A stretch of DNA of 63,760 nt, counting the filler, from Reticulomyxa filosa (taxonomy: Eukaryota; Protista; Foraminifera): NCBI GenBank assembly GCA_000512085.1. It is 19 parts of 19 records of this genome, joined end to end, with 100 filler letters (N's around TTAATTAATTAA, not from the genome) between each part and the next. Parts side by side here need not be neighbours in the genome. Positions count along the whole stretch, not along the records: positions 22,276 to 43,101 come from ASPP01037485.1; 18 more parts are not named here. The stretch is one strand, 5' to 3'. The translations under genes and the position numbers were made by a program. Under the pieces are notes generated by a model that made no database searches, was not told the DNA's origin, and worked only from the letters and a program-made list of their open reading frames with translations. Positions 1 to 63,760 of the stretch are shown here, one piece after another (position 1 is the first letter of the stretch; each line of letters begins with the position of its first letter).

Positions 1-20
1 ATCACCGTAAATATTTTTTT

Positions 21-757
21 TTAAAAAAAGTCTTTGAATGTATACGTACACACAGAATACCAAACATGAGCAGGCCCTGTATATATCATGACGAAATTAT
101 TTTGATCCGAATACAATGTCAATTGCACCCATTGGCTTTCGGATGCAAATAACGTGGCGTTTGCATAAAAATAATATGAAGAGTTTGGGCTATACGTTGT
201 CGTCGTTGTTGGTACGTCACTACTACAAGTTAGAAGAGACACAATTGTGCTGCTTCGGTCTTCATGATAACCCAGCGTTGCAGATTGTCTGTATGCAAAG
301 ATAATTGGAATCGTAGTGTAATTACTGTTCCCAAAATTATAGTAATGTGCACTGTATAAGTTTATTGCACGTTGCAAACGCATCTTCCTCGTGCTCCCGT
401 TATTCACTAGATCATCACTCAGCAATGTCACTGTATTGTTTAACAACACACCTTCTTGCTCATTGTCCAACATTCTTTCTGTTACATCTCCATATCCATT
501 GATTATTATCGCGTATGTCCCATTCATTATTTCACTTCCAAAGTCAATTCCATACCTTTTTTTTTTGTTTTTGGAGTGTAGATACACCACAAAGATTGTG
601 TAAATTCTTTTGCACTTGCAACTTACCACACACTTGCTGGGCCTGCGTATGTCAGTAGTAGTGCGTTGTTGTTTGGATAAAGAACCAATTCCATCCATTT
701 ATTGATGTAAGAAAATAAAGTGACATTTACAAAGTAGCAATCTGTTGAATATGCCAT
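21..757 (-). CDS. Protein with tandem DOMON-like beta-sandwich domains; partial, spliced (intron ~556-626)
   Basis: Exon 1 (..LVLYPNNNALLLTYAGPASVW) joins YGIDFGSEIMNGTYAII via a GT..AG intron. A second unit (YANATLF..WVQLTLYSDQNNFVMIYTGPAHVW) repeats the first. The W-[YF]-G-I-x-F-G...M pattern is DOMON-like. Confidence 0.55.
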
Positions 758-1623
758 TGATCAAACTTTGCTCTTAGATATTCTTACCGAGAGTTTTTCC
801 TCTGCTTATACGGGTGTGAACAGTGTCTGGCACTATTAAATGTCAATTATCTTTGTACAATAATAAAAAAAGAAATCTAAAACGGTGTTATTTTCCGAAA
901 GTATCAATAAACATTCAATCAGTTAGATTGTTTCGTTTGTGCATGATAACTAAGCTTTTCCAGTCTTAATAATTTCTTGCAAATTTTCTTTGTTGTAGGC
1001 AGTTCTTAAAGAATAAAAAACGCATTTTTAAACGCCAAGAAAAGATTGAAAATTTCATGATAAATATGAAATATCGCATATTTTCAATTGCTTCATTTTG
1101 TGCAGATAGCCAGATATCACTGTCTTTGACGATATCCTTAAAATTGCATAAGTATAAATTGTTTTTAATTTGTATTTTTACATTACAAAGCTGATGTACG
1201 CTGCAATCTTATAACTTTGAATATTTGTTAGCATAATTGACTACAAAAAAAAAGCTAATAAAATTACACTTGAAATAATTGATATTTTTTCAGGAAAAAA
1301 TAACATTTAAAAACGTCTTTTGAACCATACCCACAAGTTTATAAGCTGACTAAGAAGATAGTTGTTCTAATAGAGAATACTATTTGTGTATTTTTTATCT
1401 CAAAATCTGCACAATGAAGAAAGCTCTTTGTTTAATTAAAGCATAAGTACACTAATTTACATTTCAAAAAGAAGACATTTGCCAAATGAAAGGAAAATAA
1501 ATGCAATCACAGAACAAATTGTAATTATTCGATTATGTTTTTAGAAAGACCAATTTTTATTATTATTAAAAAAAAAGTCATTTAAAAACCAGTAAAAATT
1601 TCAAACAAAAAAGATTAAAAAAC

Positions 1624-2967
1624 CTAATTCAAGAAAGTTCTACAATCAATTTTTAAAGTTTGACTGAAAAAATAGAAAGCGTATTCATCATTGGTTTTTA
1701 ACTCTTCTAACGATCTTCCTTTCAGGTCCATGGACAGACGCCTTCGAAATTTTCGACACAGTTCCCGCAATTGCTGGAAATTACCAACCCTTTCAATATC
1801 CGGAAACAAATTATGTTTCATCATCAACAAATGAAATTGCACCGTGTTGCGAATCTCGGACCATGAGTTGCTATCAAGAAAAGTACTTTTCCAAGCGTTG
1901 TTCAAACGAGAAGTATCATTTTGACCTGCACAAAAGACATGATTGATAGCTAATTCGCTGCCATACAAAGAGCTGACGCCTTGATGCCAATCTGGCCACG
2001 TGCAAACATGCCCAAGGGCAATGACTTCTTTTTTGCATACAGACTCAGTAAACTCTTGCTCAAATACGTACTGCGTAAAATTGAGGGTGTAATGTACCAG
2101 CTCCAAAAATTGATTGGTGTGTACGTACCAAGTACTTTGCATTCCGTGTACGTTACATGTTTTCGTGTGCAGCTTTTCTCTGGCAATAGTTTCCAATCTT
2201 TCATGCGTGAACGGTTGTCCCATGTAACCATCACCAAACGCATACTGATACGGAGGGATCCATAGTAATACGTTTGGAGTCACCACTGCGTCCATATCTG
2301 TGCGCAGGACATAGTCATAATGCGAGATTATTCTGGGCACTGGGAACTCAGATAAGAATTGCAAACTTGTCAAAAATGGATAGTGATATCTCATACTGCG
2401 ACCTACGTATTCGTCGTCCAATTGATGCCAAAAACAGTATCCCTTCATTTCATTTGTATACGTCCCAATGTCCTCTTTGGATATTAAAAAACTATCCAAC
2501 AATGGCTCGTGGCATTCTGTCACACTTTGCACGGTTGCGCAAGCTTTTGGCTCACAAAAGATTATCAAATCCAATATGACTCGATAACCATTGTCTGGGA
2601 CACCGATTAACGGATGCTGTGACAATGGCTCTGGTTTTGTCAATAGCGACGTTACATATTGCCATGATGCGTACATCATCGCAATAAACTCTTCTCGGTC
2701 CCATTCACGTTCTGACAACTCCACTGCTATCAAGGTGCGATATTTTGTCTTTGTTATCTTTGTTGTCTTTGCTGTCTTGGGCTCAACCACAATTCTTGTA
2801 AGTACCGAGTTGTCGTAGTAAGTTGTTAACATAATATGAGTTATCACATGAATAAATATTGTAGCACCAATCATAATCATTATTAACAGTGCGCGCAATA
2901 GTTTTTTTCCTTGTTGAATCGTGATCAGCAGAGACAAAAGTACTTTGTGTGGTTGGCTTGTCTTCAT
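1624..2967 (-). CDS. Type II membrane protein, putative GT-A-fold glycosyltransferase-like
   Basis: 447-aa uninterrupted ORF with one N-terminal TM segment, a YDYVLRTDMD (DxD) motif and WPDWHQGVSSLYGSELAINH. Confidence 0.6.
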   Translation of the reverse strand: MKTSQPHKVLLSLLITIQQGKKLLRALLIMIMIGATIFIHVITHIMLTTYYDNSVLTRIVVEPKTAKTTKITKTKYRTLIAVELSEREWDREEFIAMMYASWQYVTSLLTKPEPLSQHPLIGVPDNGYRVILDLIIFCEPKACATVQSVTECHEPLLDSFLISKEDIGTYTNEMKGYCFWHQLDDEYVGRSMRYHYPFLTSLQFLSEFPVPRIISHYDYVLRTDMDAVVTPNVLLWIPPYQYAFGDGYMGQPFTHERLETIAREKLHTKTCNVHGMQSTWYVHTNQFLELVHYTLNFTQYVFEQEFTESVCKKEVIALGHVCTWPDWHQGVSSLYGSELAINHVFCAGQNDTSRLNNAWKSTFLDSNSWSEIRNTVQFHLLMMKHNLFPDIERVGNFQQLRELCRKFRRRLSMDLKGRSLEELKTNDEYAFYFFSQTLKIDCRTFLN

Positions 2968-3602
2968 GATATGAAAATAATGCTGGGGATCTCAAGAAAC
3001 CACATTAACTCTGTTTCCGTTTTTTTTGGGGGGTCGAAAAGTAATCTTAACAACACTCACATTCATCACAAGAGCTAACCAAAAAAAAAAAAAAGCGAAT
3101 AAACGAGTTTAAAGAAAGAGACAGAAGCATTAATCTTTCTAAGTATGAAATGCTTTAAGTATAAAAACATTCGCTCCCTAACAATAAGATGTGCTAAATC
3201 GACAGACAAACTTTTCAAAAGGTTCAACCAACAACAGAAAAGATCGGTTCGGTTAGGCCGCGCATGATGTCGGCGTCAGATTATACTTCAACTTCTCCAA
3301 AAGATAGAGCAGGTTAAATCTATTTGGCCTATTTAAAATGGACAACTGACAAAAGAAGCCTTTTGGTACTGAAAAAGAAAAAGTTTGGGGTGATGCGTGA
3401 AAAAAAAATGACATCTGTGTCATCTTTGAAAATGGAAAAAAATCAAAATCAATTAATAGAAGCGAGCAAATCAAAAAAACAAGCAACCAATCAGCAAGAA
3501 AAAAAAGACTCTCGTCCAATCAAAAACGAGATGAATCCAATGGGAGCAACCCCATTGAATGGGTCAATTCAACTGCAATTACTAGCCATCAACTCGGTAA
3601 AA

Positions 3603-3702
3603 NNNNNNNNNNNNNNNNNNNNNNNNNNNNNNNNNNNNNNNNNNNNTTAATTAATTAANNNNNNNNNNNNNNNNNNNNNNNNNNNNNNNNNNNNNNNNNN
3701 NN
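3603..3702. other. Artificial contig-joining spacer (N44-TTAATTAATTAA-N44). Identical spacers also start at 5959, 7798, 10500, 12597, 14127, 15972, 19195, 20311, 22176, 43102, 44663, 45823, 47812, 49495, 56294, 59024 and 61677
   Basis: 18 identical 100-nt blocks. The 12-mer puts TAA stops in all six frames, as in standard pseudomolecule linkers. Confidence 0.98.
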
Positions 3703-4011
3703 CATTCATTGTAATTATTTAATATATTACTCCAAACACTTACATATTTCATCACCAGTGTGTATTTATTCATTCCAAACGAAGAAGATCCAAAAGATAA
3801 TAAAGTAATATGATTAACAGTGCCCATGTAATTGAACATGACTTGGATACTTACAGATAAACTTGTATTCGTTTTTAAGTGTATGATAAGAATAGCAAGT
3901 TCTTTCGTCTTTACCTCCACAAATGAGGATTTCGTGTTTGTATCGCACACATTGAGGTAGAGAAAGTGGAATGGGCAGCTCCATCAAAGTTTGAAAGGTT
4001 TGATTGCTCAT
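3703..4011 (-). pseudogene. Kelch-like beta-propeller family fragment, frameshifted and truncated by the contig end
   Basis: LPIPLSLPQCVRYKHEILICGG..CYSYH..GHC ends in a stop, and ITLLSFG..TLVMKYVSVWSN continues in another frame. Confidence 0.6.
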
Positions 4012-4594
4012 GTTGTTAATGTTGAGAAACTATGATGTAGTTTAGATTTTTTTAAAAGGGGAAGTACATGAAAAAGGTCGTCCTTTCAAAATTTTTTGGA
4101 ATAAAATGACTTAGAAAAACAAAGATATGATTTTTGATTTAAAAATTGCAATATAAGCTTAGGTTTAAATAAATTACTTTGTTCACATTAATGACTTTGT
4201 TTGTAGAAGTTATCAATTTGTTAGAATTTGGAACATTAGATAACAAACTAAGCTTTTGTTGATTTAAATATAAGAGAAACGGAAATAATAAGATTGTTTT
4301 GATAGATGTTGTTCTTTGTTTGGAACAGTCCAAAACGATGTGATAAAGAAGTGAAAGCCACAAAAAAGAAAAATGTTGTTTGCGGTCACATCATTTATCT
4401 TCTAAATAGCTTCAAAAAATATTGCAATTGGAATTTAAATAAGAAGGTTTGCTGAACTCCTTTTCATTAAAAAGCATATCACATTCCAAATTTTAATATA
4501 ATTAAATTGGAAAATAACAATCAAAGGAAATTTTTATTTATGCTTTTCAATTCACAAAAAATTTAAGTAACTTCAAAAAAAAATCAATCTATCT

Positions 4595-5958
4595 TCATCC
4601 CCAAACACCAATTAAACCCTTCGTTGAACCATAACAGAGATTCACATAAATATCACAATTTGATTTTTGTTCATTGTTATTTACCTTCTTTTTCAATTCC
4701 ATAAATTTTAAACATAATACATGGCTATCTACTTTCGTTACATGCAATTCCTTTTTAATTGATCGAATATCCCAAAATCTAATTGTATTATCTATTGATC
4801 CAGAACATATCACATTTGAGTTACCAATACTATTCTTTATTACAAATGGTGAATATTCAACAGACAATACTTGATCTGTATGCCCATTGAACACTTGAAT
4901 CCGTTTACCAGATCGAATATCCCACAAACGAACACTTTTATCTCTTGATCCAGATAATATTGTATTTAATAATTCACTTGATCCGTATTTTACACTCCTC
5001 ACAGTACTTTTATGTCCTTTGAATGCATTCAGTTGTTTGGTTGTTTCAATATCCCATATCCGAATGGTTTTATCCCATGATCCAGAACAAATTGTATATC
5101 CATTTCCACCAATCACACCAATATTATTCATTTTATCATTATTATTGCTTTGTAATGGTGAAATATCAACACACAAGATACCATATTCATGTCCATTGAA
5201 AACATGTAATGTTTTTGATGTTTCAACATCCCATAAACGAATTGTATTGTCATCAGATCCAGAACATAAATATCTACCACCAGTAAATGGTGAAAATTTA
5301 ATACTATTAACACCACCAGTGTTTCCATTGAATATTTGTAATTGTTTATTATATTTGAAATCCCAAAAACGAATGGTATTGTCAAATGATGAAGAACAAA
5401 TGACATTTTGTCGATGATTATGATAATGATATGATGAAAATTTCACACAATACACATAATTTGAATGTCCATTGAATGTTTGAATTTGTTTGTTGTTATC
5501 AACATCCCATACACGAACTGTTTTATCAGTTGATCCGGAACAAATGAATTGACAATCATCAAATGTTGAGTAATCAATACTCCACACATCCATTGTATGT
5601 CCGGTGAATGTATTGATTAATCTGGATGATGAGCAAAACAAATCAAAAGCGATAATTGAAGATGATAAAGTAGAGGACTGATTAATTTCTTTTTTGCTTG
5701 TTTCTTTGTGTTGATTATTTAATTTTTGAATTAATTGTTCATAACCTTGAGTTAATTTGACATTCTTTTCTTCCAATGATTTGACAATTTTTTCGTGATT
5801 AGATAAAACCTGTTTTTCTTTATCAATGAAATTTTTCTTAATCATTTCAACATCTGCACGATACTTGAGCAATTCTTGTTGAGAATCTCTTTCCATTTGT
5901 TTAATTCGGCTATCTTTCAATTGAATTTCTTGTTTCATAGACTCGAATAATTGATTAA
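4595..5958 (-). CDS. Coiled-coil plus WD40-repeat protein (5' partial)
   Basis: About 7 repeats of GH..V..V.xS....ICSGSxDxTIRxWD after an N-terminal coiled coil. Confidence 0.92.
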
Positions 5959-6178
5959 NNNNNNNNNNNNNNNNNNNNNNNNNNNNNNNNNNNNNNNNNN
6001 NNTTAATTAATTAANNNNNNNNNNNNNNNNNNNNNNNNNNNNNNNNNNNNNNNNNNNNAAAAACTCATTTTTCATCAATATCAAAGGTCTGCTTTTCAAG
6101 AAATAAATTTATTTTTTAATTGATTTGATCATTTCATTTTCAATCATCAAAATACTTTGAAAGTATGCAAGGAAAAAA

Positions 6179-7740
6179 TTAGACTGAAGAATTATGCTTC
6201 GGCATTCCAACAATCACGATCATGAGTAAAGAGATGAGAACCATGAATACAAAAGCGACAAGTAAAGCATGCAATGGATCATCACCAACTTTTAAAAACG
6301 AAAAGAAAAGATTATAAAGAAAGTTTGGAGTACCGCGTTGAAGAGACTGTGCTGTCTGAATTTTTTTTTGAACTTCGAAAAAAATTTCCTTCCTCAGTTC
6401 CAAAACGTGATGATAAAATTGTCGGGTCACTTCGTCACTGAAGCCATATTCATCATAAATTTGTTTCCGAATCCAAGAATACGTCAACTGTGCAAGAGTG
6501 TTCATATCGATTTGTTCTTTGACCATCACACGTTCCAGCTGTGATAATCCGCAGTCTTTTAAAAATTTCCGCACATGTGGATCACATCCGCTCCTATGAT
6601 ACAGCCAAACAAACACAACAAAATCATATCAGCAAACATTGATCAATAGACAGTACGAATTGAACAAGCAGCCTCCCCCCCCTCTCACCGTAGAGATTGA
6701 GAAGACAGATGATTGGATTTGGGGAGGTTTGTGTTTGAGACGGGAGTATTGCAGAAGTGGAGTCTGACTGTGAGGAGGACAAAGTGGAAAAAGAAGAGCA
6801 CGACGAAGAAGAAGAAGCAGACACGTGAGACTGCTCCAAAAAAGTAGAGTCTGGTCTGTTAAGTGACAGCTGCCGCTGTTGATCCCAAATCTGGATCAAT
6901 TTTTGCTGATCTCTTTTTGGATTATTGGCCCATGTGTCATTCGCATTTGTTTTTCATTAATATTGCTATAATCATTATCATCATCGTCATCATCATCGCT
7001 ATCAGCAATACTACCACTTTTGTCATGGCCATAATCTTGTTCATTGACGATAGACCAATTGTCAAGCATTTGCAATAGCGTGCTTTTCTTTAAGTCTAAA
7101 AACTGTGAAATGCTCAAACGATGAGAATCCAAGAGCAAACGGACGACCGTTGACACAAATGCCTTGTCCAAGTCATGTTCAATCAACCATTGTTTCCACT
7201 TTTGCTTTTCATTCCGCGAGTTCTTTTTGAATTTGTTTCGTTGTTTCATTATCTCCTTTTGCAGTTGCAGCTCTTCTTTCATCTGTTCCTCTTTTTCCTT
7301 TTCCTTTACTAGCACTTCCACGCCGCATTCGTTGGGCGTTTTCCCATTTTCGTCGCAAATGTTTGTCTCAGCTTTGTAATGTTTCAACAACACATGATAT
7401 CCATTATCATTATCATTACTGTTGTCATTGACATTGGCATTGTTATCTTGCATTGCATTCTTATGCTCTTCCTTCTCTTCTTCTTCTTCGCTATCGATGC
7501 CATGATCGTGTTCATTGCCATCCTCGTCACGGTACTGGGACGAATGAAGGGGATATAAGGTGTGGATCAAATGGGCGACTGTTTGTCCGTGGCTATTGAT
7601 TTGGTTAATATTCGACCCCATCTCCAACAGCGCGTATGTCATTTCCAAGTTGTCCAGTTCGATGCTCCGCCACAACGGGGTATGTTGTTGGCTGTCCACC
7701 CCATTCAGCAAATCCATTATTTCCTCTTTCCATTCATTTC
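6179..7740 (-). CDS. Ankyrin + SAM-like domains + C-terminal TM anchor; probably one gene (intron(s) plus a frame break near 6900-6920)
   Basis: TPLWRSIELDNLEMTYALLEMGSNIN (ANK). VRKFLKDCGLSQLERVMVKEQIDMNTLAQLT is SAM-like. The hydrophobic tail is ALLVAFVFMVLISLLMIVIVG. Three ORFs abut on the same strand. Confidence 0.6.
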
Positions 7741-7897
7741 ACATATAAGTATATATGTGAAATGTAATATATACTATATATATACTATATATATATANNN
7801 NNNNNNNNNNNNNNNNNNNNNNNNNNNNNNNNNNNNNNNNNTTAATTAATTAANNNNNNNNNNNNNNNNNNNNNNNNNNNNNNNNNNNNNNNNNNNN

Positions 7898-8790
7898 TAT
7901 AAAATCATTACAAATATGTTCATAATAATGTAGAAATCTAATATAAGTGCAAACTTGTATTGTGTTATCTTTATCATATTTAATATGTAATACTGTATTT
8001 TATTATTATTCTTCTAGCTGAAAATTAATTAATAGCAATTTCGTATTTTCATTGTCATTATTATTGCTATTATTATCCATTATCATTGCGTCATAACTGA
8101 ATTGTCCAATCCTTCGAACATGACCATACATCTCAAAAATCACAATTGAATAAGATTTTAGATTCATTTGTGAAAATTAAACACAAAATGTTTGAATTGT
8201 TTAGAGACAATGACTGCAATTATACCTTTGGAATGTCCTTCCAAATAAGCGTATTCAGAATTTCATCAAATCCACCGACAATAAATACAAATGATACTTT
8301 TTCACCAATTACGTCAATAATTTCTTTATTCACATATGTGCCTTGTGATGCTTGCAAAATGATATCTGTTTCATTTTGTTTATTATAGATTGTTGGTAAT
8401 GAAATGTAAATAGGAATATGTTGTTTTAAATCAGATTCATGATCATTCCACATATGTTTCTTCTAAATGTCGACAAAATATACTTTTTCGTGATCCTGAT
8501 TTTCCTTGAAATATCATTTCGTTTCTTTGTTGTTATTTCAATTTTTTTTTTTTTTTCTTTCAAAAATGTTGTTACATATTCAGACAGTCATATGTTTCTT
8601 GTTTTTGATTATCATTCATTATCATTCATATGTGGATAAGTATTAGCTTATAGTGGGAATATATGCTTCAAGTGCTTGTGATATAATAATATTTTCATAT
8701 GCTATTTTTTTTTTTTTTTTTTGTCTCCTTGTTTCTTGTAATAATAATGCAAACTGGATTCTTATCTCCCAATAATATGTTTTTTATAGT
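7898..8790 (-). pseudogene. Decayed NACHT/STAND NTPase gene
   Basis: Minus-strand MIFQGKSGSRKSIFCRHLEE (Walker A with G>R, ~8460-8520) and FVFIVGGFDEI (Walker B-like), plus SQALEAYIP near 8660. Several stops and frameshifts. Confidence 0.7.
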
Positions 8791-9871
8791 ACTCATCATA
8801 AAATTTGCATAAATAGCTTTTCCTTTTATTTTCCCTGAAATAAATTCACAAATTTTGTTTATGTACAAATTGTGCTATTTTTAATGATATATCGTTATTA
8901 ATTTCTATTTCGCTTTTTTTTTATATAATTGTGGTGGCATAAATATTCCAATATCTAAATGTGATTTATCACAATCTGCAATTTTTTTTTTTTGTATTCC
9001 TTTATCGCGTCAATCCATTCACAAATAATATCATTAATTTTAGTCAATGTTTGATCACTTGCTTGTTTTAAATCTTCTTCTACTTGTTGTTGTTGTGATA
9101 AAGTATTTGACTACATTGATATTTTCATCCAGCGAAATATCCATATCAAATACCCAATTCGGATATACTTTGAATATTTGGGTTGTATTTCCAAATGTTA
9201 CATCCAATGCTGAACTGTTTGGCTTTAGAATGCTATTGTCGTCGCCAACGCTCATTCCTCCACAGAGCTGTGCTTCTCCAAACTTTACTTTATTACAGAG
9301 TATTATCTTAGTCTAACTGCCTTACCTTTTTTTTTTTAGTATGACAATGGAGATGAAATCATGAAAAAGCCCCTTGGGAACGTTCGAACCTGTTTCGTAC
9401 AAACGTTGTGAGAAGATTATGAAGAGTTGAGTTTACATAGTTTGCCCTGCAACACAAGCCCGATTAAGTTTGTTTGGAGTAGAGAGCATTGAAAAAAAGA
9501 GCATTTTTGCAGAGTGTGTGAAAATTGTTTCACTTTGTTCAAGTTAACTTCAATTTACTTTGGTTCGATTGGGTGAAAATTAAACCAAAAAAAAAAAAAT
9601 GTTTGCTGTTTATGATGTAGTTGATGAGGATCCTCATTTTTTTTTTTTTTTTAAAACACGTTTGTAATTTCGCCAAAAAAAAAAAAAAAAAAAGGGACGA
9701 CGATAGAAAGAGAAAGAAAGAGAAGAGGATATGGTATAAATAGGTTAGATAGATTGATTGAGACAGAAGAATTGGCGAAAAAATGGATAGAAAGACAGGG
9801 ACGGAGGAGAATGTTTATTATGTATATGTGTAACATGCAAAGTGCAAAAGCTAAGAGAAGGGCCATTTACA

Positions 9872-10477
9872 TTACGTCGAAGTCTTTCTATTGAGAAAGG
9901 GGACGAATCTGGTGGCGCGTTTGAAAAAGCCGAGATTGCCCTGTTCTTTGCGGAGAGCTTCGGCTTCAGTTTTTGAAAACTTGCGATCGTCACTTCGGAC
10001 TTGTTCGTCGCTGGCAATTTGGCGTGCCTCCGCCCTTGGTCTCCAATAGTGATTTCCCCATTGGAATCGATAAGGATTCAAGTTGCATTCTCGGAACAGC
10101 CATTCCAATTGGAGTTGCATTAAATCCGGACAACGTGTTCCAGTCAAACGCAAGTCAAAGTCGATTCGTCTCGGTAGCATTTGTTTCTTCTCTTCCTTTT
10201 TCTTTTTCATTATCGCTGTTGTTGTTGTTGTTGTTTTTGTTGTTGTTGTTTCTCCTTCTCTTTCTTCTTCTTCTTCTTCTTCACCTTCTTCTTCTTCTTC
10301 ACCTTCGTCTTCGTCTTCGTCTTCAGCTTTGACTTCGGCGTCTTTCGCCTTTTGATGTGGTCTCACATAAAATGTCATTCGATAGATCCCTGCGTTTGGG
10401 ACTCGCTGCTTGCTCTCAGTGAATCTCTTTGTTTGGACAGACCCACCCGTCGAAAACCAATAAAAATACAAAAACAC
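9872..10477 (-). CDS. Hypothetical protein, 3' exon with an acidic/Thr low-complexity insert
   Basis: 201-aa ORF with ordered flanks around E/D/T runs, preceded by AT-rich intron-like sequence. Confidence 0.5.
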   Translation of the reverse strand: MFLYFYWFSTGGSVQTKRFTESKQRVPNAGIYRMTFYVRPHQKAKDAEVKAEDEDEDEGEEEEEGEEEEEEEREGETTTTKTTTTTTAIMKKKKEEKKQMLPRRIDFDLRLTGTRCPDLMQLQLEWLFRECNLNPYRFQWGNHYWRPRAEARQIASDEQVRSDDRKFSKTEAEALRKEQGNLGFFKRATRFVPFLNRKTST

Positions 10478-10599
10478 ATATACATTATATTATTAATAAN
10501 NNNNNNNNNNNNNNNNNNNNNNNNNNNNNNNNNNNNNNNNNNNTTAATTAATTAANNNNNNNNNNNNNNNNNNNNNNNNNNNNNNNNNNNNNNNNNNNN

Positions 10600-10604
10600 T
10601 TTTT

Positions 10605-10640
<36 letters not shown>

Positions 10641-10997
10641 TTTGATTGTATGTATGGTCATTGCTTTAGTTTGTTGACGATAACTGATGCACAACAAAAA
10701 CAAAATGGTTATTATTGGTGGTATGTACACAATCCCTCCATCCAATTTGAAAAATAGCTTCAATAGCAATTGTCCGGGATCCAGTATCACCAACAAGAAT
10801 AGTAGTGTGCATAGTTGTATCATACTCAAAATTGGGATACGTGAACTTACAAACGGATGATATGTTGCAATTATGTACAGTCGCAAGTTTAACAGTGCAA
10901 GTGGAAACAGCACACAAATATCCAAACCCAGCCACGCTAAACACACAAAATGATATACACTCCATTCAGAAGGCTCATTCACAGTGACACGCATCAT
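10600..10997 (-). CDS. Multi-pass membrane protein, N-terminal part
   Basis: Three hydrophobic segments; runs into the contig end. Confidence 0.45.
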
Positions 10998-11531
10998 GTC
11001 ACCAAATTGTAAACAGAGTAGAGCTCGTTCGGTTCTTTTTTCCCCCTACTTACGACGGGAAGCACACGTTAAGTCTTCGACAAACTTGTCTATTGTAGGC
11101 CATTGCTACTTCTTTTTGGAAGAGTTTAGAAAATGTTTAAGTTTTGTATTGCAGAAAATGTAGAGGTCATAAGAGTAGATTATTACTTAAATAATAGGAA
11201 GTAGTTGTTTTGAAAGGAAGAGTTATATTGCGCAATTTTAAAGTTGATAATAATCCATAAGGCATAACTTACACTACTTGAACATAAATAGTGTTTTTGT
11301 TTCTTTTTTTTACATACTACCCCAGTCGTTATGAACTGCTTTTTTAATTTGAAAAATTCCAAAGATCAACAAGGGATATTTTGATAAACAAGGATACTTC
11401 ACTGTTCACGAGAAAAGAACAAAATACAGCTAACAACCTTTTTTTTTTAAATGCTTCCTCAAATTTCACCTCACAAAATTTTTTGTTAAAAAAATTTCGT
11501 AACCCAACATTTTTGTACTTGATTGCAAAAA

Positions 11532-12550
11532 ATGTTGACATTGTCAACATTATCAAAGTTATCAGTTTTAGGTTTCATTGCCATTGCTGGTGTGGCAAAC
11601 TCGGAAGTGTCAGTAGCTGCCGAGTCAGGCGAAAGAGATGCTTGTGTTAAAAGCAGCCAAAAACTGAAATGTCCAGGAGAAGCAGCAGGATTTACGTGTG
11701 ACTTTGCATCACCATTTTCACAACGGAGCGGTGACCATTATTTTTGTGATGTTGATATCATTGATCCACACAAAGTCTCGTACGTCTAACTAAAAAAAAA
11801 AAGGGGGATAAAAACGTGTAATGCTATCCTTTTGTTTATTTGTTTGCACCTTTTTAATTAAATGATTTATGTAATTATTTATCTTTAATCCTCGCTTTAC
11901 AAAACATCCTATTCAAGTTGGAATGAGCTATTTTCTTTGAGTGATATCAAGTGCATGCATTCCATGCGTGTGTGTGTGTGTGTATACAAAAGGCACAGTA
12001 ATAACAACAGCAACACAAAAAACAGTGTGGATGAATTTCGGAGTCGGTATATGTTTCGCCAACCAGTATTATTGAATACAACATTGGCCGATTGGAGTGA
12101 GATTCGATTATGGATGCGTGATCAATTGGTGCATGATTATAGTGACTATGACTTTGAGGCAGGAAAATCTTTGGAGTTGGTGCTGAATAGTGGAATTGGC
12201 ACAACAAATGTAACGTTATCTGAATACCTTCGAAAGTACATGACCAATCGGACATCATTGTATCCAGAGGAACATTGCACCTGCAATTCAGCTATTGATG
12301 GCAACGAGGAGGGAGTTTCCGGCTGCAAAGCAGCAGCTGAGGCCAGTGAAAAGAAGCATTTGAATGGAACTCAAGAGCCAATCTACATCTTCGATCGAAG
12401 CATTTGGAGAAAAAAACAGGGATTTCAATTCGAGTATTTCAGGCCTTTACCCTATTTACATAACAATGAAGATGACTATGGAATTTTGTTTATTGGAGTC
12501 ACTGGTACCGGAGCAAGTTTTCATGGGCATGGCGAGACTTGGTGCGGTAT
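11532..12550 (+). CDS. Secreted JmjC/cupin protein, JMJD8-like (spliced, 3' partial)
   Basis: Signal-peptide-like N-terminus, then CDVDII, EFRSRYMFRQPVLL, VTLSEYL, PIYIFD and FIGVTGTGASFHGHGETW (HxH metal motif). Confidence 0.7.
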
Positions 12551-12558
12551 GCAATGTT

Positions 12559-12596
<38 letters not shown>

Positions 12597-12723
12597 NNNN
12601 NNNNNNNNNNNNNNNNNNNNNNNNNNNNNNNNNNNNNNNNTTAATTAATTAANNNNNNNNNNNNNNNNNNNNNNNNNNNNNNNNNNNNNNNNNNNNATAT
12701 ATATATTATAATAATAATAATGA

Positions 12724-13053
12724 AGACATCATTGTCGAGTATGTGGTAACATATTCTGTGAGCAGTGCTCGAGTTATTTGATTCCGATGAAGGGCTGTTC
12801 CAGAGGGATGATCGACCGCTTGTTGGAACGACGGAAGTCGCGGTTTTCGTATCTGTTTGAAAACCTGACCAGAAGACAGTTAAGCAAAAGCGTGGAGTCT
12901 TGGAAGGAAAGAGTCAGAACACCAAAAAAGGAGGACGAGCAAGAGGCAGGAGAGGATAATGTGGAAAAGGAAAAGGAAAAGGGAGAGGAAGAGGAGGAGG
13001 AAAAGAAGTATTCCCAACATGATAAAGAGAACAATAATAATAATAATAATAAC

Positions 13054-13085
<32 letters not shown>

Positions 13086-13771
13086 TGGTGACAATAACAA
13101 TGATGATGTGCAAGACTTGGATGAAAAAGATCAACAACTCATTAAGCGACAACAAGTTCGTAGCTGCGAGGAATGCTGGCTACGCTTTTATCGTGGCACG
13201 TGTCCCCATTGCTTGTATCAGTTTTGTATTCATTGTCGCTTGCCTTGGAAAAACATGTCCAATCCTACTGAGAGGCATCACTGTCAAATCAGCAATGAAG
13301 ATAAAAATGCTCAATTGAATCAACTCTTGTTCGAACAAGAAGGCTGGGGTACGTTGTTTTTTTTTCCTTCCCCCCCCCCCTCTCTCTCAACTTCAACTTT
13401 CTCTCCCTCCTCCTTTTTTTTTTTAAAAAAAAAAAAAAGCAATGTGTCCCGGATGTCGAATTCCAGTGTCCAAGATAGAGGGGTGCAATCATATGACCCA
13501 TTCGAATTGTCCGCATCCAAATGACAGGCGGACGCGTAGCACGCATTTTTGCTACTGCTGTTCCACACTGTTGTATGGTCCTCATCGCAATTTGGAAGCC
13601 AATCGAACTCTTCATTTTCCCGACGGGGTCTATGAAAAGTGCCGACATGTTATTGCTGGCAAACCAAGAGTCGTCTCGTTTCGTGACACCAATACCACTA
13701 ACTCTGCTTCTTCTCTTTGTCGATGTACTTGTTGCAGTGGCTGGAGTTACTTGTTCTGTCAACGTGAGTAG
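12724..13771 (+). CDS. FYVE-domain + RBR-type (IBR/Rcat) E3 ubiquitin ligase, 5' partial, spliced
   Basis: RHHCRVCGNIFCEQCSS at 12724 (FYVE) and RSCEEC. CPHCLYQFCIHCRLPW..H is the second half of an IBR. After an intron (~13349-13439) comes CPGCRIPVSKIEGCNHMT..THFCYCC (Rcat with catalytic Cys). Confidence 0.8.
13033..13090 (+). repeat. (AAT)n microsatellite encoding poly-Asn
   Basis: Direct reading of the sequence. Confidence 0.9.
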
Positions 13772-14226
13772 GTTCCTTTTTTTTTTTTTTTCTCTGTTAG
13801 TTTACAATTTCACTAATTCTCCAATTCTTGATATCCTTTTCAAAGCTTCTTCTATTTTGGCGAAATAGTGCAAAATTCAAAAGGGTTGATGTTTGTAATA
13901 TTCACCATTTTTAATTTCTCAATCAACTATTGTCAAGCTAATTCAACCATTTGTTCAATCAAACAAAAAAAAAATAATAGAAAAGTATATTTTTGCTTTA
14001 TGGCATTCATTCACTGTTTTTGATGTTTTTTTTTTTTTTTTGTTTTTCCAAAAGCGTTTCTCAGTGGATTAAAAAAACTAGCCAATTAAAATAACTTATT
14101 GTCATTGCAGAAAAAATCAAATGTTTNNNNNNNNNNNNNNNNNNNNNNNNNNNNNNNNNNNNNNNNNNNNTTAATTAATTAANNNNNNNNNNNNNNNNNN
14201 NNNNNNNNNNNNNNNNNNNNNNNNNN

Positions 14227-15293
14227 GCACAGACACAAAACAAAGATGGACAAATTGCCAAATTGGAAACAATGATCGAAAAACAAGTGCAAAAGGCGGA
14301 AATAGTGGGTGCGAAAATGGAAGTGGATGCAGCGATCTTGGAACAACAAAAACAATAGCCAAAGTGCGATAGACCAATTATGCCGGATGGATGAGGAAGA
14401 GATGCAATGGAACGGCTATTCTGCACACAGTATGGAGCCAGTGATATGCAACAAGACTTGCCAAGAGATGATGGAGCAGCTGTGCAAGCCCTCCCTCCTC
14501 CTCCTCCTCCTCCTCTCGACTGAACATGAACTTGACAAACAATGTGGACTTTTTGTTAATCACTGAGAACAAGAAGACAGTGAGGCTAAAAAATAATGAG
14601 TGGAATGGCTTCAAATTTGGAGTGTATTTGCTGGGCGAATATACGAAATTGACAGTGGATTGTAATAAGAAATCAAATAAAAAGGAGTTGGGGCATCTCA
14701 AAATTAGAACCAGTCATTTGTGGATGAAAAGTGTGACCTCGACAATTGATTGCTCCGGATTGGGATTTCCCTCCGATTCGGGACCTGGAATGGGAGGAAA
14801 GGCGAGAAAGCCTTTTTGTAGTGGTGGTGGGGCTGGACATGGACAAAGAGGCTCTGAGGAGAATATGGTGCAAGGAAATGGAGCCGGAGGGCCTGTCTAC
14901 GGAGAGAAAATGCTGTTAAAGCAGCTGCTTTGTGGTAGTGGTGGTGGCTTTGGCTTCGATGGTGCAAATGGAAATATACGTTATGGAGGGAGTGGAGGTG
15001 GAGTCATTGAAATAGTTGTTGAACAACACTTACTCAATTATGGCACTATCAAAGCCAATGGATCCCATGGAACTGGAGGCTGGGGTGGCGGTGGAAGTGG
15101 AGGGTCGATTTTGATTCATTTACGTCCTCGTCCGACTACTTCTCCACATGTGCTTGGAAATATCACTTGCAAAGGGGGAAACCAACTATACTCTAACAAA
15201 GGTGGTGATGGCAGAATTGCAATCTACGGTGCTACTTTTTTGCCAGAAGAAACTCAAAAAATAAAACCAAGGCCATTCAATAGTGTACAGTGA
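14227..15293 (+). CDS. Protein with a C-terminal glycine-rich GGxGGG domain; the upstream coiled-coil/poly-Pro part has frame breaks
   Basis: LLCGSGGG..GGSGGGVIEIVV..GTIKANG..GGGGSGGSILI..GGDGRIAI in ORF 14526-15293. Confidence 0.65.
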
Positions 15294-16071
15294 TCTTTTT
15301 ATTTTTTCTCACTTTTTTTGTTTGTGATGTTTGCTAGTGTCATATAATTTTTTTCCTCCCAACTCCAGAAAAAACTGGTTCATTGGCGTTCAGAGGCATG
15401 CGTCCTCTAAAAATTTTCTTTAGGAGAGTTTTTTTTTTTTTATGTTTGTGCTCACTACAAAATTATCAAAAGGAAAACGTGGAATCTTTCTAAACACAAA
15501 CTATTTCATCTGTGATAATGAACTTTTTTAAATCCAAACAAACAAGACAATCCATGATAAAAGATGGTGACGGTTCTCTAAAAATTAAATCTTTTCAAAG
15601 AAGCTTCTTTTGTTCGTGCTTCTTAAGGAAACCTTTTTTTTTTTTTGATCTCTTAATGTACATGCAAACCTAATTATTTATCAATTACCTCTGAATAGCT
15701 TACAACAAGGGAATAAATATCGTGTTTTAAAGAAAAAAAGACAAAGAAAATATATTATTTTCAATATAAATGAATGATTTGGGACGAAACGGATGTTCAG
15801 AAAGTATACTGCACACCTGGGGATGGTTGAACATCGGCATAGTAAGTTGGACAATATTGATAAACCAGTATGTGATATGGACGGTGTACATGAAAGCAGA
15901 GACGATCAAGATATTTTTTATAGCATTAGGAATAACGTTGGTGATGCTATCGTTCTTGTCCCTATGGTGTGNNNNNNNNNNNNNNNNNNNNNNNNNNNNN
16001 NNNNNNNNNNNNNNNTTAATTAATTAANNNNNNNNNNNNNNNNNNNNNNNNNNNNNNNNNNNNNNNNNNNN

Positions 16072-16886
16072 ATCTTATTTATTTCTCCACATTTTGCATA
16101 TACATTCAACATTGACGAAATCGAAATTATATTAATATCAACATTAAAATCATGTATCATTTTATTCCAAATCAATTCAGCACTTTGAATATCACGTGCA
16201 TTTGCACAAACTGATAATAATGAATTACAAGTGATCAAATCTGGGTTGATGTTATATTTGTCAATCATCAAATGGAGATAATTTAATGCCTGTTTAAGAT
16301 CTCCTCTTTTTGTACATCCTTTGATCATCGTATTGAATGTAATAATATTAGGAACCAATAATTGATGATTAGTTTGATCTTGTTGTTTTTCAAACCATTG
16401 TTGAAAATAATGTTTTTGTAAATCAAATTTGTCCCAAATGCATAAATGATGTAAAATCATATTGTAAAATATGACATTTAGATGAATATGTTTACTTTGT
16501 ACAATATTAATAATTTGAATGATTGAATTGGGACATTTTAATTCTGAACATCTTTTAACACCTGCAGCATATAGAGACATATCTTGAGATGAACTCTCCT
16601 TGAGATATTGAATAATTTCTTTATCAGATTCCAGTTTTTGAATTAATGATCGTTCATGTCTTGATTCAGGGGATGGTGTTGTGTTTGATAATGGACCCCG
16701 TTGTCCTTTTAGCTTTTTCATGTATTGAGCTCTTTGGTGCTGTTCATCCAGTGCTACTTGATGTGTGTTGGGTTGACGAAATTGTCTAATGAGAACGCAA
16801 GGAATATTGCTCCAGATTGGCCTCTTGTTCAGTGCTCCTTGTCTAAGGCCAGTTTTTTTGAGAGTTGCAATCATCATTGTTGTCAT
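16072..16886 (-). CDS. Pentatricopeptide repeat (PPR) protein, 3' partial
   Basis: PNIITFNTMIKGCTKRGDLKQA, PDLITCNSLLSVCANARD and ISISSMLNVYAKCG. Confidence 0.9.
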
Positions 16887-18739
16887 TTTTTTTATTTATC
16901 AATTTTATATTTGAACTTTGCGAACTTTTTAATTAAAAAAAAGGTAATGAGGATTCCAAATTAAATGCTTCAGTTGATGTTTATTGAATATTGATTAAGA
17001 TTATTTGTAAAATACTTTTTTTGATGTTGATTTGTAGCATTTTTGAAGAAATTTGATAACGTTTTTTGGACAAACTGCAATCAATATCATTGCCCAAAAA
17101 CAAAGTTTGAAAAAGAATTTTAATTCTAATTGCTTACATAATGGCAATTAATTGCTTTGTAACAAATGCATTCTTGAAGACGACAAGTCCAAGAAAAAAA
17201 AAGTGAAGAGATTCAACGTTCAAAATTTATTTTGAAAATTGCCCCGAATTGATATCATCCTCATTGGGAGTGAATATTCCTTTCTTTTGTGTTCAATAAA
17301 CGGCTTTTTACGTTGAAATCCAAACTATGAATGTGAAATAACAAATTGGTAGCGCAAAAACAGTAATTGTTTTGAGAACTGAAAAACGCTGAGTTATGAT
17401 AAAATATACGTCTATTATTTTGTTTGGTTCTCATAAAACAGAATATGATTGCAATAAAAACTAACTTTTCAACTGCGTCTTAATGTAGATAATAATAAAT
17501 ACCAATTTTTTAACATTATGTTGCATTTAAAATGTAATTTGATATTATAAACATATATTATATATCATTTCTCATTTAGATCACTTTAGATAACTTAAAC
17601 TAAATTACGTCTGATTTGCCATTGAGACACAATACTTGGAAAGACGCAAAATATAGATGTCAATTGTTAAAAAGTTTTTTTTTTTGTCACAATTCAATTC
17701 CATTCCACAACAATTACTTAAATTCATAAATAATTGTCATTATGGTTAATCACTTTGTCAATATCAATTTGCTTTTCATAAGAATTAAACCATGTTCTAT
17801 TTTGGAGTAAGAACATTTGTTGTAATTTCAACTCTTTTTAAAAAAAAAGAAAAATGGCTTTGTTTTTTTTAATGTGCGCTATGGGCAAACTTGATTGCAA
17901 CATAGATTTTATTAAATTTATGGATGTTTTTACAGTTTGTTATATATTTAAGTAAAGTGTGTTGAATCTAAGTAGTAGTAAACGCTAGGATGACATTAGA
18001 GCGGGGATTTGTTTCGTGTTTCCCTTCCACTATCATCTCCTCCTAAAAAAAAAAAGGTATCGAGGTTGCAAAGTGTACAAGCAGCAGTCGACGATCATTG
18101 GAACAAAAAAAGAATACATTGTAAAAAACTGAGAAAATGTGCAATTGTCGAAAGATCGAAATGGTGTAGAATAAAAATTTTTAGGTAGAGTTAAAAAAAA
18201 ATAAAAAATCTAGAACAAACTTTTTTAACCACTTCAAGATATTTTTTTGACGAAAAAATTAATTTTTGTAAAATAAAAAAAAATAACTTAACTTTTTGTC
18301 AATATGTGCACACATATGCATCAGAGGTATGAAGCTTAGAATGTAGTTTTAAAGCTTATAAGTCATTCATTTTTCTATCATCTCATCATACCTTTTATCA
18401 CTTGATTCAGACGATTCTTTTTGTTCTAATTTGTTATCATAGTTCATTTTTTCATTTATTATTTATTAAGACTTTTATAAATATATTACGTACCATTGAT
18501 TTCATATACCAATTGCAGAGCTAGCTTCTATCTTAGTAATTTTGTTATTTTTTCATCTTTTTCATTATATTTTTCCTTTAATATTATTTTTAGTTTAAAA
18601 AAGAAAATAAATAAAAATAAAAATAAGAGACTTAAATCTCTTTGAGTCTTTGTTAAGTGCACTTATGCAAGACTCTTCATATGTTCTTGTTCATCCAAAT
18701 ATTTTATAATACAATCTTTTCCAAGCATTCTTGATTCAT

Positions 18740-19194
18740 TTCTGGAATGGAATGACTCAAAAGAAAGCAGCAGCTCAAGAATTGACCCGTCAAGTCTTTG
18801 AATTCATAAGACGTCCAACACAGTGATGATCTGACTTGGCGTGAAATGAGACAATATCACATGGAACGCAGAAATCCGAGACAGCGTGCCGAGTTTATTA
18901 GCACATATCTTTGCATTATGGACTTCAAAATTCACAATATTATCACGATGCAAACGGTATGAACGACAAAGAGTCTTATTTATTGAAGCCACATGCTGCC
19001 CGGGTTATTGCAATCTTTTGTGTGCTGGGCATTGACAAAGACAAACCTGGACTAGTCAATAACTTTGTTCAAATTGGAACTGGAGAAGAAAAGTCGATTA
19101 CCTTGGCCGTTACTGCATGTGTATTGGCATTGTTTGGCTTTGTATGTGATTTGTGCTTCGTACAGTGAATACTTGAGCTGTAGAGATTTGAAAA
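18740..19194 (+). pseudogene. SecA-like DEAD/SF2 ATPase domain fragment, frameshifted
   Basis: LLKPHAARVIAIFCVLG..QIGTGEEKSITLAVTA resembles SecA Walker A (TGEGK). CASYSEYLSCRD continues in a shifted frame. Confidence 0.65.
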
Positions 19195-20410
19195 NNNNNN
19201 NNNNNNNNNNNNNNNNNNNNNNNNNNNNNNNNNNNNNNTTAATTAATTAANNNNNNNNNNNNNNNNNNNNNNNNNNNNNNNNNNNNNNNNNNNNTGAAAG
19301 AATGTTGATTTCATCCAACAAAAAAAAAAGTTATTAAAAAATCAATATCATATTTAAAAACTACAAGACTTGTAGATATTTAAAAAAAAAAAATTAGGTC
19401 TAAATGTTGATTTTTCATTGATAAAATCAATTATCATCATAAGATATGTTTTATGCATTCAGTTTTCTTTGCAACATAATGTATGTTAGTCTTCGATATC
19501 ATTTAATTGATTTTAAACAAAAGTAAAACTTGAATAAGCAACATTATGATAAGTCTAACAAAAGACTATTTTAAAAAAATATTGTACACTCAATGGTGTG
19601 TTTACAAATTTAACATAACAATACGGGTGAAAATAATTATTTTCTTCAAAATTTACAAAAATCATGCGAAAAAGAATCTTGTCAACATAGATAACTTGAA
19701 GCATTGAGACCGTACGTTTAATATCTTTTTAGACGTTTACGTTTTAAGCCTACTCACCGTTTGTTGGCAACAGACAGTCTACTTTTGTCAACAGTGCGTT
19801 TCATTACATCAAAAGACACTCAAAAAGTATTAGAATTCCTCTTGACTTTGAAAACATACAAATAAAAAAGAAATTTCTATGGTACCTTTTTCCCGTTTGT
19901 ATTCGTCAGGACATTCAAAAACTGTAAAACAAATAAATAAGTGATCCACATATTTCTGTCCCAAGAGATAGTGCTGCAAAATGAATGAAAAAATGTTTGC
20001 ACACCAATCCCCCGCTTTATCAAAACTCAAGAAAACTGGAAACTTTTTGACCATCATAACTTTTGTACAAGGAAAAAGACATATACTCCGAAGGATCTTT
20101 CTAAGGAAAAAAGCAAAAAAAAAAAGAGAAAAAAAACCACACCGAAGAGATTGCTTGAAAAAGACCTCTTCTTTACACACCTTTTCGTAGCATTCACTCA
20201 ACACATTTATCAAAAAGACCAAACACAAAAAAAATTGTTTCACCACGATCACTCTTGCAACTTTTGTCTCGAGAAAGAAATGATTTTCGTCCCCTCTGTT
20301 CTCCAAAAAANNNNNNNNNNNNNNNNNNNNNNNNNNNNNNNNNNNNNNNNNNNNTTAATTAATTAANNNNNNNNNNNNNNNNNNNNNNNNNNNNNNNNNN
20401 NNNNNNNNNN

Positions 20411-21162
20411 ATCAGGTCGCCCGACTTCATCCACGACATCATCGCGGGCGAGACATAGGCGCCCTCGTTGGCGAGCAGGATGCCGGCCAGACCGCCGAAC
20501 GCGCCGGAGATGGTGAACGCCGCCAGCCGGTAGCGGAACACCGGGAAGCCCAGCGCCGTCATGCGCAGCTCGTTCGACTTGGCGCCGCGGATCACCAGGC
20601 CGAAGCGCGAGTTGGCGTAGCGGCCGCAGAACCACAGGCTGGCGCAGAGCAGGGCCAGGCAGAGCCAGTAGAAGCTGGCCTTGTCGCGCAGGTCGATCAG
20701 GCCCGGGAAGCGGCTGCGGCTGATGTTGAGCCCGTCGTCGCCGCCATAGGCTTCGAGGCCGCTGCCCACGTAGTAGACGAGCTGGGCGAAGGCGAGCGTG
20801 ATCATGATGAAGTAGAGGCCGCGCGTGCGGAGCGACAGGGCGCCGATCAGGACGGCCCAGACCGTGGCCGCGAGCAGGGCCACGGGCCACTGGATCCAGC
20901 CACTGGAGATGCCTTCCGCCGACAGGATGCCCACCGCATAGCCCCCGATCCCGAAGAACATCGCATGGCCGAAGCTCACCAGCCCGCCATAACCCAGGAT
21001 CATGTTGAGGCTGACCGCGGCGATCGACCAGATGACGATGCGCGTGCCGATCGACAGGAGATAACGCTGGTCGAACGCCTGGGTGAGCAGCGGCAGGACC
21101 GCCAGCACCAGCAGGATCAGCGCCGTCGCGATCCCGCGCGGCGTGCGGAGAGCCGCCATCAT
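20411..21162 (-). CDS. livM: Branched-chain amino acid ABC transporter permease LivM-type (bacterial, 3' partial)
   Basis: SLNMILGYGGLVSFGHAMFFGIGGY and LRTRGLYFIMITLAFAQL. The start ATG at 21162 overlaps the livH stop (ATGA). Confidence 0.93.
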
Positions 21163-22072
21163 GTGCGCTGGCCGAACAGGCCGGTGGGCCGCCAACCAGC
21201 ACGGCGGCCATCAGCACGTAGACCAGAACCTGCGAGATGGCGGGCGCGGCGCTCGACGCGGCGCTGGAGCTCATGAAGGTCTTCAGAATGTCGGGCAGGA
21301 AGGCGCGGCCCACGATGTCGATCTGGCCGACCACCATGGCGGCGATGAAGGCGCCCTTGATCGAGCCGATGCCGCCGATGACGATGATGACGAGGGCGAG
21401 GATCAGGATGTCGTCGCCCATGCCGATCCGCACCGAGGCGATGGGGGCGGCCATCAGGCCGGCAAGGCCGGCGAAGACGGCGCCAAGGCCGAAGACCAGG
21501 CTGAACAGCAGCTCGATGTTGACGCCCAGCGCGCCGATCATGCGGCGGTTGGAGGCGCCGGCGCGGATCAGCATGCCGAGGCGCGTCCGCGCCACCAGCC
21601 AGGCCAGCAGGATCGCCACGAGCGCGCCCACGACGATGATGGCGAAGCGGTAGGCGGGGTAGGGCACGCCCGGCAGGATCTCGATGGTGCGGTTCAGGAA
21701 GGGGGGCACCGCGATGCTCTTGCCGGCGGGGCCCCAGAGCGCGCGCACCAGCTCGTTGAAGAACAGGATCAGGCCGAAGGTCGCCAGCACCTGGGTGAGG
21801 TGGTCGCGCGCGTAGAGCTTTCGGATCACCACGGCCTCGACGACCACGCCCAGCAGGAAAGTCGCGGGCAGCGCCAGCAGTGCGCCCAGCACGAAGGAAT
21901 CGGTGACGCCGATCAGGGTCCAGGCGATGTAGGCGCCCATCATGTAGAGCGATCCGTGTGCCAGGTTGACCAGGTCCATGATGCCCAGGGTCAACGTCAG
22001 GCCGGCGGCGAGCAGGAACATCAGCAGGCCGAGCTGCACGCCGTTCAGCACCTGGAGCAGCAGATATTCCAT
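21159..22072 (-). CDS. livH: Branched-chain amino acid ABC transporter permease LivH-type (bacterial), with a 1-nt deletion near 21195
   Basis: LNGVQLGLLMFLLAAGLTLTLGIMDLVNLAHGSLYMMGAY. Restoring one base gives the canonical ending VLVWRPTGLFGQRT* at 21159. Confidence 0.93.
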
Positions 22073-22090
22073 CTATTCCGTCACGCTCTC

Positions 22091-22120
22091 AAACAAAACG
22101 GGAGCGCCTGCGCGCTCCCG
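22091..22120 (-). terminator. Intrinsic-terminator-like hairpin upstream of livH
   Basis: CGGGAGCGC-gcag-GCGCTCCCG followed by TTTTGTTT on the minus strand. Confidence 0.6.
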
Positions 22121-22128
22121 AGACCTTT

Positions 22129-22175
22129 CCTCCCCAGTCATCTGGGGAGGTGTCAGCGTCTTCGCTGACGGAGGG
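22129..22175. repeat. REP/RIME-like palindromic intergenic element (partial)
   Basis: Two perfect hairpins, CCTCCCCAG-tcat-CTGGGGAGG and GTCAGCG-tctt-CGCTGAC, then GGAGGG. Confidence 0.55.
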
Positions 22176-22275
22176 NNNNNNNNNNNNNNNNNNNNNNNNN
22201 NNNNNNNNNNNNNNNNNNNTTAATTAATTAANNNNNNNNNNNNNNNNNNNNNNNNNNNNNNNNNNNNNNNNNNNN

Positions 22276-22343
22276 CATGGAGAAAATCGATTCTCTTCGT
22301 ATAGTGCCATTTAGGTATGCAGTTTTTTTTGCAATCTACTGTA
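22276..22343 (-). mobile_element. Tc1/mariner-like terminal repeat, copy A
   Basis: Similar to 23362-23487 and 61921-62053; all three end at ACTG|TA. Confidence 0.55.
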
Positions 22344-23361
22344 GTAACAATAACATAATGATAAGCAATAAAGCCGATCTTTTGGTAGTACAATTATCGC
22401 GGCGACTGTTATTTAACTCATAGTGTGCATCTTTTCAAATTGTTGTTCAATGAAATCACAATATATCATTTGCAAGTTGTAGCAAATCAATTGAAGTATA
22501 ATACAAGAATATTGAACTCGAATGAAATACAATTAAGTGTATTTTTTAAAGTTTGAACGAACAATCAGTGATCACTCCAATGCAAAGTATATAATCATGT
22601 TGGGCTTTGTTTTATTCAACAAAAAACGAAGAAAAATGAGTACTTCTTTGTGATAGGTGTAAACAAATACATTTGCATATATTAATTTGCTATTTTCAAT
22701 CGATGAAAGTGACAACATTGGATCGTGTATTCATATCAATCGGCAGAATGACACAATCAAGTACGATCAACACACTCTTTGTTTTGCTGTCCGATATATA
22801 ATCGTCATTCAAAACGATACCACAGTCAACAAAAAAAATCAAATGCTTTAAAAAAAAGCTGATAAAATTACACCAAAAAAATTGTCATCATTATCTAATT
22901 TCGCAGTAAGGCATATAAATCAAACCTGATGTAAGTTTTTTGCATCTTTATATATTTTTGAATTTTGTACAAAATTTGCATACTGAAGTCAACTGTTATT
23001 TTTATAATCTGAGCAATAAAACGTACTGTTCAGCACTTTTTTTAAATTAATTTTATAACTAAAGCAAATTCAAGTTGTGATATTGTTTTTATTAAATGTA
23101 ATATTTTTAATTTTAACTAATCTTTCAAATCTTAATTCAATAATTTTCAAAAGTTTTTGTTCTAATAACTCCCACAAAAGTAAATCCTTGTTCATCAAAA
23201 AAAATCCTTTTCAAAATAATCTAAAATCTGACGTTTGAACCTGTTTACTAATTCAAACTAATAATAATAAATAAAATCAATACTTTTTTTTAACGTTGCA
23301 ATCAATTCATTTCAAAAAGCCAAACTTTGAAACAAAAAAAAAAAAGAGAAATTTTATATTT

Positions 23362-23487
23362 AAAAACTACAAGATTTGCAGATATTTTTAAAAAATTAGG
23401 GTTAAATGTTTATTTTTCATGGAGAAAATTGACTCTCTTCATGCAGGTGCCATTTAGATATGACAGTTTTTTTTGCAACTTACTGTA
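23362..23487 (-). mobile_element. Tc1/mariner-like terminal repeat, copy B
   Basis: Minus strand reads TA|CAGTAAGTTGCAAAAAAAACTGTCATATCTAAATGGCAC. The internal part also matches 19355-19430. Confidence 0.55.
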
Positions 23488-23647
23488 GTTTAAACTTGTG
23501 TTAGAAGAATTACATAGATTGAATGTTTTTTTTAGCAAAATTTTCAAAGAAAGTTTTCTTTCAATTGAATTTTTATCAAGACTTCAGAGGACACTATTTA
23601 CAAAAAATCTTTTGTTAAGCTAGTAAAAGGGAGGTAGTTTGCAATAG

Positions 23648-25186
23648 TTATGACTTATGTTGTGACATTTCATTTAAAATAAATTTCACTAATTGTTCAA
23701 TATCATATCTTGATTCCGCTTTAATCTGGTCATTCTCAATAGCTAAAATTAGTTTTTCACAGTCTTGTTGTGCTCTCCGGCAAATAATCACGTTATCGTC
23801 ATATCCTAGCACAGTGTCTTTAATTTGTATAACCGATTTTTTTATAGGACTTAGCAAACGATTCGATAGTGTAATTAAATCCTGTTTTCGAGCAATCGTC
23901 AAATGACGTGCCAAATCCTGAATCACTGAATATTGTTCCATAGGATCTGCAAAAAATGCTACTAATGTTTTGGCCTTTGATGTTTGTCTGCTCTTGTAAA
24001 TGGTTTCAGCAATAGTCCCAACAATATTAGAGCCTGGAATTGGGATAGCAGAAAGACCTACCTTTGTAGCAGAAATATACCATGGCACGTTGGGATCGAC
24101 TTTTCCACTATAAAGCACACGTGCAATTAAAAATTTATTATTTAATGTTGCAATTACTGTCTCGTAGTATACATTTAGTTTAGTATTTTTTCTAATTGTA
24201 TTCATTATTATTATTTTTTTTTTTTTCTCTTGATGTTCTTCAACAATTGCTCTTAATGTATCCTTGCCAATCTCGTCTGATGAGTCAATATCACTATTTT
24301 TCTTTTCTCCGTTATTATCTATAAATATATCTTGCAAATTCTCATTTGGATGTTCTCTGCTGGCCTCAATAAATACTGGTAAAAGATTTTGCTCAACATT
24401 ACTTTCCACTTTGTGTCCAGTTGACTCTTCTTCAATGACTTTTTCTTCGGATTGTGATTGTACCCATTTATCATTTTTTTGATCCTGTGCATTTAATGTA
24501 TTTTCTTTTTGTAAAGGCTGCACTTTTACATTTTCATGGTATTCTTGAATAAAATTTTCAAGAACAATAATTTCAAAACACTGCCAAATATTGTCTATGT
24601 TTATACTGCTTTCTTTACGAATCGTATCACTGGGGCTAATCTTTGCAGAATGCAAAGAAGCTATTATCTCTTGTGCATAGCACCTAATATCGTGATCTGT
24701 ATCATTTAAACAAAGTGTCAATTGATTCAGCACGCCTTCTATTGCGGCTGCTGGTCCCATCATATTCAATGCCTCTGCTGCGTTATAGCGAACAAATTTA
24801 TTTTCATCCCTCAAGGCCACAGTCAATGCATTCAATACATCTTTTGTTGCTACAGCTGGCCCAAAACCACCCAACGTTTTAGCTGCATTAATACGAGTAC
24901 AATAATCATTTTCACTCAAAGCGACAACCAGAGTATTTATTAATTCTTCTATAACAATCGATTGGCCTATCAAACATAACGTCTCTGCTGCTCCTTTGCG
25001 AATATAATGATATTCATCATTTAAAACAACAGTAGTTAATCCTTTCAATACATTTTCAGTTGCTGCTGCTGGACCAAATGTACTCAACGTCTTTACTGCC
25101 TTCAAACGAACAAGCTCTTCTTTGTCTTTCAAAGCAATCGTCAATCCTTCCAACACACTTTTCGTAACCGAGGCAGGTGCCATCAA
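23648..25186 (-). CDS. Segment 5: HEAT repeats, acidic linker, C-terminal helical/hydrophobic domain
   Basis: 35-aa repeats of the form LxxALxDxxxxVRxxAAxxLxxxGPAAAxxxVL and a C-terminal VGLSAIPIPGSNIVGTIAETI. Confidence 0.85.
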   Translation of the reverse strand: MMAPASVTKSVLEGLTIALKDKEELVRLKAVKTLSTFGPAAATENVLKGLTTVVLNDEYHYIRKGAAETLCLIGQSIVIEELINTLVVALSENDYCTRINAAKTLGGFGPAVATKDVLNALTVALRDENKFVRYNAAEALNMMGPAAAIEGVLNQLTLCLNDTDHDIRCYAQEIIASLHSAKISPSDTIRKESSINIDNIWQCFEIIVLENFIQEYHENVKVQPLQKENTLNAQDQKNDKWVQSQSEEKVIEEESTGHKVESNVEQNLLPVFIEASREHPNENLQDIFIDNNGEKKNSDIDSSDEIGKDTLRAIVEEHQEKKKKIIIMNTIRKNTKLNVYYETVIATLNNKFLIARVLYSGKVDPNVPWYISATKVGLSAIPIPGSNIVGTIAETIYKSRQTSKAKTLVAFFADPMEQYSVIQDLARHLTIARKQDLITLSNRLLSPIKKSVIQIKDTVLGYDDNVIICRRAQQDCEKLILAIENDQIKAESRYDIEQLVKFILNEMSQHKS

Positions 25187-28100
25187 GCCCAGTATCTCAA
25201 CTCGCTTTGACGAATATACCAGTCTTCGTCTTTCAAAGTCATTAGCAATTCATTCAACACACTTTCTGTTACCGCGGCTGGTCCCAGCAAACCCAATATC
25301 CTTACTGCGTTCTGTCGATTGTACTTACTTGCGTCGCGCAAGAAAGTGCTTAACTGATACAATATCGGAGCTATCGTTGCTGAACCAAATCTACTCAATG
25401 CCTCTAGTGCGTTATTACAAACTTCAATATCTTCATCATTTAAAGCCCTTGTTAGTTGATCGATTACATTTTCTATCGCTGCAGCGGGTCCCATCAAACC
25501 CAAAACCTTTGCTGCATTCTGCCGAATGTATCTATTTTCGCTTCTCAAAGCGGTAGCCAATTGACTCACCATATCCTTTGTAGCCGCTTTTGGTCCCAAT
25601 GAACAGAGTACGTTTGTTATCGTTACTTTGATATAATCGTCTTTGCTGTTTAAGATAACAGCCAATTGGGTTACTATGTCGTCTATTGCCGCGACTGGTC
25701 CCAATAAGCCCACTGTTTTTATTGCTGTTTCGAGAACACTGAGATCGTCTTTCTTCAATATAAGAACTAGTTGGTTTAATATACTCTCTGTGGCCGCCTC
25801 GGGTCCTATCAGACCTATTGACTGCAATATTTTTAAGCGAATGGTTTCATTCTTATCTCTCAAGGCAATTTCTAATTGGGCCAGCATAGACTGCGTTTGC
25901 TCTTTTCCAATTCCATTTACTGCCCTCAGGTATTTTACAATATTGCTTGCTTCCTCATTGATAAAAATATCTTTGACTCTTTTGTCAAATTTCTCTAAAA
26001 ACTGGAGCAAATTACTCTTAAAGTGTTGCACGTCAATTCGACTTGATGATGTAAAAAAATTTTTGAATTGGTTGTGATACACAGCATCGATTTGTTTAAA
26101 CAAGTTATTTTGTGGTGGATGATAGCGAAAGAATAATGCTTGTGGAATACTTTGAACAGTTGATGAAAATGTTGTGTTTGCAATTATTACCTGTTCGAGC
26201 TGACATCGTCCGCTTGGCAATGTCAATTCTGTTAATCCAGTTGAATCAAGCAATTTACATTCTTGAATATCCAACACAGACAATACATTACTTCCTGTCG
26301 AAATATTTTCAATAATTGAACATCCACTGAGATATAATGACTCCAAGGCAGGGGCCTTCAATTTCAAACTCGTCAGGGTGACAGCACCAATCATTCTCCA
26401 TTTTTTTAAAACTAACATTACATGTGATATTTCCACTTTTGTTAATTGCCTGCAATTATTTGCTTGAAAGCATTCCAATTTCATGGCTTGAAGTTTGCCT
26501 AATATGGTCAAACCTGATTCGTCTAAAACTAATTCAGTTAATGATGGAAACATAAGTAATAAAGTTCCTTGTAATTGAGAGCAACGTCTTGCTATCAGAG
26601 TTTGCAATGTTTGACATTGTTGTGCAACAATGCTGAGAGCTTTGTCATTTATATTCGAATCGCTAACATTCAACCAACTTAAATTGTGCATTCCAGAAAG
26701 GAAGGTCTGGATGGTCATAGGAAGATTTGCTCTTATTCTATCAGGACGATAGGAATCCCAAATGTTAAAATTGAAGCCACGTAGAGATAACTCTTCAAAA
26801 GAATGCAATTGCACAATTTGTGATAATTTTAGGTGTTGTTCATCTGTCAATCTATTCCAATCGAAAGGAAGCAAGCCGTGTTCAGCGTCTCCTTTTAGTA
26901 CCAATGACTTATGTTCTACTGAAAGCAACTCTTCAAATGGTTTAAAACTTCCTAACGACAGCTGCTCACAAATTTTTTCTAGTTGCTGTTGTTGATGGCT
27001 CAATTGATCAAGTTCTGCCAATGCCTCAGCTGGTGTTAAGTCTTTCAATTCCCAGTAAGTTGTCTCCAGGACATCACTCACTTGCAAGCTGAACCAAGCA
27101 CGAGACAATGTATGCAGTGCGCGTGTGTTGGATTCCAATACGCCATGTTGGTTCAATTTATATCTTCCCAGTTGGGCTAATCTTTGGATTGGAGACTTGT
27201 ATTTCTTCAATGCATCGTTGTAAGTAATTCCTACTTTGGGATGAATTTGGATAAGGCATTGTAATCCTGTTACATCTGGATAATGCTGTAACAAAGTGCG
27301 AAGCCTCAACCATCGACTGTATATAGCAACTGCGTCTCCTTTTTTTAGAGGGATCGGAATGGTACAACTTTTATTTGAAGCGTGATGCCAACGATGAAGA
27401 ATTTGAGAAGAAAATAATTTTCCATACATCTCATTTTGTGATTGCGTATCTCGAAATATAGAGTCCATTGTTTGTCTTACATCCAACGCCAAAAATCTGT
27501 CTCTTGCTGTCGAATTTATTTGACGATGCATATGATCAAAACAAAACAAAATTGTTTTAATTTGCAATTGAAGAGTTCCGCTATCTTTATCCGGAAGCCA
27601 ATCAGGAAATAATGCATGATCGTGATCAATGCTCACCAATGTATCTGTTTCATTATTTAAAGGCTTGACGATATAATTGGTTGGCAAGCCATCTTCTGGA
27701 TTCGTTAATAGTGAAACGAATAACAACTCGGTATAATGTTGATGATCTAATTTATTTAATCTCTCTGGCTCTTTTTTCAAGAACTTTTTGTAACGTAGGT
27801 CCATGAATAGCCTCAGAACAAAGGACCGGTATTGAAGTACCATTAGCATATGTCAAACATACCAATTCACTGTGATATGTTCCATGGCCTATTATTCGAT
27901 AGTGAAATTGCTCCATCAAATAACTCATTCCTGGCATTTCGGGCCAAGCCTTGGCATAAATTATTGGTGGTACATTGGACTCCACTCTTACTGGAATCAC
28001 ATCTCTTTGTCCACCGGATATCGTACTTTTCCTATACTCTCCAGTCTCATCTAATAACTGAGCAGCTATGTTTCCCTTTAATGGCTTGCATCCACCAATC

Positions 28101-31100
28101 AATGGACTATTAATTGTGGGTTCATTTGCTTTTGGTGCACGCTCTTCTACTAACATTTGAAGAATGACTCTCCATCTCTTTTTTTCTTCTTTCCAAAATG
28201 TTGTTTCTCCACGTTTATCTGGCAAACGGTGCAACGCAGTTAAGACATCACCAATAAACTTTTTAGTAATCTCATCTGACTTTTTTTGACGAAGAATTAA
28301 AATTTGACGAAATGCTACTCGAACGTCGATACCATCTAATAATTGATAAACACTTTGATATGTTTTCAAATCATTGCATTTTATCAATAATGCATCAATA
28401 AGTCGTGATAAAATTGATTTGTCGTTTTTCAAATCAATACCCAGTTCTTTTTCGCATTTTTTTAATGCATTCATCCATGACTTATGTGCCTCATCAAATG
28501 CGGGTCGTAACAATGTAAACAATTGGCATCGAGAACGGGGCGATGCGGACGAAAATTCTTTTCCATCTTGTTCTTTCCGGTACCATTCAACAATAGACTC
28601 ATTTACACTACTATTTTGTTGTTTTTTTTCGTCTTTCCATTGCTGTATTCGTTTAATCCATTGGGGATGATAATTTTGAATTTCTTGTTGGCATTTATCT
28701 AACCAATTATACGATTGGTGGCAATTGATATCACTATTCGAACACGCTCTTTTATATGCTTCAAGCTCCGTCACAAATATAGCCTTCTCTTCAGGGACAA
28801 CAAGCAAGTCCTTGCACACTCCCAGTAATTCTGCATGTAGGTCAGCTTGCACACAATTGACAGCCCAATTACGAATTAATGATTGATGCCAAATATTCCA
28901 TTGATTGATTTTGCAAAGTGCAAGGATATATCGCTGATTTTGCGCTTGTACTTCTATAGCCATGCCCTCAATGTTGTGAGGGCTCAAACAAAAACGAGCT
29001 CGATAGCATTTGATAACCTCATCTGTTTCATTGAATTTTGCATAAACTAACATGCAACCAAGTGCATCAACTTGATGAATCATCACTTTCTTCAAAAAAT
29101 AGTGGATTTTCTTCATCTTTCCATTGTTTTACACGTTGATAAAGAGGCCACAAAGTTGCGAACAATTGTGTCAATTGATTTTGTTCTTTTGGACTGAGAC
29201 GATAAGGTCGCGCTACTGAAGAAGAAACTTGCGTATTTGGTCGGTATAACCATTCATGAGCAGATTGACAATACATTTGAGTTTTAATACGCCACTCCAA
29301 CGCCTGATGAAGTAGTGAATTCAAAAGATGAATTGTTTCATTACAAACTGCGCCTACTTTTTGTAAAGCGTCTAATTGATCTAGTGCGTGTCCAATTGCC
29401 AAGCCGTAATATAAACTTAAAGCCAACACAATTTGTTGAGGTAGTCGATATAACTGTTCCTTCACAAATATTCCAACGTGTCCTTTTTCTAACGCACTTA
29501 CTGTTTGTGACATTGGGTTGAGGGTTTCCACAATTTGTTGAACAATCCCTAGAGACATATCTTTTTGTAATTGATGCGGCTTTAACCAATTTCCTAAATT
29601 AGTCTTTAAATGTTTACGCAAGGAATTTTGATAATGCAAAAATAACTCATCTGATCCAACCACTTTCTGGCAATTCAACAGGATTTGACGATCCGTCAAT
29701 GTCCAGTTTTCAACTTTTTGAATGCTAACCAAGTCAGTTGGCGTATGAAGCAATAGATCTGGATTTCGGTGAGGCATATAGAGACGATTCGCATGCAATC
29801 CACTGCAAATGATTTGTGATTGTTCATTATGATTGTCAAATAACTTTAAAAATTCTTCAGAAGTCTCTCCTAAACCAACTAATGTTATCTCAAACATGGA
29901 ACTAGATTTTATAAAGTATTTACGAATTTCAATGTTATCTTCTGCAATTAAACAAGCACACTCAATGTCCGAATAAGGTGTTGCTTCCTCACGTCCCAGC
30001 GATCCTAACGCTAACAATGCATATTCACAAGGAGGTGGAGGCAATCGATCCACAACAAATTTCCAAATTATTTTCAACATACTGCACAATCCCTTTGTAA
30101 TCTGTTTTGTAACCTCGAGTGGAGAAGTATCTTTTTTTGCTGTACATTGTTGGCGTAACTGCGCCAACTTCCTTTTCCATGTATCGTACAATTGCAGTGG
30201 AACTGATTTTGTACTGGGTAATGCCTGTGCCAAAATCCGTATTTGTTGACTTGATGCCTGTCTTTGCCATAACAATGCATTGGGCAAAGCAAGATGGTTC
30301 GCCGCTATTGTCCAAGCAACTGTTGCATAGCCCATTGCTTGGCGATAAATATCGACTTTTCCTTGTGTGTCATCCACACAAAAGATATTGGATAACGTGG
30401 CATCACTAAGTGATAATAAACATGCAATTGCAAGCTGAGGAATTGATTGCATGGACTCCATTGCCAATGCTTCATATTCTAAACAGCATATTGATAATTG
30501 ATGTTCTCTCATCTTTTTTTTGCAAATTGCTGAGCTTTTGAAAAAGACAGTCGAATGTCTTGAGCACGGTCATATTTCGCTTGCAACGAGATTTGAATAT
30601 CCAAATCAAGATGATCGGGCCAATATATTGGCGGTTGTAGATAAGAGATTACCTCAATATGTTTATGCTTCAGTGTTTCATGCTCAGGACGATTACCATC
30701 GACAGTAATTATAGATATATTCGCTCGATGTTCTAAAAGCCATAAAATTGCTTCAAGTTGCCCATTACGGGCTGCTTTATGCAATGCAGTACAACCACAA
30801 TGATTTGTTTGATTTACGTCCAATTCAGGAAACGTGTCCACTATCCATTGCATTACCTGATATTGCCCAATTGCGGCTACGGCATGAAAAAGAGTTTCTC
30901 CTTTTTCATCAACTTTATTTATCATTTTTTTAATTAACTCTGGAGGCATATGTTCTTCCAACCATTTTGTTGCGTCTTCAGCATTTTGACTTTGTTTCAC
31001 TCCATTTGCCCAATAAAAGAGTATGTTCTGTTTCTTTTCATCGCATACCTGTATTAAAGATTTATCACATCTCAAATACTCTGCAGCATCACTCCATTTT

Positions 31101-31243
31101 CCATGATACAATGCATCAAGAAATAATTCGTGTGAGGACGTATTTGGATTGTTTTGCACTGTAGTCCAGTCTAGATTGTCTTTCTGTATCCATTGTTCTC
31201 CTGTTAGAGACCCACTTCTTGGCAGGTTTGATTCAGTTGCCAT
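23648..31243 (-). CDS. Giant multidomain protein (~2530 aa): ankyrin, GlnD/GlnE/DUF294-type nucleotidyltransferase, atypical (PI3/4K/HipA-like) kinase, LRR, HEAT repeats, C-terminal domain; split by 4 single-base frame breaks
   Basis: Five overlapping same-strand ORFs. Motifs continue across the breaks (GPTLQKVLEK/EPERL and RQS/VEILGLMAPAS). The 7596-nt span is divisible by 3 and contains no intron-like stretches. Confidence 0.8.
25183..29116 (-). CDS. Segments 3-4: helical linker, atypical kinase-like domain, LRRs, first HEAT repeats
   Basis: IYAKAWPEMPG (beta3 Lys), PVLCSEAIHG, LLTNPEDGLPTNYIV (DxxxxN catalytic loop) and LVSIDHDH (DFG-equivalent). LRRs include LSWLNVSDSNI, LTELVLDESGL and LESLYLSGCS. 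Confidence 0.75.
29067..30512 (-). CDS. Segment 2: Pol-beta-superfamily nucleotidyltransferase (GlnD/GlnE/DUF294-like) with helical substrate-binding domain
   Basis: PPCEYALLALGSLGREEATPYSDIECACL (GS-x-GR-x-E-x4-SD-x-[DE]) at ~29950-30035, and downstream VKEQLYRLP. Confidence 0.8.
   Translation of the reverse strand: MREHQLSICCLEYEALAMESMQSIPQLAIACLLSLSDATLSNIFCVDDTQGKVDIYRQAMGYATVAWTIAANHLALPNALLWQRQASSQQIRILAQALPSTKSVPLQLYDTWKRKLAQLRQQCTAKKDTSPLEVTKQITKGLCSMLKIIWKFVVDRLPPPPCEYALLALGSLGREEATPYSDIECACLIAEDNIEIRKYFIKSSSMFEITLVGLGETSEEFLKLFDNHNEQSQIICSGLHANRLYMPHRNPDLLLHTPTDLVSIQKVENWTLTDRQILLNCQKVVGSDELFLHYQNSLRKHLKTNLGNWLKPHQLQKDMSLGIVQQIVETLNPMSQTVSALEKGHVGIFVKEQLYRLPQQIVLALSLYYGLAIGHALDQLDALQKVGAVCNETIHLLNSLLHQALEWRIKTQMYCQSAHEWLYRPNTQVSSSVARPYRLSPKEQNQLTQLFATLWPLYQRVKQWKDEENPLFFEESDDSSS
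30509..31243 (-). CDS. Segment 1: ankyrin repeats
   Basis: GETLFHAVAAIGQYQVMQWIV and GCTALHKAARNGQLEAILWLLEHRANI. Confidence 0.9.
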   Translation of the reverse strand: MATESNLPRSGSLTGEQWIQKDNLDWTTVQNNPNTSSHELFLDALYHGKWSDAAEYLRCDKSLIQVCDEKKQNILFYWANGVKQSQNAEDATKWLEEHMPPELIKKMINKVDEKGETLFHAVAAIGQYQVMQWIVDTFPELDVNQTNHCGCTALHKAARNGQLEAILWLLEHRANISIITVDGNRPEHETLKHKHIEVISYLQPPIYWPDHLDLDIQISLQAKYDRAQDIRLSFSKAQQFAKKR

Positions 31244-31669
31244 TTTATAAAAGACTGAACAATTAGAATAAGATCAATGCTTATCAATGAAAACTTAATG
31301 TTTTGATGACACCCCTCCCCTCTTTTTTCACAAAAACCAAGCGCGATTTGATAGGTCAGACAAAGAAAATAGAGTCTGCTCTAGAACTTTTTTCCTTCAA
31401 TTTTTTTTTGCGTTTTCTTTTACTTAATCATCATTTTATGTTGAAAGTTAAAGAAAAATTTTCGGAAAAATTCCTTGCCTAAAATTTATGCAGTGTGCAA
31501 CAAAATTTTCCTCAAAGGAAACGCGTTTAGCTTTCCTTGAAGTATGTCAAAGCGACGGAACAACACAGACATGGATCCATTCGGAGTGACATTTTTTAAA
31601 AATGTCCTGTGGAGAACATTCGCTGATATCGATATATTTAACATCACTAATCATTGAATTTGTAGATTC

Positions 31670-34600
31670 AAGACCCAGCGACCCTTTCAATCTTTTTTAT
31701 GTCCGTCGACAATAAATAATTAACGTAAACGATCCTCCACTTCCTATTTTTCAAAAGAGACTCCATTTTGTTTTAACAAAAAAAATTGTTGATTTTTTTT
31801 AACTGTCGAAATATTAAAGGAAATGGCGATTCTGTGTTGGCATGGATAAGCAAAACAATTAATTTTTCTTCGTTGTTATTTGTAGCATTATAAAACAAGT
31901 AATGTTCGAATTGAAGAATATGTATAATTTGTTCCAATTGATCCTCACTTTTGGGTGTATAACGGTATTGCAAGATTAAAATGCCATCCGAGATTTTGTC
32001 ACTGAAAAAATCTTTAATCATTTTTTCAAATTGGACAACTTTTGTGAATGATGAAATTTTTTTTGTGTAATGGAGCCACTCTATTGGAATATTATGTTCC
32101 ATATCATTGGTGATTGCCATTACCATTTGATTTTTGGCGTTCTTTTGCTGAGTTTTCACAGCTGTTTCCTATTTTATTTGTATCAACACATAGAGAAAAA
32201 GACCATGCCTATTAAAGTTAAAAAAAGAGTTATTCTTGAAAGTGACAATTTCCACTTACCAAAGAATACATTTGAGTATCTGCGTTAATTCGTATTTTGG
32301 TAACTGCTTCTGGTCGACACAAAAGAAAAAATAAATCTAACAACTGCAATTTCAATTCCTCGAGATCAAATTGAACATTATCCAATGTTATATTTGTTGC
32401 TTGAGTTTGTTCCTTTTCTTCGTCATCCTTGGTTTCTTTTGTTTTCATTGTTTTTTGTATGCCCAAATATAGTAATGCTGATGACATAGTGTCATCACAG
32501 TACCCATAAAAGACTTCGGTCAAGTATTTTGTCCCAAAATGTGTAGTGAGCATACATTCTGCATAACGAATATACTTTTCAAAATTTTTTGACAATGGAT
32601 CACGATAAGATATGAGTTGTTTCTCAAAACGACTAAGAAATACAATCTTTTTATTGATATTTGAGTTTGTAAATGTAAATATTTTAGGACAGAAAATGAG
32701 AAAAACAGTAAACTGGTATATTTGGGCCGTGAGCTTCCTGTTTCTGAACAACAACAACACATTTGAAATTTTCATGAACACGACAATCTCTGCTTTCGTT
32801 TCCCAATGCCACTCGGCAATATACATTTCCTTTATATTTATTTTTTTCAAATGATTTTGATACAAAAAGATATATAATAAAAAGGCAAGATGCAAATACC
32901 TGAAGATTTTTTTTTGTACATTTGATTGAACACCTCGCATAAACTTTGGTATATACCCTCCAAATTTCTTAAAATAACAGTTTTTCCAGTCTCCATGCAA
33001 TCAATAATTTTATTTAATTGATTGTAATTGCTAATATTCGAATAAGTGTCATAAGTAAAATAACTTCCAAATAGAAACACGTGACCGTAATTCAAGATAT
33101 TGCATTCCGAAAGTAGTTGCCAAGAATAATGCTTTTCGCTTATGATCATACAATGCCTAGTGATTGTCAAATCATCGAATGATTGAATGCATTTTTTCTC
33201 CATTAAATTTCTTTGCACACATCTAGCAGGAGTCAATGCTTGAAATTCTTGAGAAATATCATTTTCTGTTAGGTTCAACACTTTTGCAAAAATCTCACAC
33301 AATTTCTCCCTGGATTTACTTGAATCAAGGCCACCAAAGTTACGAAGATAGCCTTCCAATGATTTGTTTTGGGGTGACCTAACAAGAGTAGCTTGGTGTT
33401 TCATCAGTGCATAAAAGTCACACGCTCCAAAAAATTGCCTATTTCCATTAGGACTAAATACACCTGTTTCACAGTGAACTATCTCTTCATATACGTTTAT
33501 TATTTTTCTAATATCTTGATCTAAAAAAGTATCATTATAGACAATTGATTTTGCAGTTTTAATCAAGTCATCGTGGCCCAGGGAAGGAATAACACGCATT
33601 ACCATTCGGTCCATCTTTGCAGCGTCCAAATTCCAATTGGAAATACCAACGATTGAGATTTTGGGATTTTTTAACAAAAAGTGTAATATTTTCAAAGGTT
33701 CATAGGGAGATTGTTCTGCCAAACCAATTTCATTAAATAATAAGAATGGGGTGATTTTTTGATCCTCGGAATATCTTATTGTTTCACTCCATATTTCATG
33801 GATGGCACTTGCTTCGCAGCTTCTTGTGCCTTGGAATGAAATACAATGCAATGGTTTCACATTGAAATGAAATTGTTTTTGTTTCAATTTTGTGCTAATC
33901 TTTTCAATATTATGATGGGATAAAACATTAAGCATGATTCGCAAAGATAAAGTTTTGGAAGTGCCAGGCTTCCCAATCAATGTTATGGGAGTGGCTGTGG
34001 CAATATAAAAAAATAAGACGAACAAATTTTCTTTTAAAATATGATGCACTGCTACGTGGGGTGAAATTTCAAAGCATTCAAAAAAATTCTCTATTTCTTC
34101 GTTCAGCATTGCCGAAAATTGATGCTTATTTTTTTTGGATATGATTTCACTATATTTTGCTCTTCCACTTTCATCTAATCGAAAGTAATAGCACAAACCC
34201 AATGCAATATTTAATGCCCTTTCTGTCCATGTCACTGATTCATGTGCCTGGGGTTGACGCATTAACCAATAGAAAATGCTGAGACATCTACTCACATCAC
34301 GCAATGATATAATAGATTCATTGATCAAATGTCTACGCAAAAATTGCTGTGACTTCACAATATTTGCTGTAATCTCTAATTTTAATGATTCAATTTTTTT
34401 GTACACACTTTGATCGTAAAATCTGACCATGGCCAGAATGGATTCTTCTTCGTTCCATTGGCCAAGGTGCCAAACATATTCTTTCATGGTTTCACACAAT
34501 GGAAATACGCGATACACCCATTTGCTCGATAAATCGTTTACATTTATATTTTCAGTATTTTTTATTTTTCGTGGTCGATAAGAATTACATGTTGCAATAA

Positions 34601-37600
34601 CCTTTATTTGATCACTGATTTTCACTCCATCCAAACTATGATCGCAAATCAATTCCTTGAACCATCCAATATCTGGAGATGTGTTTACTTCATCTAACAA
34701 TACCCACAACTCCATTGTATCATCTCTGGATATCCACTTTTTCATCACTTGACGAATTACATTCCTTCCAAATCCTTCATGAACATCTACTTTAATCAGG
34801 TTCACATTGGCAGCATCTGCCAAACATCTGATCAGAGAACATCCTGTTTCACCCATCAAAATGATTGGAGTGTTAGTCCGAATTTTCATAAAAATGGCAA
34901 CCATTTTCAGAAGATTATCAAATGTCAGCACAAAGTTGAACTGTTGATATAACCCGCCAATAATTTGACTATCAGCTAAATAATCTTCCCTCATTATTTC
35001 TTGATTTCGAGTTCCCAAAATACACAGTAATATTTCCAACGTGCTTCTTAGTGATGAATATTCTTCCTCGAATTCTCCTACGTTCAACTTTTTCTTACAA
35101 ATTATAACATATATATGTATATGTATATGAAGAAAGAAAAAACACAACAAAGACGTCTGAACTAAAAATCTTTGCTCTTTGAAACTCTGTTCGTAATATT
35201 TACAAAATCTAGGGCTTTTCAAAGTATTCAATTCTTTCACATTTCGATTTTTGAGATCATTGGTCAATTTAAAAATACTCTCTGTGATAACATATCAACA
35301 AAACACTTTAATTTTTATTTCAAACGAAATAGATACAATACGTCTAATAGATGTCTAACTTCCATCTTGACCAATCAAGAAGCCATGCTCTTTGGAGTTA
35401 TACCATTCTTTGCATAAATAGAATTCTTCTTCTTCGATACTTTCGATTGTTTCAAGTTTTTCGTCTGAACTGATTTGAATATGATCATATTGGCGACAAC
35501 ATAAAATTTTGGCCATATCAACCACAGATTGTGTAATATCGTGTCTCAATCTAATAGTTTCTTCCTTCAACGATGGCTGTGTCAGAAATGCAAACTGTTG
35601 ATACAAATATCTAAAAAACGAACGTTGATGAACTGGAACTGATCCGTTTATTTCAGGGAAGTATCTCTCCATAAACTGTTGCATACTCCTTGTGTCAAGA
35701 TCTGGCATTTTGGTTGGATCAGTATCTATTGTTCTTTTTTTTTAAAGAAATACATTTATAATAGTGCATCGGAGACATACACCCTTATTTTTTTAAAGAA
35801 TAAAAACTTTAACTTTCTGTTAAAAAATTGTTGCATCCACTTAATAGTATATTGTGCTTCCATTTCAAACTCAAATGAATTATTTTGATTCGACACTTGA
35901 ATGATTGGGAATTGAACATCAGAAAAGAACAAATAAAAGAAGTTTTGGACAGATTCATTGAGATTGGGATCATCCAAAGTGGAGGGAATTTCAATTAAAA
36001 AAATCATATTGGAATTAACATGGAAACATTGAGATATTTGAGAATTGGAGTCGATGTGTTGCAAGAATAATAATTGGAATAAAAAGTCATTAATTTGTGC
36101 TGAAACACAAGACGAAATATTTAAATGATAAATAATCATTGAATTGTAATAGCTCCAAAGACTATTCATTGTCTGTTCCCAATCGATATCTTTGCCATTA
36201 AATGTAACACAAACATCTTTTACTGTCTTGCCTCTTTCTTCATAAATTTTTCGAATCTTCCCAATATCTCTTTGAATAACCCTACTTTTACCCATCCCAA
36301 CTCGTTCCGATGTATACAACTGAATCCATGGTGGCTCTATACTAATACTACGCAATTGAACATTAGTCTGTGAATTATGATAGAGTTGAGATAGCATTTT
36401 TTTGGAAAGAGTTTGAGATGATATATTTGGAAGTGAAACATGGAACTGCTCCAAAAGTTTACACAATGGATTGCCAGCGTCACAGGACATAACGACAAAC
36501 ATATAAAAGCAATGTTTTAATTTTTCCAATTGTATGTCGCTCAACAATATATCGTATACATTTTGACAAACTTGCTCCAACGTCGCAGATGTTAACTTTT
36601 CTGGGTACACTAAACAATACAATGGTTTCACGGAATTATTAAGATCTACCCTTGCTGTTAGTGTCATTGCTATGCGTATGTCATTGGTAATAGCTCGAAA
36701 TATCAAACAAACAACATCTTCTTCAGTTGTATTCTCATTACAGATCAAAATATGTTCTGCTCGTGGAATGTACCGTTGCGATTCAAATAAGCCAAGTACT
36801 TCAAATAAAAGTGATTTATTCGGACGAAGAATTAAATTAGGTTTGCCAGCGTGTAATTCGATAGGAAGAAATTTTTCCATAACACAATTGTGTTTGGAAG
36901 CGAGCCACAACGAATACAAGATCCTTCCAAAGCTTGAAATGGGGTCTTTGCGCTCTTCACAGCTCTTATTATTGTCAATATCTGGCACGCTACAACTTTT
37001 CCAAATCTTGGAATTGGTCAATGCTTTCAAATCTTTCCATTCTCGTAATACCTTATCGACATCTTGATCAGTGACTTGATAATTGATTTTTTGAAGGAAT
37101 GGTTTAATGGATTTAAATAATTGAAGAGAACGATTAAGACAATCAGGTGACAGCAAAGCGTTGATTTGATGAATCAAAGAGTGTATTTCATTGAAACAGA
37201 AATAATTGAGAGCGGGAAACTTTTCTCTTAATTGAAGGGATTGTTGTTTCCATTTCATTAGTCTTTGTTTCCAAAGATCTTTGCACTTTGCAAAATCGCT
37301 TAATTGTGAATTCACTGGTAAAAATAATGTCTCGTTTTCATCATTGTTATAATCAATGCGTCCTCCTTTTTTCCAAAACTCGACTCGAAATGCACTAATT
37401 TCCTTGCATTCTTCAAACTGCTTGATTAAAGTTTCAACATCTTCCAACTCTTTTTTTTCCACTGTCAGCAAAACACGGTCAATGTTATTTCAATTCCATG
37501 ATAATACCAAGTGGTAGTAGTGATCTCCAATTTTAGCTCGTCGTATTTATTCCTTGCAATATTTCTTACAAGTTCCAAGTCGCCATCGTCCATTTTCCAT

Positions 37601-40600
37601 TGCCGCTTTCAATTTCTTCAAATTTTCGTCTGTTCGGGCTTTATTATCTTCATTGATCAAGGAAGAAATATCAGCCAAATTTACATCACAAAATTTTTTT
37701 AGCATTTCCACAAAATCTTGGCCATTGAGACACAATGATAATATCGCTTTGGCCAACCCAGTCATATTCTCAAACGGATATTTCCATAGTTTTTGTTGCA
37801 TGACAGGATTCACGCATTTCAAGGGATGTACCAAATTCTGAAGACCTCGGTGATTACTTTCGCTCAGTGCATGTAACACCTTTTCAAAGTTTGCTTGATT
37901 TGTAAAGTTTGCATTACTTGCCAATATTTTTAGTTCATTTTCACAACGAATCAATACCTCAAAAAAGCTATTTATCACACAGGATTTGGCACCTTCACCC
38001 ACACATTTAAAACATTGGTCATAGCATTCGGATGCCTCTTTAATGGAAATATCCTCTTTAATGGCTATTTCTTCCATTTGTTTCAACGCTTTGACATACG
38101 CTTGCCATTTGCCATCTTCTTGTATTTTGTATTTGCAAGGATGACACTCTTTCATTCGCTCCGTCATCTTCTTTAACTTCATCCAAGGCTGTAGTTGTTC
38201 TTTCAAATCAGTTGTTTTTTTTATCTTGATCCCTACGCTATTTGCGATAGATTGTCGCTGTTCATCACTGAGCTGTGGAAATAAATACTGCATATCATCT
38301 TCTAAGCACTTTATAATCTCAACGATACTATTTCGGTCCCTAATGGACAGCAACTCCAAGTCTTCACACCTGATCACTCCATTTTGAATATCCTGCACAA
38401 TTTGATTTGTGAAATGTACGTATACATCACACAATCTCTTTCTATTCCAAAAAAAAAAAAAAAACAACCTGCTTAAAATTTTCCCACTTTTGATTTGAAT
38501 CTTGAAACACTTTATTGAATATAAACAAAGGTTTTTGCTGTGTGACGAATTGATACTTTGTCCTATACTTGTTCCAGATTTTATGAAAAATGAAGTTACG
38601 TTGGCTCAATGAAATCTTCATTGATTGTTCGTGTTCTTTTAATAGTTTTATTTCTTGAGCATACTGGTATTTAATTTTAAAAAATTGTTGTATTTCCCAT
38701 TTACCACTTTCTTTTTCGAGTTCTATCAATTGGAGGGACAAATCGTCTTCAGTAAAAAAATAATGGTATATTTGCTTGAAAGTATTGATCAAGTCTGAAA
38801 ATTGTTGATATTCATTCACCGTTTCCTCTAATGTTTTTTATTAGGTTTTCCAAATAGATTGAATGAGAAGAAAGCTCTTTGATATCCTTCAAGTGTGTCA
38901 TCAAGTAGTTGTAAACATAAACGGGCAGCAGTCTTTTGTTTATTATTAAATTGGTCAACAGTTTACTGAAAAAGGTGGACAAGAATACTTGCATTGGATT
39001 GTCTTGTTCAAACCATAATCGACATTTAAAGCAATAGTCCAAATTTGAACAAAGATTTTTACTTGTTGATTCGTTCAATTCTTCCGCCTCTGGGATATTC
39101 TCTTTCATTATATGGATCACTCTTGCCAACAATATTGAGTCTGTGCGTTCACAATCATGGATTGTTTTGATTTGCTCACGTGTCCACTTGTCATTGTCCA
39201 AACATAATTCGCAATGTCGATCATTCAAACTCTCCCTGAAACTTGAATGATATAACTTGGCATTTTGAAATGTGGAAGAAGATAGCAATTCAATGACTTT
39301 AGAGTGAAATTCTTGTTCACCGTATGGCTGCCTCTTCTCTTCTTTCACGCTTAACCAGTTTTTGAAGGATTTTTTGAGAAATCCTCTCAAAACAGGATTC
39401 GTGATACTATAGTCTGCCAATAGATCAATCCAATATGAGCGATTTGTTTGATTTTTTAAAAGCTGCGCTAAAATACGAGCGGTTAGTATTTCGCTTTCTC
39501 TACATGTATTTGCATTTGTATCCTTTATGTAAAAAAAACAAACAAACAAAAAACAAGGTGTATGATATTAGTTGTTGAATTGGGCTGAACATAAACAAAA
39601 AAGAAACATATATACATATAAATATATTTGAATAAGTTACGAAACAGTCCATATCAATTTAAGCATTGCAGCTAATGTTTGGCCATCTATTTTATCATAA
39701 AAAGGCTTAATTGCCTTTGTTATGCTATATATATCTTTCCATCTGTTTGTTATGACAGAACCAATGTTTGATTGTTGTTGTTTTTTTAAAAAATAAAACA
39801 GATGAAAGTACCACTCACATGCATGTCTGTTTCTGCATGAATTCTAAGAATTTGTGGATGATGGATGATTGCGTAATCAATGCTTGAAACTTTGTGGATT
39901 GAAAGCCTTGCAATAGATTATAGGAAATTTCCACAAAATCAACACAGTTTTGTAGATTTGCAAGGAATGTATCCCATTCTTCAAAGTGTGTTTGATACAA
40001 CGATTGAAATAAGTGCCAGCATTTTTTGTGATTCCACAATCGCTTCCATGGATTTGATTTGGCTGTTTTATCATAATTCTTGTGATCAAGCAGTAATTGC
40101 AGAGTTGGTCGCATCAGATCGCTGTGATGCAACAATAACTTAATTAAATGATCTTCAATCCAAATGATAGGATTAAATATCCTGTTCTTTCGCAAGTTCA
40201 AATCAAAGATAAGGACCTCAACCAATTCGTTTTCGTTAATGGCTTGCTCTTTACTACGTTGGAAGTTAATTCCTTGGAAAAATTCATTGATAGATTTAGT
40301 CAACTGTTGCTGTTCAGTCGGCCAATTTGACAATGCCAAGTAATTGATACACGGAATTAGTCGAAACTTATCAAAGGGGGTGCAAGGAGCTCCATCTTTA
40401 TTATTACTCGGGGTCATATCAGCGAATGAACAAAGATTGGTTCCTATGCTTTGAATAACAAAGGAATGGAATTGGTTTGCTGGTTTATTTTTGGCAATCA
40501 TTTTTACAATGGCGAACAATTGCTTTGAAGATAGGCAACGTTTCATATCCCATTCTGTCCAAAGCGTACATAGAAATAGTGCTTGATATGCCTGTTTTGT

Positions 40601-41802
40601 GTCCCAATTCCAATCACAAACAAAATAAAAAATAAAATAAAAAAAGTGCATGCACACAAACCTGTTTAAAACTTGCATTCGATTGGCCCAAATTCGGAGT
40701 GATATCCTTAAGTACACTTTTGATGTCCTGTAATTCCGATGAACGAAGTTGTACTTTTAAATCATTGAAAACAGTCAAAGCAAAACAAAATGATTGTTCA
40801 TTCTCAATTTCCCGGACTAAATGCTCCAATATCTTTGCACATTTTTCATTGAATTCAGACTGTGAGTGTTGTTCCTCCACGATAATTGCCTGAGAGGACG
40901 CTGAGACAGTTGCAGTTGCAGTTTGTTTAGTTTGATCAAATATGTTGAAAGATAGATTGGAATTGGAAGCGATGTTAAAGTCAGCCCAATATAACCAGGG
41001 AGTGTTTTCATGTACTAATTCCAATTTGTATCTCCCATCAGCTTTTTTTGTTTTTTTAAATGGTTTACGAAATGTTGTGTTGTTTAGTCTAATAGAAAAT
41101 AAAGGAAGAAATACCTCCAGGTATGTTAAGAAAAAAGACACTCCGAATGCGATCATGTTCAAGTGTTGTATACGTTGGACAACATAAATATATTCGGAGT
41201 CGCTTCGTCGGCTGGCTAAGATCTTGTGGGGCAATCCAAGTCATGTTGTCCAAAGTTGTTTTTTGTTCATCGAATGGTGGAGTATTGTTAATTTTCAAGT
41301 CTGTTTGCACTTTGATCGAGTCATCTCGATCGTTTGTAGTGTGACTTTGTTTTTTTTTATAAAATTGTAATCACCACAAATTTTGTTATTTTTTTCCGTG
41401 CCATCTTCCTTTTCTACTGTTTTTGGAGTGACAACACAAAAGGAAAAAGTACAGCTATACACATTTGTGGTAGAATTTAGGTGCAACTTTTGACCTAGAG
41501 GTGGGATGGTCTGGTTCAATCTCAAAGTCTTTATTCGATGGCTTCTCATTTTCTCTTTCTCGCATTATATTTACTATTTTCACTAGTTGTCTCTTTTGAA
41601 CGGGAGCTAATGTTACCTGCCCCAATATACTTTTCCAATCTTCTGGCTCTATGAATGCTATGTCCTCCTTTCTTTTAAGCCCTAACGCTTGGCACAAGGA
41701 TACAAGCTTTAACGCTTGTCCATCATCTATAGCAACTTCGTTCTTCAAAAATATACATAATTGTTTTTCTTCTGTATTTTTTTCTTCTTTACTTTCTGTC
41801 AT
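31670..41802 (-). CDS. RNF213/mysterin-like giant AAA+ ATPase (multi-exon, several lesions, apparently lacking the C-terminal E3 module)
   Basis: Ordered RNF213-type motifs: TSERVGMGKS, IILMGETGC, LLDEVNT, VYRVFPL, SLRDVSRC, LIGKPGTSKTLS, EIGLAEQSPYEPLKILH, VGISNWNLDAAKMDR, RNFGG, CMETGKTVIL, LSRFEK. The N-terminus (41455-41802) is SAM-like. The 3' end is approximate. Confidence 0.88.
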
Positions 41803-43867
41803 GCTCTAATGAAAACAAATTATCTTACATGAAGGGCAACCAAAAAAGTCTTGTTATGTCCGTAACAGAGCTACACCGCTTGTATAAAAAAATTATTTAG
41901 TAATATAAAATCAATTATTTACTCTATAATACTACAATTGGACACCTTCTTTTAATGCACAAATAAAATGAAAGCGTCCCGGTTGGCTTAAACAACTTAT
42001 TCGTTATTTGAAATTGTTATTTCTTCTTTCTTTTTAATTAATTTTTTAAAATTTTTTGTAATTTTTGTGTTAATTGATTATAATTTTTTCCAACATTTGC
42101 ATTGTTGATTTTAGGGAATTATTCATCAATTATTTGATTTTCCATTCGCTATCTTTTAAAAGTTGTATCCATGCATATCATACATTTTATTTCTTCTATT
42201 ATTTATAACCACTTCAAAAGCAAAACAAAAATAAAAAAAATGGATTTCTCAACAAAAGATGACCTGATTTGCTTCAACAAAGTGCAAAAAGTTCAGTTTT
42301 TTTAATAAAATAAAAAATCCTTTGTTGGCAATACATACGGATTATGTACACTATGAAATTTGAAATTTTTATCTTTAAATTCATCACTTTGTTGCCATTG
42401 CTTTCTTTATTTTACAAAAATAAGGAAACGTCACAAAAATCTCTTGCAACTCGAATGTAGTAATTTTTGATTTGCACTTGGTATTGACCTCATTGCATTG
42501 TCAAAATAAATTTGTTATTCAACTGAAAAATTTAAAAAGTTTATTTTTAGAACACTTGTATTTCCATAACTTTTACAAAAAAAGAAAACACAAACAACGT
42601 GATGTTAATACCTTTGTTATCACACAGCTGACGTTACACTGTGAAACTTTTCTTTTATAATCTTGATGAGTATCAAGCACTAGGAACTTTCCTTGCTCAC
42701 TTTGGCTTTCGCCTTTTTCTGTAGCATTAATGTCTTCCATTGGCAAACAAAGATGACCCTTTGGTAACTTAGCATTATTTTTGGAAGTGTCAAAGCAGTT
42801 GTGAAAATCACACTGCATCTAAATATTCTTTCAAAGTCTTGATTTCGTTTTCATTTTTTATTCCGCATCCATATTATTTTACCGTCACAACGCAATTCTA
42901 GTGCTTTCTAGTGAAAATTAGCAGCCGATCATACAATCAATATTATTATTATTGCTCTTTTTTTTTGGAGCCCCTTTGTCGTTTTAAATCATAGATTATA
43001 TATTTCAATTTCATTGTTTAAAGCTACGCAATGACATGACTGTCTTTGGAAATTACACATCTATCGTCACAAAGTGGTTTTGTAATTTCGAATTTTTCAA
43101 ANNNNNNNNNNNNNNNNNNNNNNNNNNNNNNNNNNNNNNNNNNNNTTAATTAATTAANNNNNNNNNNNNNNNNNNNNNNNNNNNNNNNNNNNNNNNNNNN
43201 NCCGGGTTTTTAAAAACCCGGAATTCAAACCCTTTCGGTTCCAACTGGATTATTACTCGACTCCGATCACGTTATTTACCCCTTTATTATTCTTCGAAAT
43301 TGGAATGAGTTGGACACTTTCTTAGATCAAGCACTTACTATTCGTTGGGAGTGGTTTCAACTCCAAACCATCCTTTGGTGGCATCGCTTTGTTCAATTCA
43401 AGTTTGATCAAATGCTTCACAAGCTTTTTGACAGTGCTCCATTTTGTCGCTTCCAATTGTCTCCTCATTGATTGTTGTTTTTGTCATCACGTTTTTGTTG
43501 CTTTTCTTTTTTTTTTTTTGTATTTGTCATTTCTAATTTAGTTTTACCTTGATCTAATTTATTTTCTTTTTTTTTTTTTTGTTCTTTTCCCTTGTTTTCT
43601 TTGGGCTTGGGAATATGAAAAAGCAGTTTTTTGGTCCGATTTATATGATTATAAGCATAGAGACTTTTTTTTTTTTTTACCAAATGAACTTTGACATAGA
43701 AAATATATATATACAATTTAAGTGAACCAATGCCAACTCTTTATTTTGTAAACACGATGTAAACAAAAAAAATGAGAGGGGAGAAAAGTGAACAATCCCC
43801 AAATCAAAGTCGATATATACATACGTATGTTATATATTCAACTTTACAAGATATGTGATGCGAGACT

Positions 43868-44545
43868 TTAGTTAGACGTGGTAGATGACTCTCTCGTGAG
43901 AACAGTAAGAATACCCAAATGGTCAGAAGGCAAAAAGTACCTTCCAAGCTTTTCAAACGCACTAACTTTCCAAGTGTCCTTTCCACTTTGCATCTTTGCC
44001 AAAATTTTGTCATACCTGTCCCCAGAGCAGGTGGAGCCTGTAAGGACGTCCAAGTGATTGGTTCTGGCAAACTCTAGCCAGCAATCAATAAAGTCCTTTG
44101 GGATGTACTTATTCTCTGCATCTTTGTCTCCATAGTTGAAGTCACCCATTAACAAACAGCTACTTTCTCCTTGCTTTTTTTGTTTGTTTGTTTGTTTATT
44201 TGTTTGTTTGGAGTCTCTCTCTCTTCCGTGTTTCAATAAAAATTACAACAACAAAATAATAATAAAAATAAAAATAACAGCTTTAAAATAAGTTTCAAAA
44301 ATCAGTTGCAATTGTTGAATGCGAAGTTGCTGGTTTTCCAAACTTTCCAAATGGATAGTGTTCACCCATACGTCCAAAGTATTCAAATGAGCAGAGAGCA
44401 ATTTGCGGCACATTTCAGAAGGGAGATCACTCACTTGCAATTGTTTTATTGACAACTTGTCTCTTCGAATTGCTATTAACACTCCATATGGGCTGACTCG
44501 ACTGCCGTTTTCATTGTCACTTATCTCGTATGTTTCACGAATAAA
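43868..44545 (-). CDS. EEP-family phosphodiesterase, TDP2-like (spliced, 5' partial)
   Basis: PYGVLIA, SEMCRKLL, TIHLES, LMGDFN, DCW, RYDKI and PSDHLG. Confidence 0.8.
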
Positions 44546-44974
44546 TGCATCTTTTTTGTTTGTTTGTTTGTTTGTTTCATTTCACATCACATTTCAAATA
44601 CTGTTAGTGACCACCCCTCCCCTTTCCGCTTTTTTTTTTTTTTTTGAAGTTTAAAACTAGAANNNNNNNNNNNNNNNNNNNNNNNNNNNNNNNNNNNNNN
44701 NNNNNNTTAATTAATTAANNNNNNNNNNNNNNNNNNNNNNNNNNNNNNNNNNNNNNNNNNNNTTTTTTTTTTTTTTTTAACTTTTTGCCAAATGTGTATG
44801 TGTATGTGTATGTGTATGTGCATATGATCAAACAACAGAATCGATCAATTAATGTCGGAGGATGATTTCAAACATGTATCGTCAAATAAATTCACTTTTT
44901 ATATATAAATATATACATATTATGTTTACATATATGTACATACATATATGCGCGTGTAATTTTGTTTAATATGT

Positions 44975-45822
44975 GTGATTGTGGGAGAACCACATCAGAA
45001 TGTGACAAATCAATGGTTTGAAGCAGTGTCTCAAGGAGATCACGGACGAATGCTGGAAATGATCAAAACTGGGTTTTCCGTTGACACTGTGCAAATATCC
45101 CGTGATGAAGATCAAAACATGAGATTAACTGCTTTAATGCTCAGCACGGCACTCGATTTCGAAGAGGTCACCAAATTGCTGCTTAAATATGGCGCTAATC
45201 TCAATGCTAAAGATGCTGTATGTTTTTGTTTTCTTTCCTTTCGTTTTGTCGTTAAAAAAAAAAAAAAAATACTCATTGAACGACACGGACAACAGCTTGG
45301 TCGAACCCCATTAATCCACGGATGCCAAAAAAATTCCTTAAAATGTATCAAGATTTTGATTCAGCAAGAGTCAACATTGGTTGACGCAGGTGACAAGGTC
45401 TTTACTTTTTTTTCTTTTTCTTTTTCCCCCCCCCCCCTCCCCTCCTCCGTTTCTGATATATTCTTTGTGTTAATTTTGTCTGTTATGTACATACGCAAAT
45501 GTACATATATATGCATATGTACAGTATTTTTTTTTTTTTTTTGAAAAACATTATCCCCAAAATATATATATATATATGTATAAATATATAGAAAAAGAAA
45601 ACACCATTAATGTACGCTGCGGCCTGCGGGTTTGATAAAGTAGTCAGCTATTTACTGGAACATAATCCAAAGCAAATCAATGCCCAAGATTGTAACGGAA
45701 TGACCGCATTAATGCATGCCATTATGTCCGATCAAAGAAATGATGAATGCATCCGTTTTATCATGTCTTATAAGCCTGATTACACCTTGCAAAATCAGGC
45801 ACTTTCTTGTTCTGTTTTTTTT
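44975..45822 (+). CDS. Ankyrin repeat protein (spliced, partial)
   Basis: LTALMLST..VTKLLLKYGANLNAKD, GRTPLIHG and QDCNGMTALMHA. Confidence 0.85.
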
Positions 45823-45922
45823 NNNNNNNNNNNNNNNNNNNNNNNNNNNNNNNNNNNNNNNNNNNNTTAATTAATTAANNNNNNNNNNNNNNNNNNNNNN
45901 NNNNNNNNNNNNNNNNNNNNNN

Positions 45923-46155
45923 GTGATGTGGCAACTACTTTCAGCTATAAAATATTTGCACGACAAAAAAATTGCGCATCGGGACTTGAAACCCGAAAAT
46001 GTGCTTCTGAAAAATAATGACTCGTGGGACATCAAAATCACAGACTTTGGACTGTCACGTGTTCTTCAACTGGACAATGAGTTCCTTACTACCATGTGTG
46101 GCACACCGATGTTTTTGGCACCTGAAATCTTAACCAATTTCAAAGGTTTTTTGTT

Positions 46156-46191
<36 letters not shown>

Positions 46192-47354
46192 GAGGAGGAG
46201 AGCAAGCTTATGTTACAAACATATACCATTGGATGGGATATAAATAATTTGTGCTTACATACAAATATTGGAAATAATATGTCGGATGCAACCACTTGAA
46301 TGCGACAAGAGGGATACAGTCTTGAAGTCGACTACTGGAGCATGGGCGTGATAATGTATTTGATGTTGGTCGGACATGCTCCTTACAACGACATGGATGG
46401 ACATTTACTGGACTTGGTGAAAACTGGCAAGTTTACCTTTCCTTCACAGTCATGGCAGACCGTGAGCGCGGAGGCCAAAGACTTGGTTCAGAATCTCATG
46501 CAAATTGATCCCCAAAAACGATTTGGATGGAAGCAAGTGTATTCGCATCCTTGGATGCAAGTTTCTATTTGTTCATTGTATTGAAACAAAACAAACAAAA
46601 AAAAAGCACGCACAAGGGGGGAGGGGGTGTAATCTACGGACTCAATTTAAAAAAAAAAAAAATAAATAAAAAATAAAAGGCCGATAAGGAATCAGTTCCA
46701 GAAGAATTTCAATTGGAAGGCGAAAAATCGACAGCTGTTACACCAACACAATTGATGACGATGACAACAACAGAAACAGCCATAGCAACAGAAACAACAA
46801 TGACAACAGTAACAGCGACAGCAACAACAGTAGCAGCAATAACAACAACAACAGTAACCACAATGACAAAAGCGGCACCAGCATTGACGTCGGCGCCGAC
46901 GTCGACATCGACACCTTCGCCGTTGCCATCGTCAAAACCAACACCGAATCCAAATCCAACAGTGGCAGCAAGAGAGGAGCAAAAACGCTTGAACATGTAT
47001 TCACACATTGCCAGAGAGTCGTCTACTGGCCTCACTGCTGCTTTTGATGACATGAATGTTGCATCGCAACAGCAAGAAGACTCTTCACAAAATCAGACAC
47101 AAACACAAACACAGACACAGACACAAGAACTAAAAGCGAGATCTCGACCGAGAGGACGAAAGAGAGGATGGAATGCAAGAGGGGATTTGCCATTGGTCGA
47201 TTTTCGTAATGAAAATGAAGATGTCAACTTACCAAGGCAAAAAAACCCCGATTTGATCATTCCATTGTTGACTTTCCAGTTCCTTTTTTTTTTTTTTTTT
47301 AAAAAAAAAATTGTGTGTCAATGTCACTTGATTTTGTTTGCTCGAAATTTGTGA
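45923..47354 (+). CDS. CAMK-group Ser/Thr kinase (Chk2/CaMK-like), 5' partial, spliced, with a low-complexity C-tail
   Basis: [42 protein letters not shown] and [11 protein letters not shown]. Confidence 0.92.
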
Positions 47355-47529
47355 AAAGGATTTCAAAGTAGCTGCAACGTCGAGTAATTTGCTAGAGCGA
47401 TTAGATCAATCGGATTCGATCACTCAGAGAACCAACTTTGAATTGTTTAGTCATGTTGCTACTCACAAAAAGTAAATCATAGACCAACATTTAAATAGTT
47501 CCTTTTCAGCTTTGTTTTTTTTTGCACTT

Positions 47530-47811
47530 TTATTTTTTATTTTTGTTTTCATTTTTTTTCTCTTCTTTTTTTTCGTTTTCGTTTTCTTCTCCTAACAAAT
47601 CAATTATATGTTGATGGCAGTCATATGTATTGTTTTTTCCATTATCATTGTCTGTATGTGGGTAATTATTTGCTTGCAACGGAATGTAAGTTTCAAGTGC
47701 TTGTGACATAGTTGTATCTTCCTCTAATTCTTGTTTTTTTGATTCTTTTAATATCGATATGACATCAGCACAACTTGCTGGACTCATTTCACCCATAATA
47801 TATTTCTTGAA
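47530..47811 (-). CDS. Fragment of the pre-NACHT region of a NACHT-family protein
   Basis: SQALETYIPLQANNYPH..TYDC matches the decayed sequence just upstream of the Walker A in 7898-8790. Confidence 0.55.
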   Translation of the reverse strand, partial: FKKYIMGEMSPASCADVISILKESKKQELEEDTTMSQALETYIPLQANNYPHTDNDNGKNNTYDCHQHIIDLLGEENENEKKEEKKNENKNKK

Positions 47812-47949
47812 NNNNNNNNNNNNNNNNNNNNNNNNNNNNNNNNNNNNNNNNNNNNTTAATTAATTAANNNNNNNNNNNNNNNNNNNNNNNNNNNNNNNNN
47901 NNNNNNNNNNNAAAAAAAAAAAAAAAAAAAAAAAAACAACAACAACAAC

Positions 47950-48491
47950 AGCAACATACTTCCACATTTCATTGAGTAGATAAAAGCGTAAACCTTGTCG
48001 AATGTTCTTCCTTTTTCTGCGATATTCGCCAAAGACTCGAGTGTGTACATGCTTCCAATAGTCTCACACTCTTGCGCGGTCAGATACATGGGCCCCGGCT
48101 TTTGGTTTTTCACGTGTTTGATGCCATCTTTGGAATAATCAAAGCGCTCGCTCGACAACGTATTGCTCAAATAATGAGCTAGCCAATACGTCCAGAACTT
48201 GCACTCGCCAATGGCCAACAGCTGGCTCAACACAGTTCCAGTTTTCAAACTCGTCGACAGATTCTCTGCTGCACGAGCAAATCTCTCCACATCAGGCTTG
48301 TCTTGCATTTTCAAGTGGTTCCATTCCATTTCTTTAAAGTGCAAGAATTGCTCATGCGCACGCAGCAGCAACACAGACAGCTCGCTGTTGAATTGGTGTC
48401 CGTCCAAATTCGTTTCCAAAAAGTTGCGTACATTGATTTGTTTTTCTATTGTATAATGGAACAAGGGAGTTATATCACATACATGTACATT

Positions 48492-48531
<40 letters not shown>

Positions 48532-49494
48532 GTATATGATATAATAATTTAATAGGAAACTTTGAGCAGCAGTGTCATAAATTGAATTGCAATCTCCATT
48601 TTGGTGAAATCATTGGGAACGACTTCAAAGTGAATCACCTTTTCACCGGCCAAAATTTGAACCATGGTTTCCACGAAATGGTCGGAAATTTGCCGCGGAT
48701 TGGTGTCGTTTTTGCAATCGAAAGCAAAGGAATTCAAATAGTTTTGCACAAACCATTGCATAATAGAGTTTGTTTCTTGCTCGTCGTGGCGGGTCAGTTT
48801 GGAGATGAGCTTCTCCATTTTTTTGAGCAGCGCGTTGAACTTGTCGAAATTGTCGAACTTGCCATCCGCAAAGCCGGTGTTGATGACATCCAAGATGTCC
48901 ATTTCTGCCTCGAATTTGAGTGCATGAAAACAGAGCATTTCCAATCGCAGCAGGTCCCACTTTTTGTTCAATTCCGCCGCGTCCGATGTATTTTGGAGCC
49001 AGGAAAGCAAGTATTCAAATGATGGGGAAACATACTGCAAGCGTTCCACTTGGGTCTTTAATGATTGTTGAGTGGGCATATTCAAGCTTGTTTGAGCATT
49101 GGATATTAACAATGTGAGTATTTCGGTCACGCACGCCTTTAATCCGGACTTTTCACTCCAAACTATTGCATTTACACAAAGTATTGTATTTATTATTATT
49201 ATCATACCAACAAATATACCTTTGTGAATTCTCTCTGTTTCAGCACGCTTCAGTTTTAAAACGGACAATACTTCCAAAAAGTGATGGAGTATTTGTTCGT
49301 GTGACCATAGAATGGCATACAACTCCGGTACTTGGAACGTCACTTCCTCGACGACTTGTACATCTTCGTCTCCGTCTTTCGAATCAAATGTGACTTGGTG
49401 GACAGGCGCAGCGACATTCTCTTCGTCCAGATCGCTATATTGCCGTATGTACTCCCATTGCGCCAGATCGTATTCATCTTCACTGTTAAATTTT
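47950..49494 (-). CDS. Internal exons of a large alpha-helical protein (unknown family)
   Basis: ORFs of 264 and 202 aa with coding-like GC content, separated by a (TA)n intron. Confidence 0.55.
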
Positions 49495-49739
49495 NNNNNN
49501 NNNNNNNNNNNNNNNNNNNNNNNNNNNNNNNNNNNNNNTTAATTAATTAANNNNNNNNNNNNNNNNNNNNNNNNNNNNNNNNNNNNNNNNNNNNGCAAAT
49601 TAATATGTTACTAGAAAAGTGATTTGAAAATCACAAGGGGTTCAACGTGTTTTCGCAAGTGCGTGCATTTTTTAAAAATGAAACAATAAGTCATGCCAAA
49701 AAGCAAAAAAAATGCTGTTAAAATTCAAAAATTATCCAT

Positions 49740-50255
49740 TTACTTCAATGGAATGAATTTGGCAGACCCAGTGCTACCCAATCCAGGTCTTCCGTGACCC
49801 ACAGGTTTGTAAGTAATGGAAAATTCAGCCAAGTAATATCCAATCATATCGGGTTTGACTTCGACATGAATGTAACCTTTACCATTGTAAACACCGATCT
49901 GGCTGGCCACCATCTCAGGGACGACGATCATATTTCGCAAATGAGTTTTAATAATTTTGGGTTTTTTGATTGTTCCTTGGACACTCTTTTTTGCTTTACG
50001 CAATCGTCTAATAAACGATTTGTGTTTGTCACTCAAACCTCTTCGAAATCTTCGACGAGCTCTTGCATGAACTAACTCTTTAAATTCACGTGTGCCCAAA
50101 TCCAACAGTTTTTCTACTTCAATCCCGCGATAATAGTATTTACGGAATTTTCTTTTCGCTTTCAACTCTGCCGCTTTCGCTGCATCTTCCTCAGTCATGC
50201 CCGTGCGGCGACGAGGCGCTTTTCGTTTTCCAATTTTTTTGATTTTCTTTGGCAT
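49740..50255 (-). CDS. RPS15: 40S ribosomal protein S15 (uS19)
   Basis: [50 protein letters not shown] and [23 protein letters not shown]. Confidence 0.97.
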
Positions 50256-51212
50256 GTCGAAATTTCAAATTTGATTGCAAATCGACTTTTTTTATTTTCC
50301 AAAATAATTTTTTTACAGCATACCCTTGAGCCATATTTTTAATTTTATTTTAGTTGTCATGTTAAGCTTTCGAGCAAAAGCTTATTCATTTTATCATATC
50401 TGGCTTCTTTCTTCATTAAGTTTGTTAAAATGGGTGTGTTTTTACCAAAATTTTCGAAAAAAAATCAATAACTTTTCGTGTTTTTGTGCAATTTTATTAA
50501 AAATCAAATATATTTCAGATTTGGCATGATGTGTGGATATCATTTAAAAATTTGAAAAAAGTTAATTTTTCACGAATAATTGAAGTGTCTGTAGGGGTTA
50601 ATTTAGTGTGGCCTTTTTTGCAGTCAGCTACATAAGATAAAAACAAACATAGAACAATACCAAAAGAGGGCAAACATTGACGAAAATATTTTTTGATTAT
50701 ATGATATACGAAAAGTGATATCTTAGCGTTGCATTTTTTATTTAAGCATGCTCCAGTTTGTATCAAACATAGGAAATAAGCCAAATGAACATCTATCTGA
50801 TCAACGGATATCTAATATATATAAATTTGATTTTTTGCTTTCTAAGAGGAACACTTAAAAGGAGAAAAAAAGTAATAGATTGAGCCCATGGCAAATCTTG
50901 GTCGCCAAAAAACCAGGAGGGTCTAAGAAAAATATTTGTGAAATGAATCAATTTTAATTTTTATCCTTGAGCATAAAGTTCTTTCCTCATTACGGATTAT
51001 TTATATGGAAGATTGACAACAAATATCAAAGGTCACTAAAAAAAATGGAAAAAATATCTATCGATTTTTTTATTTGGTGAATTAAGAGGTTACTGATTGC
51101 ATCGAAAAATCCAAAACAAAAATGAAAAAATGGCCCATTACACACTACATAAAACAATATTTTGTTGTTCTTTATTTTGTAAAAACAAACTCCGTTGTTG
51201 TATTTCTTGTTT

Positions 51213-51542
51213 TTAAATTCCGTCTACTAATTCGTCTTCTGAAGTATCAATGACAGACGTTTCTTTCTTTTTGGATTTACAATAATACACAAGCAACGAG
51301 ATAGCAATAATGCCGACAAGAATTGAAATCCAAACCCAAATAGAGTTGTTCTTTCCTTCATCACTGTAGCCATTTCCAAGCGGTGGAATAATCCCGAGCT
51401 GAGAGGCGAGCATCGCAACAACAAACAGAGAGAGACACACAATGCACGGGTAGGATATCTCTTTCCGGTAAACATCATCCACAATAAAAGCGGAGCTCAT
51501 TGATGTATTTCGTGAAACGCTTGTTTTTTGTTTTCTTCGCAT
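51213..51542 (-). CDS. Small two-TM membrane protein
   Basis: 109-aa ORF with two hydrophobic helices and a charged tail. Confidence 0.55.
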   Translation of the reverse strand: MRRKQKTSVSRNTSMSSAFIVDDVYRKEISYPCIVCLSLFVVAMLASQLGIIPPLGNGYSDEGKNNSIWVWISILVGIIAISLLVYYCKSKKKETSVIDTSEDELVDGI

Positions 51543-51752
51543 TTTTAATTTCAGATTTATAAATTTTGTAATTAAAAAATCATAACCCTTTTTTTAAGTT
51601 TTGGAAGCAGACAAAATGTTTGCACAATGACGAGAAAGACAGATTAATAAAAGTTTTGAAGCAAAAAAGAATCTTTTGCAAAGGAACGAGAAGCGTATAG
51701 TTTAGGAAAATAGATAAAAAACTAAACAACCCATTCATTGCACAATATAAAT

Positions 51753-53810
51753 TTAAGGATAAAATGAAATATTGATCAAAGACCAGCCAAAAATTCCTCG
51801 AACATTTTCCTTTTCAAAAGATGGAATTTTGATGACAATGGCAGCCCAGACATACTCGGCGTCTATACTAAATTCATTTCCATAACTTGCAGAGGCCACT
51901 TCTGTCTGGACTTTGGCGTGGTTAATTCGATCATTGCACCACAGCAAGTGATATCTTTGTCTTGACGCAGGTGAGAAATCGCTATTGTGACTTTTAGTAC
52001 CTTCAGAATTTATTTTTTGTTCTTCGTCGACATACAATCCATATCTGAATTCGTCGTCATCCTCCGTGCGTTGAATGTACTGATCCGAAGCATGTTCCGG
52101 GAACTTCTTCAACTGTATTAGCTGATCATTTTCCGAAATCGTCTTAATTTCACCAGTTTCTTCATCTTCGATGTCAGAACGATCCACGTAATAAACTGGT
52201 AAAATGTTGACTTCCAATCCTATTTCTTTGCACAAACTTTTTTTATTTGTATTTATTTCAAGCAAGTTTGTTGATTAAGTGTAAATTATTTTATAAGAAA
52301 GCAAATACCTGTACACCACAGCATCCACCCCCTTGAGCACCTCAATGGCATTAAGCTTTCGGTTCCGATTCAGCAAGCTCATCGCATACCGGTGTTGGCA
52401 CCACACGCCCAATTTGCCACCATCTGACAAAAAGAATTCATCCACCAACGCTTGTATCAAACAATTGCGAAAATTTTCAAATCCATTCTCCGATTTCGAC
52501 GGGTTATTTTTTGCCTTTTTACGTGTATACACATACGTATACAAAACGTATGTATTACACACATTTATTGTTCTCTAAACTTCCACGCCAAGATGTACGA
52601 TTTTGCTAAATTCGTGGATTTTTTGAATTTCTTTTTGTTGGGTAAACTTGTCTAAAGCCGCTTGTTCTTCCTTCTTTTTTTTTCGTCTTCATCCAATTCC
52701 TTTTTTTTTTTTATTCATCTCAACTTTATTGGTTATCGACTTCAGTTGCATCATTTCCAATGTTTGCAGCTGCAACTCGTAAAACGGACTCACTTTTCCC
52801 TGCTTTGCAAATTGTTCGTAATTGTTTGCATCCATCTTGTCGCTGCGATGCTCGGGGACAATCTTCGGTCCGATGGCGATCAAATTAAAGGTTATCGTCA
52901 ATCGGTTCCCACTTTTCACTGGTAATATCTCATGCGTGCAATCACCATAAAACGCACACCAATGTATTTCGTTATACACTTGACGCTTCTCCTTAGAAAC
53001 GACAGTGTTCCCAGGAACTTCTTTTTTTCCTCCTAGTTCCAACCCAATTTTTTTTTTTTTTTTTTCTTTTCTCTTTTGCTGACAACGCAAAATTTGAAAA
53101 ACATTATTTTATTACATTAGACTGTTCTACTACAGCTTTGGAAATGTCAGAAGCCCAATCATAAACAACTTTTGTACCATTGTGTGTGACAACTAATTCA
53201 CCACCTTGAAAAGAATCGATAGGTATACACAGGACCAATGTGCCAAACATTTTTCCGTCTCGAGGAGTGTCAACGTGCCCTTTGAAAAAACCGTTTTCGG
53301 AATACAAGTTGAGTTTGTATAGTTGGGCGTTGACATTGTGCATGGGGACCAATATTCTGCGAATCCAATCGATAATGGGATACATTTGCTCATTATTGAT
53401 ATCCAAGGCATGGCTCAAACAAAAGTGCTCGTTCCCCAAGTTTAATGCGTTTCGATAGTCCAAGTTCTTTTGTGGCTCATTCTTGAATGCGTACGAGGCC
53501 ACTTCTAATTGGTCTTTCAGCTGCTGCAACTCGGTTGCAGAAAACTCGGATCCAAATATAAAACTATGCGACTTCTTCACCACAGTCTCTTTCCTGGTTG
53601 CACTTTCGCTCTTTCGCTCACCTTTATCGATCAACGACAGATACGAATCAGGCAAAATTGAACATTTCCCGCCACACGTGAAAGGATGCAATAAATGATC
53701 CAAATATTTCCCTATTGCATTCACGTGCGTGTCATTATTTGTCTTTTTTTTTTGGAACTCTTTTGTTCCTTCTCTGCTGGAGGTCTCTTTTTGTTTCTTT
53801 TCGCTGCCAT
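51753..53810 (-). CDS. 2OG-Fe(II) dioxygenase-domain protein (multi-exon)
   Basis: LYKLNLYSENGFFKGHVDTPR (HxD), MFGTLVL, GGELVV and AFYGDCTHEILPVKSGNRLTITFNL (distal His, Arg). The ATG at 53810 needs a 1-nt fix in the poly-A run at ~53750. Confidence 0.85.
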
Positions 53811-54229
53811 ATTGGAACGAGGAATCTTGGGACCCCTTTTTGAAAAAATAATTACGTCGAACTAATTTGTTTAATGTTTATTCAAAAATGACGCTATCTG
53901 GATAATAAAATATACTCCAAAAAATTTATTTTTACGTGATAAACCTAAAAACAAAATCAAATGAAAATAATCTAAATACACCAATGCTCACAAAAATACA
54001 AACAACAACGGAAAAAATGAGAGAAAATGTGAAAGTAAGTTAGTTTGAGATAAAAAAAGTTTTGGTTCTCATAACAAGTAATTTTGTCCTACAACGCGCA
54101 ATAAATAGTAACCACAAACTTCAATCAAACAACATAAAATCAATAAAAAACCAAAATTTGCAACAACACAAAACATTAACTTTTAACATAAAAAATATAA
54201 AAACTGATATTTTGAGTCTTTGTGAATAG

Positions 54230-55300
54230 ACAACATGAACGGCTGAGGTGATAAAGGACATGCTGGCACATTGGATGGTACGCATACAAGACCCCACGCT
54301 TGATAGGAAGCTGGTATTGTTGCTATTGCAAATCGTGGAGCGGCCGGCCGATGATATGTTATATACAGCTACGCATTCACTCATCGAGTATTGAGATCCA
54401 ATGTTGCTGTTGTATGTAAAGCTGGTTCGAAGAAAATAACTTGCTTTAGAAAGCTACATGAAGTGGCGAAGACTAGTTATGTTGAAGATTGGACAGTTTG
54501 TCAAATTGTTACTGCAAATGTTTGCTTTCACGTTCATATATTCTGCATTATATTTCTAGTCTAAAATGGGGATGTTTACAGACATTAAATGTAGTGTTGG
54601 GCAGGAGTAGTGTCACCAGGCGCAATATAATCACTTTTTTTGAGATTCAGTTGCAGTTATTTCGAAGATTTCAATACTGATAGCGACGCTAATGCATGTG
54701 GGAAGTAATACGAAAAGGTTTCACTCGAATGATAGTGAATTTCAGTAAAACAAAGTAAATTAAGTAATAAATCAAAATGACAAAAGGAAAGTAAGAAAAG
54801 CAAGGAAGTAAGAAGTAGTTGACGAAGTTTTAGCCCACTGGGGACTCCCAGGTTCATTCAACGTTCAGATATTTATAGGGCCTTGCCCTACATGCACTTG
54901 AAGGAGTTTGCATTGTATAAGTAGCTATCGTAATGTCGCAGTGATATGTGGCGTGGCAAAATTTGTGAATACTGACTAAAGCAATGCTAGTGGCACCGGT
55001 GATGACGATATCGGTCAATGTGATATCAAATAGATCACCTTGATGAACACCTTTGTGATATTGTAGGATTTGTCAATAAAGGTTGTATTCTTGAATAACA
55101 TTATTTGATTTCTAACATTAATTCAAGAATTCGCATATCGATCAGTTGAATAAGTTGATTTAAATGAGCTTTGAAAATCAATTTAAGAGCGTATGATCAT
55201 TTTGTGTTTTTTATATGATTTATTATATATTTGAAGCTTTGAATGAAATGATAGATGTTGGATTTGATATTGATGCATATTTGCTGCGGTCCAAAGATAT
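54230..55300 (-). mobile_element. Heavily decayed non-LTR retrotransposon RT, CRE-like
   Basis: Ordered minus-strand relics: IDFQSSFKS (~55156-55182), KGVHQGD (~55034-55054), TDIVI, NLGVP (~54840) and QLPIKRG..MR (~54281-54315). Confidence 0.6.
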
Positions 55301-56445
55301 TTTTAATTTTATTACAGTATATTTTCATTAACGTTGCATATGAACGACGAAGAAGCGAACTAATAGTAATTAGTATGTTGTAGCAGTCAGGTTTCGCAAT
55401 GACAAATTAAAAAATATTCTGTATCAACTTATCGAAAAAGATTTTACTGATTTTTGGATGCTATGAAACATTTTTTTGTGGACCAACAACAGCAAATTCA
55501 ATAAAAGAAGCAGTATTAACATACTGACAACAATAAAAGAAACGTGAATTTTAAAAAAATAACAAATGAAGGCCAAATAATGGAATTTGTGTTGACACAC
55601 CAGTGGCTACTCACAACAAATCATAGTCAATTATCTACAATGAACATAATGACTTTAGTAATGCACAAATACAAACTGTTGATAGTGTTCGCTTATGTTC
55701 ACAAAATATGATATATTAGATGATGTAGTTTAGTAAATATTTCAAGAATCGGATAAACTAATAAAATTATTTAATTAAATGAAATATACAATATTGGTTA
55801 TCCAAGAAAATTAACTAAAAATATTAAATAGAACAAACAAATGGTAAATAAGATTTCATAGTAATAAACCAGATGAAAGAATCTGGATCAATTGTGGATT
55901 ATACATTAGTTAGAACAAAAACTGTATATATTGCAAACTAAAATTAGAAATATTGCAAATATTTACTTAACTGACCACTTCAATATTAAATTACATTTGA
56001 GATGGAAATTGACAAGCTAAATGTAAAACATAAGATAAATATACCAAAGGTAATAATGACAAAAGGTATTGAAATGAAAAGAATGATACAATTATTAAAT
56101 ACAATACTAACACTATCAAAGCTAGCTTCAAATATACTACAATTTTATTTGGGCAATATAACAATTGTAAAAAAGGCATCAACTAAATCCACATACAGTG
56201 ATAACAATATTAAAGAATATACAATAAGAAAAAAAGAAAGTTTATACATAACATGCTGCCTTATAGAGATGATTTTGTTTCTCAATGAAAAAANNNNNNN
56301 NNNNNNNNNNNNNNNNNNNNNNNNNNNNNNNNNNNNNTTAATTAATTAANNNNNNNNNNNNNNNNNNNNNNNNNNNNNNNNNNNNNNNNNNNNAACATGT
56401 TATGTTTTTTGTAGATTTTGTTTTTATTTATAAAAAAAAAAAGAA

Positions 56446-57870
56446 ATGATTTGTCATTGTGATCGGCATTTTCAAAAATATAGGATATTATTTTTGTACA
56501 ACTCCAAAAGGCAAAGCTGCAATGGTGCGGCATTGGAAATTGCAGATCAATTGAACACTGCCAGTTCCAAGGTTGAGATCATTAAAAAAAAAAAAGTTGA
56601 AAACTCATTGTGCAAGTTTGGAAGACCACTTATCAATGGCACAAAGTGAGAGTAACGAGTTACGATATGAAAAGGACTTCCAACAGTTGCAATCGAGTTT
56701 GGAAGAGCAAACGCAAATGGTAATTCAACCGCAGTAGGACTTGATGATCAAAGAAAAGGCATTGCAAGTGATTGAGCAACAGCAAATAAAGGCTTTGGTA
56801 TATCTATATATGTGTTATATGTTCATTTTATTTTTTTTATAAAAAAAAAAAAAATGTAATCGCTTTAATGTTTGAACACAACGAAGTCAATTGGATGAAT
56901 CGGCTGCCTTGGAATTGGCTTATGAAAAATTGCAAGAACAAGTTTATATATATATACATATATGTATTACTTTATCTTGTCTTGAAATCATCATTGCTTT
57001 GCTTGTGTCAATGAAAGTATCAACAATGCCAAGAGACGTCACAAGAGGAAATATCGGAATATATCGAGGCCACGAAAAACCATATCCAATGAAGTGGTGT
57101 GCTATTGGCCGCTCAGAACTCCAAGGCGAGCTGCTCTCACAAGTCAAAATCATTCAAACGAGACAATTGCAACACGACTCAATCACTTTGGATCCTCCAG
57201 TTCTCTTTCATATATACATATATATATATATATGTATATGCATGTCTTGCTTCAGAATTAGACGATACATTGTTTGGATTGAATAACAACATCAGCGTCG
57301 TAAAAACACCTTTGTGCTGTCGCATCTCGAGAACGAAACCAAGAAACTAGCGATCATCTCCATTCTCCATGATCATTCTCACGAATCCATCACGTTAGCT
57401 ATTTTCTCACATGCGCGTGCATATACACGTATATACATATGTATATACATATATATATGTATATACATATATATATGTATATATTTAATGATCTCATTCT
57501 CTAAAGTACACTATTGCATATATATATATATATATATATCTTTTTAGTGGGAAAGAAGAAACAGACGATGAAGATGACCACAAGACTACTAGAGGACGTA
57601 TGAAAGATGCAAACAGGCCCCCCCCCCCTTGTCTCGCCTTTGAAGTCATTTGCGAAAAGCAAGTCGTCCAGCAACATATCGACGCTCAACATTATGTCAT
57701 CGCGTCCCGATATGCTTCGCCAAAACTCGGTAGATACGCCTCGTACGGGTTGTGTGCAGACTGAATGTGCTCGGGCAAAATACCACCAAGTTGTCGGCAC
57801 GTGAGAGGCTGGACGAAGATAGCAATGAAGACGTCGCTGGAGGGCGCTGGTGATACACACACACACACAC
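56446..57870 (+). CDS. Multi-exon coiled-coil hypothetical protein (partial)
   Basis: Short coding-like blocks (ALEIADQLNTASSK, ESAALELAYEKLQEQ, LSHLENETKKLAII) separated by (TA)n-rich GT..AG introns. Confidence 0.4.
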
Positions 57871-59989
57871 CAATCGCAACGATAGCAACGACTTTGAAAT
57901 GCTGTTGGATGACGATGACGATGTCGAACTGGACTTGGATCAAATCTTGAATAATCATGACCTGATTAGTGATCTTCCTTCGGCCAAAACTCTTTGTGGA
58001 AGAAGAACGTCGCCCGCATGGACCAATATAAAGATGTCCACGATCATACAAATACTGATGCCCGAAATACTACAACAAGGGATATGCTTTATCAAGCAAA
58101 TAATACTCGCTGCCTCAATACAAATCCTTGACGTAGTGTTTTTTTGTTTTTTTTCCTTGACTTCGTCTCTTTTTTTGGCTTTGGTAATTGTGGTTTTTTC
58201 GACTCATTATTTGTGTTTATTATTTCCTTTTTTTTTTCCCATGCTTTTTTTTTTTAAAACAGTTTGGAAAAAAAAAAAAAGTAAACACATTTTAATCAAA
58301 TATATATCTGATGGTACGCAAACTTGAAATAAAAGAAGTGATTTGATTGCTATCAAGGCAATCCGATGAGCTCGTATCAAGAACTATCACCTTCTGACTA
58401 TAGTCGAAATAAATATCATATCAGAAACATAAAAATATATTTTATCTTAATAAATTCATATATCAATATAACTTCTTAAATTAAATTATTAATTGAATAT
58501 TATTTTAAAAAATTGTAATGAATGAACAAAATATTGGAGTATATATATAACATTATATATAATATATTTATTACTAGTAGTAATGCATGGGCTCATATAA
58601 GTCTATATCTATATTAAATTTTCCTAGATTATTTATTATTGATGAAGTAAAAACGACAATTGGGTAAGTGCATGACTGTTATATATTGAAAATGATAGTC
58701 AATAATATAACACCAGTCTAAGATTAACACTCAAGTTTACATAATATGGCGATATTTATGTAATGGTCGGTGGGTGGTTTTGGGTGATTCTGTATGAAAT
58801 CTTAAACTGCAACTAGTTGTCAATCAAGGGTATATGGACATTGTATATTGTAAATAGATTGAAAAACTATCATAAATTTTTTTTTTTATCATTAATATAT
58901 ATATCATTAATACAATATATATTTATATATATTTATATTTAAAAATATATATTTAAGTTATTACAATTATTACATTTTAAATTATTCATTTTTTATTTCG
59001 TTTACAAAATTTTCGATTATATANNNNNNNNNNNNNNNNNNNNNNNNNNNNNNNNNNNNNNNNNNNNTTAATTAATTAANNNNNNNNNNNNNNNNNNNNN
59101 NNNNNNNNNNNNNNNNNNNNNNNAAATGTTCACGTCATTAGAACGCTACTACGACTTGGCCAAGCAAGACGAGGAAATCATTGCTATCCTAAACCATTGA
59201 CGGCGACCTCTTTGTACATGCTCAGGTCGACCTTGCTACGGCGTCGCAAGCTTCGTCCTTGCCAACAATGATATCACCACTAAGCTTGCCACATTGACTG
59301 TTCTTCTCACTGATACTAGAAACTAAGCTGGCACGCTAGTTGTCTAGCACTCGTTCACTGTCACCGACAGACCTAGCTCCAATGCCAATGACAATGCCAA
59401 AGCTGCGACTTTGCAGGCTTGGAGGGCAAAAAAGTCAAGTTCACTCTTGAGTTCCTCAAATGTACACTGTCACATCAGCCAAATATTGCTTCACTCATTC
59501 GTTGCCGTAGGGTCTGATCTCGCTCAGTTCAAGTGTGAAGCCTGCCAACGGCGCTAGTGTCAACGAGTTCAAATTCGGAGAAGCCTATGAAGTCCGCGCT
59601 TTAAAGAACACCGAAAACTTTCGAAGTTTCATCGCGCTCGAATGCGTCCAAATCACAGTGGCGATCTGATTTGGCGTGAAATGGAAAATGGATTCACCAC
59701 CATTGATTTTGATGACTGGACTTAGATCTTTAAAGACATTACATCCAAGAGATATCTTCTCGAGCAAAGACTACGCACATTGCAAAGCACAAATCGCACA
59801 AGACTGTATTAGGAGACGAGCTGCAGAAAAAGGTGCAAGAAAGATGAATTAAAAAAGAGCGCGATTCTACAAAGAAGGTCAAAAAAATTAAAAAATCGTT
59901 GAAAAAAGAATAGTATACAAGTCCATGGGCGAAAAGATGATAAAACTGAGAGAAGCGACCAATACAAATACTGGAAAAAGCAATGGAGA

Positions 59990-61676
59990 TAAAAAGAAAA
60001 TCAGACAAGCGTATGTAATATTTGTATATATTCCTCCGATAGACAGAATTAATGCATTGAAATAGATAGATCGTGGCAATATATACAAAATGTAGTGCAT
60101 ATCTTTCAGAGCTTACGATATGCAATACTACCGATTGGAGACCCGAATGCAAGAGCCAAATACAGGGAGACAAAGTGAATAACCAAAATGGAAATCGACT
60201 AATGTAATGGTGTCAAAGAAATACTCTACGAATACTAAATATAGAATTGCAAAGTGCAAAGAACGTTCCATGCAAACAAGAAAGATGCAAAAATATTTTC
60301 GATTGTTGATTATGCGATAGTCAATACCAACGAGTTCTGGGAAGAATCACAATTATAAAGAGCTATACAAAACACTGATTGATAATAAAGTAATAACATT
60401 TAAAAAGAATCTTATAGAATGGTAGTGAGCCAAATACCAGAGATATAAAGCTCTATAACATTTTGGAAGAAATAAATAAAAGATCCAAATGAATAAACAT
60501 GGATCCAAGCGGATAAACGAGCAATAAAAACAAAGCCACAAGAATGTAAAAAGATTATTGAATAAAATACAAGAACAACACAAAAAGAAGAATGTCTACA
60601 AAAGAATCAGGCTGGATGATAAAGTAGATTGGTTCCCGGTGTACGATGATGAGAAATAATAATCTAACAAAGTGAAAAGATTGTGGTGATATTAAAATAT
60701 TACGAAAGATTATATAGCGAAGATGAAAGTATCAAAGAAGAATGGCACAAGAAAGTTAAAGAAAGGTATATTGAAATTATGGTTACCACAGTAAAAGACA
60801 AAAGGACTATAAAATCACTACGCAGAGATAATGATAGCAGTACAGAAACTCAAGTCGCATAAAGCAATTTTTTTGGACTGTATATCAAACGATGTAGTTA
60901 AAGCAGTTGTATAAGAGGAACAAAGAATTTTCCAAAAGTACATAAACATGATGCTGGATCCGCAGGAATACCAAAAAGGATGCTAGTATCTAAGTTAACA
61001 ATTATCCACAAGAAAATAGACATGACATAGCCAGATGAATAAAATTGAAATCAGAAATACTAACGTTGGCGAACAGATAATATTAGAAAGAATAACATCA
61101 ACTGTAGAACTATCGCTAAACGATGAACAGGGTGGGTTTCGTAAAGGAATAGAAACGACAAATCACCTGACCATGCTAAGAATGATATTATATCACGCAA
61201 TGCATATATCCAAAAAACAAACATATATAGTCAATATGGACTTCAAGAAAGCATTCGGCTCGGTGGCACCAAGTGGTCATGGAAATGTACAAGAATAATT
61301 CAACAAGCGGACCACTGTCTAATGTATACGCTGATGATTTGATCAAGGAGATAAATAACAAATCAAAATATCATGACACGTATGGAGAATTGACATAAAA
61401 ATGCCTAATGTATGCAGATGACTTGATTACGTGAGCAAGTTCATGTGAAGGAATGTACATTATAATCACTAAAATAGGGAAATATTGCAATGTATGTAAG
61501 CTTCAATTGAACTTGGAGAAAGTACTATGACCAGAATTGAAAAAGAAAGGATAGCAAATATAACATTAGAAGTAAAATGAAGGGTTTAACGGAACTTAAA
61601 TACATAGGAGTGCTGATAGATGTGAAAACTATAAGCTGGAACAAGCAAGTAAACCAATTAATTAAGAAGCTCAAAG
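59990..61676 (+). mobile_element. Decayed LINE-type (APE endonuclease + RT) retrotransposon
   Basis: APE relics YIPP (60027), IGDPNA (60134), NGNRL and VDYAI. RT motifs LNDEQGGFRKG..T, MDFKKAFGSV, MYADDL (~61410), LQLNLEK and KYIGV. Many stops. Confidence 0.85.
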
Positions 61677-61920
61677 NNNNNNNNNNNNNNNNNNNNNNNN
61701 NNNNNNNNNNNNNNNNNNNNTTAATTAATTAANNNNNNNNNNNNNNNNNNNNNNNNNNNNNNNNNNNNNNNNNNNNTTTAACACGTTGGTAAACTTAAAT
61801 TAAATTTTAAAAATAAATCTTGTCATACTTAGGCACCACAAAAAATTTTTTTAAAGTAAATAAAAGATTAAAATTTTTGAAAAAATTATAAAGACTTAAT
61901 AAAAAACCAAAATGATATTT

Positions 61921-62053
61921 AAAAAATACACGATTCGTAGATTTTTTTTTTAAATAAAAAAAAATTTATTAAATGTTGTTTTTTCATGGAGAAATACAAT
62001 CATCTATATAAGGTGGCATTTTAGGTGTCAACTTTCTTTTTTATCTTACTGTA
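61921..62053 (-). mobile_element. Tc1/mariner-like terminal repeat, copy C (diverged)
   Basis: TTTTTCATGGAGAAA..GGTGGCATTTTAGG..CTTACTG|TA aligns with copies A and B. Confidence 0.5.
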
Positions 62054-63760
62054 CTACTAGTTGAGTTAAAGTTTATAAGAGCTTTCATTTTGCAACTGCT
62101 TTTGTTTTTTGCTTGGATCGTTTTCAATAATGTAAAATATAAAATTTGAACTTTTTTTTTAAATGAATATGCAAATATTTTATTATAAAATTGAATTATG
62201 TGTTCAAACAGAAAAAAAAATTTATCAAGATCCAATGAATTAATTACCTTCAATGAAACAAACAAACCAATACAAAGAATAAAAACTAGAAAGAAAACAA
62301 AGATTTGTTGAAATTAAAGTAACTTCAGTTCTTTTTGGTCAACAATGCTTTGACAGAAATTGGATGTTGCGATTAAACACTCCAGAACAAATTAGTTATT
62401 TTATTAGTTTGATTTGCAATCAAGTTGCTTTTTTTTTTTTTAAATGACAAAAATTCTCTTTACTTTCTTTTCAATGATGTAAATTTAAAATATTTTATTC
62501 CATTGTTTCCTTTGACAGATGCTGAATAATCAATATATTCACACAATTATTATGTCCATGTATTGATTAATTTGGATGAAAGATACATATTAAAAGATAG
62601 AAGACTCATAAGATTATTTTTTTTGTTTGTGTTAAAGATTTAATTTTTGAATTATTGTTGATAATATTGAGTCATTCGATTATCTTTATTATCTCATGGA
62701 TTGTAATAATTGAGTTACTAAATCAAAATGTAATATCATTGTTGAAATGTGATGATCACTAAAATGTGATTGAAGCATATATGATCGCAATCAATTAAAT
62801 TTAAATTGCATTCATTGAGTAAATGATTATTTTAAGTTTTCTTTAAAATCACATTTAATGCCACGCGATTGAGTTGGACAAGAGCTGTTATTGTTTTTAA
62901 GAAATAATTTTAGACAATGTTCTTCAGTCTTTACTTCATCTTTTGCGCTTTCTTCTTTTGCTTGCTTCATTTTTTTTTGTTTTATTAATAATAGGCAATC
63001 GAAACTTCAAACAAAAATTTTTGGAGAAGTTCTGTCAAAAAAACTCTTTTTTTAGTTTACAAAAATGGAGAGTTGTAGTTCTCTTTATGAAGATTTTCTA
63101 TTTAAAAACAATGCAAGTTCACAAAAATCAATTACAATTATTCCTTGTTCTTTTTCACATGTTTGCATTTGTAAGAGGAGTTGGAAAACTTTACTGGACT
63201 ATTCATAAACATAAAATCGTCAAGTCCCTTTTTATCATCTGCCCTGCTTGATGTACTTTTTTCTTCTAAGAATGGTCAAAACAGATATTAAAAAAAATCC
63301 TACTGACGTCTGAATAGTAAAACTTGTGCAACTCAATTGTTTATTCTTTGTGTGAATTACTCTGTTGACAATAGTTGCTTATTCTTGCAGTTTTGTTAAA
63401 AATAATTAAAAAGAAAAATTAAGTTATTCATTTTTAAATATTCTCTTTGAAGACCATCTGAACCTCCATATTCGAAAAACAAACAAATGATCACTTGAAA
63501 GAACAAGCAACAGATTTGAACTAACTATTCAAATTTTTGTTTTAACAAATTTATTTTTAAGAAAATGGAAATAACAAGGAATTTAAAATAGACATTTACA
63601 AATTACACTTGTATTCGTTTTGTTATTTATGTTAACAAATGTGATTTACAAATAAATGTTTGATTTTTGTCTTTATTGTTATTCACAAGGTTTCCAAAAA
63701 ACAAAAACGAAAGGAATTAAATTTTTGCTGTACAATAATGTTAACCACTTTATAAAAATA

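Follow-up and report, generated by a model that had tools for sequence, protein, structure and literature searches.

What is encoded on the minus strand between positions 31243 and 23648 of the window (the whole 63,760-nucleotide stretch of Reticulomyxa filosa DNA analysed here), and is it still a working gene? Five overlapping open reading frames (ORFs) follow one another at this locus, and a preliminary description joined them into one chain in which two enzyme domains are flanked by repeats, proposing that the product may act as an immune sensor or effector. The frames, together with the coding region defined by them and by a collinear tblastn alignment with the R. filosa paralogue P0006, lie as follows.

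23648..31243, minus strand: whole coding region
31243-30509, minus strand: ORF1
30512-29067, minus strand: ORF2
29116-27752, minus strand: ORF3
27849-25183, minus strand: ORF4
25186-23648, minus strand: ORF5

The proposed joining of five same-strand ORFs is borne out: the model of P0006 (2,551 aa) is collinear across all of them (frames 2>1>2>3>2), which identifies the locus as a single intronless coding region of about 2,530 codons with four frame changes of +/-1. Its start (MATESNLP...) and end (...ILNEMSQHKS) both agree with the paralogue termini, and no in-frame stop occurs in 7.6 kb of AT-rich coding sequence. Might the locus instead hold five independent small genes whose starts and stops happen to overlap? 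Two junctions do show overlaps of the ATGA and TTGA type, and the NCBI annotation splits the locus into three separate genes. However, the NCBI models cross two of the frame breaks with artificial introns, deleting about 30 residues, the junctions interrupt the kinase domain and a HEAT unit, and paralogues as well as bacterial relatives have a single frame at the same places. This reading is already contradicted by the data in hand, and we give it practically no weight.

Read as one chain, the protein runs from ankyrin repeats through a GlnE/DrrA-type adenylyltransferase, a PI4KII-like kinase domain, leucine-rich repeats (LRRs, below threshold) and twelve HEAT units to an orphan C-terminal domain.

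30638..30931, minus strand: ankyrin repeats, ORF1 residues ~105-202 (Pfam Ank_2, E 6.8e-23; Ank_4, E 3e-18)
29106..30404, minus strand: predicted GlnE/DrrA-type adenylyltransferase, Pol-beta nucleotidyltransferase (NTase) core plus helical substrate-binding part (Pfam DUF294, profile, fold)
28178..29066, minus strand: helical linker between the enzymes (phmmer of ORF3; no Pfam family)
27154..28177, minus strand: predicted PI4K-type-II-like kinase domain, cut by break 3 (homologues, alignment A1, model, fold)
26704..27153, minus strand: family-wide helical extension after the kinase fold (alignment A1; helices in the P0006 model, residues 314-490)
26170..26703, minus strand: probable cysteine-containing (FBXL-like) LRRs (sub-threshold Pfam, FBXL2)
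24632..25977, minus strand: PBS-type HEAT repeats, twelve ~35-aa units (Pfam HEAT_2, E 5.6e-22 and 2.2e-19)
24200..24631, minus strand: low-complexity linker, acidic or Lys-rich (A13 run at about 24226)
23651..24199, minus strand: C-terminal domain, ~180 aa (phmmer matches P0006 and L001 alone)

The first enzyme had been assigned to the GlnD/GlnE/DUF294 branch of nucleotidyltransferases, and both profile and fold comparisons uphold that assignment. Pfam DUF294 matches with E 3.6e-8 and 33.8 bits, passing its gathering cutoff of 21 (SidM_N, at 19 bits, stays under its cutoff of 27); the family profile matches DrrA (6yx5_B) with E 4.9e-11; and the predicted model (pLDDT 87) superimposes best on DrrA (Z 28.4, 318/339 residues) and then on GlnE (Z 24.2 and 23.0). 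PDB searches with single sequences of the gene pieces returned nothing beyond weak NTase and alphaRep matches. The G-S...S-D-x-E motif, GSLGREEATPYSDIE at 30005-29961 (minus), satisfies the pattern hG[GS]-x(9-13)-[DE]-x-[DE], and its G, S, S, D and E are (near-)invariant in alignment A3. We therefore place the domain, on profile and modelled fold, in the GlnE/DrrA branch of protein adenylyltransferases, with AMP transfer as its predicted activity. The likeness to the N-terminal domain of DrrA/SidM from Legionella pneumophila, likewise part of a multidomain protein and from a bacterium that infects protists, extends over core and helical part and includes the G-S...D-x-[DE] motif, although identity is only ~15% and in DrrA the domain is followed by a Rab GEF and the PI4P-binding P4M domain rather than by kinase, LRR and HEAT segments. 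GlnE likewise resembles the window NTase, with DUF294 over its gathering threshold and both GlnE halves among the fold matches, but the window domain lacks the tandem AT/AR pair and the context of PII-type regulation and is set among repeat scaffolds instead.

One feature argues for caution. The third acidic column of the family (G-h-x-h-D-x4-P) is absent from the window copy, which reads GLHANRLYMP, with Asn (AAT, 29789-29787) at the position that is Asp in 13 of 14 relatives. Judging from the motif pattern, this column would supply the third metal ligand, so that the NTase of this particular copy may be inactive even if its frame is intact. Second-messenger synthesis of the cGAS/OAS kind, an activity raised in the preliminary description, is now disfavoured, since the closest structures are those of protein adenylyltransferases.

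For the second enzyme a layout like that of PI3/4K and HipA kinases had been suggested, and the expected motifs are all present: the lysine motif YAKAWPEMPG at 27958-27929, the catalytic-loop D..N motif NPEDGLPTNY at 27702-27673 and the IDHD motif SIDHDH at 27633-27616 (all minus strand). The corresponding residues K76, D162, N167 and D184 are conserved in at least 90% of alignment A1, and the window copy has all four. Because this copy is broken within the domain, the fold was predicted on residues 1090-1580 of P0006 (72% identical; pLDDT 90.5), and the pieces of the window gene were searched separately. The best fold match is PI4KII-alpha (4pla_A; Z 17.6, rmsd 3.1 over 247 aa), Foldseek returns 4hnd_B with prob 1.0, and the closest Atlas shapes are plant type II PI4Ks (TM 0.47). 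After PI4KII-alpha the fold ranking continues, at Z 12.3, with CotH and actin-fragmin kinase, both of them protein kinases. On this model the domain has a kinase fold of the PI3/4K-HipA type, closest to PI4KII-alpha and compatible with lipid or protein substrates.

How close is that kinship? PI4KII-alpha/beta and plant PI4K-gamma share with the window kinase the Lys, D-x4-N and I-D-x-D layout and stand clear of all other kinases (17.6 versus 12.3 for the next match). However, identity amounts to 9-12%, the family has a helical extension of its own, and Pfam PI3_PI4_kinase does not detect it, hitting 2 of 41 members with E 0.07 or weaker. The CCPCC palmitoylation motif is a feature of animal PI4KII; it is absent from the window translations. 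Neither Pfam nor NCBIfam has a model over the domain, and NCBIfam leaves Legionella-like and other relatives nameless too; the kinase-like domain draws 567 library matches. LepB and MavQ are Legionella lipid-kinase effectors. MavQ matches the kinase model with Z 9.0, and LepB_N occurs in 16% of the members of the closest Atlas feature cluster (score 0.90), a lead only. Both LepB (in its N-terminal domain) and MavQ resemble the role proposed here for the window family in that each is a bacterial effector whose atypical PI-kinase fold serves to remodel phosphoinositides of the host, but the similarity is weak and lies at the level of fold rather than sequence.

Three kinds of repeat solenoid had been described around these enzymes. 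Two of them stand: ankyrin and HEAT repeats exceed their Pfam thresholds, with alphaRep matches over the HEAT region down to E 9.5e-30, and a count on the translation gives twelve HEAT units, the seventh split by break 4. The LRRs, by contrast, appear at sub-threshold level only, as six LRR families at E 0.0013-0.1, each under its own threshold. An FBXL2 match (E 0.0011 with family profile A1) and strong LRR_6 matches in the bacterial relatives make an FBXL-like LRR segment probable. Of the remaining parts, a region of ~100 aa before the ankyrins is common to R. filosa paralogues (it aligns with P0002 and P0003), the final ~100 residues of the linker between the enzymes are conserved with bacterial relatives (phmmer of ORF3, collected homologues), and the C-terminal domain, which returned no Pfam match, no Atlas lead and no bacterial counterpart among the collected homologues, is in the same phmmer comparison confined to R. 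filosa paralogues.

Searching for the same architecture elsewhere, as the preliminary description had proposed, turned it up in bacteria, as intact ORFs of 2,500-2,950 aa. P0010, which reads ANK-DUF294-DUF294_C-kinase-like-HEAT, sits in a type VI secretion system (T6SS) cluster adjoining VgrG and a PAAR-like DUF4280 gene; P0018 adjoins LolA and FtsK; P0012 comes from a metagenome-assembled genome (MAG) of Gammaproteobacteria and P0219 from Ca. Neptunochlamydia, whose DUF294 protein is a detectable relative of the window NTase. A contig search with alignment A2 added 37 further loci in MAGs of Chlamydiae, Legionellales, Dependentiae, Paracaedibacteraceae and Holosporales. The architecture had been called uncharacterised, and this holds insofar as the kinase domain falls outside every Pfam and NCBIfam model and our literature search turned up no paper; it is not unique, however, because intact bacterial proteins share it. 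A described counterpart is the NEX2 family of Neochlamydia, F-box - OTU - DUF294 - TPR (Domman et al. 2014, PMC4209131). Compared by description, the likeness lies in large expanded families of amoeba symbionts that combine a DUF294 NTase with eukaryote-like repeats, but NEX2 differs in its F-box, OTU and TPR segments, and a kinase-like domain is not reported for it (PMC4209131).

In an unrooted tree from a quick search, in which most metagenomic rows carry no taxon, the R. filosa sequences form one clade (SH-aLRT 100) that is sister to P0018 (96) within a 10-row clade (100) nested among bacterial rows. Since the R. filosa copies are nested in this way, and since both the architecture and the kinase domain occur in bacteria, a horizontally acquired family of effector type accounts for the locus better than a native immune sensor. 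We consider it probable that the window gene is one of at least five R. filosa paralogues that descend from horizontal transfer out of an intracellular, protist-associated bacterium and encode a dual-enzyme chain on a repeat scaffold. By analogy with known effectors, the bacterial relatives are most likely secreted proteins that act on host membrane traffic. The window gene itself lies in a eukaryotic genome and does not qualify as a secreted effector, and among the relatives it is P0010 that was found in a T6SS cluster.

Horizontal transfer presupposes that the gene resides in the foraminiferan nucleus, and two quite different readings of its origin need to be weighed against it. One is contamination. 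A Rickettsiales symbiont lives in the R. filosa culture that was sequenced (PMC10847448), the gene lacks introns, and every relative of known context outside R. filosa is bacterial, so that the contig might derive from this Midichloriaceae symbiont or another co-sequenced bacterium. However, the same contig (ASPP01037485.1) carries a neighbouring AAA+ gene whose family counts more than 30 paralogues in R. filosa, and this neighbour has GT..AG introns exactly at the gaps in homology (32259-32169) as well as a GTAAG..CAG intron, at about 37570-37462, that preserves the frame, which marks the contig as nuclear. Further, the paralogue L046 adjoins a histone H2A gene, third-position GC of the gene (0.25-0.34) is near that of the neighbouring exons (0.31-0.39), and neither a tRNA nor a bacterial gene was found on the contig piece. 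Although physical linkage to host genes rests on the assembly, the contig is nuclear R. filosa DNA, and we rejected symbiont contamination, a very unlikely source, on linkage to intron-bearing host genes. The other reading is that of the preliminary description: a native eukaryotic innate-immune sensor in which the repeat scaffold senses a ligand and triggers NMPylation or second-messenger synthesis together with phosphorylation. The combination of LRR, HEAT and ankyrin solenoids with enzymes does resemble sensor layouts, and one bacterial relative of the NTase, P0222, is fused to NB-ARC and TPR. Yet domain searches of the window gene found no NACHT/NB-ARC, TIR, death-fold or other signalling module, the NTase is nearer to protein adenylyltransferases than to cGAS/OAS, and the family is nested in bacterial sequences with effector-like contexts. 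We therefore find no support for an immune sensor, which we regard as very unlikely, and retain the transfer of a bacterial-effector-type gene into the nuclear genome.

Having a probable origin, we can ask what the four frame breaks mean.

30569-30509, minus strand: frame break 1 (A8 run at 30521-30514)
29128-29067, minus strand: frame break 2 (T6 run at 29099-29094)
27852-27752, minus strand: frame break 3, within the kinase domain (A6 run at 27777-27772)
25249-25183, minus strand: frame break 4, within HEAT unit 7 (no homopolymer of 6 or more bases)

Introns were rejected as a source of the frame changes: homology is gapless in the P0006 alignment, no intron-like insert is required, and the breaks fall inside repeats and domains. 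Programmed frameshifting was likewise rejected: there are four sites, the shifts go in both directions, and paralogues are uninterrupted at all four (at break 1, P0002, P0003 and L045 read in one frame). This leaves homopolymer errors of a draft assembly or a real, very recent pseudogene, between which the evidence is about evenly divided. If the changes were real, the copy, and perhaps the whole R. filosa family, would be a functionless, decaying relic of transfer. Break 4 lies away from any homopolymer, Asn replaces the conserved NTase Asp, and all R. filosa copies are disrupted, at places that differ between copies: L001 has lost the catalytic Asp residues of the kinase (NPKNDLPINY, NINNNN), in L002 stops interrupt the frame and the G-S motif is scrambled, and L046 is missing the NTase core. 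Such damage in the other four copies fits decay of the family as a whole. On the other hand, three of the four breaks coincide with homopolymers of 6 or more bases, run lengths typical of pyrosequencing-type errors, and the whole gene has just 18 such runs (1.7% of bases); the neighbouring gene likewise shifts frame at a long T run (38467-38442). Four indels would then have to coexist with zero in-frame stops, intact kinase motifs and twelve of twelve intact HEAT units.

Selection bears on the same question. Paralogue dN/dS lies far under 1: the kinase gives 0.05-0.17, the NTase about 0.15 and the repeats 0.2-0.35. Keeping in mind that dS of 0.9-3.1 is near saturation, so that these values are rough, the R. 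filosa paralogues appear to have diverged under purifying selection. Purifying selection over most of the divergence of the family would in turn suggest that the host has used it. No reads or transcripts were found over any break, the sequencing runs that we located holding identical short fragments off the junctions, and the sequencing-run search found no RNA run containing the gene. One 'synthetic metagenome' study contains 21% of the window's words, but its contigs, which match the window letter for letter, stop short of every junction and so provide no independent evidence. Taking these observations together, we put the chance that this is a dead pseudogene at slightly under even.

What might an intact chain do? 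The NTase would move AMP from ATP onto a hydroxyl-bearing side chain in its protein target, the kinase of PI4K-type-II fold would phosphorylate a phosphoinositide or a protein, and target choice would fall to the ankyrin, LRR and HEAT solenoids, with both enzymes carried between repeat scaffolds in one chain. DrrA AMPylates Rab1 on PI4P membranes. By analogy with DrrA, LepB and MavQ, the bacterial relatives would use the intact chain as a secreted effector on host membrane traffic, and in R. filosa the family would have been kept and used by the host after transfer. The analysis itself demonstrates how the gene is built, which folds its domains have, that the catalytic columns are conserved, that its kin are bacterial and that its setting is nuclear; substrates, direction of use and secretion of the relatives are things that we infer. 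A bolder version can be put forward tentatively, as possible though rather doubtful: the breaks stem from faulty assembly, a domesticated bacterial effector family is expressed in R. filosa, and a DrrA-like AMPylase cooperates with a hitherto unrecognised PI4KII-like kinase so that phosphoinositide marking and small-GTPase AMPylation are united in one polypeptide.

The window copy itself is of lower value here, being broken in the assembly and carrying an NTase without the conserved acidic residue. If the bolder version is correct, however, the kinase-like domain would define a large undescribed kinase family, counting more than 560 clusters at the 50% identity level, frequently arranged in tandem, in some members fused to Ras/Arf-type GTPase domains, and typical of bacteria living inside protists. 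A PI4K-type-II-fold domain that is widespread and present in multiple copies in Chlamydiae, Legionellales, Dependentiae, Holosporales and related symbionts would be a candidate for a new class of host-directed kinases, and the sub-family in which it is fused to a DrrA-like AMPylase suggests effectors that unite two known routes of membrane-traffic takeover. For the foraminiferan, at least five nuclear copies under purifying selection in a free-living host point to possible retention and use of effector genes from symbionts; a Rickettsiales symbiont is still present in the culture of this lineage.

The piece of the window at 22276-43101 is R. filosa contig ASPP01037485.1 (20,826 bp; assembly GCA_000512085.1), and on its minus strand, between 31243 and 23648, lie five consecutive open reading frames of 244, 481, 454, 888 and 512 aa (ORF1 to ORF5) with short overlaps. 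The preliminary description had placed a single broken chain at exactly these positions, and we concur: P0006, the 2,551-aa protein model of an R. filosa paralogue, is collinear with all five ORFs (frames 2>1>2>3>2; E = 0 for every segment), and the start and end of the chain agree with the paralogue termini. The frame changes, in intervals bounded by stop codon positions, are as follows.

30569-30509, minus strand: break 1, between stop codons
29128-29067, minus strand: break 2, between stop codons
27852-27752, minus strand: break 3, inside the kinase-like domain
25249-25183, minus strand: break 4, inside a HEAT unit

Because no sequence is missing at any junction, breaks 3 and 4 cut through domains, and paralogues stay in one frame at all four sites, we read the breaks as +/-1 frame changes; introns and gene boundaries are ruled out on the same grounds. 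NCBI's annotation splits the region into three genes of 244, 461 and 1,724 aa, the last of which spans breaks 3 and 4 via artificial introns that each drop about 30 residues. The 1.4 kb downstream of the gene (22276-23647; 27% GC) has no ORF that reaches 60 aa; no tRNA or other feature was found in it.

ORF1 carries ankyrin repeats (Pfam Ank_2, E 6.8e-23), while ORF2 matches DUF294 above the gathering score and SidM_N below its own. With a profile built from 15 nucleotidyltransferase (NTase) relatives, the best solved relative is the Legionella adenylyltransferase DrrA (E 4.9e-11), matched in two stretches that between them take in both core and helical region. The window's own segment, modelled with AlphaFold (pLDDT 87, pTM 0.89), superposes on DrrA over 318 of 339 residues (Z 28.4, rmsd 3.9) and on the two halves of GlnE at Z 24.2 and 23.0, with the next unrelated fold at only about 10; Foldseek agrees. 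As the G-S...S-D-I-E motif is also intact, profile and model both identify ORF2 as a GlnE/DrrA-type protein adenylyltransferase, in keeping with the GlnE/DUF294 branch originally proposed; a reading along cGAS/OAS lines is disfavoured. One residue of the window copy is out of line: in the motif G-L-H-A-[D]-x4-P, 13 of 14 relatives carry Asp where the window copy has Asn (AAT, 29789-29787). Going by the motif pattern, the third acidic residue of the Pol-beta active site would be expected here.

Where ORF3 ends and ORF4 begins, nothing in Pfam or NCBIfam matches. Exhaustive HMMER searching from the ORF4 portion retrieved 567 representative proteins at E <= 1e-3, mostly 1,000-5,000 aa long, many of which carry the domain in two tandem copies. 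Among the bacterial relatives P0019-P0150, many have tandem PI4KII-like domains about 500 residues apart, the N-terminal copy matching the C-lobe part only. Aligning the family reveals almost invariant columns, namely a Lys (K..PE.PG), a D-x4-N (NPEDGKPDNY) and an Asp (IDNDH), all present in the window copy. Since that copy is broken inside the domain and its pieces were left unjoined, we modelled the 72% identical paralogue segment P0006:1090-1580 (pLDDT 90.5, pTM 0.90). Compared with 48,161 chains, the model matches PI4KII-alpha best (Z 17.6, rmsd 3.1, 247 residues), by a clear margin over CotH and actin-fragmin kinase (12.3), the PIKK/PI3K/PI4KIII group (about 10), HipA (9.9) and MavQ (9.0). 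Foldseek likewise ranks PI4KII-alpha first (probability 1.0), and the closest ESM-Atlas shapes are plant type II PI4Ks (TM 0.47); a language-model search placed the domain near a cluster partly annotated LepB_N, which is a lead only. The PI3/4K/HipA-like call of the preliminary description is thus supported at the level of fold, which does not tell lipid from protein substrates.

A family-specific helical extension follows the kinase, and after it a region that is probably an FBXL-like LRR: six LRR Pfam families match at E 0.0013-0.1, all sub-threshold, and FBXL2 matches the family profile at E 0.0011. Twelve PBS-type HEAT units of ~35 aa and a low-complexity linker lead to a C-terminal domain of ~180 aa that is present in R. 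filosa copies only and for which searches gave no lead to fold or family. The domain calls of the preliminary description (ANK, NTase, kinase, HEAT) were therefore right, with LRR probable.

Outside R. filosa, the closest relatives lie in bacterial contexts and are each encoded by a single intact ORF. P0010 (2,839 aa) combines ANK, DUF294, DUF294_C, the kinase-like domain and HEAT, and lies within a type VI secretion cluster, with TssE/F/G-ClpV-Hcp on one side and PAAR-like DUF4280, VgrG and VipA/B on the other, making it a candidate for a very large T6SS cargo. The cluster, with P0010 (L004 10001-18520) in its middle, is complete and also includes ImpA, SciN and VasE. P0018 adjoins LolA, FtsK and a RarA-type gene; P0009, which adjoins a WYL regulator, includes a Coxiella CBUA0006_C domain; a gammaproteobacterial MAG is the source of P0012, and Ca. 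Neptunochlamydia that of the 'DUF294' protein P0219. Other fusions were seen: the kinase-like domain with Arf/Ras/Roc GTPase domains (P0045), and DUF294 with NB-ARC and TPR in a STAND-like layout (P0222) or with many TPRs (P0217). At least 11 collected relatives pair NTase and kinase. Scanning one genome per prokaryotic species, we found the kinase-like domain at 37 loci, often several per genome, in Chlamydiae, Legionellales, Dependentiae, Paracaedibacteraceae, Holosporales and other alpha- and gammaproteobacterial MAGs: the set of bacteria that live in protists. Expanded families in which DUF294 is joined to eukaryote-like repeats have been described from amoeba symbionts, as in NEX2 of Neochlamydia (PMC4209131). 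In a 66-row tree, the R. filosa sequences group as a single clade (SH-aLRT 100) with P0018 as its sister (96); P0010 falls with them in a 10-row clade (100), itself nested among bacterial sequences; this is an unrooted quick-search tree, in which R. filosa is basal only if the root is put on its own stem.

Given that the sequenced culture harbours a Midichloriaceae symbiont (PMC10847448), the contig might be symbiont contamination. Several results argue against this. The upstream gene on the same contig (about 41234-31701, minus strand) is a member of an AAA+ family of which R. filosa has more than 30 paralogues; in it, GT..AG introns coincide exactly with gaps in protein homology:

32259-32169, minus strand: intron with GTAAGT donor
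about 37570-37462, minus strand: frame-keeping intron, GTAAG...CAG

A histone H2A gene (L046 8382-8831) lies 1.6 kb from the paralogue at L046, providing independent support for nuclear residence, and GC3 is similar in the gene and its AAA+ neighbour. We conclude that the gene is nuclear, intronless amid intron-bearing neighbours and of bacterial descent, its history being one of horizontal transfer and of later duplication that gave at least five loci (the window gene, L001, L002, L045 and L046). The neighbour itself is a giant AAA_7/AAA_5-type gene with several short GT-AG introns. In its first P-loop GETGC runs straight into SLIRC, the usual GK[ST] being absent, and long T runs mark the overlaps at two of its ORF junctions (38467-38442 and 38819-38812).

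Are the frame changes assembly errors or real decay? We put the odds at about even. In favour of error, three of the four breaks fall at A8, T6 and A6 runs, homopolymers of this kind making up 1.7% of the gene, and the AAA+ neighbour likewise shifts frame at a long T run; natural indels, too, prefer homopolymers. Error would also fit the lack of any in-frame stop across 7.6 kb of AT-rich sequence and the fact that all kinase motifs and HEAT units are intact. Decay, on the other hand, would fit break 4, where there is no homopolymer, the Asn in place of the NTase Asp, and the fact that each paralogue is damaged at other places: L045 has two frame changes, L002 in-frame stops and a scrambled G-S motif, and L046 no NTase core, while L001 has three or four frame changes and has lost both kinase Asp (NPKNDLPINY, NINNNN), making it either a pseudokinase or a decayed copy. 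At L001 7553-10717, Asn-rich low-complexity sequence (NINNNNSN, NNNDDDDTN) replaces the kinase catalytic residues and most HEAT units are lost. Public sequencing runs with the gene's sequence contained identical fragments only, spanning none of the four junctions; four short identical contigs from the 25998-28458 region, in two 'synthetic metagenome' runs, probably derive from the same assembly rather than new sequencing. Between paralogues, the kinase shows a dN/dS of 0.05-0.17, the NTase about 0.15 and the repeats 0.2-0.35; with dS at 0.9-3.1, these values are rough. The paralogues clearly diverged under purifying selection, so the family was functional for most of its history since the copies' common ancestor.

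Two enzyme folds with conserved catalytic columns are joined in one chain amid three kinds of solenoid. In the bacterial relatives, the protein would be delivered into a protist host, where the AMPylase would modify a target protein (DrrA, whose target is a Rab-type GTPase, offers a precedent), the kinase's substrate on the same membrane would be a phosphoinositide or a protein, and the repeats would select targets. The suggestion of an effector holds as regards origin. That of an immune sensor has no specific support, with STAND, TIR and death-fold modules all absent from the gene. The architecture had also been thought uncharacterised: we found no published description of the kinase-like domain, whose family appears undescribed, or of its fusion to the NTase, but intact bacterial P0010 shares ANK-DUF294-kinase-like-HEAT, and the whole varies known kinds, namely repeat-rich effectors, DrrA-type AMPylases and atypical PI-kinase effectors. 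Its significance is moderate, in that the window copy may be a pseudogene and its functions are predicted. As for R. filosa, the host may have co-opted the copies it acquired, or these may now be decaying.
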